Source of the DNA: Corallochytrium limacisporum Hawaii
Taxonomy: Eukaryota; Protista; Pluriformea
DNA: 64,000 nucleotides
Assembly (NCBI GenBank): GCA_002811645.1
Contig: PDIP01000087.1
Span: 62,001 to 126,000, forward strand
Direction: 5' to 3'
The translations under genes and the position numbers were made by a program. The first letter of the stretch is position 1; each line of letters opens with the position of its first letter. Shown in pieces: positions 1 through 64,000 of the stretch. Below the pieces are notes generated by a model that was not told the DNA's origin, ran no database searches, and was given only the letters and a program-made list of their open reading frames with translations.

Positions 1-1
1 A

Positions 2-649
2 GACATTGCTGCGAAACAGGAGGGAGGTACAGACTCAAGCGTGGGCTATACAGTCACCGCTGATGGCGGACTACAGAGTCTGTCTAGTTTTGAAAGAGCG
101 CCCCGATTTCGTTTCGAGCGCTACACTTCGCGCGTGGAAATGTGCACACCGGCAGAGATCGAGGATCATTTGCATCGATTGAATCTGAGATTGCAGCAAC
201 AGCCACGTGTGCGGAACGTGGGTGGCAGTGATGCGCAGCTGGAAGACATCACAGCGACGTTCACTCCCGCTCCGTTGCCATCGTCCAGCATTTTTATCCT
301 CCTTCCGGGCATTCCCTCATCGAAACAGCCGGGCGAAGTTATCCTAGAGAACCGGGGACGTTGCACAGTAAACGTCTACGGGCGGCACTTGGCCGATCCG
401 CAGAGGCCAATCACTGGCGTCGGTACTGTACGACCACAGGGGCGACTGCGCATGGCCTTCCGTCAATGTCACACTGGACCCGGCAGCACAGGACGGCCGC
501 TGTTCGGAGAATGGGCGGTGGAGGTGCAGGCATCTTCCCTCGAACACGTTACGCACGTCGCTATTCTCAAAGTCAGCGGCAGGGCCAGTGGAGGCGCTGT
601 GAATGATCTGGGCATGGTTACCGCCGCGTCCGATGTGGACGTGCTGTGA
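2..649 (+). CDS. 3' part of a protein of unknown function (ORF open to the window edge); possible C-terminal Ig-like (ASH/MSP-type) domain
   Basis: The frame is open from nt 2 to TGA at 647-649 and is followed by AT-rich 3' sequence. The pattern VILENRGRCTVNV...GTVRPQG...F...LFGEWAVEV suggests a beta sandwich (weak). Confidence 0.5.
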   Translation, partial: DIAAKQEGGTDSSVGYTVTADGGLQSLSSFERAPRFRFERYTSRVEMCTPAEIEDHLHRLNLRLQQQPRVRNVGGSDAQLEDITATFTPAPLPSSSIFILLPGIPSSKQPGEVILENRGRCTVNVYGRHLADPQRPITGVGTVRPQGRLRMAFRQCHTGPGSTGRPLFGEWAVEVQASSLEHVTHVAILKVSGRASGGAVNDLGMVTAASDVDVL

Positions 650-830
650 TATTCAAAACCTCACACCGAAACAAAACATTTGATGGCGACAGAGGGAAAA
701 CCACCGCTTTGTTCCTTCGTGTCCAAACAATGTCATTACATGAGTTGCTAGAGTTTTAAATAAAGATTAGATATGGTTGACCCACAAAAACACGCACTGT
801 GGTCAATTCCGTTCTTCCTCATATCTGTTG

Positions 831-3800
831 TCAGTCAGTGTCCGAATCAGTGTCGTCAGTGAACATCAGAGACAGATTCCGGCGGCTATACTCCGGCTGT
901 GACGATTCATGGTCCTCGTCATCGTCCATCGCGAAGCTCTCCTGTGTGCTCGGCTGTGAATGAGCCTGCTGCAGTGGACTGGAGGTTGGCATGGCGCCGG
1001 GCTGACGGTAGCCGCCAAAAAATTCCTGTGCAAACGGCGACGGGTGCGTCGCAGGTGATCCCTCGAAATGTAGATCGTTTCCTCCGGTGCTGTGCTGCAC
1101 CTCTTCATCCTGGGACGAAGACGCCGCGTCGAAATCATCAAAGAGTTCGCGCCGTGGGGTACGGCCGTTCTTCGCTGTTGTGCCGCCGGCTGCAGTGACC
1201 TTCGTCGCTATAGACGACCGCGCTGCGGTGTGGTCCTCGAGCAGTGCCTCACCAACCCCGGTTGTCGCAGCGCGGCCGGATCGTGGGTGCACCCAAAGTT
1301 TTGAGTCCGACATTGATCCGCGGTTGGCCATGACTGCCGCTGTGCTTGATGTGCCGTCGCGGATAGCTTTCCAGGGGGTTGACATGGTTGGGCATGGTGA
1401 AGCAGGTGGATTGTGCCCCGAGTGTTGGAGTTGCTGTCCCTGTGGTTGGGTGAGGTAGCGACGTGGTGCGGGAGAATTCCGAGACGGCACGGATACCGTC
1501 GACGGACGGCGCGGCAGTGATGCAACGGATGAGGACGATGTTGAGGGCGATGACCCAGGGATCGCCATGGGAATGGTTGGTATACCCTTGCCGATCGAAT
1601 TCGGCACCATTGATGCGGAAGCTGAGCCACCTGACATGGTCACCCTTTGTTGCTGCCTAAGCAAACTGTTCGCGTCCGGAGATGGTGTGACACTGAAATC
1701 CAAGGGTCCTTTAAGCCCGAAAGGTTCTGATGGTTCACGCCAGAGGACATCACCATTGGACGACGGCGTCTGACTGTTCTGCTGCTGTAGTTGACCGCCT
1801 GTGCGATCTCCATGCCCCTGGCTCTGACCGTAGAGCAAAGCACTGTCCGTGGTGCGGAAGTTGTGGTTTAATCCTGGAGACAAACTCGGTGGTGGTTGCT
1901 GACGCGTTGATGAGGAGCCTTGGACGCTGCTGCCGCCAACGCTTCCGCTTGCAAAAGACCCGAGTGGGCTGGGACTGTTATGCGCTCCAACACTATCTCG
2001 CCGCGCTGGCTTATTTGCCTCAGACAGTGGTTCCATGACTGAATTCAACTGTGAGAGGTAGTGTCCGTGAATGGCAGGAGAATCGCCTACTGTTGAGCCA
2101 GGCGAGCGGCCCTGCGCCATCGTCCATGGCCGTCCATGGCCACCGATGCGGGCTCTGCTGCTGTCAAAGGCTTCACTGTCACCGAATAGTCCAGCAAAGT
2201 AGGCCGCTACTGTGGCGGCCAGCGCGGCCATTGCGGCCCAAACGGCGGCCAGTGCGGCCGTCCACGCGGCAGGATCAACGAGTGATCGTCCAAAGCGTCG
2301 AAGTGCTCGTGGACTGACCCAACGTCCAACTGAATATCTCCATTCTTCCTGCTTCAACATTGCCGTCAGCTCCCCCACGCAGCAGTCGATAGTCGGACGT
2401 TGGAGCTGGTGTGGACTGAGACAGGTCCGGATCAGTGCCTCCAATGCTGGTGGCATAATCCGTTCGGTTTGGTGGCCGCTGGTCATGTGGTTGCCAACGG
2501 GGGAACAGAACCAGGCGTCCGGAATGACACCACTACGCAATTCGTGCCATTCCGCACCTCGTCCGGGTACGCGCTGGCCGCGCGCAATTTCCAAGAGGGT
2601 CATGCCAAGCGCAAATACATCGCTCCATGGTCCCACTGTCGTAGTGGCCCCCTGTGTGTGACCATTCAAACCAGTCCCGTCACTGTCAGCATCACCTTCG
2701 TGGCCGTAATCTTGACCATTGCTGCTATCCAGGAACTCCTTCCCAATGTATGGCCCGTCGCCGATGCCGTCGGGTAAGTGAGGGTCGTCAATGTGGAGAG
2801 CAACTCCGAAATCGCCCAACTTGGCACGATACCGCAGAGGAGACTGATGCTGACGACAATTCCACGATGACTTATTGCTATTGCTATTTCCCCGTTTGAG
2901 GTCGTGATCTTCAACGTCCGCGGGCCAAAGAGCTCTATCATTGGCCGGTTTGACACCCATCATCACCGTAGAATTGGTCCATGTGTTGGTATCGAAGAGA
3001 AAAACGTTTCCCGGCTTGACGTCGAGGTGAACATACCCTTTCCTATGCATGTGCTGGATACCAGTCGCAATATCCAGACCAAAGCGAAGCAAGTCTAGTA
3101 CATGCGGCCGTTCCCGGTACTCCTGAAGATGGCTTACCATGCTCTCCAACGATCCCGTTGCCTTCTCCATTTGAATATACAGGAAGCCGTTCTCTTCCCA
3201 TGCGCGGAAGAGGCGCAAGATATTCTCGTGACCAATAATCTTGAGCCACGTTGCGACCTCCTTTAAGGCCTCCTGCTTATGCGGCCTTGATGCAAACCGC
3301 CGCTTACTGACCTTTACAGCGTACACACCGCCGTCATCTCGAGACCGGACGTGGTAGACACAGCCAAAGGATCCCTGGCCGAGGACATCTACGGTGTCAA
3401 AGCACTGATCCAGGTAGCTCTGCGGACTGTCCGCATTATACAAGGGACTGTCCACCGCCATAAGTGAAGATGTCGTGGAATTTTGCTGCTGCTGCGGTGA
3501 CGACCAGGACAGGGACGAATGTGAAGACTGTGCCGGTGACGTTCCCGTTGTTGATGACATGTAACTAATGTGCTGGTGGCTCGTATGTTGCTGTTCCCTC
3601 CACTCGGCGTAGGTTCTGTAGATATCTGTGCTAGACCCCATGGTCTTCGGCCCTGTCCCGGGAGACAGGTATTGCATGAATGCCCGGAAAAAATGAGGCG
3701 ACGACAGTGACCTGTCGGACTGTGTGGATGCTGTGCTGTCATGTTCGTAGGACTGTCCCATTCCGACGTGGTCTGGGCTCTGATACGGACTGTGGCCGTG

Positions 3801-4634
3801 GGCCCGTTGCGATGGGTCTATCTGCTGTCGATACGGAGACTGCGATGTTCTCATTGCAGTCGTCGCCAATGATTTTGATGAAGCTGCAAGTAGTGACGAA
3901 GCCCGCATCGGTGCTGTTGGTGACAACCGCGAGTTTACTTGGGGAGATGAACAACCACCGTTCTGCTGTGTCACGATTTCTTCCTGAGCGTTTTCCATGC
4001 CAAAAACATTCGCGCGTTCTTCCAAAAACGCGTCCACCTGCGACAAGTTGATTTCCTTGGCTTTTGGACTGATATACGACGGCATTCGGCGGTTCAGACC
4101 GAGCCGAGACACTGGTGTGGAGCCTTTGGCAGGGCCTTCCGGTACCTTTCCGCCGGCCCCCGTCTTAGGTGCATCTTTGAGGGTAACCTGTCGATCAAAA
4201 CTGACGCCACCGCTCCTGCGAGAACCAGCACTGGGCAAACGTGGACCCGACTTTCCGACAGATCCATTAGTTTGTGACTGATGTGCAGCCATAGCAGCTG
4301 CCAAGGCAGGAAATCGTTTGACCGGATGGTTGTCGTTGATAAACTCAATTCCCGCGTTATTCGTGTAAGTTTTGTTGGTGCTTGCCTCTGTGTTGGTGAT
4401 GGAGGTCCTTAGCCTGCGCCTAGTAGCAACTGCACTTGGGTCCATGTTTTCATTGCTAATAGTTGACGAGCGGATTAGTGTCGGTCGTCCCGGAGGTACG
4501 CTTACATTTTCTGAAGCCTTTGATTCTGTATTCTCGTCCTTGCGTGGTTCTTTGTTTTGTAAATGGTTTGTCCGTAATGGATCCCTGCTCTGTGTGGCGG
4601 GCAGGAATGGATTGTACGGCTGCTCCCCGTCCAT
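831..4634 (-). CDS. PKMYT1: Myt1/Wee1-family Cdk1-inhibitory kinase, membrane-associated (PKMYT1-like)
   Basis: Kinase motifs LGQGSFGCVY, YAVKVS, HLDVKPGN, KLGDFG, GDGPY, SDVFALG and WHELRSG. The segment YLDQCF...RSRDDGGVYAVK is Myt1-like. A hydrophobic segment follows the kinase domain. Confidence 0.8.
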   Translation of the reverse strand: MDGEQPYNPFLPATQSRDPLRTNHLQNKEPRKDENTESKASENVSVPPGRPTLIRSSTISNENMDPSAVATRRRLRTSITNTEASTNKTYTNNAGIEFINDNHPVKRFPALAAAMAAHQSQTNGSVGKSGPRLPSAGSRRSGGVSFDRQVTLKDAPKTGAGGKVPEGPAKGSTPVSRLGLNRRMPSYISPKAKEINLSQVDAFLEERANVFGMENAQEEIVTQQNGGCSSPQVNSRLSPTAPMRASSLLAASSKSLATTAMRTSQSPYRQQIDPSQRAHGHSPYQSPDHVGMGQSYEHDSTASTQSDRSLSSPHFFRAFMQYLSPGTGPKTMGSSTDIYRTYAEWREQQHTSHQHISYMSSTTGTSPAQSSHSSLSWSSPQQQQNSTTSSLMAVDSPLYNADSPQSYLDQCFDTVDVLGQGSFGCVYHVRSRDDGGVYAVKVSKRRFASRPHKQEALKEVATWLKIIGHENILRLFRAWEENGFLYIQMEKATGSLESMVSHLQEYRERPHVLDLLRFGLDIATGIQHMHRKGYVHLDVKPGNVFLFDTNTWTNSTVMMGVKPANDRALWPADVEDHDLKRGNSNSNKSSWNCRQHQSPLRYRAKLGDFGVALHIDDPHLPDGIGDGPYIGKEFLDSSNGQDYGHEGDADSDGTGLNGHTQGATTTVGPWSDVFALGMTLLEIARGQRVPGRGAEWHELRSGVIPDAWFCSPVGNHMTSGHQTERIMPPALEALIRTCLSPHQLQRPTIDCCVGELTAMLKQEEWRYSVGRWVSPRALRRFGRSLVDPAAWTAALAAVWAAMAALAATVAAYFAGLFGDSEAFDSSRARIGGHGRPWTMAQGRSPGSTVGDSPAIHGHYLSQLNSVMEPLSEANKPARRDSVGAHNSPSPLGSFASGSVGGSSVQGSSSTRQQPPPSLSPGLNHNFRTTDSALLYGQSQGHGDRTGGQLQQQNSQTPSSNGDVLWREPSEPFGLKGPLDFSVTPSPDANSLLRQQQRVTMSGGSASASMVPNSIGKGIPTIPMAIPGSSPSTSSSSVASLPRRPSTVSVPSRNSPAPRRYLTQPQGQQLQHSGHNPPASPCPTMSTPWKAIRDGTSSTAAVMANRGSMSDSKLWVHPRSGRAATTGVGEALLEDHTAARSSIATKVTAAGGTTAKNGRTPRRELFDDFDAASSSQDEEVQHSTGGNDLHFEGSPATHPSPFAQEFFGGYRQPGAMPTSSPLQQAHSQPSTQESFAMDDDEDHESSQPEYSRRNLSLMFTDDTDSDTD

Positions 4635-5096
4635 GATTATTCGACGTGATCCGGTGTTATTGAATGCAGATATTTGTTGCTATTCCCAGTTTCCGAAACT
4701 ATTAAATAAATGCTTTCCTAGGTTCCAGTGAAGAACATATTTTTCATTTTGTCCCATTCGCGTCAGCAAATAACACCCTTGTTCCTTCGCGACCTTTACT
4801 GCTCGTGGCATACCACGTCATCACTTTTCTTTTGATCACAGCAATCCTCAGGTACCTTGCCATACTTTCTCCGATTGATGTACTCGCCCACTTACACAAA
4901 CGAATCAGTTCGGTCTGTTTATGAAGAGACGAGATGATAGATAACGACATCCCAGAACGGGGAGGCCTCTTTCAGGTCATCAGCTGTTCTTAAGGATCCC
5001 AGTACCGAAAAGAAGGGGAAAATCCACGGAGCTCGCTATCCCCCCTTCCCTTCTCTCCTCTGCTCCCCCGAGACCCGCCGGGTCCGGGCCCAAACC

Positions 5097-5108
5097 TTTC
5101 GCGCGAAA
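5097..5108. promoter_or_regulatory. Palindromic double E2F-type site TTTCGCGCGAAA upstream of the Myt1-like kinase (second site TTTGGCGC at 5288-5295)
   Basis: Exact TTTSSCGC consensus on both strands, about 460 nt upstream of the ATG. Confidence 0.5.
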
Positions 5109-5505
5109 TTTGTTGGGGTAGTCTCGCTACCGGGTGTGCTGGGAGGAGGGGGACAGCGTTTCGAGGTGACCCCCCATCCGCCCGGGTGGGGGGAGGGAGG
5201 CTGTCTTCAATTTTGGCCCCCCATTTTTCTATCGGCGGAGTCTCTTTTCTTCCCACTTTGACGGTCTGACGCGAACTTGGGCTAAATTTTGGCGCGTGAA
5301 TAGGGGCCTATTTTAGGTGTGGATGGTGGGAGGTTTCCCGGGGTATGGAGAGCCGGTCCGGCCTGCCCGGCTACATACAAAGGGTTGATGAATGGTTTGA
5401 GATGGATCTATGGTATGTGTATTGACACGTGGATGATGGATGGATGAGTGTATGGATGGATGATGGTTACATGCCCACGCATGTAGCAGGTAACGATGGA
5501 TATGT

Positions 5506-6285
5506 CTATGATTCTGACGCGGGACACACTGATTTTTGCTTGCGCAGGATGAGCATTTTGACTGGCATGAGTTCTTCCGGCATGTGCTCCTGCCACATTT
5601 CCGAAACGACCTCAAGCTCAGCCTTGTGGAAGAGTGCGTTATACGATGACTCAGATCGGACATGAAAAGAGGATGCAAAGTCCTTGTTGGAGTCGGAGTC
5701 AAGACCTCGGTAAGGATTTTTGCCGTTACTCATGTTCTCCTTGACAAATACGATTCCCCGGCCTGGCTCAAGGTGGTCGCTTGCTTTCTTCAGGACTTCA
5801 GCAAGGTCATCGTCCAATAGATGCCCCATGACGTACTGCAGAAGCATGAAGTCGTATGTGTTGCAGCAGGGCTGACCCCACTCGTAGTCGGTGATCGAGC
5901 AGCAGTGATGCCTGAAGCAGAGTTTCTTCGCATTTGGTAATTCAGCATTGATCTTCTCGCATTTTTTGATCAATTTCTCTGATAGTTCAACAATGTGGAC
6001 GTGAGGAATGTTCAGTCGCTCAACAAGAAGATCACGCGTTACCCTACCGATGCCTGCACCGAGGTCAAGCCCGTTCTTGAAAGGACCGTGATCCTTGAGA
6101 AATTTGAAGCTGGTCTCAACATCAAGGTCTTTAGTATGTTCATATCCACCAAGCATACTCTGGTCCGTTGGATCACAGCTCTCCCAGAACCTCTGTGCCG
6201 AAGCGTACCATTGTTTTCGCTTCTTCGGCGGCAGGGTCCCTTTGGACTTGGGCTTGCGTTTGGCCGAGCCTGTGGCTCCGGGCAT
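5506..6285 (-). CDS. NTMT1: Alpha-N-terminal protein methyltransferase (NTM1/METTL11 family)
   Basis: WY..A..FW, MLGGY, DVETS..FL, LDLGAGIGRVT, QYVMGHLLDDD, VKEN and PEELMPVKM. Confidence 0.85.
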   Translation of the reverse strand: MPGATGSAKRKPKSKGTLPPKKRKQWYASAQRFWESCDPTDQSMLGGYEHTKDLDVETSFKFLKDHGPFKNGLDLGAGIGRVTRDLLVERLNIPHVHIVELSEKLIKKCEKINAELPNAKKLCFRHHCCSITDYEWGQPCCNTYDFMLLQYVMGHLLDDDLAEVLKKASDHLEPGRGIVFVKENMSNGKNPYRGLDSDSNKDFASSFHVRSESSYNALFHKAELEVVSEMWQEHMPEELMPVKMLILRKQKSVCPASES

Positions 6286-6785
6286 CTTTCCACTTTCAAC
6301 AAATCCGCTGGCACAGCCCAGAGTACTCTAGTCCACCAAGGCAGCTGAACTCTTCAGGTTCGTGAACTTCAATACCATTCCTCTTGTCCCCAAGGCCCTA
6401 GGTCTCCTGGGTTTGAACGCTCGGGGCGAAGAACCAAGGTGCGGAAACAGAGGGGGATCCCCCTCCCCAGCCTCTCCTTGGGACCCCAGGGGTCCCGCCC
6501 AATCTGTGCGAATCCCCGAAATAACGACAGTTTGCCCAATCAGGGGAACCGCAGTTGAAAATTTTGATACCGCGGGTGGGCACCCAAATCTCTGCTCCCT
6601 GGGCTGGGTGCCCAAAAGAAAGAAACAATCAGAGGCCACCTCTTGCACGGAAGGGTCCCGAGGTGAACCCCTCAGCCCTGTCCTCGCCTAAAGGGTGTCG
6701 CCCGTCGTCCTGCCCAATGGAAGCAGCAGCCCGGGGGTGGGACTCATCTGTCTCGTGCAGTTGGTGGGTCTTTCTGCACCAGCGG

Positions 6786-6792
<7 letters not shown>

Positions 6793-6875
<83 letters not shown>
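6793..6875. repeat. (CT)n microsatellite of about 40 units with one interruption
   Basis: Read directly from the sequence. Confidence 0.95.
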
Positions 6876-6877
<2 letters not shown>

Positions 6878-7658
6878 GTACCTCTCGCTATATAGCGCTC
6901 TCCCGGCCGTCTCTCTCACGCCCTCGCGCTCTCGGTGTGTCTCTCTCCCGCGCGTTCCCCAGGTTGCTCTTCTTAGCACCGTTATACCTACGGTCTTTAT
7001 GAAAAATGAAGTGTTGGCATTTTGTATGAATTAAGGTGGCTTTCCTCCGATGCGTTTCTTCCAAGTTTCCCTATGAGTTCATATATTTACTTAGGAAGCG
7101 TATGATTTCAAAGCTCTGATAAGGTGTCCCAATTCGGCTTATGTCTCGGTGGCCCTGATGCTTCGCATCTCTGTGTCACTCGTGATCTTTGTCGTTCTTC
7201 TTTTCACACACCGACGACACCTCTTCCTTCCCTTTCCAATACCAACTTTTTCCTTTCCTTACCTCCCACACCGTGGGGGAGGAGGGGTGCGGGGCAGGCT
7301 TTGTGTTGTTCTGACCAATGGAAGCAGCATGGGGAGCTTGTTGTCCCAGTAGATCCAGATGCAGTGGGAGTTGGACTCTGGGTCCCATCCCGAGAGGGAC
7401 CGGGGCACATACGGCTGGGGCAAGGGTGGTGTACTTGGGACAGGGGTAGTGCATCGTCAGCCCTTACCACTTCCTCGTCACGGTGTTCTTTGCCTGCACG
7501 AAAAGGGTACAACTTAGAAGCATGTCTCACAAGTGGCAGCATTGTATGTTAAATCAAGAGAGTGAAACTAGCTAAGTGGCAGAACGCCCTTCGGCATAGA
7601 CAGCTGGGTTTCAAAACCTAGGTTGTGGAGTAGTAGATCTGGAACAACCTTGCGAACC

Positions 7659-8741
7659 ATGGGTACTTTAAATCATTCTTCGGCTTCAACGATGCAGGCG
7701 TTGAGTCGGCCGCGGTCGATCGCTCTGGGTCTGCTGGCCTTAACGCTGGTACTACTGCTCTGGCAAATGCAACATCAGATGGAAGAAGAACCAGACTTCC
7801 TAGGCCGAATTGCCTCAGACCATGCCATGCCAAAGGCATTGATCGTGACTTCGGCTAACAAGGGTTTTGATGACATGGTGTTTAACTGGCATCTAAGTTT
7901 AAATGGTCTTGAAAAGTTGTATCGTATTTCTTTGCCGCACAAGGCCATTGTTGAGGACTGCGGGAGCTGCGACCACTTTAAAAAATTGCTTGGGGAAGAA
8001 TTTGTAATTTGCGACCTCTGCAGCAATACTCTCTCGGGAAACGCAGAACATTTCGGTGATAAGGCATATCAAGAAATTACATATCGGCGCCCAAAGCACC
8101 TCATGCATATTTTCGAAAGCGGAGTAGAGCTGCTCATGTGGACTGATTCGGACTCGGTCTTTATGGATGATCCTTGGTCGGACTGGAGGAGACGGAAGGA
8201 GGAGGATCCGCAAATTCGCGCTCTCACAACCGTTGATTCATTTCACAAGAGCTTTGATCTCGCGAACAAATCCGGTAGACAACTAGTTGACGAAGCCGAA
8301 CAGGGAAGTTTGTTCCAAAACGTTTGCAGCTGTCTCATCGTCCTGGAAGCGACCCCGTCTGAGCCCGCTCAGGGTGAGCAAGAGGCTGAAAAAGAGACAC
8401 AGCCCTTCGTGTACAAACTACTGGAGGATTGGAAGAATAAAGTGGGCCCTAACGACTCTGGCGACCAGGTCGCATGGGCTAAGGTTTGGTTCCAGAACCG
8501 CCGCGACAAGAGAATACGGCTCGGGGACCCGGAGCGCTACTGCGGTGGATGGATCAGAAATAACAACCTTTGTCAAAAGCCATTGTGGGGCCACGTCAAC
8601 TGGATCGTTGGGCACGACACCAAGGTGCGCCATCTATACGAATTAGGCCTTTGGCAAAGCCCGTTCTGTCGGTTGAAGGACCAAGTGACGATGCCATGCA
8701 TGCCCGCCCTCATGCCCAAAAAATACAATGGGCACACATAA
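7659..8741 (+). CDS. Type II membrane glycosyltransferase, nucleotide-diphospho-sugar transferase (GT77-like)
   Basis: N-terminal TM helix (IALGLLALTLVLLLW), SANKGFDDMVFNW, FG..AY..IT.RRP, DxD motif WTDSDSVFMDDPW, GDQVAW and HVNWIVG..TK. First ATG is at 7659. Confidence 0.75.
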   Translation: MGTLNHSSASTMQALSRPRSIALGLLALTLVLLLWQMQHQMEEEPDFLGRIASDHAMPKALIVTSANKGFDDMVFNWHLSLNGLEKLYRISLPHKAIVEDCGSCDHFKKLLGEEFVICDLCSNTLSGNAEHFGDKAYQEITYRRPKHLMHIFESGVELLMWTDSDSVFMDDPWSDWRRRKEEDPQIRALTTVDSFHKSFDLANKSGRQLVDEAEQGSLFQNVCSCLIVLEATPSEPAQGEQEAEKETQPFVYKLLEDWKNKVGPNDSGDQVAWAKVWFQNRRDKRIRLGDPERYCGGWIRNNNLCQKPLWGHVNWIVGHDTKVRHLYELGLWQSPFCRLKDQVTMPCMPALMPKKYNGHT

Positions 8742-8921
8742 AACTCAGAAAATTAAAAACAGTGAAGAACTCATGGATTGTGTTTATTTAATTTCTGTTT
8801 CAGGAGCACTGCAACCGTATGCATAGGAACACCGATGGGAGCGACACCTGTGTAAGTGGGTGCAGGTGTTTCCTCGTGTGTAACGCTGCTTGCTCTCTGC
8901 AGCTAACCATACTACACGTCT

Positions 8922-10097
8922 TCATTGCCGACGGGCCTTGACGGCATCAGCCAGAACCTGCAGCATCTCGTCTGTGGTGTCAAGGTTCACGCACGCATCT
9001 GTGACGGACACGCCGTACTCCGGCTTCACGCCCGGCTTCAGGCTTTGCTTGCCCTCCTTAATATTTGATTCGATCATCACACCAAAGATCTGCTTGTTGC
9101 CCGCTGCCACCTGTCGTGCAACTTCTGCGCTGACTTGAGGCTGATTCTTATGGTCCTTGCGGCTATTGTCGTGGCTGCAATCAACCATCAGGCTTGGATT
9201 ATCGACTTTCTTGGCCTCCAGCGTCTTCAGATAGCCCTGGACATGCTCCTCCGAATAGTTGGGACCGGTCTTGCCTCCCCTTAGAATCACATGACAGTAC
9301 GGATTGCCCGACGTCCGCACAACGGCACACAGGCCCTCCTTGGTGGCACCCATGAAGTGATGTTCATGTTTAGCACTGCTGATGGCATCGACAGCGACCT
9401 GAAGATCACCCGATGTAGCATTCTTAAAGCCAACAGGACAACTGAGACCAGAGGCGAGCTGACGGTGGAGCTGGGATTCAGTAGTGCGGGCACCAATGGC
9501 GCCCCAGCTGACCAAATCGGAGATGTACTGAGGACTGATGGTGTCCAGGTACTCCACACCTGCCGGTAGGCCCAAAGATGCGACGTGGAGGAGGACAGAG
9601 CGGGCCAGACGCAGGCCCTTGTTGATCTGATAAGAGTCGTCCAGATCGGGATCGTTAATTAGTCCCTTCCAGCCGATGGTTGTGCGGGGCTTCTCAAAGT
9701 ACACACGCATCACTATAATCAGTTCTGACCGAAACTTGACGGCGAGCTCCTTGAGCTTAGCGGCATAGTCCTTGGCCAGTTGCTCGTCGTGGATGCTGCA
9801 TGGTCCCACAATCACCACCAAACGGTCGTCATTGCCAGTCAAAGCGTCAATGATGGCCTCACGCGCGAGAGTCACACCCCCGATAACGCCTTCCGGAGCT
9901 GGGAGCTCCTCCAGGAGAATCTGGGGCGGGATCAGAGGATCGATTTTCTTCACCCGCACGTTATCAGTGCGGCACTGCGAGTCCGGAATTGACTGACCGT
10001 TGACAGCAACCTTGCGACGCTTCGGTCCATTTGAGGATTCGTCGTCCTGCAGTTTGGCTGCATCGTAGACGGTAGTGATAGGTTGTTCGCTGCTCAT
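8922..10097 (-). CDS. ARO3: Class I-alpha DAHP synthase (phospho-2-dehydro-3-deoxyheptonate aldolase; AroF/G/H, yeast Aro3/4 family)
   Basis: VGPCSIHD, MRVYFEKPRTTIGWKGLINDP, IGARTTESQLHR, GFKN, DCSHDNS and YGVSVTDAC. Confidence 0.95.
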   Translation of the reverse strand: MSSEQPITTVYDAAKLQDDESSNGPKRRKVAVNGQSIPDSQCRTDNVRVKKIDPLIPPQILLEELPAPEGVIGGVTLAREAIIDALTGNDDRLVVIVGPCSIHDEQLAKDYAAKLKELAVKFRSELIIVMRVYFEKPRTTIGWKGLINDPDLDDSYQINKGLRLARSVLLHVASLGLPAGVEYLDTISPQYISDLVSWGAIGARTTESQLHRQLASGLSCPVGFKNATSGDLQVAVDAISSAKHEHHFMGATKEGLCAVVRTSGNPYCHVILRGGKTGPNYSEEHVQGYLKTLEAKKVDNPSLMVDCSHDNSRKDHKNQPQVSAEVARQVAAGNKQIFGVMIESNIKEGKQSLKPGVKPEYGVSVTDACVNLDTTDEMLQVLADAVKARRQ

Positions 10098-11132
10098 TTT
10101 GATCTCTATTCTGTACTACTTACACCCGGGTAATGACTGTTATAGTTTCCCGTACGTGTCAATAGCGACCAGCTTGTGAACTTTTTTGATTGCTTCCAGA
10201 AATACCTTCGCTCTTCGCATACTAGTGATCACAACACAGTTCACTGCGAAGTCGCGTATCCAATAAGAAAGTGGGTGTTTGCTGTCGTCAGCAACTTGTG
10301 AATCGATTCAGAAGACCTCTAAGACTTCTCTTACAAGTTCACGAACACGCACACGGAAACACGGACCGAAGAACACACGAGACACTCAGGTGGCCTCGAG
10401 TAAAGGAGCAGCCCCACGCAGGTGTACCTACGCGACCTGCCAACCGTACTGATGCTGCGGTTGTGTACAGGGTACCAGTGCCAGCGGAAAGACATGTCTG
10501 TATATCCCACCTCCTCTCCGACACCAACACTCAACAAAGGCACACGGGCCCAGTCGCTGTGACGAGAAAAAGTTGAGAGATCGCCGGGCCGTTTGAAACT
10601 CGTGCTGAACCATCTCTACCACCGCCCCATCTCTGCCAGGAGTACCGGGTTCACATCCGGGTCATGTTCCGCACACCATCGATGCGGCACAATTGTCTCG
10701 TTTCAGATCAATTAAGGTTCACATACTGACTACACGCAATCCACGGAATTGAACTTCGTAGAGGTATGGTGAACACCATGCTGACTCTCGGTTACAGGGC
10801 GCCCACACAGCTGAATCGGCTACGGAACATAGGGAAATCGGGAGAAAAGCCATCCCACATGCGGAATTCATGAATCCGGAAACCACACTCCCCCTGGAAA
10901 ACAAAACTAAAACCTTCCCAGGTCAGCAAAAGCAAATCCAGCCGTCCCATATTTTATGATTCATGGTAAGTTGAAATACAGCGATTTCGGAGGGGGAGGA
11001 GAAAGGGACCAAGCGGGTTCGAAATTAACCCTTCGCGTTCGAAAATTGATCACGATGTGTCTGTGTAGTTTTCAGGGCAACTCAACGGGTGTCCGTTGGC
11101 TACCATAAGACATGTTCTAAGATGATTTACTA

Positions 11133-11792
11133 TTACGACAGATCTATCCGAATGAGATCCACTTCTATGTCCCGACTTTTGTCCTTGTGGAAGCGGTACA
11201 TCTTGGGCACTTCAAACTTCATCTCTGCCACGACCTCGACCTCATCGTGCCCCCATTTCTGAAGGGTTTTGAGGATGTAGTCCCGCGTACTGGTCTTGTG
11301 CATGGAGTAAACGCTCTGTTGGGCGTATTCAATGCCCCGTTGGAGGAATGCCATATCGATACCTTCGTTGTTCTTGGTACCAAATGGAGGATTCATGATC
11401 ACAACGTCGAATGGATGCACATTGTCTCCTTTCCGGCGCCAGTGACCTCGTGGTCCCTGCAAAACGTCCGCTTGCACCAAATCTATCGTATCTTCGAGCT
11501 CTGCAAATTCTATGTTTTCTTTCGCTATCTGCAACCCACCGTCGTCGATTTCCATTCCCACCACGTGTTCGGCACCCATGAGTGCGCATGCAATGCTGAG
11601 CACACCGGTGCCGCATCCGATGTCCAGTACTGTCGCCTCCTCTAGGTCCTCATATTCCTGATCTGCGGTCCAAACAAGTTCAGCTGCGAGCGCAATCGGT
11701 GTTGGGTACTGCTCTAATTGGATCTGTGGCTTGGGAAACGCATGCGTTTGCACCATTTGCTGCAAGTGAGACTCAAAATGTTTTCGTTTCAT
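11133..11792 (-). CDS. METTL5: 18S rRNA N6-adenosine methyltransferase METTL5
   Basis: LEQYPTP, DIGCGTGVL, MNPPFGTK, GIDMAFL, YSMHKTSTR, YRFHK and IEVDLIR. ATG is at 11792. Confidence 0.92.
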   Translation of the reverse strand: MKRKHFESHLQQMVQTHAFPKPQIQLEQYPTPIALAAELVWTADQEYEDLEEATVLDIGCGTGVLSIACALMGAEHVVGMEIDDGGLQIAKENIEFAELEDTIDLVQADVLQGPRGHWRRKGDNVHPFDVVIMNPPFGTKNNEGIDMAFLQRGIEYAQQSVYSMHKTSTRDYILKTLQKWGHDEVEVVAEMKFEVPKMYRFHKDKSRDIEVDLIRIDLS

Positions 11793-12258
11793 TCTGTATT
11801 GCGTCAAGTACCGTTTTCACATTTGTTTAAGTCAGGTCATTTCCACAATCAAAATTTCTATGTGGATACTTTATTTTCCTCATGATCCCTGACGGTTAAC
11901 AAGACTCCACGCTCACCGGGCACTATTTGCACGTCTGAAGGACCCACACCGCCGGTGTTGGGTTGGGGATCACAAGAATTTTCTGACCCGCTCTGGGAGG
12001 GGGTGGCTACTTAAGGGCGGGCATGGGGCCCAGCTCGAGAGTGCGCCACACAATGACACTTGAGAACACATACACATGTATTCAGTTCCGACACAAGTAT
12101 TGTCTGTAATGTGACTACATTTATGGCTAATCCATTTGTGCTCGCCGCTTTCGTGGCTTGGCATGGTTGGATTGTTGTTGCGGTTCAAGGAAACTCCTGT
12201 AGGCCATGACAATGAGCGAGGTGAAGGGGCCCCGTTAGCTTTGATCTCGTTCTTTGCC

Positions 12259-13509
12259 TCAGAGCCATGGTTTGGCCGAAGTCAATGGAAGACTGCCACC
12301 GTTCTGATCAAGCTCTTCCTGTCCAACGTTCAGGCTGCAACGGTAGCACTTGCCATCCACTGCGACGGTGATCAATTCCGGGTAAGGTCCCGCTTCCGTC
12401 GACGACCTCGGCGAATCATCGGCAGAGTCGGTTGCCATGGCTGTCCCCGCTGATTGTGCTTCCGTCACCCCGCTAATATCTGTCCCGGACATCGTGCGAC
12501 CTGGCCCTGCCATGACAAAGGCACAGACCGCGGGAACATTGGAGGCTGGCATGCTGAACTTCGCAAAGCCCCACGTGCTGCTAAAGTAGCTCGGCAGGTA
12601 GTCCTTGGCCCAGCTCAGGGCCGACCGTGTGTTTCGGCTGCCGGCCTCTCCGCCTCCCTTGACGTCGACGACATGCACCGTTCCCGTGCTGCAGCTCACG
12701 CACAGCAAAGAACTGTCGTTCGAAAAGGTGAGGCTGTAGATCATGGCCGGTTGCACACCACGCCTGAATTCATGGAGCTGCTTGCCCGTAGCCAGGTCAA
12801 AGATACGAATGAGCGTCCCGCGCTCGCTCGCGGTGGCCAGCAACGTGCCTTCAAGGTTGATGGCCAGGGCAAGGATGGATGTTGTATGTGCCGGCACGAT
12901 GCTCATGGACTTGCCGGTGTCCGCCAGATCCAAAACTTGAACTTGTCCTTGTCGGGTGCCGGGAAAGGCAAGCATATAGTTCTCCAGGCTCGGGCAAAGG
13001 GCACATATACCTGATGGGTTGTCCGCAGTTTCAAATGTGTGCAATTTCTGGGGGTCGGCGGTAAAGCTGAATACAGTAATCAGATGTGGCAGGGCAATCA
13101 CGATCCTTTCGCGGTGCAACTTCACGGCCACGATGTCCGCACGCATGTCGAGCTCGATCTTGGACTGGCGAGTTTGCTGGTCCCAAATTACCACTGAAGA
13201 TCGTGGGAATGCAGGACGGTTGCCACCACCGACCAGTGCAACATACTGTGTGCGGAAGAGCATCTCGACGATTCCGATCCCTCCGTCTTCAAAGACCTCC
13301 CGTACGGTCTCGGTTAAGTCACTGGTGCGGTAAATGCGAAATCCATTGCTGAAACCACAGGCAAAACAGGTCTGGTCCTGATTGAAGGCCAGATAGAGTA
13401 ACTGGTGCCCATCCCGATCCCTACACTCCATATCCTTGGGTACAATACCGGGGCTGTCCTTGCCTGGAGCACCTTGTATGTACTCTGCTGCTCTGTATAT
13501 GTACTCCAT
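12259..13509 (-). CDS. WDR45B: PROPPIN / WIPI3 (WDR45B)-like phosphoinositide-binding WD40 autophagy protein
   Basis: FNQDQTCFACG, VEMLFR..YVALVGGG, ATASERGTLIRIF, FRRG and LPSYFSSTWGFAKF. First ATG is at 13509. Confidence 0.85.
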   Translation of the reverse strand: MEYIYRAAEYIQGAPGKDSPGIVPKDMECRDRDGHQLLYLAFNQDQTCFACGFSNGFRIYRTSDLTETVREVFEDGGIGIVEMLFRTQYVALVGGGNRPAFPRSSVVIWDQQTRQSKIELDMRADIVAVKLHRERIVIALPHLITVFSFTADPQKLHTFETADNPSGICALCPSLENYMLAFPGTRQGQVQVLDLADTGKSMSIVPAHTTSILALAINLEGTLLATASERGTLIRIFDLATGKQLHEFRRGVQPAMIYSLTFSNDSSLLCVSCSTGTVHVVDVKGGGEAGSRNTRSALSWAKDYLPSYFSSTWGFAKFSMPASNVPAVCAFVMAGPGRTMSGTDISGVTEAQSAGTAMATDSADDSPRSSTEAGPYPELITVAVDGKCYRCSLNVGQEELDQNGGSLPLTSAKPWL

Positions 13510-15165
13510 TGTTTGCTCGTTTGAAGAATACTCCCTAACTACAAATTCCAATCAAATCAATTCATAAATTTCCCTTCGTCTGTTTGATTGTTTCCCTCTT
13601 CTACATGATGGTTCATGACATTGCCAATGGATTGTTTTGTCGTGTCTTGGCTGATTGTTCTCCAAACCTATCCACCTTAAAGTTGTGGCATACTGTATGA
13701 AGTATACGGAATGTTCCGAATTACCTTCACTTTGACTCTTCAATATCTTTTAGCCTTTGTGTTTGTTCCAGAGAAATACTATGGATACGAAAGAACACGC
13801 TCTCGAATGCCACAAGTTGAAGTCAATGACAAAGTGTTCTCAGGACCTCCAGGTTCCGGCCGGTGACGTTTGGTGGGGAAAGACAGGGGGAACTGAGGAG
13901 CGCTCGAGACTCTCGGAGGGGCGGGGCCGCCGCAGCAGAGGGAGGAGGATCGGCTCTTCCCGCCCAGTAACGAACGCACCCACGAAATTGAGCGAGAGGG
14001 GAGCGACAGGCGTACCGCCACACACTCTCACAAAAACCATTCCCCTCGCCCGGTTTCTCCTTCTCTCTCCGCGGGTCCCGTTCGCCACCTCACAGCCCCG
14101 CAGCCGCTGTCGGGCCGGTTGGGTCGCAGCCAAGAAATCACTTTTGGCCAGAACTGTCCGGTCCGTCCAAGCCGCATAGGAAGAAAAGAAACTATTCCCC
14201 CGCGGGGAAGAAGAGGGGGGGGGGATGGGAGGGCGGCCGGAGAGAGGGAGAGACGGAGAGAGAAAAATAGAGAGAAGGGGGACGCGGGCTTTACCGCTGG
14301 GGCTGCTATTTTGGGCCCCTCCCGGGCGGCCTACGAAAGATACCTCTTCGCATATTGTAGGGGTCACTCAGGAGTACTAAATATATTGATATTCGTAAAG
14401 TATGATGCATATATGCCTCCAGCAGGGTAGGGCGGGTCTCGAAGCCGGGCTGCAAACTCAATCGCAAAATATATATGTAAAAAGGACCCCCCGTCGCCTT
14501 GCTGCGTAGGGACGGATTTGGAAAACGTGAGTATATCAAAATAGACCTTCGGACTCGGGGAGCGGACCAATGGGAGAGGGGCCGGGAGGGAGAAGGGAAG
14601 TAAAAAAACGAGCAGAATCCAGGAGAGACCAAGGATTGACGGTGGAAAACATCAATACTTTTATTATGGATTTGTGCAGCACGAAATGACGACAGCCTCT
14701 GTTGGACGTTGTCTTTCCGAGGTGCGGGTCTCGGGAGGGCGAAGACGAGACTACCGGGTTTGCTCGGGAAGGGGGAGTCGCTGACTGAGCCTTTCGCTGC
14801 GACGCGTCAGCAAGGGACGTACCCAAGTCCTCACCGTTGACACTCCTCCGTTCTTTGCTTCGGCCTTGTCTTCATATACTTTTGTTGGATCAGTTGGCAG
14901 CGCCATGTCACTCAAACGTACTCCAGGCATCGCACTGGTACAGTGGTGAGCTGCCAAGAGTTTTCAGCAGTTTTGGTAAAGAAGGAAAAACGTTCGTCAG
15001 GACGCCATTTATTGTCTCCTACCTTGTAACACTGCTCGATCGGCAGTGTTGCGAAACGGAAAGGACTTTGTAAAGTAGTACAAGCTCAGGCGAGCTGTTT
15101 TAGTTCCAGACGAGCTGCTTTAGTCAACATGTAGAAGAGAGATTTACGGACGGGAATTAACGAGA

Positions 15166-16647
15166 ATGGCGGCTGCACACTCAACCAGTCCGCAGTCGCG
15201 GGTCCTGAGCATAGCCTACAACGACTCGGGCAGTCATTTTTGCCTTGGGTTACAGACTGGTTTTGCAATTTACCATGCAATGGACTTAAAATTAGTACAG
15301 TACCGCAACATTGGCCGCGGAATAGGCCAGGTGGCCATGTGCGGGACGTCTAACGTCTTGGCCGTGAGCGGTGGAGGACACGATCCGGTCGCTGCACCAT
15401 CCAAGGTCCTGCTTTGGGACGATGCTATTCCGGAAGATCAAGCCACGGGCTACCTGGGTACGTCAAAAGACCTGCAGGGACCTGGTGGCAACGTACGGGC
15501 CATTATTGGTTTCCGTGAGCACGTCACACATATCAAATTCGCCTCCAAGACGCGTCTCCTGTGCAGTACGCGCCATCAGGTGTTTGTCTATGGCCTATCG
15601 CAGAACGGGGATGACCTCACCCAACTCAGACTTTACGACAGTGGTATTGATCTGGCTCCACTATTTGTGTGTAGTGCGACACTGGTATGTTTTCCTGGTC
15701 GTAATGACGGTCATGTCCTTGTCGGGCAACTCAGTGATCGAAAGATCAAGCAACCCTACGACATTATTGCAGCTCACCAGAGCCCGGTGGCCCGATTATG
15801 CCTGAATTCGGAAGGCACTGTATTGGCCACAGCAAGTGTGAAAGGCACGATCATTCGCCTCTTCCACACACCATCTCGCACGCGCATTCGAGAGTTCAGA
15901 CGTGGCATGGACATGGCCATGATCCATTCGCTAGCGTTCAGCCCCGGGATGATGAGTCTGGTGGCTTTAAGTGACAAGGGTACGGGCCACATTTTTACAC
16001 TACTACAGGCCCCAGAGGGTCAGACACACGGTACGAACCGGGACCCGCAGTGTTTCGTGGGTGATACCGCAGTTACCGCAGGCAAAGCCTCGGAAGTGTC
16101 GGAATCGTCAGGCTTTGACGTCGTCGGAGGATCCGGGGTGGAAACCATCGCAGAAGAGGGCAGTGGCCTCGCCATGGACTTTGAGTCGGAGCCGGTACCG
16201 CTGCCTCCGGCCACAGAGGGTGTACCTGTGCATAGCGCAAGTGGCAGTACAGGCTCCCATCCATCGACGGGAGGTGGACCTCTGACCCTCCAGGATGTCT
16301 ACGAACAAACCAAGTCATACGGCACCGAACTACTCAAGTCACTGGCTCAAACCTCTCTTGATCTGAGCAAATGGGGTCTCTGGCACCCGACAAGCTACGC
16401 TCGCTTCCGTCTGCCGCTTAGTGACCGTGACATTTCTCAACCGAGTACAGTGGCTGTGCTTTCGGAGGCAGGATCTTCAGAACGGGTGGCAGTGGTGGTG
16501 AGCGTCACCGGAGTGGCGATGCAATTTAAGTACCAGGAGTACCGAGAGGGATTAGAAAGCGGGCAACAAGCAGGGGCTGCATCATCGCAGCAACTACCCT
16601 TCGCCTTCTACACTGACCTCATGACCGCGCTGGATGGTGACCAATGA
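15166..16647 (+). CDS. WDR45: PROPPIN / WIPI4 (WDR45)-like phosphoinositide-binding WD40 protein
   Basis: NVLAVSGGG, VLLWDDA, AAHQS, ATASVKGTIIRLF, EFRRGMD and SDKGTGHIF. Confidence 0.75.
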   Translation: MAAAHSTSPQSRVLSIAYNDSGSHFCLGLQTGFAIYHAMDLKLVQYRNIGRGIGQVAMCGTSNVLAVSGGGHDPVAAPSKVLLWDDAIPEDQATGYLGTSKDLQGPGGNVRAIIGFREHVTHIKFASKTRLLCSTRHQVFVYGLSQNGDDLTQLRLYDSGIDLAPLFVCSATLVCFPGRNDGHVLVGQLSDRKIKQPYDIIAAHQSPVARLCLNSEGTVLATASVKGTIIRLFHTPSRTRIREFRRGMDMAMIHSLAFSPGMMSLVALSDKGTGHIFTLLQAPEGQTHGTNRDPQCFVGDTAVTAGKASEVSESSGFDVVGGSGVETIAEEGSGLAMDFESEPVPLPPATEGVPVHSASGSTGSHPSTGGGPLTLQDVYEQTKSYGTELLKSLAQTSLDLSKWGLWHPTSYARFRLPLSDRDISQPSTVAVLSEAGSSERVAVVVSVTGVAMQFKYQEYREGLESGQQAGAASSQQLPFAFYTDLMTALDGDQ

Positions 16648-16759
16648 GGTACGAAAGAGAAGAAACTATCATTACATTAGTTCTCGAATCTTGTTTTTGT
16701 CCTTATAGACAAGTCTCGTTTATTGCTGTGAAAGAATCGTGGATGACATGGATGTGCTC

Positions 16760-18184
16760 CTATCTTTCATTTCGGTCGCGCCAGACCTGGGCAGCCGTCT
16801 GCCCACGCCTATTCTTTGCCTCCCGCAGCCTGACTATTACACTCTTGTCGCTACCCGCATCAATTTCAGCAATTCGGGTGCCTAACCACGGAAGGACTTT
16901 GGAATACGCGGCCTCGTTATCAAACAGAGCAGCAATATGCAGCAAAGTGTTCCCGCCCTGATCTCTGTGCAGGAATAGGTCAGCTGCCCGGGCTCCAAGG
17001 GCCTTGAAGCCCACCTTCTCTCTGGAGCACCCTCCTTCATCGGTTATCCAGATCTGCCCCGGGGCCAAGTCCGACTGACATGCGTCCTTGAGGCAATACA
17101 CAGACCACAGACTGAGTGCGGCGTAGAGCCTGATGCCGTAGTCCTTCGGTTCGTCCGCTTCGGGAATTTCACGCTCCAGGAGCGCCATGATGGCTTCATC
17201 AACTGCCTCGCTCTCCTTTATGCGACCAATATAGGCCGATAGAAGCTCTGTAATACGGAACGGGAAGGTGAGATCAACGTGCCCGTCGAGATCACCAGTA
17301 GGCAGTGGAGCATGCGTGCGTTGCCCATTCGCTCGACATGCAACATGCAGCGGGGTACGTCCGTATTTGTCCGTGAAAGACTCTACTGTCGCACTGACCA
17401 TGTCGGCACAGTGCTTGAAAGAAATCAAACCGCATCGTGACCGCAGCCACCACCACACGAGCATTACACCCGCACACCCGAGGTGGCCAGCTGCCGCACA
17501 GTCGTGCAAAGGATTGCACCCGGAATTATCCCTTTGCATGCAGTCCCGCCATTCCCCTGCCACCGACCGTAAGATCAGTAGAATCAGCGCCCTCACCCGT
17601 CCGTGCAAACAAGCGGTGTGGAAATACGTTCGTCCATTGCCAGCCCCCATGTCACGTGCCATGGGCAGGCGTGCAAGCAAGGACAGGGAGTTTCCAGGCT
17701 CCCTGATCGCGATATGAAGGGCGTCCCACCCGTCCTTATTGCGTAGCGTTGCATCAGCGCCCGCCTCGAGCAGAATCTCTGCGCAGCGACTGGATCCAGG
17801 CTCGCGGCTGGCGCAGGCAAGCATCAGCGGAGTCCAGTCCGCTCGCTTGAGCATGTCAATCATGGCAAATCCTTGCTTTTTGCTCTCTCCTATAAGCCAT
17901 TTGACGATTTCTGGCCGTCCAGTGCTGCATGCCTCGTGAAGAGGCCTCCGACCATCACTATCACCACGGTCTAGTGGAGCGAGGCACTGATCGACTAGCC
18001 ATTTGGCAATCTCAAAGTGCCCATGGCGGACAGCAAGGACCAAGGCTGGTGTATCCGCGCCATCAAGGCCTTCACTGGCCCATACAGGCCCCTTATTTCC
18101 TTCGGTTTCTTGTACTTCCACTAGACATTTCTGCAAAGTGTCTAGATCACCACTGACGCATGCCTTCTGCACACGTTTGAGCAT
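16760..18184 (-). CDS. ANKRD16: Ankyrin repeat protein, ANKRD16-like
   Basis: Multiple ankyrin repeats, including DGRRPLHEA, LKRADWTPLMLAC, NKDGWDALHIAIRE and GRT..HTACLHG, which recall ANKRD16. Confidence 0.7.
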   Translation of the reverse strand: MLKRVQKACVSGDLDTLQKCLVEVQETEGNKGPVWASEGLDGADTPALVLAVRHGHFEIAKWLVDQCLAPLDRGDSDGRRPLHEACSTGRPEIVKWLIGESKKQGFAMIDMLKRADWTPLMLACASREPGSSRCAEILLEAGADATLRNKDGWDALHIAIREPGNSLSLLARLPMARDMGAGNGRTYFHTACLHGRVRALILLILRSVAGEWRDCMQRDNSGCNPLHDCAAAGHLGCAGVMLVWWWLRSRCGLISFKHCADMVSATVESFTDKYGRTPLHVACRANGQRTHAPLPTGDLDGHVDLTFPFRITELLSAYIGRIKESEAVDEAIMALLEREIPEADEPKDYGIRLYAALSLWSVYCLKDACQSDLAPGQIWITDEGGCSREKVGFKALGARAADLFLHRDQGGNTLLHIAALFDNEAAYSKVLPWLGTRIAEIDAGSDKSVIVRLREAKNRRGQTAAQVWRDRNER

Positions 18185-18718
18185 AGCTCAGCCTTCCCAC
18201 GTGTCCTCCATGGGTCCCTAAACTGTTCTCACATATTGCCCAAACGTCCATCTACTACATTACATGCATTTGGTCACCATGTCAGGCCAATGAACATGCC
18301 TGTTCGGAAATAGTTCTGTACCGTTTGTGACGCTCGCGATGGGCACGACCTGGAAGTCACAGTTGAGACAAGTGCCCTGCCGGTTGTGGTACATCCACTA
18401 CTGGTATTTCAGAAGTACACGTTTTCGCATACCAGAAAGCCTTGAGAACATGTGATTTGAATCCATATACAGATGATTGGAACCCCTTCTGTTCCAAAGG
18501 AGCAGGTAACCGGCGACCTTCACTTTTTAGCCCCCGGGAGGTGGGGGCACATTGAAAAAGAAGAGAGGAAGGCCGGGGGGGGGAAAAGTTTTGAGAGCGA
18601 GGAAGGTCTCCAACCCCGCTTTCCCCTTGCCGTCCGCGTAGCAGGGGGGGGGGGCAAGCGGCCGCAGGGCAAACGTCCGAACGGGGAGTGTGTGCAAAGT
18701 AAACCCGTGAGTTGTGAC

Positions 18719-19202
18719 ATGGCTATTATTGAGACACGAAAGTTCTACGCCACGAAGATCGCTGATAATGAGCAGAAATTTTTCCTCAAGCAGCAATCGG
18801 AGGCAGCGCAATGAGGAGTCTTTCCAGGTAGACCGACAGGACTTGGAGATGGACGCGGCTCTGGAGATCTTGGACGTGCAGTCTTCGAGACGCAGCTACG
18901 CAAGCTCAAGAGCAACCGTGACAAGCTCGCGAGTGAAAAAGATCCAAGATCTCAGTATTCAGATCCAGGAAAAGGAGAGCGAACTCAAGCGTTACCATCA
19001 ACAGAACAATGCCCTCCGCCTCAATATTGAAGATCTAAAGGCCACAGCGACAGAAAGAGTTCCGGTCCCTGCATCCAGAGTCAGTGAAGATAAGGGCCAT
19101 GGCTGGGAATCAGAACATGCAGCAGGATCCAAAGGAAAACTCAACGACCAAAGATGCGAAATTCTGACCTTCCCCGTATACGTAAGCTTCAAGCCATCTT
19201 AG
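18719..19202 (+). pseudogene. Short coiled-coil coding remnant split over two frames; identity uncertain
   Basis: The ATG at 18719 opens MAIIETRKFY...EAAQ and stops at 18814. An overlapping frame carries a coiled coil (KKIQDLSIQIQEKESELKRYHQQNNALRLNIEDLK) to 19202. Confidence 0.3.
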
Positions 19203-19401
19203 AAGGTCAAAAATCTACTAGCAAGGGTGGATCAAAGCCAAGATAACATGCACAAGTGGTAAGAGCTTCAACAAAGTTTACTGCTCATCTCTAACATGTC
19301 CCTATCATGTCGATGGTGGCTTAGCGAGCCAGTGATACAGCCTAGGGTATTCACCCACAAACCTGGTCCCCTCCCTTCTTTCCTCTTCCCCCTCTACCCT
19401 C

Positions 19402-19631
19402 NNNNNNNNNNNNNNNNNNNNNNNNNNNNNNNNNNNNNNNNNNNNNNNNNNNNNNNNNNNNNNNNNNNNNNNNNNNNNNNNNNNNNNNNNNNNNNNNNNN
19501 NNNNNNNNNNNNNNNNNNNNNNNNNNNNNNNNNNNNNNNNNNNNNNNNNNNNNNNNNNNNNNNNNNNNNNNNNNNNNNNNNNNNNNNNNNNNNNNNNNNN
19601 NNNNNNNNNNNNNNNNNNNNNNNNNNNNNNN
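19402..19631. other. Assembly gap (N run)
   Basis: N run flanked by C-rich tracts. Confidence 1.
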
Positions 19632-21064
19632 CCCCCCGGTTCTCTACTTTTCTCAACCTCTCCCGCCCCCCTCCCACCAAGGGGACAAAGAGAATTCTCG
19701 ACCATACCCGCAAAATCTCTTCAGTCCCCCATAGTCACCGGTGGATAAAATAGGCCCCGTCAACAGCCAATCACAAAACCGGAGGACACGAAAATATTTC
19801 CAGAGGAGGGGGAGGGGCGGATGCCCTTAGTGACCAATTGCTTCGTACAGGTCCTGGCCATCTCCAATTTCTTATGTCAATATTAAATTCACTGTATACT
19901 AAGCGTATCACTTTTTATTATGCATCTGCCGACTTGCGCCAGTATCAATAAATCTGCAGTGGGAGGCCGGCGTGGACTTTCTCTGCTACACTTCGTCTTG
20001 CTGCCGCTCGCATCTCTGCCCACCTGCCAGGCCCTGCCACAACTCGACAGCCACGGCACGTTCTCTCCCCGTTGTTTTTGCTTGCCCGTGGCAAAAATAT
20101 TCTCGGCTTCTGTCCGCTTTCCCAAATCAGCGCAGAGCTGCTGACAAACGATGAAACGGTCCGTGCGGACGCGAGAAGCTGGTGGGCTTGCATGCCAGGC
20201 CACACAGCAGCTTGCAGCGTAGGAGAACGGTAACGGGTGTGTGACAAAAACGGGAGAGCCGCGCACACCAAAGGCGTGGCAGCTTGCCTTGGGACGAAGG
20301 GGAAGATTGAAAGAAGGGGAGGGTGGTGGGGAAAGATTGATTGGCTTAATGGTAGCTAATGGTCGGCGCGAAAATCCAAACTTTGGCGCAAGGGACGAGT
20401 ATTTTTGTTCTGTTTCTCTTTGGAAGCAAACCAGCGCGTTTTACCTCCCCTCGGTCCCCACCCCCCCCCCGGCATTTTTCTCTTCCACCCGCGGGCGGGC
20501 AAGGGAGGACATGAGAACTCTTAGTTAGAGCTGCGGTGAACCTGGGACGGGAAAGAGACATTGATTCCCTGTCCATTTTCTCTGCTCCTCTGTGTGGCTC
20601 AAGGGGCAGCGCCCCAGAACGGGCAAGCAGCAGGCGATCGGTAGAATGCGAGAGTATACTCCCTGCTTGATATGTTGGTGCAGGGTTTAGTGTTCATCCT
20701 GCATCATTGGAATTTGATAGTGGATTTTCTACTGCGGCCCTTTGGCACAACAATAACCATCGATATTGCCTTGCATTGTCCAGCTTAATTATGGAGTCTG
20801 ATTCATGAGATCAAGCTATTTGAGAGCCCCGACATACTGACCTTCTGAAGAGTGCCTGGCGGGGATCATATCCGTGTGAGATTGTGTCTCTATAGCTTGC
20901 GTAGCCGTTCAGTCAGAGTACGCCAAGAAATGAGTAAAGACACGGGTGTGACAAAGGGATAGATATGCGAGTTGGAGATACTAGTGTGTGAAATATGTAG
21001 ATACCATTCAAGACCTTAGCCTTGTCTGAAACGAACCCTAGAATACATACAGATAAAGATAGCC

Positions 21065-23842
21065 ATGAGCAGAACCTCGCTTGGCAAGGGAAGGCCACAA
21101 GGAACCCTTGCCATGCAAGGTGACTCGGTCCTTGATTTCATTTTCGTCGGGAAGGTGTTCACTGAATACCGGATTTGTCGAAAAGAAGAGGTGTCATGCA
21201 ATTCGGCGGTAGCGGCCATCGCTAGTGATGGTGCTGCTCCCTGTATGTTTGTGGAGCGTACATTAGAATATGCGGGACGGATTACGTTTAACCCCGTACC
21301 AGCCACCGCTCACTCGCGCCGCCTCAATCGCACAGCCTTTTTGAATTACGTGAAGGCTCGTGTTGGTTCCTCACAAGGTGCTTTGGAATATGACGCGGCA
21401 GATGCGACCTACAACCTCGCAAATCTGCTACAGATCATTCTGCTGGACGAGGTACGGAAGGATGCGGACCGGAAGAATGAGTTTGCGTTCTATCTGACTG
21501 TGAATATCCAGCGCTCCGGCACAGACTCGACTCGACAAAGCACTGGTCTACACAAATCATTGGAAGCTCTTAGTTTTGAAGAATGGGATGACGGTGTTCT
21601 GTCGGATTCTATGGAACCGGTCACCCCAATGACTCCAAACCTTGCGAATCCTATGATTTCAGTGATTGGTGCTGATGAGGAAAAGGCGGCAGCAGCCAAG
21701 AGAAAGATTGCGGCCGCTGCAATCGGTGCCAAAGATGTCGCTCACTCTCAGAGTCTGCTCTCGAGGAATTCCGTATCGACGGCATCGGAAACGGACACCA
21801 TAGCGCCCCTCCCAATTGGCGAAGCTGGAAGTGCTGCAGCCAAAGTTTCTGCTGCGGCCCCTGCCCAGCTCGAGGCAGACAAGCGTCAATCTTCCACGCA
21901 GAGCGCAAGGCATCACTCCGCGCCTGTTATGCCATCACCGGACGTTGCACGAAGTGGCAAGAACGTGGCAAACGGTCTCTCATCTTCCTCTGAAGTACCG
22001 AAGAGGCCCATGACTCCGTTTGGCATGGCGCTCTCTGAGTTTCATCACACAGAGCGAACCTTCCTGCAGGGCTTGGACGTGCTCTACACCGGCTACTACA
22101 TTCCCTTCAAGGAAAACATGGGCGAGAAGGAGGCAGATCGCTTAATTGGGAATGTTCCGGAGGTGCGCTCGCTGCACCGCATGATTTTGTCGGGTGTGGC
22201 TGGTATATTGGCTGTGTACGAGAACTCTAGCGATGTCGAGAAAACTGTAGAAGCGATTGCTTGTCTCTTCTTAGATATGCGCACGAAATTTAGCGTCCAA
22301 ATTGACTACATTACTGGCCAAGATCAAGCATTCAAGGCCCGTCGCACCCTCCTTCAGAAGGATGAATCCATGCGACGGTTCATGCAGCAGTGTCAGCGAG
22401 ATAGTGGTAGTCCATTCTACGTCGATGATCTGATGAACTCGGTGTTTCAGCGCATCACTCGTTACCCTTTGCTGTGTGAGCAACTGTTCAAGGGCTGTAA
22501 GCACTCAGGCAACGTAGCTAGCCAGGCCATCCTTGGCTTGCTGACCCGCTTCTTCCAGACAATCATTCGACACATTAACGAGATCAAGCGCGACCAGGAA
22601 CTCCAAGAGATTGCTCGTTTTGCCTATGTCCTCGATGAACGCAGTCGAAGCGCGGCCAAGGGTTTGGGGAACGTACTAACGGGACAGGTAGCAAATCTAG
22701 CCACCCAGGGACTGAGCACAGATTACTACGGCAAGATCCTGTTCGAGGATGAACTACTATGCTACCTACCAGACAAGCAGAAGTTCAAACCCTACCATGT
22801 CATCGTGTTTGAGGATGTTGTATTCATTGTCACCATCGACCAAGTCAACCCGAGTGTTGCCAAGCGGATCTTCCTCAAGGACCATTGCATGCGCAGGATT
22901 AGTGCCCAGCAGCTTCGCCTTGAGAAGCCTGATCTTTACGCTCTGTGCGTCCGGGATGGATCCAAAGAGAAGCGGCTGTCCGGCGGCCGCATCGCCTTCT
23001 CTGCCATCATTGTGCCGCTGTTGGACAGTGCAAGTGCTGCCGGCCTTCGTGACGCCCTGCGAACTGCTGTGGCCTGTGGCCGCAACAGGTCTTTCCTCGA
23101 CGCCGAGGATGCCACCAAAGGACACCAACTAGCCACCTACACCTTCCCACCGCTCATGGTCTGTGATGTCTGCGACCGAGAGATGCTCGGGGGCAATGGC
23201 CAGGGAGTCAGGTGCCGCCGTTGCCTTCTGCAGTGTCACACCTCGTGCTTTGCCGCCGTCCATGGTGACACGGCAACTACACGTATCGACTTGAACTGCG
23301 ATTCCACCGAAGTACTGGTCAGTCGCGAACGCAAGGCACAGGCCATCCAGGGTATGCATTTTCTCAATGCCGACACGGCGGCTCTATTGCATTCGGTGCG
23401 GATGGCACAATTGCACGCTGCCGAGGACAGCCACGCCTACCGTCAGTACCGCAGCAATAGCACCGGAGAGGCAATTCAGGCACGGCAAAATCTTCAGCAA
23501 ATCTCCAGTGTCCTACGTCCAGGTGATTTGCACGCAACCAATTGTGCGACCAGTGAATGGCAGCTTGATGATGCCGCAGTGGAGGGAACAAAGGTTGAGA
23601 AGAGCTTGAAAAGTGTCAAGAAATGGATCAAGTATGGTGGAAAGGTCAGGCGGTCCCACTCTAGTGAGAATCTAGATCAATTACTACGCTTCAGTGTGAA
23701 CAGTGGCAACCAGAGCTTCTTTTCGGGCCCGTCCGCAAATGACAGGCAAGACAGTGGGACAAACAGTGGCAATAGCTCTCCAAAAGTCGGACGGCGACGT
23801 CAATTCACAATCAGTTTCGGCTCCAAGATTGGGATGCCTTGA
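21065..23842 (+). CDS. Vav-like RhoGEF (degenerate CH - DH - PH - C1), lacking SH3/SH2
   Basis: DH domain (EFHHTERTFLQGL; FQRITRYPLL; HINEIKRD), PH domain (YGKILFEDEL) and C1 domain (HQL...CDVC...GQGVRCRRC...HTSC...C). The N-terminus is CH-like (SDGAAPC...LNRTAFL). Confidence 0.75.
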   Translation: MSRTSLGKGRPQGTLAMQGDSVLDFIFVGKVFTEYRICRKEEVSCNSAVAAIASDGAAPCMFVERTLEYAGRITFNPVPATAHSRRLNRTAFLNYVKARVGSSQGALEYDAADATYNLANLLQIILLDEVRKDADRKNEFAFYLTVNIQRSGTDSTRQSTGLHKSLEALSFEEWDDGVLSDSMEPVTPMTPNLANPMISVIGADEEKAAAAKRKIAAAAIGAKDVAHSQSLLSRNSVSTASETDTIAPLPIGEAGSAAAKVSAAAPAQLEADKRQSSTQSARHHSAPVMPSPDVARSGKNVANGLSSSSEVPKRPMTPFGMALSEFHHTERTFLQGLDVLYTGYYIPFKENMGEKEADRLIGNVPEVRSLHRMILSGVAGILAVYENSSDVEKTVEAIACLFLDMRTKFSVQIDYITGQDQAFKARRTLLQKDESMRRFMQQCQRDSGSPFYVDDLMNSVFQRITRYPLLCEQLFKGCKHSGNVASQAILGLLTRFFQTIIRHINEIKRDQELQEIARFAYVLDERSRSAAKGLGNVLTGQVANLATQGLSTDYYGKILFEDELLCYLPDKQKFKPYHVIVFEDVVFIVTIDQVNPSVAKRIFLKDHCMRRISAQQLRLEKPDLYALCVRDGSKEKRLSGGRIAFSAIIVPLLDSASAAGLRDALRTAVACGRNRSFLDAEDATKGHQLATYTFPPLMVCDVCDREMLGGNGQGVRCRRCLLQCHTSCFAAVHGDTATTRIDLNCDSTEVLVSRERKAQAIQGMHFLNADTAALLHSVRMAQLHAAEDSHAYRQYRSNSTGEAIQARQNLQQISSVLRPGDLHATNCATSEWQLDDAAVEGTKVEKSLKSVKKWIKYGGKVRRSHSSENLDQLLRFSVNSGNQSFFSGPSANDRQDSGTNSGNSSPKVGRRRQFTISFGSKIGMP

Positions 23843-24314
23843 GAAGGGCATCCAATTCCCACTGCCATCGGATGCGCATGAACACTGTGTGCATTCCGAA
23901 CCCAACTGCAAATAGTTAACTGTAGTATTTTTCATTGTCTGTAATCATAGTTAAAGTTATATACATACACTCCCCATACTGTTCATATCTATACGATAGG
24001 TAAATCAAACGTGTTGGTGTGAGTGTACTGGGCGGGTCTGTCCCCCCCCCTGCTTTCCCTGTGCGGTTCCGTGACTCAATTTGCTAGCTGAAGTCAACAA
24101 AGTCGAGTGCGCCGGGTCTTTTCTCCCTTGGCCAAAGTGCACATGCCAAAGAGTGAGCCGTTCGTGCGCAGGTTTACAAAGGCCAGTCTCAGTTACCTAT
24201 GACAGACAGTTAGTTCGTATAGCTCCAGAAAGCGAAAGAGCGTCCATTGTATTGGTATGAATCAAACCAAATGTAGACAGAAAGAGAGTACAGACGTAGG
24301 CAGACGCAGACAAG

Positions 24315-26645
24315 ATGTTAATAGGACGAGCGAGTACCAGGACGGGCCTGGCGCCACTGGCACACCGTGCCATGACGAATCGGCCGTTTCGGCCTACATG
24401 TACTCACTACTTTTCCACCTCACACAAAAAGAGACATGAACCCAACTTACCACTTAGCAATGACACCATATCCCACATTCGTAACATTGGCATCATGGCA
24501 CACATTGACGCAGGCAAGACGACGTTGACGGAGCGTTTGCTGTTTTACTCGGGTACAGTTGACAATGTTGGAGAAGTACACGATGGTAACACCATCACCG
24601 ATTACATGGAACAGGAACGGGAACGGGGCATTACTATTACCTCTGCTGCCGTATCCTTTCCCTGGAGAGACTCACGGATCAACTTGATCGACACTCCAGG
24701 CCATGTTGATTTTACATTCGAGGTTGAGAGAAGCCTGCGCGTCCTGGATGGTGCGGTGGCCGTCTATGATGGTGTCGCCGGTGTTGAGGCCCAGAGCCAT
24801 ACTGTTTGGAGGCAGGCCAATCGCTACAGACTGCCACGCCTGGTCTTCGTGAACAAAATGGACCGTGTCGGTGCAGATTTTGGCAAATGTGTCCGAGAGA
24901 TTCGGGAGAAATTGCAAGGTAATCCATTAGTTTGCACGTACCCACTGAATGAAGGTGATCATTTCAAGGAGATTATGGATGTAGTAAACCTGCAGAAGCT
25001 GACATATACGAATGACGGCGATGGCAAGGAGTTTGCAGTCACAAACTTTGCAACTCTAGGACGAAGCGACCCAAAGCTTGCAGAGGGGCTTTTGGTGCGC
25101 CGTGAGGAATTATGTGAGGCATTAGCAGACGCTGACTCAGCTTTTGCTGAGACTTGGCTGGATGTTGACGGCAGTCCATTGATGATCGACACCGAGGTAA
25201 TCAAAGAGTCACTACGCAAGACCACTCGTCTCGGGCGTGTGCAACCAACCTTTGCCGGCAGCGCGTACAAGAACAAAGGAGTGCAGCCCCTGCTGGATGC
25301 TGTGGTAGATTTTCTGCCACCGCCCCACTTCTCAATTGACCACAGCAGTGTTAGGGGAGGCAAGAATGCTGGAAAGCACGTTCCTGTGGCACAGCAGCCA
25401 TTGCATGCTTACGTCTTCAAGCTTATTCACAGTCCACAACGAGGCCCCTTGGCCTTCATCCGCATCTATTCGGGAACTATTAAGGCAGGTATGCAGCTGT
25501 GGAATGTGAATCATCGTTTGGAGGATCGTGTCATCAATCTGTTGGAACCGTTCGCGGATGAACTGCGCCTGATCAAGAGCAGCACTGCCGGTCATATTGT
25601 GGTCGGAGTTGGCATCAAGGGTGCCAATACGGGAGACACTCTGGTAGATGCAAATGCAGCCAAGGGAAGCGCCGTCGAGGAACTGCCCGTGGTGCGTCCG
25701 CCGCCTCCCGTTTTCATTTGCACCATCGAACCGGAACGCAGCAGCGATGTTGAAGACCTGAAAGAGGCATTGATCAAGCTTCAGCGAGAGGATCCATCTT
25801 TCCACGTCGATTTCGAGGCGTCTGGTGCTATTGAGTTGAAAGGAATGGGTGAGCTACATCTCGAGATCCTTAGGGACCGCATCGAACGCGAGTATAACAT
25901 TCAGACAGAACTGGGAAGCATTGAAGTGAGCTACAAGGAGCGACCCCTCACAAACGCAAACGTGAGCTTTGAATTAGATCGTCTCATTGGTGGCCGGCAG
26001 TGTCGGGGCGCCATCGAGCTTACTATCAAGCGGCGGGAGGTGGGTGATGAACTCGGGGCCAATGAAGAGGAAGACTCACCAAAGAAGAAAGCACTGGCGC
26101 CTGTTGTTCTCGACTTGGACACCAAACCACTGATGAAGCGAGGTCTCAGCATGAGTGAGACCGTGCGTTTGTTGAACGAAGGCTTTGAAAATGCGTGTCT
26201 CTCTGGACCAGATATGGGCTTCCCAATCGTTGATACCTCCGTACATGTCAAGGGACTGGAGCTGCACCGGGACAGCCCACCCGCAACAGTAACATATCTT
26301 GCGCGTGATGCAATCACCGAGGCCATTCGGAGAGCCGGTAGTGAGACGCTGGAGCCTGTGATGTCTCTGGAAATGAGCATGGACCCAACCTACCTCGGAG
26401 ACGTCCTCACGGATCTGACCAGCCAGCGTGAAGGCGAGGTCAAGGAGATGCAGGAAGGTACGGGACAAATGCGGCAACTCAGGGCACTAGTTCCTCTTAA
26501 GAATATGATTGGGTACTCCACGGTATTTAGAGCCCTGAGTAAGGGCCACGGATCCTACACTATGGAATTCCATTCGTACCGCCAGCTCTCACAGGCCCAA
26601 AAGGAAGCACTTCGCACCGAATACGGAGGCCTGGGTACCTTTTGA
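24315..26645 (+). CDS. GFM2: Mitochondrial elongation factor G2 / ribosome-releasing factor 2
   Basis: Mitochondrial-type presequence, then RNIGIMAHIDAGKTT, ERERGITITSA, DTPGHVDF, NKMD, GSAYKNKGVQPLLDAV and GMGELHLEI. Confidence 0.9.
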   Translation: MLIGRASTRTGLAPLAHRAMTNRPFRPTCTHYFSTSHKKRHEPNLPLSNDTISHIRNIGIMAHIDAGKTTLTERLLFYSGTVDNVGEVHDGNTITDYMEQERERGITITSAAVSFPWRDSRINLIDTPGHVDFTFEVERSLRVLDGAVAVYDGVAGVEAQSHTVWRQANRYRLPRLVFVNKMDRVGADFGKCVREIREKLQGNPLVCTYPLNEGDHFKEIMDVVNLQKLTYTNDGDGKEFAVTNFATLGRSDPKLAEGLLVRREELCEALADADSAFAETWLDVDGSPLMIDTEVIKESLRKTTRLGRVQPTFAGSAYKNKGVQPLLDAVVDFLPPPHFSIDHSSVRGGKNAGKHVPVAQQPLHAYVFKLIHSPQRGPLAFIRIYSGTIKAGMQLWNVNHRLEDRVINLLEPFADELRLIKSSTAGHIVVGVGIKGANTGDTLVDANAAKGSAVEELPVVRPPPPVFICTIEPERSSDVEDLKEALIKLQREDPSFHVDFEASGAIELKGMGELHLEILRDRIEREYNIQTELGSIEVSYKERPLTNANVSFELDRLIGGRQCRGAIELTIKRREVGDELGANEEEDSPKKKALAPVVLDLDTKPLMKRGLSMSETVRLLNEGFENACLSGPDMGFPIVDTSVHVKGLELHRDSPPATVTYLARDAITEAIRRAGSETLEPVMSLEMSMDPTYLGDVLTDLTSQREGEVKEMQEGTGQMRQLRALVPLKNMIGYSTVFRALSKGHGSYTMEFHSYRQLSQAQKEALRTEYGGLGTF

Positions 26646-26848
26646 GTATAGAGAGACACAAAAGAGACCCGACAGCTGGGAACATATGGTAGGGCGGATG
26701 TAGACTTATATAGCAATACACTTACGATAGCGATGAAGATGACGACGACCACGACAATAATGGTGATGATGATTTCTGACTTTGCCATTGGATAGAACGA
26801 TGAATTTGGCTCGAAGGAGCCAGACCTTGCTGTCTTTCTCTGCCTCGT

Positions 26849-27541
26849 TCACGGGATCTTGTCTATTTGTTCCTTCACATACAAGGCATTCAATGACGTA
26901 CAGAGCTTCGCTGTCACATCCGCCAATTGATCCATTAGAGTCCTCATCTCTTCTTCTGGGAGGTTTACATGCTTTACAATGGTCCCGCGGTACGGTAGTG
27001 CGTGCATTGCCACACCAACCGCCTTACGTGTCAGCCATGGGTGGTGTTTGCTCAGAGTGTCACCGTAAGACTTCTGTGCTGGATGCACAAGACTCTCCTG
27101 GTCGTGGTCCGCGATGCCTCGGACGAACGCGGAGATGAATTCCAGTGCACGGACCAGTCGCAGGAAATTACGGCTTGCCCGGGGTCCGTTGCTGCCTTTG
27201 AAATCTAGCTGCCCAGTCTTGCGGTCATAGTCTATCATGTCCTGTACTGAGAGATCCTCGGCACTCGGCATACTGTCATTCTGACCCATGTGCTCATAGA
27301 CCGAATTCAGCTTCGAGTGAATGTCCGAGGTCACAAAACTGAATCCTGTGCCACATAGTTTGAAGAAGAGGGATACCTGTTCGTATGATCTGCAATACAC
27401 CACAAGATTGACCTTGGAGCAGTCAATTTCGCCCTCTGTGAGTGAGTCCTCGTAGCAGCTAACAAACCTTTCGCAAGTGGTCTTTAGATCAAAATTCCCC
27501 GTGCGTAGGGCTTTCAGCTCGGACACTAATGCGTCTGTCAT
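26849..27541 (-). CDS. CPTP: GLTP-fold lipid transfer protein (ceramide-1-phosphate transfer protein CPTP/ACD11-like)
   Basis: GTGFSFVTSDIHSK, SRNFLRLVRALEF and YGDTLSKHHPWLTRKAV..AMHALP. Confidence 0.8.
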   Translation of the reverse strand: MTDALVSELKALRTGNFDLKTTCERFVSCYEDSLTEGEIDCSKVNLVVYCRSYEQVSLFFKLCGTGFSFVTSDIHSKLNSVYEHMGQNDSMPSAEDLSVQDMIDYDRKTGQLDFKGSNGPRASRNFLRLVRALEFISAFVRGIADHDQESLVHPAQKSYGDTLSKHHPWLTRKAVGVAMHALPYRGTIVKHVNLPEEEMRTLMDQLADVTAKLCTSLNALYVKEQIDKIP

Positions 27542-28630
27542 GTTTCTCTATGTATGTTCTGGTGTGTCCGTGCATCGATTCATTCTGGGACTTTCATTTT
27601 GGACGATGTGTCCAATAGGTACCCTCAACCAGCCTCACTTGTACCCTTCCCCCCGGCCCTCTCTCGGGGCTGATGAAAGAGGGGCGGGCTTGGCAGGGCT
27701 AAAGAGGCAAAACAGTTGGGGCTGAGGCCGTCTGGACTGCATCTGATGCCTTTTTGTAGTTTGCACTAGGCCTGTAACTCATATTCAAATTGCTAACCAA
27801 GCCAAAAACAATTCAAGGCGTATTTATTACGACGGGTGCCAGATGAATTAATTATGCCTTGCGTGTCGATTTCGTGTGTGTATGAACAATTTACTACAGG
27901 TGCACTGAATAATTTCAGAGCTTCAGAATGCCCTGTGAATGCTTTCAGAATATGAATGTCTCAAGGAAATCTGTTACTGTTGTGATCCATAGAATCTTGT
28001 GCCGCAAAGCACTAAGAATCGGGCGATTAAGCTCCAGAATGCTGGTGCCAATATGCCTTGTTGGTCTTCGAAAATTCAATACCAGATTTCTCCGCATCAA
28101 ACAATTCAATTCGTATTGCTGCAATCCCTAGCTATTGTATTCGTAATTGAATGATATTAGGAGTGGTTGTATGTGATCTCATTCAATTCTTAAAAACAAA
28201 GTGGAGAAAGAAACAAGCAATGAGAACTGAGAAATATAGGATAATGTGTCTCTGCATTGCCAATGGGAAGAAATCGTAGTAAGCAGTTCGTCGAACGCGG
28301 GTTAATTTTTGAAGTTCAAAGAATCAAGACCCGTAGCCACGGGAAAGGATATCAATAGCAAAAGAGCTTACTGAATTTGCCTGTCTCCTCCTTCACGTCG
28401 AAAAACAAAAAAAAAAATTGAGGGATATCAAATAGATTATCGTTTCTTTGTAGTGACATCTCTAGTTCTTGCAGCCCTCGTGATGGTAACAAAGAGATTA
28501 CTAAATCCGCATACCAAGAGAAGGGTCCCTTTTTTTCCCGCGCCGGTTCCAGGTAGGAGGTCCTTCTCCGGTACTGCGCAGTCGCCCGGAGTGGCTGAAA
28601 CGGCGGGGTGGGCACGAGTGGGTGGGCAGG

Positions 28631-28639
28631 TATATAAAA
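28631..28639 (+). promoter_or_regulatory. TATA box (TATATAAAA) of the nitrile hydratase gene
   Basis: Consensus TATA about 90 nt upstream of the ATG at 28724, preceded by GC-rich boxes. Confidence 0.5.
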
Positions 28640-28723
28640 CACTGGGTGTCACAGGGAAGCACCAACATGTGCGTCTCCTCATGTCTTGACTATTGTAGCA
28701 CACAACAGTCGTCACAAAGCATA

Positions 28724-30238
28724 ATGGTAACAACCACCCGGATCGGCGTGCTAGGCCAGCACGATGTTGGTGGAAATGTTAAGAAACTTGAAGATCCGCA
28801 GGGTGAGGAAGAGGATCTAAAGGAACTTATTGAATTTGCTGCCAGTCATGAGTACTCCGACTGGGAGAAACGCATGCATGCCCTCGTTGTATGCCTTGGT
28901 TTGAAAAAGATCATGAATTGGAGTCAATTTCGCCGCACTATTGAAGGTCTTCATCCCGATGTCTACAACCGGGTCACGTATTACGAGAAATGGGCTGCAG
29001 CGGCATCCAATATTCTCACAGAGCGGGGACTGCTCACTCAAGAAGAGATCAACGAAAGTCTTGGACCACTATCCGAGGTAGCGGCGGTAGCAACAGGCGA
29101 GAAACCGCAGTTTGAAGTCGGGGATAAGGTCGTGGTCCGCAGGGAAGACTTCCGCACCCGCTGGCGTCGGCCCCATGCGCGCACCCCGGGATATATCTTT
29201 GGCTGTTCCGGCGTGATTGAGCGGTACTGCGGTGCCTTCAATGATCCCCAGGCGGAGTGGTTTGGAGTTAAGGGTGCGATGCCTTGCTACCGCGTCCGTT
29301 TTTCCATGAAAGACATTTGGACCCCACCAGGCGTGCAGACGGATACGAATGAGAACGACACTATTGATGTGGAAATCTTTCAGAATTGGCTCATCCCTGC
29401 CGCCAAAGCAGGATCCGAGAAGGCTATAGACAGCGTGCAAATGAAACCTGAGGATAGCACTGAGTTTGTGACGGAAGGGACTCATACCCACGGACACAAG
29501 GACCACGGAGACCACGTACATGAGGCCCGGGCGCAGGTGGAGACCACTGCGCTCGACCGTGAGACTGGGCACGGCAAGGCTATGGATCGTCCCTTGGCTC
29601 TGTTGGCCCAGCGCCTACTAACCCTTTGCGATCAGCATGGTATTGTCACTGCGGCAGATATTGCAGAAGCATTGGAAAATGTGAGCAATGCCGGAGAGAA
29701 GACCAACAGTCGCCTGTTAGTGGTCAGGGCCTGGACCGATCCCGAATTTAAGGCTTTGCTGTTGAGGGATCCACTGCAGGCGTGCAAGGACCTCAAGCTC
29801 GTCAAGCCGGACTTCGACCCGCACACCAGATTGACCTGTCTAGAGAGCACGAACGATGTGCACAACGTCGTCGTGTGTACTCTGTGTTCATGCTACCCGG
29901 TTTGGCTGTTGGGTATGTCTCCGTCGTGGTACAAGAGCCGGTCCTATCGAGCGCGCATTGTGCTGGAACCGCGCCGTGTGCTACGTGAACTGTTTGGAGT
30001 GACCATCCCTGCGGAAAAGAAGGTCAGGGTACACGATTCCACTGCTGAATTGCGGTACTTTGTGCTGCCACAGCGACCCGTAGGAACCGACGGTTGGACT
30101 GAGGAAGAGCTACTTAAAGTGGTCACCCGGGACAGTATGATAGGCACTGGGGTGTGCAGGGACCCAGCTACAATCTCAACTGCGGAGAACGACAAGGTAG
30201 GTGACCCTGCGTCCAAGAAGCAGAAGACTGACGGGTGA
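28724..30238 (+). CDS. Fused beta-alpha cobalt-type nitrile hydratase (eukaryotic single-chain NHase)
   Basis: Beta half: HDVGG, WEKR, YYEKW, FEVGDKV, HARTPGYIFG and DIW. His-rich linker THTHGHKDHGDHVHE. Alpha half: VVRAWTDPEFK, VCTLCSCYP, WYKSRSYR, VHDSTAELRY.VLPQRP.GT.GW and VTRDSMIG. Confidence 0.95.
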   Translation: MVTTTRIGVLGQHDVGGNVKKLEDPQGEEEDLKELIEFAASHEYSDWEKRMHALVVCLGLKKIMNWSQFRRTIEGLHPDVYNRVTYYEKWAAAASNILTERGLLTQEEINESLGPLSEVAAVATGEKPQFEVGDKVVVRREDFRTRWRRPHARTPGYIFGCSGVIERYCGAFNDPQAEWFGVKGAMPCYRVRFSMKDIWTPPGVQTDTNENDTIDVEIFQNWLIPAAKAGSEKAIDSVQMKPEDSTEFVTEGTHTHGHKDHGDHVHEARAQVETTALDRETGHGKAMDRPLALLAQRLLTLCDQHGIVTAADIAEALENVSNAGEKTNSRLLVVRAWTDPEFKALLLRDPLQACKDLKLVKPDFDPHTRLTCLESTNDVHNVVVCTLCSCYPVWLLGMSPSWYKSRSYRARIVLEPRRVLRELFGVTIPAEKKVRVHDSTAELRYFVLPQRPVGTDGWTEEELLKVVTRDSMIGTGVCRDPATISTAENDKVGDPASKKQKTDG

Positions 30239-30480
30239 AGGGCCGAATTCGACGAGCAAAGCCCTTGCTCTGGAGATTATAGATCGTCTGGTTTGCCAGT
30301 TCGTATTGATTTCGTGTTGTTTGTATTTAGTCAAAAAGATGGTATGCTGTGGGGAAAACATGTCTGTGTGTGTTTTGGAGTAAGACAGATCGAGGCTGCT
30401 TGCGGAAATCTATGCTGAAACGAGAAAAGATGGTTAAAAAAGCTAGAAAAAACTATCACAAGATATCAAGACACCACCGC

Positions 30481-31574
30481 CTATTTCTTGTCCTTCTTGG
30501 ACTTTTTCTCCTTCTTGTCCTTCTTGCTCTTCTTGGCCTTCTTCTCATCGCCGTCGTCGTCATCGTCTCGGCTGCGCTTCTTGTCCTTTTTGTCCTTCTT
30601 GGATTTCTTGCTCTTCTTTTCGCCTTCATCCGAGCCCTCATCGCCGTTCTTCATGATGACATCACCGTCGGCACTGAAAGATTTAACCTTAGCTGGTGTC
30701 TCGTACTTCTCTGCCCGAGCGACCTCTTTGCCCTGACCACTCAGACGCTTAATCTGCCGTCCTTCCAGTTCAGCCAGACGGGCTTCGACCTTGGCCTTGT
30801 TTTCAATACCAATGTCAGTATCAGTCTTCTCACCCAGGGCATCCACGCGGGCAGAAAGAGCGGTCTTGGCGGCAAGCACACGGCTGACCTTGCCCTTGTT
30901 CTTGGGTGCACTCTGACCCACCAAACTGGCGTGGTAGATAAGACCGTACTTGGGGGTCTCGTGCTTTGTCTTTAGAGCACGGAAAAGGGCCTTCTCAGCA
31001 CCCAAAATCTGGATGGTAGAGGCCGGCTGCTTGGCAAGGTTCAGCAGTGAACCCGCGTGGGCAATCAGGCGCGCGCCGACCAGTTCTCCGACCATGATGG
31101 TCAGGTTGGGTGCAATGGCATTCATACGATTACGCAGGTAGTCGTACAGCTGGGCACGGTATTCGGTGAGATCAATAACCTGGTCACAGAGATAATGAAT
31201 GTTCTCCAGATCCTCTTCAGAGATTTCAGATCCCATGGACGTTACTGCAGCCTCGATCACAGCATCTACGAGCTCTTCAGGCAGAATATCTGCCAGGTCG
31301 GTTGTGGCAGCGTTGGAGCACATGCCCATTTTCTTCACGGTGCGTGCAAACATGAGATTATCCGTCACAATCTTGCCCAGCTCAGGGAAATGCCATCCAT
31401 ACCATTCCCGTACCCGCATTGCATAGGTGTTGAGTTCCTTGTCGATGTCGTCAAGGAGACCAATAGCCTGAACAATCATAGTATCGACTTTGTCGGGGGA
31501 GAATTTGAGCTTATAGCGGCTAAGACTATGGGACAGACCGAGGGACATAGCCTTCAACTCATCATGACCAAGTC
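30481..31574 (-). CDS. NOP58: NOP58 exon 2 (box C/D snoRNP core protein)
   Basis: [45 protein letters not shown] and a KKD/E tail. The exon begins after the acceptor ...TTGTACAG. Confidence 0.95.
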
Positions 31575-32023
31575 CTGTACAATAGAAAGCGTAGTAACGA
31601 AACGAAAATCTGATGTTAGTGAATGTTCGAAGGAAGAGAGTTTTTGGTTTTTGATCTGTCGTCTGGAACGCACAGAAAAGGGACAGGAACAGAAACTGAG
31701 AGAAAAAGAATGGTGCAGGTGGCGTTAAACTCTTTCAACAGAAACTCGAATGGTCCATTGCATGTCAAGGTTTGATAATAATTGTCTCAGAGGTAGTGAC
31801 AAAGAAATATCCTCGATCCACATTACTCGAAAAGAGTTAAGGACAAATGAAGAGGAAAACTTGTTTCCATCACTGACGACACCTGACACACTATTTCCCA
31901 TCCATGTCGCTCGGAATGTTCATAGCTCACCCAGCCACTTCTTATTCTAAATCCAGTACTGTTTCCCGCCTCCTGTTTTGTGGCTGCAAATAAACAAATC
32001 AACAACTAAATCTAGATACTTAC
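31575..32023 (-). other. Spliceosomal intron of NOP58 (449 nt, phase 1)
   Basis: 5' GTAAGT, branch point CACTAAC (31615-31621), pyrimidine tract and CAG acceptor. Splicing gives in-frame ...LESLITG|[13 protein letters not shown]... Confidence 0.92.
31781..31880 (-). ncRNA. SNORD70: Intronic box C/D snoRNA, SNORD70 (HBII-234)-like, predicted guide for the 18S rRNA Am512-equivalent
   Basis: Box C-like GUGAUGG (31873-31867), box D CUGA (31790-31787) and a terminal GUC/GAC stem. The guide UUGUCACUACCU directly upstream of box D is complementary to conserved 18S AGGUAGUGACAA. Confidence 0.85.
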
Positions 32024-32405
32024 CAGTGATTAGAGATTCCAACTGCATGCGGATGCAACGGATCAGCTCCAGGCTGGCTGCATCTGCCTGGCACTTCACT
32101 TTGAACTTATCCCGAATTGCGCTTCCCAGCTTGGAATCAGCCAACGCAAGAGTGTCCTTTGAATCTGTGTTTGCCTTCAAGAATTTTTTCAGTGTCTTGT
32201 CAATCTTACCCTCCGTAAGAGCGGTGGCAGATGCCAGGGCTTCCATGGTATCCTCATATTTCTGGAAAGCCTTCAGCTTCACAACCTTAGCGGCAGAGCT
32301 GGCATCATCAAAGTATTTGTAAATGTTGTCAGCATCCTTGACCTTACCGGTGTCCGAGACCTTGAACAGGGCCAAGCCTGCAGGGGTTTCGAACAGCACA
32401 AGCAT
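32024..32405 (-). CDS. NOP58: NOP58 exon 1
   Basis: MLVLFETPAG.ALFK, KLKAFQK and L.LADSKLG..I. The exon ends at the GTAAGT donor. Confidence 0.95.
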
Positions 32406-32654
32406 TTTATTCCCGGTACTTTACACCCGAAGTACTTATACCTTGTTGCCAATGATCAGATACGAATACACGCCTTCGTGGAAATAGTTAGCTTTGTGAA
32501 GTACCTTAAATCAGTGCAACATGATTCAACCGGAACATGGTACTGTGCGCCTGTCTATAGCGGCTTGTTTGACCTGACCCGCAAATACGGAGGACGTCTT
32601 GATTGATTCCCATTCCTTAACACGCAGCCTCTACTGTAAATCCAAAGACAAGAC

Positions 32655-32708
32655 CGTGCGTGTGTGTGTTTGTGTGTGTGTGCGTGCGTGCGTGTGCGTG
32701 CGTGTGTG
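32655..32708. repeat. Compound (GT)n/(GCGT)n microsatellite in the NOP58 upstream region
   Basis: Read directly from the sequence. Confidence 0.85.
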
Positions 32709-33862
32709 GCTCATTTGACCCGCTTTCCAAGCACTCCATGGCCGGCTTAGCTGGTCGCATTCCCGGCCCGCGATATCATTGAAGCCACCGGTCCGCAATT
32801 CCACACCCCAAACCCCCCCCCCTACTGAAGTGCTCGACACTTTGCGTTTTCCTTCGAACCCATTGTGGACCGGGCCATACTCCCTCCTCCGTGTGGACTT
32901 CACCTACACCGTTCCAGTATCCTCCCGCCCCCCCTTTCCTCCACCACGTGGTGTGTATGTGTGCCTGCAGCCAGTGGACTATGGTTTAAGAACCGGCAGG
33001 TGGCCTGGAAACTACAGGTGGGTCACATTTCCCGGGATCTGAGCTTCGTTCCACACTCTACGGCGACTCGCGGAAACAACCAGGCATGGTCGATCTTCAA
33101 TCCGCTGGTGCATTCAAAGGCTACAGCTGGTGAGAGCTGTGTGGTCGTATGATGGTGGAATTCGCCTCCTGAATGGTGTTTAAACCTCTCTCCTTGCGCA
33201 TAGAGGACTGCACGAGCCGAACTCAGCACCAGCTCCCGGGCACACTTTGGAGTACAACACCAACATGTCTTCATAACAATAAAATATACGGATATTCTAA
33301 ATTTACTATATGAAATTCATAACAGTAGTGTATTTTTGTATTTTTTACTCATATAATTGTTATATATATTTAAAATGACCGTATGAATATGTTTCACAGA
33401 CACCCCTCGCAACTCTCTTCTCACAGTTCCCAGGCCGTGCCCACTGTGTCCATCCAAGAGCTACTAGACCGAGACAACATCTGAGCTGAAAGTACATACT
33501 CATATGCTCACTATAGAATCCCCGGGTCCGCTCACCCAATGGGCGTTTTCTGTGGTCGCCGACTCTGCTGGACAATGGAGACCCACTGCATATCTGCACG
33601 CACCTCCTTCGACAATTGCAAAGTTTGTTCCACTTCCAGGGTATTGAAAAATGATTGAAAATGAAACTGCTCTATGTCTACGTGGAGGCACCCGGCTGTT
33701 GAAATTGCGGGAAAGCGAAATCAAGGACTCCTCCCACAATGGTCCTGCGCTTGAAAACTTGTACTAATACTCATCTTATTGACGCGAATACACAACAACC
33801 CCGCCCAGGTTCCTCCTCGATCTCTCTGCCCGTCTCCTTCCCCCCCCTCCCTTCCCTCCCCC

Positions 33863-34108
33863 NNNNNNNNNNNNNNNNNNNNNNNNNNNNNNNNNNNNNN
33901 NNNNNNNNNNNNNNNNNNNNNNNNNNNNNNNNNNNNNNNNNNNNNNNNNNNNNNNNNNNNNNNNNNNNNNNNNNNNNNNNNNNNNNNNNNNNNNNNNNNN
34001 NNNNNNNNNNNNNNNNNNNNNNNNNNNNNNNNNNNNNNNNNNNNNNNNNNNNNNNNNNNNNNNNNNNNNNNNNNNNNNNNNNNNNNNNNNNNNNNNNNNN
34101 NNNNNNNN
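33863..34108. other. Assembly gap (N run)
   Basis: N run flanked by a C-rich tract on the left and a G-rich tract on the right. Confidence 1.
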
Positions 34109-35022
34109 GGGGGCCCGGCGGGGGAGGGGGGGGGGAGCACCCGCACCAGACAAGGAAGGTGACACAAGACAAGACAGGAAAATCGCCCCGTGCTGGTGGT
34201 TCCCCCTTCTCAAGAGGTCCGGGGATATAAGTGAAGTGCCACTGAACGTTGTTGACGGCCGCAAGAGAGGTGCACACCCGCGCAGACCAAAGTGCGTCCG
34301 CGGTTTGTTGGACCCCCCAAGTTTCTCTCGATTCTCTCACTTCTCGGTCGGTGGCCTTTGTATTTCTAAATTGTTTTCATTGCCTTCCGAGGAGCAAAGA
34401 AAATCCCCATATATTCACTATACCAGAAACTGCTTGAACGAATGAGGACTTTGGGCGAAGTGCGGTCGGGGAGGAAGGGGGCTTCAATTGAATCCCATCT
34501 TCTTCCCCCCCCCTCCGCTTCACTTCCCTTTCCTCCGCTGTCTGTACTGCACCTACGCTCCCGCGCAAGCTAACAACCCCCCCCCCTCCTGCGCCGGGCC
34601 CGCCTTTTTGACAGCCAATCGCTTGGGACCGAACTGGCTCGTCATTTGACAAATTGGTTCGGCTCTCCTTCATTTACGGTGTGGCGCTGATGCGGTGCGT
34701 TTGTCCTGGGACACCAGACTACGGGAGTGGTTGGCGATAGGTTGTCTTCAGATTCCATATCCCGGACCTGAAGGGGTTTGTGGAATGTATTTCAGCACAT
34801 TAATGAGCCGTCTATCCAGAATGCAATGGGAAGGTCACGATACTTACATTACGCCACAGAACTGTAATCTATCAGTACTCCTCGGTTCGTTTCGACGGCA
34901 AATAGCAAAGATCAGGGCGACAGTGAACGGAAAACCATTAACGTCTGGTGATATGATATAGGAACCCAGAACATTAGAAACTGAGAGTAGTGTGTACCTC
35001 ATACAGAAACAAATCATATTCC

Positions 35023-35721
35023 ATGTCTTCCATGACATGGGCTAAGACTTCTGACATAGTTACAGGGGACCAGGCCGGCCGGGGGTCACCCGCAAAGCGA
35101 TATACAGAGTCAGACCCGAAGCAGGATGGTACACCCAAGTTAGCTAAATTGGATCACAGCCAGCAAAATAGCGGGAAAATTGTGAACAGACTTCTGAAAC
35201 CCATAGAACCCACGGGCAGCACCATGGAAGAGGACGGATTCGTCTTGGAAGGCCGAGACGATCGGGTGATCCTAGGTCGTCGCTGCGGAGGATTACTTCA
35301 GCGCAAGGCTGCAGATGGACAGAACTCTGATGAAGTCACTTCCTTTGACGCACTGCGGGTGCCTAGCATTACTGTTGTTGGGTATGTTGATCGTATCCTG
35401 CGCTATGCACCGTGCTCATCTGCGTGCTTTGTGTTTAGTTATATTTGGCTTCAACGACTAGAGCAGCGCTACAAAGCCCTTAGAATCAACAGTCTTAATG
35501 TACATCGTTTGCTCATTACCATGATCATGGTGGCAGCGAAATACTTTGACGATCGGTACTATAATAATGCATACTATGCAAAGGTGGGAGGAATATCGAA
35601 GGAGGAAATAAATCATCTGGAACTGGAACTGCTGACCTTGATGAGATTTGATCTGTGGGTCAGCGTTGATGACTTCTCGAAGGCGAGCAATGAGCTTTTG
35701 GAGCAGCCGGATCCGGAATAA
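35023..35721 (+). CDS. Pho80/Pcl-like cyclin (cyclin P/U family)
   Basis: F....VPSITV..Y..RI.RYAPCS, NSLNVHRLLIT..MVAAKYFDD.YYNNAYYAKVGGI and N.LELE.L....FDL.V. First ATG is at 35023. Confidence 0.9.
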   Translation: MSSMTWAKTSDIVTGDQAGRGSPAKRYTESDPKQDGTPKLAKLDHSQQNSGKIVNRLLKPIEPTGSTMEEDGFVLEGRDDRVILGRRCGGLLQRKAADGQNSDEVTSFDALRVPSITVVGYVDRILRYAPCSSACFVFSYIWLQRLEQRYKALRINSLNVHRLLITMIMVAAKYFDDRYYNNAYYAKVGGISKEEINHLELELLTLMRFDLWVSVDDFSKASNELLEQPDPE

Positions 35722-36346
35722 TGGGAGATGAACTGGAACGGATACCCAATATCGACAGTCGTCAATGGAGCCATCCCCATGATATCATTTATTCATCGGA
35801 TATTCATCTATCGTACGTGCATGCCACTGCACACAGCAGCACAGCCCCATGTAGCAGACGAAAACGCACGTCATGTACCAGACTGGAGGGATAAGGACAT
35901 GCGGCGAGCATGAGACGCTCTTGGTGAAATCAACACTAGGAAACAGAGAACATCAACACCTTGTTTGCCCATTGTCTTGTCGTATTAGCGATACAGACGA
36001 TTTCCGACACCTGGTTTGTCTCCCAATTTCAAACGATAAAGAAAAACGTTCTATATGGCCATTAAAATGATTCCCAGCAGTGTCGGTGTTAAAGATGCCG
36101 ATGTTTCGGATGAGCGCGGATGCAGGGGACCTTTTGAGTCCGTGTTACCCTCCCCTCCCGCTCGCAAGTACCGAAGCATCGGGTTTGGTAACCCCATGGC
36201 TGCCGTTCTATCCAAGGTATTTGCTTGTTCGTCCTAAAGGTAAGCTTATCTCCCATCGGAAAGCAGGTGGAAGCGAAAATGTAAATCATTGATAGGAATG
36301 GGACCATAGTGGAATACAAACACCGCTATGACAGTTGCACCAAACC

Positions 36347-37183
36347 ATGACGTTCAAGTCACTGCAAGATGCAGTGAAGGACGGTCTCAAACTGTCCCCA
36401 AGCGGTCCCCTTGAAGACATTACAAAGCATGAGGGAAGGCACAAGTGCGAAACGTGCGGAAAACGTCAGGCATTTTACTGTGCATATTGTATCAAGCCGT
36501 TCACGTCGACCGTTCCCCGCGTGGATACACCGATCAGGCTGATCATTGCCCGGCACAAAGCTCAGCAGGAGTCAAACTCTTCTGTAATTCCTCTGCGTTT
36601 GCTGAATCCAGACCAGACCCAGCTTTATTTGTACAACCAGAACTCTCAGAAACAGTTGGAAATTGAACAGCAGGTGCTCTCAAGCCATGAACGGGACCGG
36701 TGTCTTGTTCTGTATCCTTCGGTCAATGCGATTCCCTTGGAGGACGTGACCGCAGACCAGTTCAATCACTATCAATCGCTGGTCGTCCTTGACTGTCGCT
36801 GGAGCGTTGCCTCTGGTATGGCCACTCGACCACCCTACGCGGATATGCAGCACGTTTCACTCGGTCGATTTGCATCAAAGTCTCTGTTCTGGCGGTGTAC
36901 AATGCGTGACGAGGGCGGGTTCATGTGCAGTTTAGAGGCGATCTACGTCTTCCTCAGACGCAGATTTGACGTGCTGTGCCCGGACATTGACTACGATGGA
37001 CGGTACGATGATCTGCTATGGTATTTCATGTACCAGCGAAACCTCATCATCAGACAATACAAGGAAGTGCCCCGCCTTCGGGACCAGCCGACGCGCCAAT
37101 TAAATCGCTTTGGATATGCGCTCGCTCAAGATCACAAACCAGACGAAGCTCACCTAGAAGAGAAGAAACGGTGTGATAAATGA
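36347..37183 (+). CDS. DTWD1: DTW-domain protein (tRNA-uridine aminocarboxypropyltransferase, DTWD1-like)
   Basis: N-terminal CxxC...FYCxxC, VLYPS..A, LDCRW (DxTW-like), S.FWR, LEAIY.F and YDDLLWYF. Confidence 0.75.
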   Translation: MTFKSLQDAVKDGLKLSPSGPLEDITKHEGRHKCETCGKRQAFYCAYCIKPFTSTVPRVDTPIRLIIARHKAQQESNSSVIPLRLLNPDQTQLYLYNQNSQKQLEIEQQVLSSHERDRCLVLYPSVNAIPLEDVTADQFNHYQSLVVLDCRWSVASGMATRPPYADMQHVSLGRFASKSLFWRCTMRDEGGFMCSLEAIYVFLRRRFDVLCPDIDYDGRYDDLLWYFMYQRNLIIRQYKEVPRLRDQPTRQLNRFGYALAQDHKPDEAHLEEKKRCDK

Positions 37184-37226
37184 CTCTTGTATACTATAAA
37201 GATAATTCACAGTAGCAATCCGAAAT

Positions 37227-38663
37227 TTACTGTACAATCGCCGTCAGAGTTTCCGGCATGGTGTGGAAGGTCTTAACTGCATCTCTGAGTACGGAGGGAT
37301 CAATGCTCATGCGCACCGGGATGTACTCCTTGGATACCCGTGCATCGTACCCCGACGAATGTCTGACCAACCCGAGCAATAGAAGCATTTCGAAGGCCAA
37401 AAGACCTGTCTCTGGTTTGACCTGGAAGTTGATCTTTCCCCGAGATCGCAGTTCCACGTACTGATCCCAGACTAGGGCAAATGTGCATGTGCGTTCACTG
37501 CGATTGAACTCCGCGTGCTTGACTGCAATGAGCATCAGCATTTCCACCAGGGTTAAGCTCATGAGGGTATGCTTGACTTGATCCGATGCCATACCCGGTC
37601 CTGTGAGAGCGTTCCGCAGACCTTTGGCAGTGAGGGTAGGAATGTGAGCTTCGTCCATAGCCACCGACCCATGTCTTTGACGCAGATCGAGCATGGCCTG
37701 CAGCAAGAAGCGATGGATATCGCAGGGGCTGTTGCCGTAGACAGCGGCCCATTGTTCAAAGGTCAGGTCCTGGCCACCATCGGACAGTTCCGACAGGCAC
37801 TGACTCACGCTTTCGTTCCACTGGTCAACGAAACGACGCAGGGATGAGCTCGCCTTCACATCTGGTTCGATTAACTCGTTTGCTTTCACCGTAAGAATAG
37901 CTCGACAGTGCTGCTTGATTGCCAGAATCCGTGCATTTGTGAACTTTCCAGAGGATTCCTGAGGGGATACTTCGGGAACATATCTGATCAACATGCCATG
38001 AAAACGAGAAGCGACGCGCTTTTCAAAAGCGTCGCGGAAGTCACCATAGTTGTCAGTGATGCCCAGAATGTAAAGCTTGAGATTATGTGCCATGCGCATG
38101 TTGAAGAGGTGGTAGATCAAGTTTTGAGTTGCGCTATTGTAGACAAATCCATCCAAGTCGTCAATGACCAGTACACATCCGGTGGGCAGCCTACGGAAAT
38201 CAGCCATAATGTGCTCGTAGATGTTCTCTTCATCCTGCTCTGCTTCCTCCATGTCCAGATCAATGCCTTCCGTCTTCAATTGCCTAGCGATCTCAAGTAG
38301 CGCTTGCCTGTCGTTCTCGACCATACAACCGTAGATCTGAATCACTGCTACCGTCTGCACGGTCTGTCGGTACTGGTCTAGCACTCTGCGCACAAAGGCA
38401 CTTTTGCCGCTGCCACGCGGGCCGGTTACGATCCCCACTTCGCAATGTCCCTGATCAAGAGCCTTGGTAATATCGCGCAAAAGTGAAGCCTCCTGCGTGA
38501 CCATCGAAGAGTTCGTTCGCAGGACATGATCAGCGACATCAATAGGTCCCAGAGAACACTTGCGTGCAATTTCACGATGTATCCGATCGAAGACACCTTT
38601 CGGTAAGTCAAGCTCTAGTGGCTCTCTCACAGCCGTCGCGTTTTGTTTGGTAATAGACGGCAT
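37227..38663 (-). CDS. ORC4: Origin recognition complex subunit 4
   Basis: Walker A GPRGSGKS, ND..AL.EIARQL, VIDDLD.F....Q.LIY.LF, EKRVASRF and L.SLT.VE..MLIA. Confidence 0.85.
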   Translation of the reverse strand: MPSITKQNATAVREPLELDLPKGVFDRIHREIARKCSLGPIDVADHVLRTNSSMVTQEASLLRDITKALDQGHCEVGIVTGPRGSGKSAFVRRVLDQYRQTVQTVAVIQIYGCMVENDRQALLEIARQLKTEGIDLDMEEAEQDEENIYEHIMADFRRLPTGCVLVIDDLDGFVYNSATQNLIYHLFNMRMAHNLKLYILGITDNYGDFRDAFEKRVASRFHGMLIRYVPEVSPQESSGKFTNARILAIKQHCRAILTVKANELIEPDVKASSSLRRFVDQWNESVSQCLSELSDGGQDLTFEQWAAVYGNSPCDIHRFLLQAMLDLRQRHGSVAMDEAHIPTLTAKGLRNALTGPGMASDQVKHTLMSLTLVEMLMLIAVKHAEFNRSERTCTFALVWDQYVELRSRGKINFQVKPETGLLAFEMLLLLGLVRHSSGYDARVSKEYIPVRMSIDPSVLRDAVKTFHTMPETLTAIVQ

Positions 38664-38837
38664 TGCTGCGTAGTATATGTAGATGCTCTTCTGTACGAAT
38701 CTATTATGTGATGCACTGCCAGTGCTTGCTCAAATACCCGGAAACTGTAACGAATGCCCTGACACTCACTGCTGAGATCACCAGGCAGTCGAACGGGATA
38801 CGGTCTCATTGGGGGACACCCGTCGTACCTTGCAAGT

Positions 38838-38845
38838 TTTCGCGC
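38838..38845. promoter_or_regulatory. E2F-type site TTTCGCGC about 175 nt upstream of ORC4
   Basis: Consensus match, followed by GATTGG (reverse CCAAT) and a G-run. Confidence 0.45.
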
Positions 38846-39318
38846 GCAGGATTGGGGGGGGGGGACCTAAGAAATATATTTCGAAGAGTTCCTGGGAAGA
38901 ATATACTGAGATTAGGTGATTGGAAAATGTGGCTGAATCTTAAAGTAGATCTCGAGTAGTGAATATACCACCCGATTACGCACACCGAAAACTCTGTCTT
39001 CGCCACTGTTTTAGTTTTCAGGGCAGGGGGATTCGTGAGGCAGCCCGGTTGATACGCAGCAAAAATGGCCTGTTTGCGGGGCATCTCAATAGCCACCGAG
39101 ACACGACTTGTCCCAGAGAACGCTGCTCTGGTCTGCTTCGCTGTAGATAGTGCAAGGGTTCGTACCATACAGATCAGAAAATCTATTTGATAGGTCGTAA
39201 CTGCAAGACGTTGTGAAAGGTTAGTGTTCAGAAGTATGCATCTTCCTGTGCTGAACAAACGGAAACACGAAGGGCATCTCAAAACAAGAAAAACACTGAA
39301 ACATTCTAACACACAACG

Positions 39319-40200
39319 ATGAAGGTCGTGGAATATCGTATTCCCATGCCGCTGGAGGTCAAAGAGTACAAAGTGGGCCAGTTGTACATGATTTCACGCC
39401 ACACCGTTGAACAGGTCGAGAAGGGCACGATGGTGGACGTCATTGCTAACGAACCGTGCGAGTCACCAGAGAATGGCCCTGGACAGTACACGGAGAAGAA
39501 TATTCATCTACAGAGCCGTTTGCCAGCATGGCTGACATCTATACTTCCGAAAGTTTTTTACATCACAGAGCGGGCATGGAATCACTATCCTTACACAATC
39601 ACACGACACACATGTTCCTTTGTGCCCGGGTTTAGCGTGGAGATCGAAACATTCTTTGCCAATGACAGCGGTAAGGACGGCACAGATCACCACTTCACGC
39701 CAGAAGAGGACAAAGAGCTGCGAGCAAAGCATCAGGCGAAGTGGAACGAAAAGAATCCGGACCGTACTGTCGTGCATATTGACATCGTCAATGATGCTCC
39801 ATACCGTGAGTCCATGGCGAAAACGGACCCCTCGCTCAAAGACTTCACCTGCGAGAAGGTCAACCGTGGACCCTGGGAAGGTAATACATGGATGGACGGC
39901 ACTGAACCTATCATGTGCTCCTATAAGTGTGTCAGTGTAATCTTTAGCTGGTGGGGCTTCCAGACTAGAGTAGAGGACTTGATCCACAGCGTTGTACAGG
40001 ACGTACTCCTGCTAGGTCATCGGCAAGCTGTGGCATGGATGAATGAATGGATCGAAATGAGTGTGGAGGACGTGAGACAGTACGAGAAGGACATGATTGC
40101 CAAGATTGAAGCTGAGAAGGCAGCAGCGCAGGCAGCAGCGCAGGCGGCAGCACTGGAGGGAACGCAGGCGAGGACTTCAACGGAGCCGGCTCCGCAGTAG
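39319..40200 (+). CDS. PITPNC1: Phosphatidylinositol transfer protein, RdgB-beta/PITPNC1 type
   Basis: EYRIPMPL, EY.VGQLYMI, GQYTEK.IHL.SRLP.W, TERAWNHYPYTIT, CSF.P, PIMCSYK and LLLGHRQA.AW..EW. Confidence 0.88.
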   Translation: MKVVEYRIPMPLEVKEYKVGQLYMISRHTVEQVEKGTMVDVIANEPCESPENGPGQYTEKNIHLQSRLPAWLTSILPKVFYITERAWNHYPYTITRHTCSFVPGFSVEIETFFANDSGKDGTDHHFTPEEDKELRAKHQAKWNEKNPDRTVVHIDIVNDAPYRESMAKTDPSLKDFTCEKVNRGPWEGNTWMDGTEPIMCSYKCVSVIFSWWGFQTRVEDLIHSVVQDVLLLGHRQAVAWMNEWIEMSVEDVRQYEKDMIAKIEAEKAAAQAAAQAAALEGTQARTSTEPAPQ

Positions 40201-41142
40201 TCTGCGTGAAAACTTGTAACTTCACATACTCTTCTATGTATATAGTGCCATACATGTATATTTTGTCATATGTTTAGCATGGTCTTGAATTAATCAATGC
40301 TTCATAAAGGAGGCAAGAGGAAAACGGGTCCATACTTACCAACTCCAGCACCTCACTACAGAACAGCCCTGCAAATAGGCCCCCGTTTACAGCCTTAAGA
40401 AACCGGATTGCTCGCTGTCCATTTCTTGTGACCCCTCCCCGGCCCCCCCTTAATATTATCACCCCTTCTTTTGAAAGGGTCGCTGGCCCGATGAAACGAA
40501 AAGGGGAGATCCTGCGCGATTCCGAAGTGCTTTAGGGGGCGGCCAAAGGACATAAAGAGATTAGGGGGAGGAGGGGGGGGGGGGGTTGGAATAGAAGCGA
40601 ACAGGGTCTGGTTGCCAACCGGAGCGGGAAGAGAGCATGGGCCCCTACTCACCCTGCCAGTTCCAACCAGCCTGTCGGCGAAAAAAAGCCACGATTTCAG
40701 TTCTGAACCAGGGAGCCTTGGAGGTATGCATGTGGTGGACCGTGGCGTTTCCTCCTTCTCCGCCCGTTCGGACGAGCGCACCACGGCGGGCGGGTTTTCC
40801 GAGGAGGTTGGCAGGTCAAAATCCCCATCACTGCAACAGGGGTCGATAGGTCTGAAGGATTGAATCTGCTAGTCGTGCTTCCTTGTTTTGGTTCTTTGGT
40901 GTTTTTCCTGTGTAAACAATTGACATCAAAGATTCTTGTGGAATGGCTGTCCATGTTCATTTGTGTTCAGCCGAAACTTCTTTCCGATCTGCGAAGGTAG
41001 ATCAAAGTAAGCAGGAGTCTCAAAACTGTCCCATCCTACCGACAGCTGTATCAATCAACGGACAGGCTCACGAATACAAAGTTTCTTGAAAGTGAACAAG
41101 AGATTTTCTCGTGTTCAACAGTTGGAACTTTAGATCTTCAGC

Positions 41143-41337
41143 ATGCTCGGAACCGCTACAATCGCGGCGATTATCGTCGCCGCCGTCTTGGGCCTGATCA
41201 TTCTGGTAGGCATTATGCAGTATTGCTTCTGCCCCAAGGCGTTCAGTAAGTACGACCAGGAAGAAATTGACATTGAGGGATCAAAAGATAGCAACCACAG
41301 CCTGGAAGAGCATCAGGTCGAGTCAGTGTATGCATAA
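41143..41337 (+). CDS. Small single-pass membrane protein (64 aa)
   Basis: ATG start, a strongly hydrophobic N-terminal helix, Cys motif YCFCP and an acidic tail. It lies downstream of a G-run promoter-like region. Confidence 0.55.
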   Translation: MLGTATIAAIIVAAVLGLIILVGIMQYCFCPKAFSKYDQEEIDIEGSKDSNHSLEEHQVESVYA

Positions 41338-41865
41338 GATGATGTCGAGTTTTAGCATACTAGCTTTCCGCCACTCAATGAGGGAAAGTAGTCGGGCTCC
41401 ATTGACACAGCCCCGGTTGTAACCTTGTGTTGCCTCCGTAATTCATTATACATTATCGTTCCATTGAATACAGCTGTTTTGAATGCTTTTGAATTATCAG
41501 ATCAAGCTGTCGAGCTCCTCGGGGTTGAGGCTCTCCGCTGACCAATGACTGGGACCCGCTGCGATTGACTTGGCCCCCCTTCTTCTCCTCGCACACCACA
41601 CCCACACCCCCCCCCCGGGGGGACGGGCGAGGGGTTGGGGCCAGTCGGCTCCTCTTTCTAGGTTAGGTGTAATGATTCTTGGGTACTTCAACCATGATTT
41701 ATTGCGCGCATGCCTTCTCATGACTTCACATATAGATAAACTCTCGCCGTTTGTATATAAGCGTCAAGCGAATGTAAATTCTGATTCCATGGACGGAGCG
41801 CTTTGAACTAGCAACTATGTTGACGCAAACATAATATGTTGGTAATTTGATCAGAAAATATTACA

Positions 41866-43152
41866 ATGATAGAAACGACAGCTACAAATGCAGTACAGGG
41901 CTCAGTTAAAGCTATGGCCGATAGAAAAACAGAAGAAGAATGGTATCATATTGGCACCGCCCGTCTCCGAGAACTTCGAGAGCAACTGATTCGTAAGTCA
42001 GTCACGGATCGGTCTCAGCATGTGCGTGACCAGCAAGCAAGAATCGGAATATCTACCGAGCCGAACGCTTCACTAGACGATGCAAAGGCGATCAAATTGC
42101 TCGAGATAAAGGCATCTCAGATTATTCAAGGCCGACCATTTACCACTGCCTGTCTGGGGTCGGGGGGAGATCTCTCTGAGGTGCTTTTTGTTGGTACGCG
42201 AGCCGGCAAAATCCACGCCCACAGGGCATCAGAGTGTGTAGGGTTTGCCAATTCTACCGATGCCCATGACTCAGTACCTGTCCATGGCCTTTCTGTGATG
42301 TCATCTGTCGGAAACAGTAGCGGAAAGCTAGTCAGCACAGGCGCCGACGGCTATGCTAGAATATGGGCCATTAAGGCTAGCGCTGATGGGAAAACACATT
42401 GCCTTGAGCGGGTTTGGCAGAGTATTGACCATGGCACCCGGGTCAACCGCTGCTCTGTGAATCATTCGCTGCCTAGTTTGCTGGCCACAGCGTGCCATGA
42501 CCACAGCTGGCGTTTGTTCGATGTGGAACGGTCCGAAGAGGTTCTGCATCAGGAAGGGCACAGCGCTCCAGTCTACAATGTAACCTTTGCACAGAGCCAT
42601 CCGGCCCTGCTGGCCAGTGCCGGGTTTGACGGCTTCCCGAGGCTGTGGGACTTGAGGTCTGGGCATTGTGTGTGGGTATTGGGACAGCGAACGACCAACA
42701 CTGTTGACCCCCACGCACACACGGACATGGTTCTGGGCCTCTCAATCTCACCGGGATTGACCTTCGTTGCCACGGGCGGAGCGGACAACACAGCAAAACT
42801 CTGGGACGTCAGGCAGCAACGGCATTTCCAGACCATAGCACTGCACACGGGAATGGTAACCGACTGCCGCTTCGCTGACCTTGCCGGCACAGGAGAATCA
42901 CACGTTCCACAACGGGGTCGGTTCCTCGTCACAAGCAGCCATGACGGCAGCACTGCAATTGTGAGTGTGCCCGAAGTCAAGCCGATCGCACATCTGCGCA
43001 GTCCGAACGATCGCCCAGTTCTTTTCGCTGGTGATCTGAGCAGGCCCGCGGAAACACAGTCATCATCGCCCTATCCACGATTAGTCACAGTCGATCAGGA
43101 CTCAACGTACCGTTTGTGGGAAGGAAAGATGAGTTCTTACAAGTCAGAATGA
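41866..43152 (+). CDS. PRPF4: U4/U6 snRNP WD40 protein Prp4-like
   Basis: WYHIG...L, LATACHDHSWRLFD, EEVLHQEGHS, RLWDLRSG.C and ATGGADNT.KLWD.R. Confidence 0.8.
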   Translation: MIETTATNAVQGSVKAMADRKTEEEWYHIGTARLRELREQLIRKSVTDRSQHVRDQQARIGISTEPNASLDDAKAIKLLEIKASQIIQGRPFTTACLGSGGDLSEVLFVGTRAGKIHAHRASECVGFANSTDAHDSVPVHGLSVMSSVGNSSGKLVSTGADGYARIWAIKASADGKTHCLERVWQSIDHGTRVNRCSVNHSLPSLLATACHDHSWRLFDVERSEEVLHQEGHSAPVYNVTFAQSHPALLASAGFDGFPRLWDLRSGHCVWVLGQRTTNTVDPHAHTDMVLGLSISPGLTFVATGGADNTAKLWDVRQQRHFQTIALHTGMVTDCRFADLAGTGESHVPQRGRFLVTSSHDGSTAIVSVPEVKPIAHLRSPNDRPVLFAGDLSRPAETQSSSPYPRLVTVDQDSTYRLWEGKMSSYKSE

Positions 43153-45877
43153 CACGTTCATGCTAGCAAATAAATTAGAATGTGCAGAAAGTCACATGTC
43201 AATGTAGAAGGTATTGCGTGAATGAAGGCTGCTATAACACGTACGGTGGGAGAGGACGATGGCGACTGGGGAAGGAATGATCGCTACCGAACGAAAACAA
43301 GACCCTTCCCCAATCCCCGCGAGTATAAATTCCATCTCGATTTAATCCCCCTCCATTGGCATGTTCAATCCCAAAACCATTCTGCGTTAACAAGGCCACG
43401 GGCACCGCAGTCGGCGGTTCCATGTGCGCGCCAGATCCTAAAATCCCGAGAGACACGCTGAGGCGAGATGGCGAGATGTACGTACATGCATTCGCCGTCC
43501 TTTTTTCCTTTTTTCTCTTTCGGTTCTTACTAACTTTGGATTCCCTACCGAAGCGGCCTGCCTGCCAGCTGGCGATGCCGCTTGAGTTCATGTCCCATGC
43601 GTGTTTTTGTTTTTTTTCTTGCCGGTGGTGGAGTCCCCCCCCCGGGGGGGGGTTGGGAAGGGAGGGGTGGTAACCAACGAAGAGAAAGCACCGGGGGGAG
43701 GGGGAGGGTTTTGTCTGCAGGATCACACGCCCACGGTTGGGCTCGTGGACGAGACTGGTCGGTCGGGTCCCGGGTGGTAGTTTTACTGCCGAGGGAGAGA
43801 GCCAAAAGGGAAAAGAAAAAAAAGGGGGGGGGACCGCGGGGAAGGGCGACGGAGAAACCAAGCGCCGTCTTTTGAGTCGAAAGTCAAGAAAAGTACCGAA
43901 TGTTCACCATAGAAAAAAAGCAGAAGAAACGAAAGAATGCAGAACTCAAGAAAGAAAAAGGGAAATGAACGCCGGGAGCGGGCAGGAGGGGGGGGGTGGG
44001 AGTGTGTGTGTTGTGTGTGTACATTTTCTTTTTGTTTCTGTCGGGTCAAAGGGGGTCTGACCCGACGAACTCTGTCTGGCCTCGTGCCCGGATTGGATGT
44101 GCTCTGTGTGTATGGGTCGCTCACTCTCTCCCCCCCCCCCAAGTGAATTATTTCCAATTGCATATTCCCAGTACTGGCTATACTGAAATTAAGGACATCA
44201 TTCAAACTCTTTTGTTTTTTTTTCTTGGTATGTGTAGCCCCGTATTCACCTTTCGTAAAATTTCTTCAGGTTTTCTTATATTGCGATCGAAGATTGGGAG
44301 GGCAGTGAGCACGCGGTTCTGGCCCTGCCGCAGGCCCACCCGCCAACCCGGGGGAATGATAAAGAATTTAGGCACGTACATTTACTATTGAACTCCTGTG
44401 AAACAAGAGATACCTCTTGAGGCAATGGGGGACGTAGATACTGAAAAAAAATTCTCACAGGCCATGCAAGAAACCCGTGCAGGCAGTAGCTTTTTCGTGC
44501 AAGTCTCCGAAGGGAGCAGTCTTAGAAAAATTTTGCTGACGGTAAGATCCGTACTGAATGTATGGGAAAAATGAAGGTGGCTGCAACAGCAAACAGAAGC
44601 CGCGGTCTGTCTCGTGATACGCGAACCGGGCTGCTGATCGCCAGTGGTGTTCGTCATTTGCCCGGGATCCATAACTTTGGTTGCTGGGTCATGGGGCGCG
44701 GCTTGAGGTGTTCTGCCTTTGCGCCCTTTCTCTGACCAAACGGGCTTACCCGGACGTTGATGTATGCTCCGTTTGTGGATTACCGGTAGAGGTAATCTCC
44801 GGTGATTACTGCAACGAATGAGCATGCTCATAATCCGAAAACAGCAAGGGCACACGCTATGGCATGCTGCCATCTTTCCTCCTTCCGGTATAGTGATTTC
44901 TCTGCCCCCGTGCCTTCCGTGTCTTTTTGCGATAGTAACGAAGCAAGTGTTCACCGGTTTCTGTATGGTTGTTCCGCATCACCGTTCTCATACCATTTTC
45001 ACAGCCTGCGTATCGCTGACATTCTGGAGATGTCGATGATGATGCCTGGATAGGTGCATGGGATTTGCATGAAACTCACACATACTCACATCTTGGTTTG
45101 AGTGGGACACCAGTCACCAACACTGCTGCCAATTCTTCACCATTAATCTTCAATCATCGTTCAAATGGGCACACCACACAGTCCCACCAACACAAGTGTG
45201 GTTCCGTCGATGCACTTGCTGTCGCTGCCGTGCGTGTTTGCGTCTGCTCAGCTTGGGCGACACCCCGTTGCTGTCCTGTGTGTGTGTGTTCGCAGGGTTT
45301 CGGTCGCCGGGTACAAGACTGTCCAAACTCTTCCGTGTCGATAAAAAATTCTAGCGGGATTGTCCTGGTGTAATTTAGTTTTTGGGAAATGCCGTGGAGA
45401 GGGTAAGTCAACAGGAGGACACGGTGGGGGTGTTAGAGGGAGGGGGAAAAGGCGAAGAAATAATCTGGTGGGGAGCGCGATCGGTAGGGGTTTATCGTGG
45501 GTGGGTTCCTTCTGGTTTCCGGCAGGAAGTTGGTAATAATGGTCCTGCGGAGAAGTTGGACCGATTGCTCGCCTCTTATGGACAGGATGGATAGAGATGA
45601 ATGATGTCAATAACAGTCTCGTGCTTGCATGAGAAGATGGAACGTCTGCTCCGCAACAACCGTGCGCCCTTAGTGTGTAGGTATTAAGAGCATATCATGG
45701 TTCCCAATCTGGAGGGATCGCGTTGATCTCCCGTTCGATGAAGTTTATGTTCGAAAGAATTAAACGACGACATGTACTGCAACATACCCACGCATACAAA
45801 GTTATAGCCAAGGGAAGAATTAAAGCGACTGAAAGACAAACAGAACGAAACAGACCTCTACAAGAAGAATAGCAACA

Positions 45878-46918
45878 ATGTTGATGGCAAAGACAACTGC
45901 ATCCACTCTTATCCGCAGCAGCGGATTGCCCTCTCGTTTCATGGTCCTGCGCTCTGTGGCAGCACCGGGCATGATCCGCATGCGCTCCACCGCAGCAGCA
46001 GCTTCTTTGAATACCGATGCTGAAGAGCCGGTAGAAGTCGCTCCTACGACCTACCGTGCCGGACAGTATACCATCTCCGTCCCGGCGGATGCCCACTTCC
46101 GCAGAACCGGCACCAGCAACCCGGTAACCCACAAGAAGTTCATGGAAACGGATTCTAACCAGGATCAGGCACTGGCGGCCATCAATGGCGACAAATACAA
46201 GATCGCAGGCGGCCCCGAATTCCAGCAGGAGCATGTCTGGTCCCCCACGGAGCTCCATGGCGTTGAGATCACGCATAAGGACACCAAGGACTTCACTGAC
46301 CAGATCGCCTTCAGTGCTGTTGAGATGGTACGCTCTGGCTTTGACTGGGCCAGTGGCTACACTGATGCCAAACTGAGTGTCAACCAGTGGCTGACACGCA
46401 TTATCTTCCTGGAGACCACTGCTGCTGTCCCAGGCATGGTGGCGGGAGCTTTGCGCCACTTCCAGAGCTTGCGGCGCATGGAGCGTGAAGGTGGATACCT
46501 GCACACGTTCCTGGAGGAGGCAGAAAATGAGCGTATGCATTTGATGACTGCTCTGGCAATGAAGCGACCGGGAGCTTTCTTCAAATTGGCGGTCCTCGGT
46601 GCTCAAGGTATTTTCACAAATATGTTTGCCCTAGCCTATTTCACTTCGCCCCGGTTCTGCCATCGTTTTGTGGGCTACCTTGAAGAGGAAGCCGTCAAGA
46701 CATACACGCGTCTTTTGGGAGAGCTGGATGAGCCTCACTTGGAGGAGTGGGCCACTCAACCCGCGCCTCAAATCGCTGTGGACTACTGGAGGCTCAATGA
46801 CGACGCAACGGTCAAGGATGTGATCTTGGCCATTCGTGCTGATGAGGCCCACCATCGGGTGCATAACCACACTTTCTCGGATATGCTGAAATTGGGTCTG
46901 CCCGCGGAGAAGATCTAA
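45878..46918 (+). CDS. AOX: Mitochondrial alternative oxidase
   Basis: LET.AAVPGMV, EEAENERMHLMT, HRFVGYLEEEAV, AVDYW and IRADEAHHR, plus a presequence. Confidence 0.97.
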   Translation: MLMAKTTASTLIRSSGLPSRFMVLRSVAAPGMIRMRSTAAAASLNTDAEEPVEVAPTTYRAGQYTISVPADAHFRRTGTSNPVTHKKFMETDSNQDQALAAINGDKYKIAGGPEFQQEHVWSPTELHGVEITHKDTKDFTDQIAFSAVEMVRSGFDWASGYTDAKLSVNQWLTRIIFLETTAAVPGMVAGALRHFQSLRRMEREGGYLHTFLEEAENERMHLMTALAMKRPGAFFKLAVLGAQGIFTNMFALAYFTSPRFCHRFVGYLEEEAVKTYTRLLGELDEPHLEEWATQPAPQIAVDYWRLNDDATVKDVILAIRADEAHHRVHNHTFSDMLKLGLPAEKI

Positions 46919-47932
46919 GTTGCCAAGGGCATTGCATGAACATCTCAATGCATGAAAATCACTCAATGTGCATGCGTAACTCCAACCCAAAAGACTAACC
47001 CAGAAACACACAAGCCGGGGAGCAAGTCCAATTGATTTCCCCTACAAAACTTTGTATACAAACAGTAGCTATCGCATATTTTCAATGTAATTTCGATTCA
47101 CTTGCTGCTTTTTTCGCGTGTGATTTCAGCCCTTCTCGGGTATATTACATATACCAAGACACTGCGTCTTCAGTCCCTGTGTTTGATTGGATTTTTTAAT
47201 ACTAAAAGTATTGCGTAGCAGTCAATCAGAGACTGCCCTAAACAAACAAAACAAAGGTGCTTTGGGGAAGGGGGTAAGAGGAAGAGAAGGGAGGGGGGGG
47301 AGAATGCGCACCGGGTACTGACGGAGCAAAGTGTACGGCACAAAGCACACACACTCCTTTCGTGTGGCCCTCCCCCCTTGTCTACCGATATCGCGTGCAG
47401 TAGTATGGTTGGTTCAGCTGAGCGGGGAATACAGCTTTCTGATTCCACGATACAAGGACCGGCCTGTGAGCAATTGGGGCGATCATTCGTATGTAGCTGA
47501 TGTGGAATGCTCTGACAACGCTGCGTTTACCTTGAGTGAAATTCTCTTTTCTACTATTTCAAAGTCATACCACAGACTCAGAGACTGTAGCAATTTCGGA
47601 ACAGCAGCAAATCCATAACTTGAATGGCTGAGTGGTAGTTGTTTGCGTGTGGCCAGTGTGGGTTCGGTTTCGTGTACTCTCAGGAAAAGCACACGGCGAA
47701 GCCACCAAGATAGACAAGGCCTTGAAGGGAACATCTAGTCCAATAGAACAGAGAAAGGAACCAAAAGAACGTTTAGTGGGAGGTCATTTGTTTTGTTCCC
47801 TCCGTAGTCAATGTGGAATTGTGTTTAGAGTCCCAGGGGATCCAACAGAAAGACCACACGTTTTAACGAAGGACTTGAAGTAAGAAGTCCGAAATATTAT
47901 TTTAGCTCAAATCAAGATAAAGACAAACCAGA

Positions 47933-48307
47933 ATGTCGGGCCGTATCAATCCTCGTCACACTTTTGGACCGGAACACGTCCGTCGGGTTCAGCGGCTGTA
48001 CCGCCACAGCCTGAAGAATATCCTTAACTGGACTGTTATTCGCCAAGATTGGCGTGATGAGGCCCTGAAACTGCGGGATCGCTTCGACGCCAACATGTAC
48101 ATCTACGACTACGATAAGGTACAGAAACTAGTCGAGGAAGGTGAAGCTGAATTGGAAAGCAAACGGCATCCTGAGCCTTACGTTCGTCCTTGGGATGACA
48201 AGGGCACCAAGTTTGAACGCAACATCCCTCCACCCGCTCATATCTGCGAAATGACCCCCGAGGAGGAGGCCTGGTACAATATGCGTCACCTGGAGAGCAA
48301 GAAGTGA
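47933..48307 (+). CDS. NDUFB9: NADH dehydrogenase 1 beta subcomplex subunit 9 (LYR family, B22)
   Basis: RLYR.SLK...W, R.RFDAN, E.EL....HPEPY and GTKFERN.PPP. Confidence 0.9.
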   Translation: MSGRINPRHTFGPEHVRRVQRLYRHSLKNILNWTVIRQDWRDEALKLRDRFDANMYIYDYDKVQKLVEEGEAELESKRHPEPYVRPWDDKGTKFERNIPPPAHICEMTPEEEAWYNMRHLESKK

Positions 48308-48539
48308 AAGTGAAAATCGAATAATGCTATATCTTGATCCTGACTAGACCGATATCAGGTCGTGTTTTTTGCATGCAATGGACAAAAGTCACCCTTTTGT
48401 CAAAATGGCCATTAAACGAAACACAAAGGTAAGAATTTCACATGAAACCATCCTCTCTGTCATTTGTTTGATGACGACTATATTGGTGTGCTATTCTAGT
48501 TTATTTGCTCTTGCAATTTGTGACGGCGTTCTCCACTTG

Positions 48540-50942
48540 TCACAGCCTTTTCAGCGCGGGCAGTCCCAGAAGCTCGAGTCCCTGCCGCAATAGACTCACG
48601 GTCAGTCCAAAAACAACGTAGTGCGCATACGCTTCATTGGGAGCGGCATTAATCAACGACGGACCAGACTGAACGCACCGATTTGACGCTTTAGCTAGCG
48701 CCAGCAGCGACGTTACGAAGACCACAGGCTCGCGCTTTGCAACAGACTCTCGAAGGGCGGCGTCGTGACGGCTAATCGTCTCGAGCAACCGTTGGGCGGA
48801 GTCGTTGATAAGCAGAGCGCAATCGCACGCGGACAGCATCTCACTAGTGATCGCAGGCGCGTATGGGTCGCCAGGGTGGTTGATCGGTGGGATTACTGAC
48901 GTCGATATGGGCTCTGCCTCCTCCTGATCCAGAGCCCCATCATCGATTCTGAGCAGGTCGCGGTCCCCGTGTCGATCCCGCACCCGTTGCATGACACTGC
49001 ATAGTCGTGAGTGTGTGTACTGCAAGTAGGCTCCACAGTCTTCCCCTGTAAGCTTTAGGACTGTTCCCCAGTCAAAATCGTAACCACGAATCCGCTGCTT
49101 CTTGAAGTCATGCACGACAATGCTAGACAGGGCAAGAGCGAGTGCCGTCTGCTGAGGATCGGTTACCAGGGCGTACCGCTCCGGATTCTGTTGCATGAGC
49201 TCATGACACCGGTCCTCTGCCTCAGACAGAATATCCCGGAGCAGTACGGATGTGCCTTTGCGCGTGGACATGCCACGGACCTGGCCAACGTGCACGCACT
49301 CCAGTGAAGCGGCGACGTCTGGGCGCTCGAGGGCCTGGAGCAGGGCGCGGAGTTGACGAAAGTGCAGCTCCTGCTCACGCCCGACCACATAAAGCAGTGT
49401 GACGTCATCGGGCTTGAGTTCGGGATGATGGGACAGGGCGAGGTCGAAGCGCCGTTCTGCGTCCGCGACGTCACGCGCAATGTACACCGGTGTGCCATTG
49501 CCTCTGGCGAGTAGGGCTGGGGGCAGGTCACTGCTGTTGTTTTTCATTTCTGCTCCATCTAGCTCTTTACCATTCTTGGTCTCCTTCATGTTTTCGGTTT
49601 GTATCTTATTTTTCTGATCCTGTCGGGACTGCTGATCACTGCGCACCAATCCTTGATCGACTCTCTTCTGTCTCTGCCCTGCATTGAAGTGCACAACAGC
49701 GGCACCGTTTTCTTCCTCAGTGACTCTGCCCAGGGCCCGGAGACGCGTGATCGCGCGGTAAGCGTCTGGTTGGGCGTCACTCTCCGAAGCGATCTCGTCA
49801 AAGTGGACACCCAGAATCGCGTAAATATCCCGGTATTCATCTAGGCTCTGGTGGCGGTGTTGGGCCCACTGCAACATTAGGTCATGGTCCCTGGCCTCTA
49901 GTTTCTGCGTCATGCGCTCCACCAGGGTGGCGAACTCGGTGTCCTGTTCTGCAAGCCGCGTGCTATCAACGTAAATGCTGACTAAATCACGCAGTGTGAG
50001 CTTGAGCATTGTGTGACGAGACAGGTTTCTCCGGTGCAGTCCTGCACAGAGCACTCCATATTGTCTACCCCAGTCCCCCATGTAGTTCATGGCATGGACG
50101 GTAATGTGATGATGGCGGTGGTGCTTTTGTCGGTGCTCATGTTGATGATGAGGGAGAGCGCGATGTGGGCGCAGATGGTGATGTTCTAGCGGTATTGACG
50201 ATGCTGGCTTAGCATGTTGTTGGACAGCAGCGCCATGGTCGGAAGAGTCAATAAAGTGATCGTCCTCCGGCCCGAGATCACGCAATTTCTTCAGTCCGCG
50301 CACGAGAAAGGCACCGAGCAGGGTTGATCGCAGGTGCCCGGCGTGAAACGGCTTAGCGATGTTCGGGCTCGAATACTCGACAATGTAATGGTGGCGCTGT
50401 TTCTTGTCGACGGGATCATTGTGATGGCCCTTCTTCTGCTGTTGTGGATCACCCACAGTGGTGGATGAATGAGACAGCACAGACTGCTGTAGTCCACACA
50501 TCACCTGTCCTTGGGGCTGCTGCATAAAATATTTAAGCACCCATTCAGCAAATGTTGCCCGCTTGATCTGAAGGTTTAGGATTGGACCCTGGGCAGATAC
50601 GGATTCGATAACTTTTCTTGCACTGTCAGCCATTGGTGTTCTTGAGTCTGAATCTGTCTCCCACACTTTACAAAGCTGCGTTGAAATGGCCAATCCAAGC
50701 GATTTGACGTCCTTCGCTGGAATCTCGGCGTCGAGGCGGCGAACAATCCCGGCGAGCATTGGCGACCTGAGTGTCACGATTCCAGCATGGGCCGCATTGT
50801 TTGGGCGGGTCAGGCATTCCTGTACCATCCTTTCTGTTGCCATTGGCGTTGTTCTATACTTTAACGTTGACTCCAGGATCTGTTGCACCGGTGCCGCCAG
50901 TACTCTTGCCACGTGGCGGCGTAGGAAGTGTTCTGCTGTCAT
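48540..50942 (-). CDS. RARS2: Arginyl-tRNA synthetase, probably mitochondrial (RARS2/MSR1-like), with insertions
   Basis: VEYSSPNIAKPFHAGHLRST, NYMGDWG.QYG, YVVG..Q..HF, GMSTRKG, G.YLQYTHSRL.S and GLELLG. Confidence 0.88.
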   Translation of the reverse strand: MTAEHFLRRHVARVLAAPVQQILESTLKYRTTPMATERMVQECLTRPNNAAHAGIVTLRSPMLAGIVRRLDAEIPAKDVKSLGLAISTQLCKVWETDSDSRTPMADSARKVIESVSAQGPILNLQIKRATFAEWVLKYFMQQPQGQVMCGLQQSVLSHSSTTVGDPQQQKKGHHNDPVDKKQRHHYIVEYSSPNIAKPFHAGHLRSTLLGAFLVRGLKKLRDLGPEDDHFIDSSDHGAAVQQHAKPASSIPLEHHHLRPHRALPHHQHEHRQKHHRHHHITVHAMNYMGDWGRQYGVLCAGLHRRNLSRHTMLKLTLRDLVSIYVDSTRLAEQDTEFATLVERMTQKLEARDHDLMLQWAQHRHQSLDEYRDIYAILGVHFDEIASESDAQPDAYRAITRLRALGRVTEEENGAAVVHFNAGQRQKRVDQGLVRSDQQSRQDQKNKIQTENMKETKNGKELDGAEMKNNSSDLPPALLARGNGTPVYIARDVADAERRFDLALSHHPELKPDDVTLLYVVGREQELHFRQLRALLQALERPDVAASLECVHVGQVRGMSTRKGTSVLLRDILSEAEDRCHELMQQNPERYALVTDPQQTALALALSSIVVHDFKKQRIRGYDFDWGTVLKLTGEDCGAYLQYTHSRLCSVMQRVRDRHGDRDLLRIDDGALDQEEAEPISTSVIPPINHPGDPYAPAITSEMLSACDCALLINDSAQRLLETISRHDAALRESVAKREPVVFVTSLLALAKASNRCVQSGPSLINAAPNEAYAHYVVFGLTVSLLRQGLELLGLPALKRL

Positions 50943-51877
50943 CGGAGTTGAGGATTTCCGAAAACCTACCGTTGTTTCATGTCATGATGTCCAACACATG
51001 ATGATTTGTGATGATACAAAAAAGTCCGTGATTTAGTTGACCAGTGGTAATCATGTCCGAGCACACGCTCGTTCGATCAGTTCAGTCCCTGCGCTCGCGT
51101 TCCGAACTTAGTGCATGCGAGGCACTCATATGACCGTCAGTAGGTATCATGTACATCAACACAATAATCTAACGCTTACATACCCGACAGAAAATTGGGT
51201 TTACGGATAATCACATTCATGACATGACCAAAATGCCTGCAACCAATTACATCGCGAACGCACAGAGAGAGAGTGCGTGTGCATCCGGCGAAGCTCACAG
51301 TCTACCCCGCTCCCTTTCTTCCAGGTAGTCCGTACATCAGAGTACGGTCCGGCCCCGCAGAAGGGGGGGCGGAGGGTGGGTGGGATCCTGAGACCCCAGG
51401 GAGAGAGAGAGCGTGTTCGGACGTGGCGGTCGGGGCATGAAGAACGTTGACACGAAGGTGCGCCACCCTTTTATTGTTTTCTTTTGGTCTTTTTTGTCGA
51501 ACTGGGATCATACCCAACGCTGAGTAGATTTTTTGCAACCCCCTTTCGGGGGGGGGGCCTTTCGCCCTTTGCCTTGGTTTTCGCTTCTTCCTGCCGCTGG
51601 CACAGCTTTGTGATATTCTTACTCGGGCACCAAGGGACGCGATCTGATCTCTGTGATGCAGGTGTTGCTCCACCCAGCACTCTCTTCGATTCTTACCAGC
51701 TGGTGATCACTGAGAAAAGGTACTTGTAATTATTGGAACCGCTGGTCAATTTGATCTATCAATTGGACGGCTATTCTTCGTCACATTGTGTAGGCCCTAT
51801 GCACTTGTGCTGCCGGTACGGAGTAGTCGGATCCAAACATTTCCCCCATACACACCGATAGAGAAACACAAACAAGA

Positions 51878-54091
51878 ATGACAGCCAAGGGCGCGACCGT
51901 GACCAACCCCAACATGACCAAGAGCGCCGGCAGTACCGGCCGGCCTGCAATAGCGACTTCTAAGACTTCGGCCCACAGTCACTCAAAAGTCCCCATGCAG
52001 AGCAGCAATCTACGCAAGACAACTGTCGTAACTCCATACTACCGAAAATATCGCACTGTGGGCCTGTGCCTCGCCGCTCGTGAACGTAGCGATGATCTCC
52101 TTCTCCGCTATATTTCGGCCAAGGCACCAAATCCCACTGAACTCGCAGGGGAGTGGGCGGGAATGCTGCCATATGACCGGCGCAGTGACGTCCGTGTCTT
52201 TTGGCAGGAGACTGACCAGGGCTACTGGCTCGGGCGCGCCTTTGTGCCAGGAGCAGGGACTAATCCCACTCACGGTTCGGGTTACAATATCTGGGGCAGG
52301 GCCGGACAGATTGAACGGAGGGAACGCTTCGACTGGGAGATAGCACCTTCTGCTGTTGATGCGAAGCCCGCCTTGATAATGCGCTATGACCGCTATTTGA
52401 ACGGATCCAGCGCCATTGGACGCGTGGATGAGCTCCGTGTACTAGAGAATGGCGTTTTTGTAGGAATTTATCAGTCCCGGATCGCTTTACCGCCCTTTAC
52501 GCGCGTCGCAAGCAGCACATCAGTGGAAGGCAAGGGTCAAGCCAGCGCAGGTCCTATGTCGCGGTTCGAGGTATTTCTCTTGGGCGGACCGGTGTCCATG
52601 ATGTGTCCCGGACCGGACGGTACTAGTGACAATGGCACAGGCGCGGCAGAAGCATCCACTTCGTCTGCTGGGGAGCCTGAGTTGGCAACGTGGACCAGCT
52701 CTCTAATCGATCCACATTTGGCGACAATCCGGCTCTGCCGCATTGTGACGACTCCGTTCCTGACGCGCCGTGTACTGACCGCGTTCCTGGCCTGGGTTGC
52801 CGGCTGGAAAACAGATTCGGGTATTATCCCACCAGCAACCCTGATGCGGGGCCCCCAGCCAGAGAGCATGGGAGACCGCGTCACTCGCAAGGCGTTGGCG
52901 TGGAGTATATCCATGGCACCAGGTTGGTTCAAGCGCCTGTGCCACGGTGCCGGGGAGTCGCGAACTTCGACTGTGCTGGAGTCAGACGGATTTGCCGACT
53001 CACAACAGTCTTTTCCAGGGCTTGACGAGGACCAACGTTTCCTGCTCGGCGTGATGACCGTGCTGAAGCCCATTGATAAACTTTTGGAGTCGCCAATGCC
53101 TTCCAACGCTGAGCTCAGAAGAGTGCTGCGTCGAGTCGGTGAGCAGGCTGCCGGGTTTTCAATAGCCGACGCCACCGTTACACCGACAACGGTCGCAGGA
53201 GGGGCCGGACCCCGGGTGGCGTGGCTCTACACCCCGAATTGTCTACTGGACGGAGATGGTAAACACAAGGACCAAGTTCGAGGCCTGGTTGTCTACTTCC
53301 ACGGCGGAGGCTGGGTCCAGGGGGACCTACTGGGCTTTGACCCCTTCTGCCGCCAACTTGCGGTGAGTGCCAAGGTTAAAGTTTTGTCCATCGACTATCG
53401 TCTTGCACCAGAAGATGTTTACCCGGCCGCCCTTGATGACTGCACCGCAGCCTTTCTGGATGCGGTGGCGCGGGCGGAGTCAGACTTCGGCTGCGATCCT
53501 GACCGTGTCGCTGTCGCTGGCGACAGTGCTGGCGGACACCTGGCCGCGACCGTTTGCCACCGCCTCGTGCAGGACACAGTAACGACGACGGACAAAATTC
53601 GCTCTACCGTGCTGGAGGATGCCAAGGGGAGCACCAAATTGTCGATGTTGATGGATGACAACAAGCGGAAGGGACTGACTATGAAGCCAGCCGCCCAACT
53701 GCTCTTGTATCCTGTAACGGACTGCTATGACTGGTTCCCGAGCAGACTGGAGAACTACCCAGGGCTCACTCTCGACGAAATGGTCCGCATGGAGGACACT
53801 TACTTTCCTCCGGATGTGGACCGCAAGCACCAATCGGTCAGCCCATTACACGCGCCCTCTTTCGAGGGACAGCCGCCTGCAGTCGTGCTCACTGCCGGAT
53901 TTGACATTCTCCGCGACGAGGGCGTGGCGTACGCGGACCGTCTACGCGCAGCGGGAGTAAAGGTTGAACACTTACACGAGGCTGGCGCAGTGCATGGGTG
54001 TTGCCTGCAATTGGTCGCATACCGTCGGACAGTAGAGGAGATTGGACAGGCGTTGAACATGCTGCTGAGCAATGCGGGCAAAGTTTATTGA
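51878..54091 (+). CDS. HSL-family alpha/beta hydrolase (Abhydrolase_3) with an extra N-terminal GxWxG-like domain
   Basis: YFHGGGWV, DYRLAPE, GDSAGG, QLLLYP, D.LRDEG..YA..L and AVHG. The N-terminal region reads AP...LAGEWAG...W.GRAF...GYN...S.VD.KP...Y...DELR. Confidence 0.85.
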   Translation: MTAKGATVTNPNMTKSAGSTGRPAIATSKTSAHSHSKVPMQSSNLRKTTVVTPYYRKYRTVGLCLAARERSDDLLLRYISAKAPNPTELAGEWAGMLPYDRRSDVRVFWQETDQGYWLGRAFVPGAGTNPTHGSGYNIWGRAGQIERRERFDWEIAPSAVDAKPALIMRYDRYLNGSSAIGRVDELRVLENGVFVGIYQSRIALPPFTRVASSTSVEGKGQASAGPMSRFEVFLLGGPVSMMCPGPDGTSDNGTGAAEASTSSAGEPELATWTSSLIDPHLATIRLCRIVTTPFLTRRVLTAFLAWVAGWKTDSGIIPPATLMRGPQPESMGDRVTRKALAWSISMAPGWFKRLCHGAGESRTSTVLESDGFADSQQSFPGLDEDQRFLLGVMTVLKPIDKLLESPMPSNAELRRVLRRVGEQAAGFSIADATVTPTTVAGGAGPRVAWLYTPNCLLDGDGKHKDQVRGLVVYFHGGGWVQGDLLGFDPFCRQLAVSAKVKVLSIDYRLAPEDVYPAALDDCTAAFLDAVARAESDFGCDPDRVAVAGDSAGGHLAATVCHRLVQDTVTTTDKIRSTVLEDAKGSTKLSMLMDDNKRKGLTMKPAAQLLLYPVTDCYDWFPSRLENYPGLTLDEMVRMEDTYFPPDVDRKHQSVSPLHAPSFEGQPPAVVLTAGFDILRDEGVAYADRLRAAGVKVEHLHEAGAVHGCCLQLVAYRRTVEEIGQALNMLLSNAGKVY

Positions 54092-54296
54092 AGGCCAGAA
54101 AGTTTGCAATAGAAAGCTCTTAAACGGCTCTAAACTGAACACATGTACTGTGACCTTTAAGAAGTGATGGTGAGCGACGACAAGATCTCACCTAAGAATA
54201 AATGATGATGAAGTTCTTGCTACGATGACGTACAGGAAGTAATAAATAACGCGACGACCAACATACAGACATGTCTACGGCGGCTGTATTTTGTCC

Positions 54297-55967
54297 TTAG
54301 TCCAAGAGCACAATGTCCTCCTGCGATTGCGATGGTTCCCCCGGCTCGTGGACTTCCCACCGCTTTGTCTGCTGATTGAAGTTGAGCCGGAGTGGGTGCT
54401 CCGCAGTGTTCCCATGCGCCTCGATCAGTGCCTTAATTTCTGGATCCACGACAAGGTCTTGAGTGCCACGGATAGGTCGGCTACAGATTGGACAATTGTC
54501 TCGCAGAGGCGCCTTCATATTACCCTCAATCAGTTTCTGCAGATCACGCGCTCTTCGCGTAGCCGCCCTCTCGGCGGGTGTCCGCTTCTGTCGTTTCGCG
54601 ACGCGAGCCGCCTCCAATTGCCGCTCCCGGGACCGCTGGAGATCTTCAATCTCCGCTTGCTTCCTCTGTCGAAGGTAGTTCAGAAAGGCGTCGCGATCAA
54701 ATACCTGCCCATGCCGACAACCCACTGCCCGGCACGGCATATGAATCGGCAGCCGCGTGATTGGATCGATGAGCTCTACTGTCTCCGCAGCTTCGACAAG
54801 GTCAGGTCCATCAGAGCTTGCAACTCCTCCGTAGATGTCGGACTGCCCAACTAACGATTGATTGGATTGCAACTGTTGAAGAGGCATATGTCCCTGTTGT
54901 GCGCGTCTGCGCTGCAATGCGGTTGCAGCCGCCGCCGCCTCTGCAGCTGCCCTGGCCGCCGCAGAACGAACAGGTGTCGTGGCCGTCAAAGGTTGGGGCT
55001 GCGGCTCTGGGACGTACCCGGGGCTCAGCGGGCGGCCAGTGTCGAGAATGGACTGTAGCAGTGCATGGCCCGCGCCCCCATCGATCGTTACGCCGGAGCT
55101 TTGATGTGGCTGTGGCAGTGGTTCTGCGACAGCAGTGGAATTGTTGTCATTCGACGACGACGGGGACCTGTCTTGCGGGGAACCACTAGGCAGAGACGGC
55201 CGAAGTGGTGACGATGGCGACCCAGAGGGTGGGATCTGTTCCGGATCTTGGCCCACAGACCGGGACCCAGCCACAGCCTTCGCTCCCGATCCCAGACTCG
55301 ATCTCGTTGACCCCTGAAGTCCCGATCCTGTCAACCCCGAAGCCACATTCATCCAATTTCGGGTAGGATCCTTCCGCACCCCCGTTAGGAGACTCCGCAG
55401 CGAATTCTTTGTTAGGGCAAACTGGCGCTGCATGGTTCGACCCAAGTCCGATTCCGCTCCAGGAGCCCTGAGCGTCACTGAAATGTAACCCTTGAGCTCC
55501 CAGCGACTGACCTTGCCATCCAGGACCCGTTCCCGCAGGTCATAGTCTTTGGTGTCATTGCCGCGCTTTACTGTAATGATCCACCTCCCGGTCTGGGGAT
55601 GTGTGGTGATGCCACGGATCAGGCACACCCGTGCCTTATCCCACGCGTCCTTCGGAGGCGGGATCTTCTTGATGCGAACCAAAGCACCCGGTAATCCTTG
55701 CAAATTAAGAGGGTTTCCGTTAATGATCATCTCAATATCCTTGCAGTCCACAACACACGCAGCCATATCGTCCTTGATTAGGTCGTAGACGGAACGGACT
55801 GGGCTGTCCCTAACAGTAGAAGGCAACGATCCTGATGGCTCAGTACTACTATGGCTTCCTACCTCGGTAGCGCTATTATCAGTGTTGTACTGCGGCGACA
55901 TGGTGTTATGCACTGACGTCAGTGATACTGTGCGCGGATGAATCGGGCGCTCTGTCGTAATCGCCAT
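54297..55967 (-). CDS. Putative SUMO E3 ligase-like protein: Plus3-like domain plus C-terminal SP-RING (zf-MIZ)
   Basis: SP-RING-like LIDPIT..PI..PCR...C.H.Q.FD...FL...CPIC.....DL.VD. Plus3-like GALVRI...RVCLIRGI...TVKRGNDTKDY.L. First ATG is at 55967. Confidence 0.65.
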   Translation of the reverse strand: MAITTERPIHPRTVSLTSVHNTMSPQYNTDNSATEVGSHSSTEPSGSLPSTVRDSPVRSVYDLIKDDMAACVVDCKDIEMIINGNPLNLQGLPGALVRIKKIPPPKDAWDKARVCLIRGITTHPQTGRWIITVKRGNDTKDYDLRERVLDGKVSRWELKGYISVTLRAPGAESDLGRTMQRQFALTKNSLRSLLTGVRKDPTRNWMNVASGLTGSGLQGSTRSSLGSGAKAVAGSRSVGQDPEQIPPSGSPSSPLRPSLPSGSPQDRSPSSSNDNNSTAVAEPLPQPHQSSGVTIDGGAGHALLQSILDTGRPLSPGYVPEPQPQPLTATTPVRSAAARAAAEAAAAATALQRRRAQQGHMPLQQLQSNQSLVGQSDIYGGVASSDGPDLVEAAETVELIDPITRLPIHMPCRAVGCRHGQVFDRDAFLNYLRQRKQAEIEDLQRSRERQLEAARVAKRQKRTPAERAATRRARDLQKLIEGNMKAPLRDNCPICSRPIRGTQDLVVDPEIKALIEAHGNTAEHPLRLNFNQQTKRWEVHEPGEPSQSQEDIVLLD

Positions 55968-56879
55968 CTGTTTCCGTATTTCACTTAGCGAATGCAATCC
56001 GCATTGTTCTACTATTCGCTTGCATTACTATTCAATTGCATGGTCAAACATTCCAATTCTCTTCCACACGTTTGTTCACGCCCCGAAAAGCTAGTCACGA
56101 AACTTCTCCTTTCATCTGCGTAGTGTACTGTGCATCAAGTTCTAAGTTTACTTTCACGTCACCGAAAGAATGTAGTTGCACGACTTCGATCCTCATCCAG
56201 ATACAGTCTATGGCTCTTCCCTGTCGTCTACTTATAGAGATGTTGCGATGATCAAAGCTCATCAAAGAAAACTGATTAAAGGAAAAGCAATCTTTTCGGA
56301 CCCGAAGCTCTCACAGCTTTTTCTGTGGTCTCGCCAACCCGCACACGATGCAACTCCCGGACTGGGCGCAGTGGCCGTTACTGGCATCGGAAGAGAGCGT
56401 GCTGGTCGGAGGAGGTAGTTGGGCAGTTTGAGGAGAGGTACTTTCGCTTTTGCGGCCCCCCCCTGTCCTCAACCCACTCTCCGCTGCGGCGCGCGAAAAA
56501 CTTGGCCTCCTTATACCCCCATAAAATTGACTCCCGAACCCAGCGCAAATTTCGATTCTGTGAGTTCATCTTCAGTTTCACAAATGGTGCAAAGTTTAGT
56601 GAACAAGTTTTGCATACCGTTCACCGCGATCACTAATTGAGTCGATGGGCGGTGTGAGTGCATACTAAATCGGGTGACTGCATGGATACAGGTGTCAAGA
56701 GGGTTTTGTAATTGCGTGGCTATTAAGTCTATGGTACGAGAAAGGGTTAATGGATTGGAAGCTTCCTTGGATTACTTGATCGTTGCTTCCTAACTAAGAT
56801 GAGTATGTTCGAGAAGGAAACCAACCGTCACAAAGGAAATCAAAGAGATAATTGTCGTTGAGAGAGATCTACTCGGGGT

Positions 56880-59800
56880 TCAACCAGATTTGCTAGTCAG
56901 CACCTTGTCCCTCCACTGGCTCTTCTCCTCCAGTGCGGTGCGCATGGCCGTTAGCATAGGATTCATCATTCCACGAGCCCTGTATCGGCGTGATCGGAAC
57001 GCACGGCATGTCTTGCGGTAGACACTGATCTTATTGATTAGCTCAGTCAGGGCCTCTTCATTGTCGTAGTCGTGGCAAAGCCTGACAATGCGCTGGGGTG
57101 CACCCTTCGTCACGGTACCCTCGACGCGAACATACTCGATGACCTTCCAGTTCTCAAACAAGTTCAGGGCATTGGCAATCGTGTCCTTGGCCACCGCCTC
57201 AAACAGATCAAGTTGTCCCTCAAAGTACATGTTCTCTCCCACTGCCTGGATCCTACTAATCAGAGCCTCCGCCGTAATCGCCTGATTGGGCAGAATTGTG
57301 TACAAGGTCAGAGCGGTCAGGAAGTAGCTGTCAATAAAATGCCAGAATAGTGAACAGAAGAACAGATAGGTCGCCGTTCCCGGTGCCTCCAACTCGTCTG
57401 GATTGGTGCGCTGGCCTCCCGTGGCGGTGGTGGGGTCCTCGTTGACGCGGTAGATGCCATCGTCGGCTTTCTTAAGCACCCCAAATCGCTCCATCTGTCG
57501 GGCAGTGTCCTGGACATCCTCAGTAACATTAGGACTGGGTTTGTAGACGAATTCGTACTTGAGCATATTGGCGAGGAACCTGACGCGTTTCTCAATGGTG
57601 TGAATGTCGGCATCGCAGGGCTGAGCTAGGCCACCGTCACGTTTTTCGATGGAATAAATCGCACAGGCAACCAGACCCTCAGCTACAAAGTAGTGAATCA
57701 GTTGATTACGGTACAGGGACAATTCCAGGCGTTCCCGAGGATTGTACAGCTTGAGCATGAAGCGGTCCTTGTGTCGTTTGACCAGCTGATTGTTGCCCAC
57801 AATCTTCTCCAGGACCAGGCTGATGACAAGGTTGATATTGTCGTCTGTGATGGGCTGCACACGACCACCTCGCGCGCTGATCAGGTCAGAAAGCCAGTGT
57901 ACTTCCCGCAACAGAGTATGCTTCTTGAGAGCGCGCTGGTAGTGCGTCAGTAGAACGGTAGCCACCAGAGCTGCACAAGACACGACTGAGGCCTTGTTCA
58001 TTTCGTAGAGAGCCCGGTAACCCACCGCAAAACTCAAATGTTTCTTCGACTCTGCCGTCATAACGTCCTCCCAGTTGCGTTCCCGGGCAAACTGTTGCAT
58101 GTAGCCGCGCAGACTGAACGGTTGGGCAATGCGAATATCCACACGACCGAACGTGTTCACTTCCGTATACGCATTGGTCATCATGGTAAGGACATTGCGC
58201 AGGGTCTGGGCGGTCGTTTCCTTAGTCTTCTGTCCACCGGCGAGCTCCAATACATGGCTCTCATTCTCAACTATACGGTCGTAGCAGAGCGCAATGGGCA
58301 CGAGTTGTACGTCAGGCACGGTGCCGTCCGTAACCGCATCGACAATGGTCCGCAGCACACCAATGCGCGGCGGCAGGAGCTTGCCGCTGCGGCTGCGTCC
58401 ACCTTCGATGAAGACCTCAATGTTTTCTCCAGCACTGATCAGTTCTTTCACAACATTTCGGAACACAATGTAGTAGAGAGGGTCAGAGTCCTGCATGAAA
58501 TTGCGTCGAATGAACAGCGCACCGCCAGCCCGTAGCATGCGCCCAATGCCAGGCATGTTCAAGTTGTCCCCCGCGACGACCGCAGGCATAGGCAAGTTGT
58601 GCTCGTAGCAGAAGGACAGCATCATCAGATAATCAATGTGCGACTTGTGTGTTGGCATGAGGATGACTGGACCTTTGGCCATCGCCTCACGCAGACGCTC
58701 CACCTCGTCCTCGTCATAATGCACACCAAAGACGTAGAACGCCCGCCAAGCCTTGCGAAGCATCCATACAAAAACGCGCATGGCAATCATGTTGGTCTGA
58801 GCAATCATGACATCCATGATCTCGTACGCTTTTCGCAGACGCTTGCGGTTGCGCCTGGGTGTGCCCAACGGTGACTCTGGCACGGATCCTGGATTTCCCG
58901 ACGGATTTGAGTTGAAGATTTCCGAATTATTACGGCGAAGGCGGCGGATGCTGTGGTCGCTGTGGTAGCCGATCGCTTCGCTTACCTCGTCACGGGTGAC
59001 CACACTCTCCATGACAATGCGGCGCTGTTCAGAGGTCAGTGGGCGCCAGTCACAATGGTAACTGTCAAAGGCGGCCCAATAAATATCCGAGGCCACATAC
59101 TTCAAGACAAGCTTGAAGAACCAACCCACCCAGCTCAGGAGAGTTAGTGAGTAGATTGCAGAAAGGATCCAACCGATGAAGCCCCGCCCTGCCGGCGCCT
59201 CCGCCTCTTTGAGACGGTTTAGATTACCGTGCGGGCTGTAGCTACGGCTGATGGGCGTCATTGACCGGGAGCGTTTGTGCGATACTGGTGACTTGCCGCT
59301 AGATCCGGAACGACCGGTCATTGACGCACTGCGGAAATGCGGCGCTGCAGCGGACTTTGGAGAGAGCATGTCAATTTCAGAGCCTTCGTGGTCCGAAGTC
59401 ATGGTCGATGATCCAACACTGAACCCTGTGTTGGTTCTGGGTCCTCCTCGGGGGCTCTGCTGTGATCCTTCGGCCGTACTCCGGGGTGAATTCGGGGCCT
59501 CGTCTCCGAGCGCCGTGTAAACTTGATTTTCCATTGAACTCAATGCCTGTGACGCCACGTGAATGGCTGGAGCCACAGTGGTAAGGACGCTGTGGTAGGC
59601 ACGCTGGGCGAGGGAGCCGCGCTGCTGGCCACTACCAGCAGCACGCTCATCAAGTGGCTGGAAGCCGTTCTGTTGCTGATGCTGTGATGACGGGGTTGCG
59701 GTGTGTCCTCGGGTGCCTCCAACATGGGCTGTCGTGTTTTTCTCGCCGTTTTCTTCGTCTTGTTTGTTGCCGTTTGCTTCAAACGAGCGTCGGACTGCTT

Positions 59801-60170
59801 CCCGCAAGGCTTCATCCCCGTGGTGGTGTTGAGAAGATGATCCGTCAGTCTCTTCCATGTCCTCGTCCTCTGTGTCAACCCGCTGATGAGCATGGTGCCG
59901 TTCTTGGTCCATGTGCAGGCCACTTTCCGCCTCGCTCAGCTCCGAAGGGGAATAGTCGTCGCCCTTGGGTAAATTGGCGACGCCGCCGCTCTGACTAGGC
60001 TTTGCTCCATTCTTCTCCGGCGAGCCAAGGCGCTGCTCGTCGATGGGCCGGACCTGCTGTTCAATTGCTGATTCGTGGTCATCGGCATTAAGGTGCTGCT
60101 GTTTCTGCTTCGGAGATGTGACCGTCGGGTCATTCCCGTTGGAAGACTCAAGGGAAGTGCCCGGTGCCAT
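56880..60170 (-). CDS. Glycerol-3-phosphate / dihydroxyacetone-phosphate acyltransferase (GPAT1/GNPAT family) with long disordered N-terminus
   Basis: PTHKSHIDY, AGDNL, GALFIRR, FIEGGRSRSGK, VPI...YD.I.E, LSLYRNQL.H.F and L.YEF. First ATG is at 60170. Confidence 0.9.
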   Translation of the reverse strand: MAPGTSLESSNGNDPTVTSPKQKQQHLNADDHESAIEQQVRPIDEQRLGSPEKNGAKPSQSGGVANLPKGDDYSPSELSEAESGLHMDQERHHAHQRVDTEDEDMEETDGSSSQHHHGDEALREAVRRSFEANGNKQDEENGEKNTTAHVGGTRGHTATPSSQHQQQNGFQPLDERAAGSGQQRGSLAQRAYHSVLTTVAPAIHVASQALSSMENQVYTALGDEAPNSPRSTAEGSQQSPRGGPRTNTGFSVGSSTMTSDHEGSEIDMLSPKSAAAPHFRSASMTGRSGSSGKSPVSHKRSRSMTPISRSYSPHGNLNRLKEAEAPAGRGFIGWILSAIYSLTLLSWVGWFFKLVLKYVASDIYWAAFDSYHCDWRPLTSEQRRIVMESVVTRDEVSEAIGYHSDHSIRRLRRNNSEIFNSNPSGNPGSVPESPLGTPRRNRKRLRKAYEIMDVMIAQTNMIAMRVFVWMLRKAWRAFYVFGVHYDEDEVERLREAMAKGPVILMPTHKSHIDYLMMLSFCYEHNLPMPAVVAGDNLNMPGIGRMLRAGGALFIRRNFMQDSDPLYYIVFRNVVKELISAGENIEVFIEGGRSRSGKLLPPRIGVLRTIVDAVTDGTVPDVQLVPIALCYDRIVENESHVLELAGGQKTKETTAQTLRNVLTMMTNAYTEVNTFGRVDIRIAQPFSLRGYMQQFARERNWEDVMTAESKKHLSFAVGYRALYEMNKASVVSCAALVATVLLTHYQRALKKHTLLREVHWLSDLISARGGRVQPITDDNINLVISLVLEKIVGNNQLVKRHKDRFMLKLYNPRERLELSLYRNQLIHYFVAEGLVACAIYSIEKRDGGLAQPCDADIHTIEKRVRFLANMLKYEFVYKPSPNVTEDVQDTARQMERFGVLKKADDGIYRVNEDPTTATGGQRTNPDELEAPGTATYLFFCSLFWHFIDSYFLTALTLYTILPNQAITAEALISRIQAVGENMYFEGQLDLFEAVAKDTIANALNLFENWKVIEYVRVEGTVTKGAPQRIVRLCHDYDNEEALTELINKISVYRKTCRAFRSRRYRARGMMNPMLTAMRTALEEKSQWRDKVLTSKSG

Positions 60171-60582
60171 CCTGGCGTACAAGTCCTCTTCCCTAGGAAT
60201 GGTTGCTGTGTATTTGTAATGCAACGAATTGGGAACTGAACCCAAAAGGAGTCAAGACCCGAGGTGTGCGTACAACAATAATCGTAGCAGATGCGGAAAA
60301 AAAGAAACCAACCAACCGGTCGAAGTCCCGTTGTGACACTGAGTATGAAAGTGATTGGAGTGGGGTGTGCGAACTTGTGGCCCTTCCGTACCGTGTCGTG
60401 CTATTTTAAGGTAGATGCTGGAGGGCAATAAAACCTCCTCCGTCCTAACTCTTCAGATGTACCTTCGCCACTATCTAATTATCCCGCATAAGATAGTAAA
60501 ACTGACTCTACAGAGCATGACCCTGACCAAAAGTGTGCCCGCGTAACATCCTCACTCGGGCTTTCGAATCGATCTTGGTGTA

Positions 60583-61541
60583 CGTGCGTGCGTGCGTGCG
60601 TGCGTGTGTATTCTTGGCCATCGTCGTGGTTTTTCTCAGTTCCGTGGTTTCCGTGTTTCCCAAAAATCGAAAAAAAAAGGAAAAAAAGCAGAGAACCGCA
60701 GGGACAACACCGGGCCAAAAGAAAAAAAGAGAGAGAAAAAGACAAGGGAAATGGAATAAAAGGAAAAGGAAGAAATGGAGAAGGAGGGCCAAATGAGAGA
60801 TAAAGAAAGAAAAGAAAGAAAGAAGGAAAGAAAACTTTCACTTTCTTTTCTCGGAAAAAAAAAGCCGAAACAAAAACCATAAAAAAGACCAACCAAGAAA
60901 TACTTGGACCGGTCTCGGTGGTGGGCGGGTTTTGGCTGGTCCCAAATTGCGCGGTTGCGGCGGGCTTTGGGTGGGTGTGGGTGAGAGGAAGGGGGGGGAA
61001 GGATCGGTGGCTGTGAAGTGAAGTCTCACACGCAAGCAAAGCAAGCACGCACGAAGAAGTAGGGAAAATATCCAAAGAAAAAAGAAAAAACCAGAGAGAC
61101 CGCAGCCACACAGAGCGAGAGAGAGAGAGAGAGAGACAGAGCAGAGAAAAAAAAATAACGTTTTCCCAGTCACACAGGACCGCACCCTTCCGTTTTTTTC
61201 CGTACCATCCCCGGGGGGGGGAGGGGTTCCCCTTCCCTGCCCTTCCACTCAAACCTCCCTCTTTTTTCACTGTTTCGTTTGTTTCACTTTTCCTTTCCAG
61301 AGTTTTCTGTCTTTCTTTTTTTTGGTGAAAAACCAAGGGAAAGGAAGGGAAAGAGACCAAAAGAAAAACCAAATCCTGCCCAAAGACCCAAAGAGCAAAA
61401 AGGAAGAAAAAAGGGACGAAAAATCCAAAAAAATCCCGCTGACGCCCCTTTTTGTGATGACGGGACACATCGCAAGACACAGAGACACACACACACACAG
61501 AGACACACACAGAGACACAGAGAGAGAGAGAGTGTGTGTGT
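60583..61541. repeat. Low-complexity intergenic tract: (GCGT)n, A-rich purine runs, (GA)n and (CA)n/(GA)n microsatellites
   Basis: Read directly, for example at 60583-60609, 61117-61138 and 61476-61541. Confidence 0.85.
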
Positions 61542-62075
61542 TCAGCCCCTGTGAGGTCTCTCACCGCCCAAACGCGGCAACGAAAGTGACGGCACGGTTG
61601 GATATCTCTATATTAAATGTACTGAGGTTACCGATGGTGACCTTGGTAAGATGCTCGCATGACGTGTGTCTTCCACCCCCCCTTTCTTCTCCCCATCTGT
61701 GGATCAGTTCGGATTCCTTAGGTATATGACAATTACTGCAATCTTAGTCCATGCAACATAATTTCTCCCCCCACCCCCCCCCTTTTTCTCTTCTGCGCAG
61801 TTTTAGTTTTCTTTGGTAGCGCGTCAGTGCGAAAGAATTCATATACATAAAACACCGGGAAGTGTGGCGTGACTTCCCACACGGTGAAACCCTGAGCTTC
61901 AGGGAAAGGAAAGAGCTGGGAAAGAGAGAGAAAGAGAAAAGAAAAATGGGAAAAAGAAATTTCAAAAGGTCCAAGCTTTCAGCAGCAGCAGCAGCAAAGC
62001 GACAGGCCGGCAGAGAAGAGAAGGGGGGGGGGGGGGGGGGAGGTTAGAACGTCGTCGTCTGCCTTTTGAAAAAGG

Positions 62076-62173
62076 NNNNNNNNNNNNNNNNNNNNNNNNN
62101 NNNNNNNNNNNNNNNNNNNNNNNNNNNNNNNNNNNNNNNNNNNNNNNNNNNNNNNNNNNNNNNNNNNNNNNNN
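62076..62173. other. Assembly gap flanked by a 36-nt direct duplication
   Basis: GAGGTTAGAACGTCGTCGTCTGCCTTTTGAAAAAGG occurs at 62040-62075 and 62190-62225. Confidence 0.95.
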
Positions 62174-62943
62174 GGGGGGGGGAGGGGGAGAGGTTAGAAC
62201 GTCGTCGTCTGCCTTTTGAAAAAGGGGGGGCGGGGCGTGCGTGCCTGCCTGGCGTGCTGCAGTTATGGCGTGCGGGCGTGTGTGTACGTGTCTCTGCGAG
62301 TGCGTGTGCCATGGCGCCGACCGAGGTATCTCTTCTGAGAGATGGAAGAAATCAAACAAACTCGTCAGAGTCACAATGTCAGTAGTGAATGTACCACAGA
62401 AAATTTACAAGGCCCATGACGACAGAAGGAAATTGGGAAGAGAGTGCGCGGCAGACACCGATGATCTGTCCTTAATTATCGTTTCCCTTACCCATTGATC
62501 ATACATTCAGTATGAAACATCCTGCTTTCGTGAACATCTCGATCTCAGCATGATCAGAACCCGTCCCCTTGGTTGGCGCGCCCACCCTCCCCTTACCCCC
62601 ATCGGCCGCTCCCTTCCCATACTGAAAGTACCGCTCCCCTCACCTTCTCTGGTCCTCCTTTCAGCCAATCGCCAACGTCGTATCACAGGCGACAGGTAAG
62701 CGAAATAGCGGCAGAAAAAATACCGGCCAAAAGCAATAACAAAAAGGCCAAGGAAGGAAAGGAAAAAAAAAAGAAAGTGTGGAGCATTGGCTATTGAGGC
62801 AGTTTTTGTGGGGGCTTTTGCAGTATATTTTATACGGCATAAAGAGCAAATGGTTGCGGGCCTTTTGGGTGTTTTCTGATTCACACAACCACCCGACCCC
62901 GCCCGGGCCCGATCGGCGGTGGTTTGGGGGAGGTGGGGGGGGG

Positions 62944-62991
62944 NNNNNNNNNNNNNNNNNNNNNNNNNNNNNNNNNNNNNNNNNNNNNNNN
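62944..62991. other. Assembly gap within a poly-G tract
   Basis: N run flanked by G-runs. Confidence 1.
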
Positions 62992-64000
62992 GGGGGGGAG
63001 TAGTGGAGAAGGGGGGGCTCAGGTAAAAGAAAGACGTTTGGTCGCGCAGTACGACACGCACCGGCGGAGGCTATTTTTGTATCCGAATCGTCCTCTTCCA
63101 TCTCGTTCTGCGTGTTTGGCTTCCGGGCGAGCGATAGGTGAAGTAATCCACACCACCGCATTCGTCCGGTACATTTGCTATATGATCTCTTCATCGCACA
63201 CCGATTACTACGGAATGACCGATTTTCGGGCCGTCCCAACGTCTTCATCAGCTGGTGTGAGTGATGAAGTTTCGCTTGCTTAGATGATGTGATCTGGCCC
63301 AGCTTTTTAATTGGCTGTTTGGTTGTGTTGGGCCTCCTAGGACAAAAACGCGAGTAGTAGGACCATGACATGATGCTGCGTTGGAGCATAACGTTCATGC
63401 TTTGCTGTGGACCAATAACACGCCCAGTGGCAACCGATAGGGACCAGGATGCAACAACGATCACGGAAAACAAGTGGGTTAGTGGTGTCTTGTCGTTTTG
63501 GGACATCTAAGCATGGTAAGAGATTTGGTGAACTTCTTAGAACTCAGTTGGTTGGTGTCTATTGACTTTCGCGGGAGCGCCATCGGAGAGCCGATGAGGT
63601 GATGGTTGGCCTGAGTGAGACGGTACTGGGCAATCAGCAGAGACCGAACATGCACTCTTGACATGGATTCAGGTACTAAAGAGGGGATTGAGCGCAACTA
63701 GTTTCCTGCTTCCAGTATGCGAGAGCCCTAGGATCGGCCGAGTCTGGGGCCTGAACCTGCTAGGGACCTATGATCAATAAAATATAACATCCAGTAGTTT
63801 TTAATGGTGAAATAGTCTATATTGATAAATATGGAATTTTACCGGGAATCACGTCCTGGAAAGTACCAAGCCGTTAAATAAATCAATTTTTCATGAGTGT
63901 TGCGTACGCGTCCGCGCCAGGCAAACCGGCCCCCCCCCCCCGGTGGGGTTCTGCGGGCTTTCCACCAGTCCACCATTGCCAGAGAGTGGCTGGAGGGAAG

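Follow-up and report, generated by a model that had tools for sequence, protein, structure and literature searches.

The intron of the NOP58 gene of Corallochytrium limacisporum carries a predicted methylation guide of the SNORD70 (HBII-234) type, a well-supported candidate that would direct the 18S modification equivalent to human Am512. The best explanation overall, which we regard as very probable, is that a retained NOP58 intron encodes a functional counterpart of SNORD70 and plant snoR17, probably in the form of a divergent orthologue. Corallochytrium snoRNAs are not mentioned in the literature searched, and the locus offers a concrete candidate guide for rRNA methylation that can be tested in a single-celled organism related to animals and amenable to transfection. 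Unless a contig is named, positions below refer to the window, i.e., the whole 64-kb stretch of DNA that was analyzed, in which NOP58 is encoded on the minus strand.

The NOP58 gene and the splicing of its intron

The gene was followed exon by exon, exon 2 being searched and both exons aligned, while the database model (P0001) served as one of several local tblastn queries. Exon 1 (32024..32405, minus strand), delimited by its open reading frame (ORF) and by sequence reading, starts at 32405, extends over 127 codons and the first nucleotide of a codon for Gly, and can be aligned over its full length with the N-terminal part of NOP58 from animals and an ichthyosporean. It ends with CTA ATC ACT G|GTAAGT at 32024/32023, after ...LESLIT-G, and is followed by a phase-1 spliceosomal intron of 449 nt (31575..32023, minus strand) with GTAAGT...ACAG ends. 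The reading frame continues with GA CTT GGT after ...TTGTACAG| at 31575/31574. Exon 2 (30481..31574, minus strand), recognized as an ORF, encodes the Nop domain, a KKE/D tail and the stop codon. Its protein matches EukProt Clim_evm31s240 (491 aa) at 100% identity, which assigns the window to C. limacisporum; the identity to NOP58 proteins from a wide range of eukaryotes amounts to 60-75%, and the Pfam domains Nop and NOP5NT are recognized. No gaps appear on the two sides of the junction when the exons are aligned with their animal counterparts. The intron contains, 41 nt before its 3' splice site, an ACTAAC (31615..31620, minus strand, within TTCACTAAC at 31623-31615) that is, by consensus only, the putative branch site.

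Splicing was examined in two sets of assembled contigs (X3 and X4) that behave as RNA, presumably poly(A) RNA. In both, position 32024 is joined to 31574, at depths of 134 and 230, respectively. Since this skip of exactly 449 nt occurs in X3 and X4, and no such joint was found in the DNA run X1, we conclude that the intron is spliced out. A GT-AG intron of this length had been proposed in the preliminary description of the locus, and its coordinates proved to be exact. Contigs that contain the intron are present in X3 and X4 at depths of only 8 and 6; they could simply represent unspliced NOP58 pre-mRNA.

Several features of the surroundings deserve mention in their own right. A single RNA contig (28704-32446, X4 record 9) spans both the gene of a single-chain nitrile hydratase (28622-30238, plus strand) and the convergent NOP58, so the 3' ends of the two genes must overlap or abut within ~240 nt. 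In the part of NOP58 that codes for the lysine-rich tail, a segment of 34 nt (30577-30610) matches other loci, is common to separate contigs and shows loose ends in all three runs; the low-complexity KKE/D repeat is also found in other nucleolar genes. A CA/CG-rich microsatellite (32651-32712) lies directly upstream of the NOP58 5' region and, farther upstream, a run of N at ~33800-34100 corresponds to an assembly gap.

Anatomy of the snoRNA and its predicted rRNA target

The candidate box C/D snoRNA (~94 nt; 31784..31877, minus strand) lies on the sense strand of NOP58, and its boxes, guide and terminal stem can be read directly. It would begin with GUC (31877-31875) and an A (31874), followed by the C box GUGAUGG (31867..31873). 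Six of the seven positions of this box fit RUGAUGA, the seventh being variable in animal SNORD70 copies too. At the other end of the RNA, the 12-nt D guide UUGUCACUACCU (31791..31802) precedes the D box CUGA (31787..31790) and a terminal GAC (31786-31784) that pairs with the initial GUC. This terminal stem can be extended to 6 positions with one C.A mismatch.

The target was sought on the organism's own rRNAs, the 18S being located at L004:180-1971 by pattern and by cmscan, and the 5.8S and 28S on contig L025. In the whole snoRNA, the best complement to these molecules is the D guide itself, with 12 Watson-Crick pairs and a perfect match to 18S 460-471. The guide nucleotide selected by the D+5 rule, five positions upstream of the D box, is paired with A464. 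All other complementarities to the 18S, 5.8S and 28S, among which a second (D') guide was sought, are at background level, and the internal D'/C' candidates are degenerate only (UCGA / UGUGGAUC). The preliminary reading of a GUC-A-GUGAUGG...CUGA-GAC arrangement with a 12-nt guide to 18S rRNA is thus upheld, all its motifs lying within 31877-31784 with A464 at D+5. Nucleotide A464 is the site of human Am512, guided by SNORD70/HBII-234, and of Arabidopsis Am468, guided by snoR17 (AtsnoR17) (PMC8583080, PMC11542601). Since the human and Arabidopsis sites are equated in these studies, the modification must be older than animals and is expected in Corallochytrium. The 2'-O-methylation of A464 by the NOP58-intron snoRNA is predicted here from sequence.

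The arrangement of these motifs is unique in the genome assembly that was searched (24.1 Mb, 286 contigs). The pattern TGATG-N50-80-CACTACCNCTGA has one match, which is the NOP58 intron, and the reversed control has none. The bare 11-nt guide core, on its own, is found 21 times compared with 19, i.e., at chance frequency.

Assignment to the SNORD70 family

At Rfam gathering thresholds, no match was obtained in the 64-kb window. In E-value mode, SNORD70 (RF00575) is the top family with 21 bits (E 2.2) compared with a gathering score of 50, and this match is carried by the guide, the D box and the 3' stem. The Rfam hit to SNORD70 that had been anticipated therefore falls below the curated cut-off, though SNORD70 is the best-scoring family. 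A covariance model (R1) was also built from 12 animal copies only, the Corallochytrium copy being left out. It returns a single match in the window, on the NOP58-intron snoRNA, with 29.7 bits and an E-value of ~2e-4, in an alignment that passes over the actual C box. The 5' end of the RNA is misplaced by R1 and by the Rfam model alike because of ~20 extra nt between the C box and the D' region.

Besides the guide, the animal family has a characteristic architecture. The GUC/GAC core of the terminal stem is the same in all 12 animal copies, and the outer pairs covary; 93% of cells are paired, and the covariation score was reached by none of 500 shuffles. The animal copies begin with GUC-N-RUGAUG and have a variable seventh position; the first 13 nt of the Corallochytrium RNA are those of one invertebrate copy, GUCAGUGAUGGAA. 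The non-guide features common to Corallochytrium and the animal copies are the GUC-N before the C box, the GAC after the D box and a seventh C-box position other than A. Within the guide, the nucleotide at the fifth position is identical in the Rfam SNORD70 consensus and in Corallochytrium, as read on its own 18S. Together, the boxes, the guide on the organism's own 18S and the R1 match bear out the SNORD70-type, Am512-equivalent identity that had been proposed.

Short motifs might also have been assembled by chance in an ordinary intron that contains no functional snoRNA, and both the score below the Rfam threshold and the degenerate internal boxes would fit such a view. We nevertheless consider this explanation extremely improbable, since it would have to account for a motif arrangement that is unique genome-wide, a significant match of an animal-only model, a guide placed exactly on a known methylated nucleotide and the presence of the family-specific GUC/GAC stem, all of this within an intron, in a genome that has very few.

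Age of the intron and probable reason for its retention

In two cnidarians, the same Gly codon of NOP58, after LIT, is interrupted by an intron in phase 1, with the junctions ...ATC ACA G|GTAAT ... CTAG|GT CTC in Porites (L008:3392-4272) and ...ATC ACA G|GTACAG ... GCAG|GT TTA in Nematostella (L063:2297-3159). No snoRNA was recognizable in these introns of 860-880 nt with Rfam or model R1. No intron is present at this site in NOP58 of Amia, Patiria, Sinanodonta, Sphaeroforma or Spizellomyces. With about 15 introns for ~1,600 possible site-and-phase positions, a chance coincidence of both site and phase would be expected in ~1% of cases. The Corallochytrium intron is therefore most simply viewed as a survivor from the holozoan ancestor, and its status as a retained ancestral intron appears well supported by this comparison.

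The surroundings of this intron are those of a streamlined genome. Corallochytrium is secondarily streamlined, with an intron density of about 0.0 per kb CDS compared with 5.5 in the ancestor of Teretosporea, and has partly lost EJC, NMD and SR factors (PMC5560861). The window is filled by ~25 long uninterrupted ORFs, and a consensus intron scan gave counts at chance level. Two other intron candidates, at 42961-43568 (plus strand) and 24197-24675 (minus strand), were rejected, their splices not being sensible and the mtEF-G-like ORF at 24315 being continuous. The gene for NOP56, which hosts multiple snoRNAs in human, is in Corallochytrium an uninterrupted ORF of 500 codons (L039:1240-2742, minus strand; G000:C231) with no intron. 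Taken together, the ~25 uninterrupted ORFs, the failure of the two candidates and the published density make it plausible that the NOP58 intron is the only evident one in the window, as had been claimed. The accompanying claim of genome-wide intron loss agrees with the same density and with the intronless NOP56, and the view of the intron as an ancestral survivor of this loss gains from the shared codon and phase in two cnidarians within an otherwise nearly intronless genome.

Other C/D guides were searched in the same genome. A genome-wide search for a U14-type guide gave one copy, with a 13-nt guide to 18S 410-422 (C414) and a U14 domain-A-like UUCGCAGUUUCCAC. Its locus (L062, G000:C230:48847-51862; minus strand, ~2199-1336) lacks ORFs and comprises two consensus introns (GTAAGT or GTAGGT ... 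CTAAC ... YAG), the second containing the U14-type RNA and the first another C/D-like RNA. This stretch looks like a non-coding snoRNA host gene. Genome patterns for guides to 18S A28, A420, A436, A541 and A619 followed by N-CUGA had no match; it is likely that these sites are served by D' guides whose boxes are degenerate. A custom snoRNA predictor was run on 200 kb of contig C110 and discarded, the output consisting only of false positives in an ankyrin-repeat ORF, in a number equal to that of the decoy hits.

Given that the SNORD70-type guide is encoded nowhere else in the genome, that the independently located U14-type RNA is likewise found in a consensus intron, that NOP56 is intronless, and given the published intron density, retention for the snoRNA is the best reading. 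The most likely reason why this intron survived a near-complete loss would be its cargo, the sole copy of the guide. The locus would thereby represent a clean case of an ancestral intron in a nearly intronless genome that is apparently kept for an RNA gene.

SNORD70-type RNAs in other NOP58 genes

NOP58 loci of other eukaryotes were obtained by exact protein look-up. In Amia, NOP58 contains SNORD70 twice at the Rfam gathering level (58 and 55 bits). The same holds for the mussel Sinanodonta (61 and 51 bits), in which more copies are found by pattern. NOP58 of the starfish Patiria has one SNORD70-type copy by pattern, in addition to SNORD16-like and SNORD11-like RNAs. Metagenome contigs were scanned for TGATG-N40-70-GTCACTACCNCTGAGAC, which yielded 11 contigs; the RNA is located within NOP58 exon-intron structures in five of them, four of which are clearly animal-like. 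Contig L036 was left out of all alignments, models and searches after the first tblastn pass because it has kb-long introns of vertebrate type and might be human. The host strand is the sense strand of a NOP58 intron in Corallochytrium, Amia, Patiria, Sinanodonta and four metagenome contigs.

Exon mapping places the animal SNORD70-type copies in introns after about aa 58, 145, 167, 181, 262 and 360. The copies of Amia are found after aa 58 and aa 145, that of the starfish after aa 145 and those of the mussel after aa 262. As at least six different NOP58 introns are occupied, the animal SNORD70-type RNA is faithful to the gene and not to the intron. This behavior in bilaterians, where NOP58 was kept and the introns changed, provides useful context for models of snoRNA mobility. 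Among the introns mapped, no animal copy occupies the Corallochytrium site (Gly codon at ~aa 130). The suggestion that the vertebrate RNA might reside in the equivalent intron is thus contradicted by the positions of the Amia copies.

No SNORD70-type RNA was detected by pattern (≤2 mismatches), model R1 or Rfam in NOP58 of Sphaeroforma, Porites and Nematostella, nor in that of the fungi Lichtheimia and Spizellomyces. It was likewise absent from NOP58 of Phytophthora and of three other eukaryotes (two ENA protist contigs and one Logan contig), all of which are intronless and therefore uninformative on snoRNA hosting. Among the animals sampled, SNORD70-type RNAs in NOP58 are thus found in bilaterians only, in a sample made up of one fish, one starfish, one mussel, two cnidarians and the animal-like metagenome contigs, with one ichthyosporean and two fungi outside animals. 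A SNORD70-type RNA is also present in an intron of a TRA2-like gene on metagenome contig L031 (5650-5718, minus strand; identical in L033, L035 and L037). The host gene shows an RRM exon at 6057-6629 and a Gly/RS exon at 5305-5637, and constitutes an instance of host switching.

Two side observations were made on these loci. In Patiria miniata NOP58 (L010), four guides at ~2967, 3744-3841, 4223-4306 and 4792-4891 are directed to the same 18S 5' domain, one being SNORD11-like, two SNORD16-like (51 and 46 bits) and one SNORD70-like. Since the host of U16 in vertebrates is RPL4, the presence of SNORD16-like RNAs in starfish NOP58 indicates that the cargo of this gene differs between phyla. Separately, a NOP58 filed under Sesamum radiatum (P0002, UNVERIFIED_CONTAM) clusters with animal sequences, and contig L034, which is invertebrate-like, matches it better than any other; the plant assembly was probably contaminated with animal material.

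Origin of the SNORD70-NOP58 pairing

The present data agree about equally well with two scenarios, a single old pairing that was lost several times and two captures that were independent of each other. In the first scenario, a SNORD70-type RNA was already hosted by NOP58 in the common ancestor of Corallochytrium and animals, hopped between introns since then, and was lost in cnidarians and ichthyosporeans. It is suggested by the same RNA type, gene and strand in Corallochytrium, a vertebrate, an echinoderm, a mollusc and the four animal-like metagenome contigs, and by the ancestral position of the Corallochytrium intron. Within animals, where at least six NOP58 introns are occupied, the RNA as a rule keeps its gene and changes its intron, and intragenic duplication into neighboring introns has been documented in chicken (PMC2653536). 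However, one gain and at least two losses are needed, compared with two gains for the alternative, and no copy is found in NOP58 of Porites, Nematostella, Sphaeroforma, Lichtheimia and Spizellomyces, within a sample that has the taxonomic composition given above. In addition, intronic snoRNA locations were found to be unstable over deep time in a study of 44 genomes (PMC3511168), host switching is documented, and a look-elsewhere effect has to be considered for a genome with many snoRNAs and few possible hosts. On balance, we see an ancestral pairing as quite possible, somewhat short of an even chance.

In the second scenario, the guide family is old, but its move into the NOP58 intron took place separately on the branch leading to Corallochytrium. 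The patchy distribution across NOP58 genes is in line with such a capture, as is the 'constrained drift' model of snoRNA mobility (PMC3511168). With few introns left, few highly expressed and ribosome-linked hosts would be available and, as there are many snoRNAs in the genome, one host coincidence is not very improbable. The same RNA type is found in the TRA2-like gene of the metagenome contigs and in a non-NOP58 context in plants; similarly, U14 resides in an ORF-less two-intron gene in Corallochytrium versus HSPA8 in chicken (PMC2653536). An independent capture requires, though, that the same snoRNA picked the same gene out of thousands twice, and neither a poly-A tail nor a target-site duplication, which would point to retroposition, is seen next to the snoRNA. 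We would put this scenario at an even chance.

The earlier claim that the snoRNA-host link predates animals is consequently not established, the RNA being restricted to bilaterians among the sampled animals and missing from five non-bilaterian NOP58 genes. We tentatively propose that the SNORD70-NOP58 pairing goes back about one billion years, to the ancestor that Corallochytrium shares with animals. If correct, this would be the oldest documented association between a snoRNA and its host gene and a counter-example to the non-survival of intronic snoRNA addresses over deep time. That it lasted while nearly all introns were lost would then imply selection for guide production, or for the sensing of C/D supply, from the NOP58 transcript. 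The locus thus offers a test case for the fidelity of a snoRNA to one host gene across the animal-protist divide, which was not found by earlier comparative work.

Proposed processing and possible regulation

The proposed pathway starts with the transcription and splicing of the NOP58 pre-mRNA, splicing being the step seen in the RNA contigs. C/D core proteins would then assemble on the boxes joined by the GUC/GAC stem, perhaps together with an external stem. By analogy with other intronic snoRNAs, the lariat would be debranched and trimmed by exonucleases down to the protein-protected RNA of ~94 nt. Finally, the 12-nt guide is predicted to pair with 18S 460-471 and to position fibrillarin for the 2'-O-methylation of A464. 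The snoRNA is separated from the 5' splice site by 146 nt and from the branch adenosine by 168 nt. In vertebrates, splicing-coupled snoRNA assembly typically takes place at a short and fixed distance. Since the Corallochytrium spacing is far from this type, debranching and exonuclease trimming represent the likely route.

The possible external stem would pair a 5' arm at 31882..31891 with a 3' arm at 31760..31769 (both minus strand) over 10 bp in the predicted fold. The sole strain difference in the intron, at 31883, converts a G.U pair of this stem into A-U, and the local folding energy of the stem is non-significant (z = -0.56). In the predicted fold of the whole intron (z = -2.0), the snoRNA occupies the tip of a long rod.

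The snoRNA could serve as a cis sensor, in addition to its guide function or in place of it, C/D assembly on the pre-mRNA altering splicing and feeding back on NOP58. Such a role would fit a host that encodes a C/D core protein, the rod-like fold with the snoRNA at its tip and the minor unspliced fraction. The human SNORD86/NOP56 mechanism, which sets the precedent, uses the NMD/EJC machinery. Cis-acting autoregulation by SNORD86 in human NOP56 is cited in PMC13736004. However, NOP56, the gene of this precedent, is intronless in Corallochytrium, where the NMD and EJC machinery has been partly lost (PMC5560861), and we consider a sensor function unlikely. The suggested coupling of NOP58 output to a C/D guide is speculation.

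Comparison with known systems

The closest known system is that of vertebrates, in which NOP58 hosts HBII-234, as stated in the preliminary description and confirmed by two studies (PMC1687206, PMC2653536). In higher vertebrates, HBII-234 (SNORD70) and HBII-95 (SNORD11) are found in NOP58 introns 3 and 9 (PMC1687206). The chicken counterpart of HBII-234, GGgCD13, has a 12-nt 3' guide, occupies introns 3 and 6 of NOP5/58 and has no listed yeast or plant homologue (PMC2653536). The Corallochytrium RNA resembles SNORD70/HBII-234 in its target nucleotide, the guide core GUCACUACC-N-CUGA, a single D guide, the GUC-N-C box start, the D box-GAC end and the location on the sense strand of a NOP58 intron. 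It differs in its length (~94 nt versus 78-84 nt, with ~20 extra nt after the C box), in its degenerate D' and C' boxes, in its score of 21 bits versus a gathering score of 50, and in its intron, which is at the aa-130 site and not after aa 58 or 145 as in Amia or elsewhere as in invertebrates.

SNORD11/SNORD11B (HBII-95) is similar in that its guide overlaps the same 18S stretch and that it is hosted by NOP58 in vertebrates, but it targets a G located three nucleotides upstream (Gm509). Two copies are present in NOP58 of Amia and one in that of the starfish, and no SNORD11-type copy was found in Corallochytrium NOP58. Plant snoR17 (AtsnoR17, At1gCDbox46.1) has the rRNA site in common with the Corallochytrium RNA and no reported NOP58 host, the likeness being one of target site. 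In yeast, the equivalent site is unmethylated, and S. cerevisiae has no guide for it (PMC8583080, PMC11542601). Yeast snR87 was rejected as a counterpart, snR87/U16 guiding A436/A484.

A parallel can also be drawn with SNORD86 in human NOP56, since in both cases a C/D snoRNA is embedded in the pre-mRNA of a C/D core protein; the two differ in that NOP56 is intronless in Corallochytrium. Finally, in intron-poor yeasts, a share of the surviving introns carry snoRNAs that depend on the splicing of their host. Although the lineage and the host genes differ, the snoRNA-bearing intron that survives in Corallochytrium NOP58 is similar to those of these yeasts.
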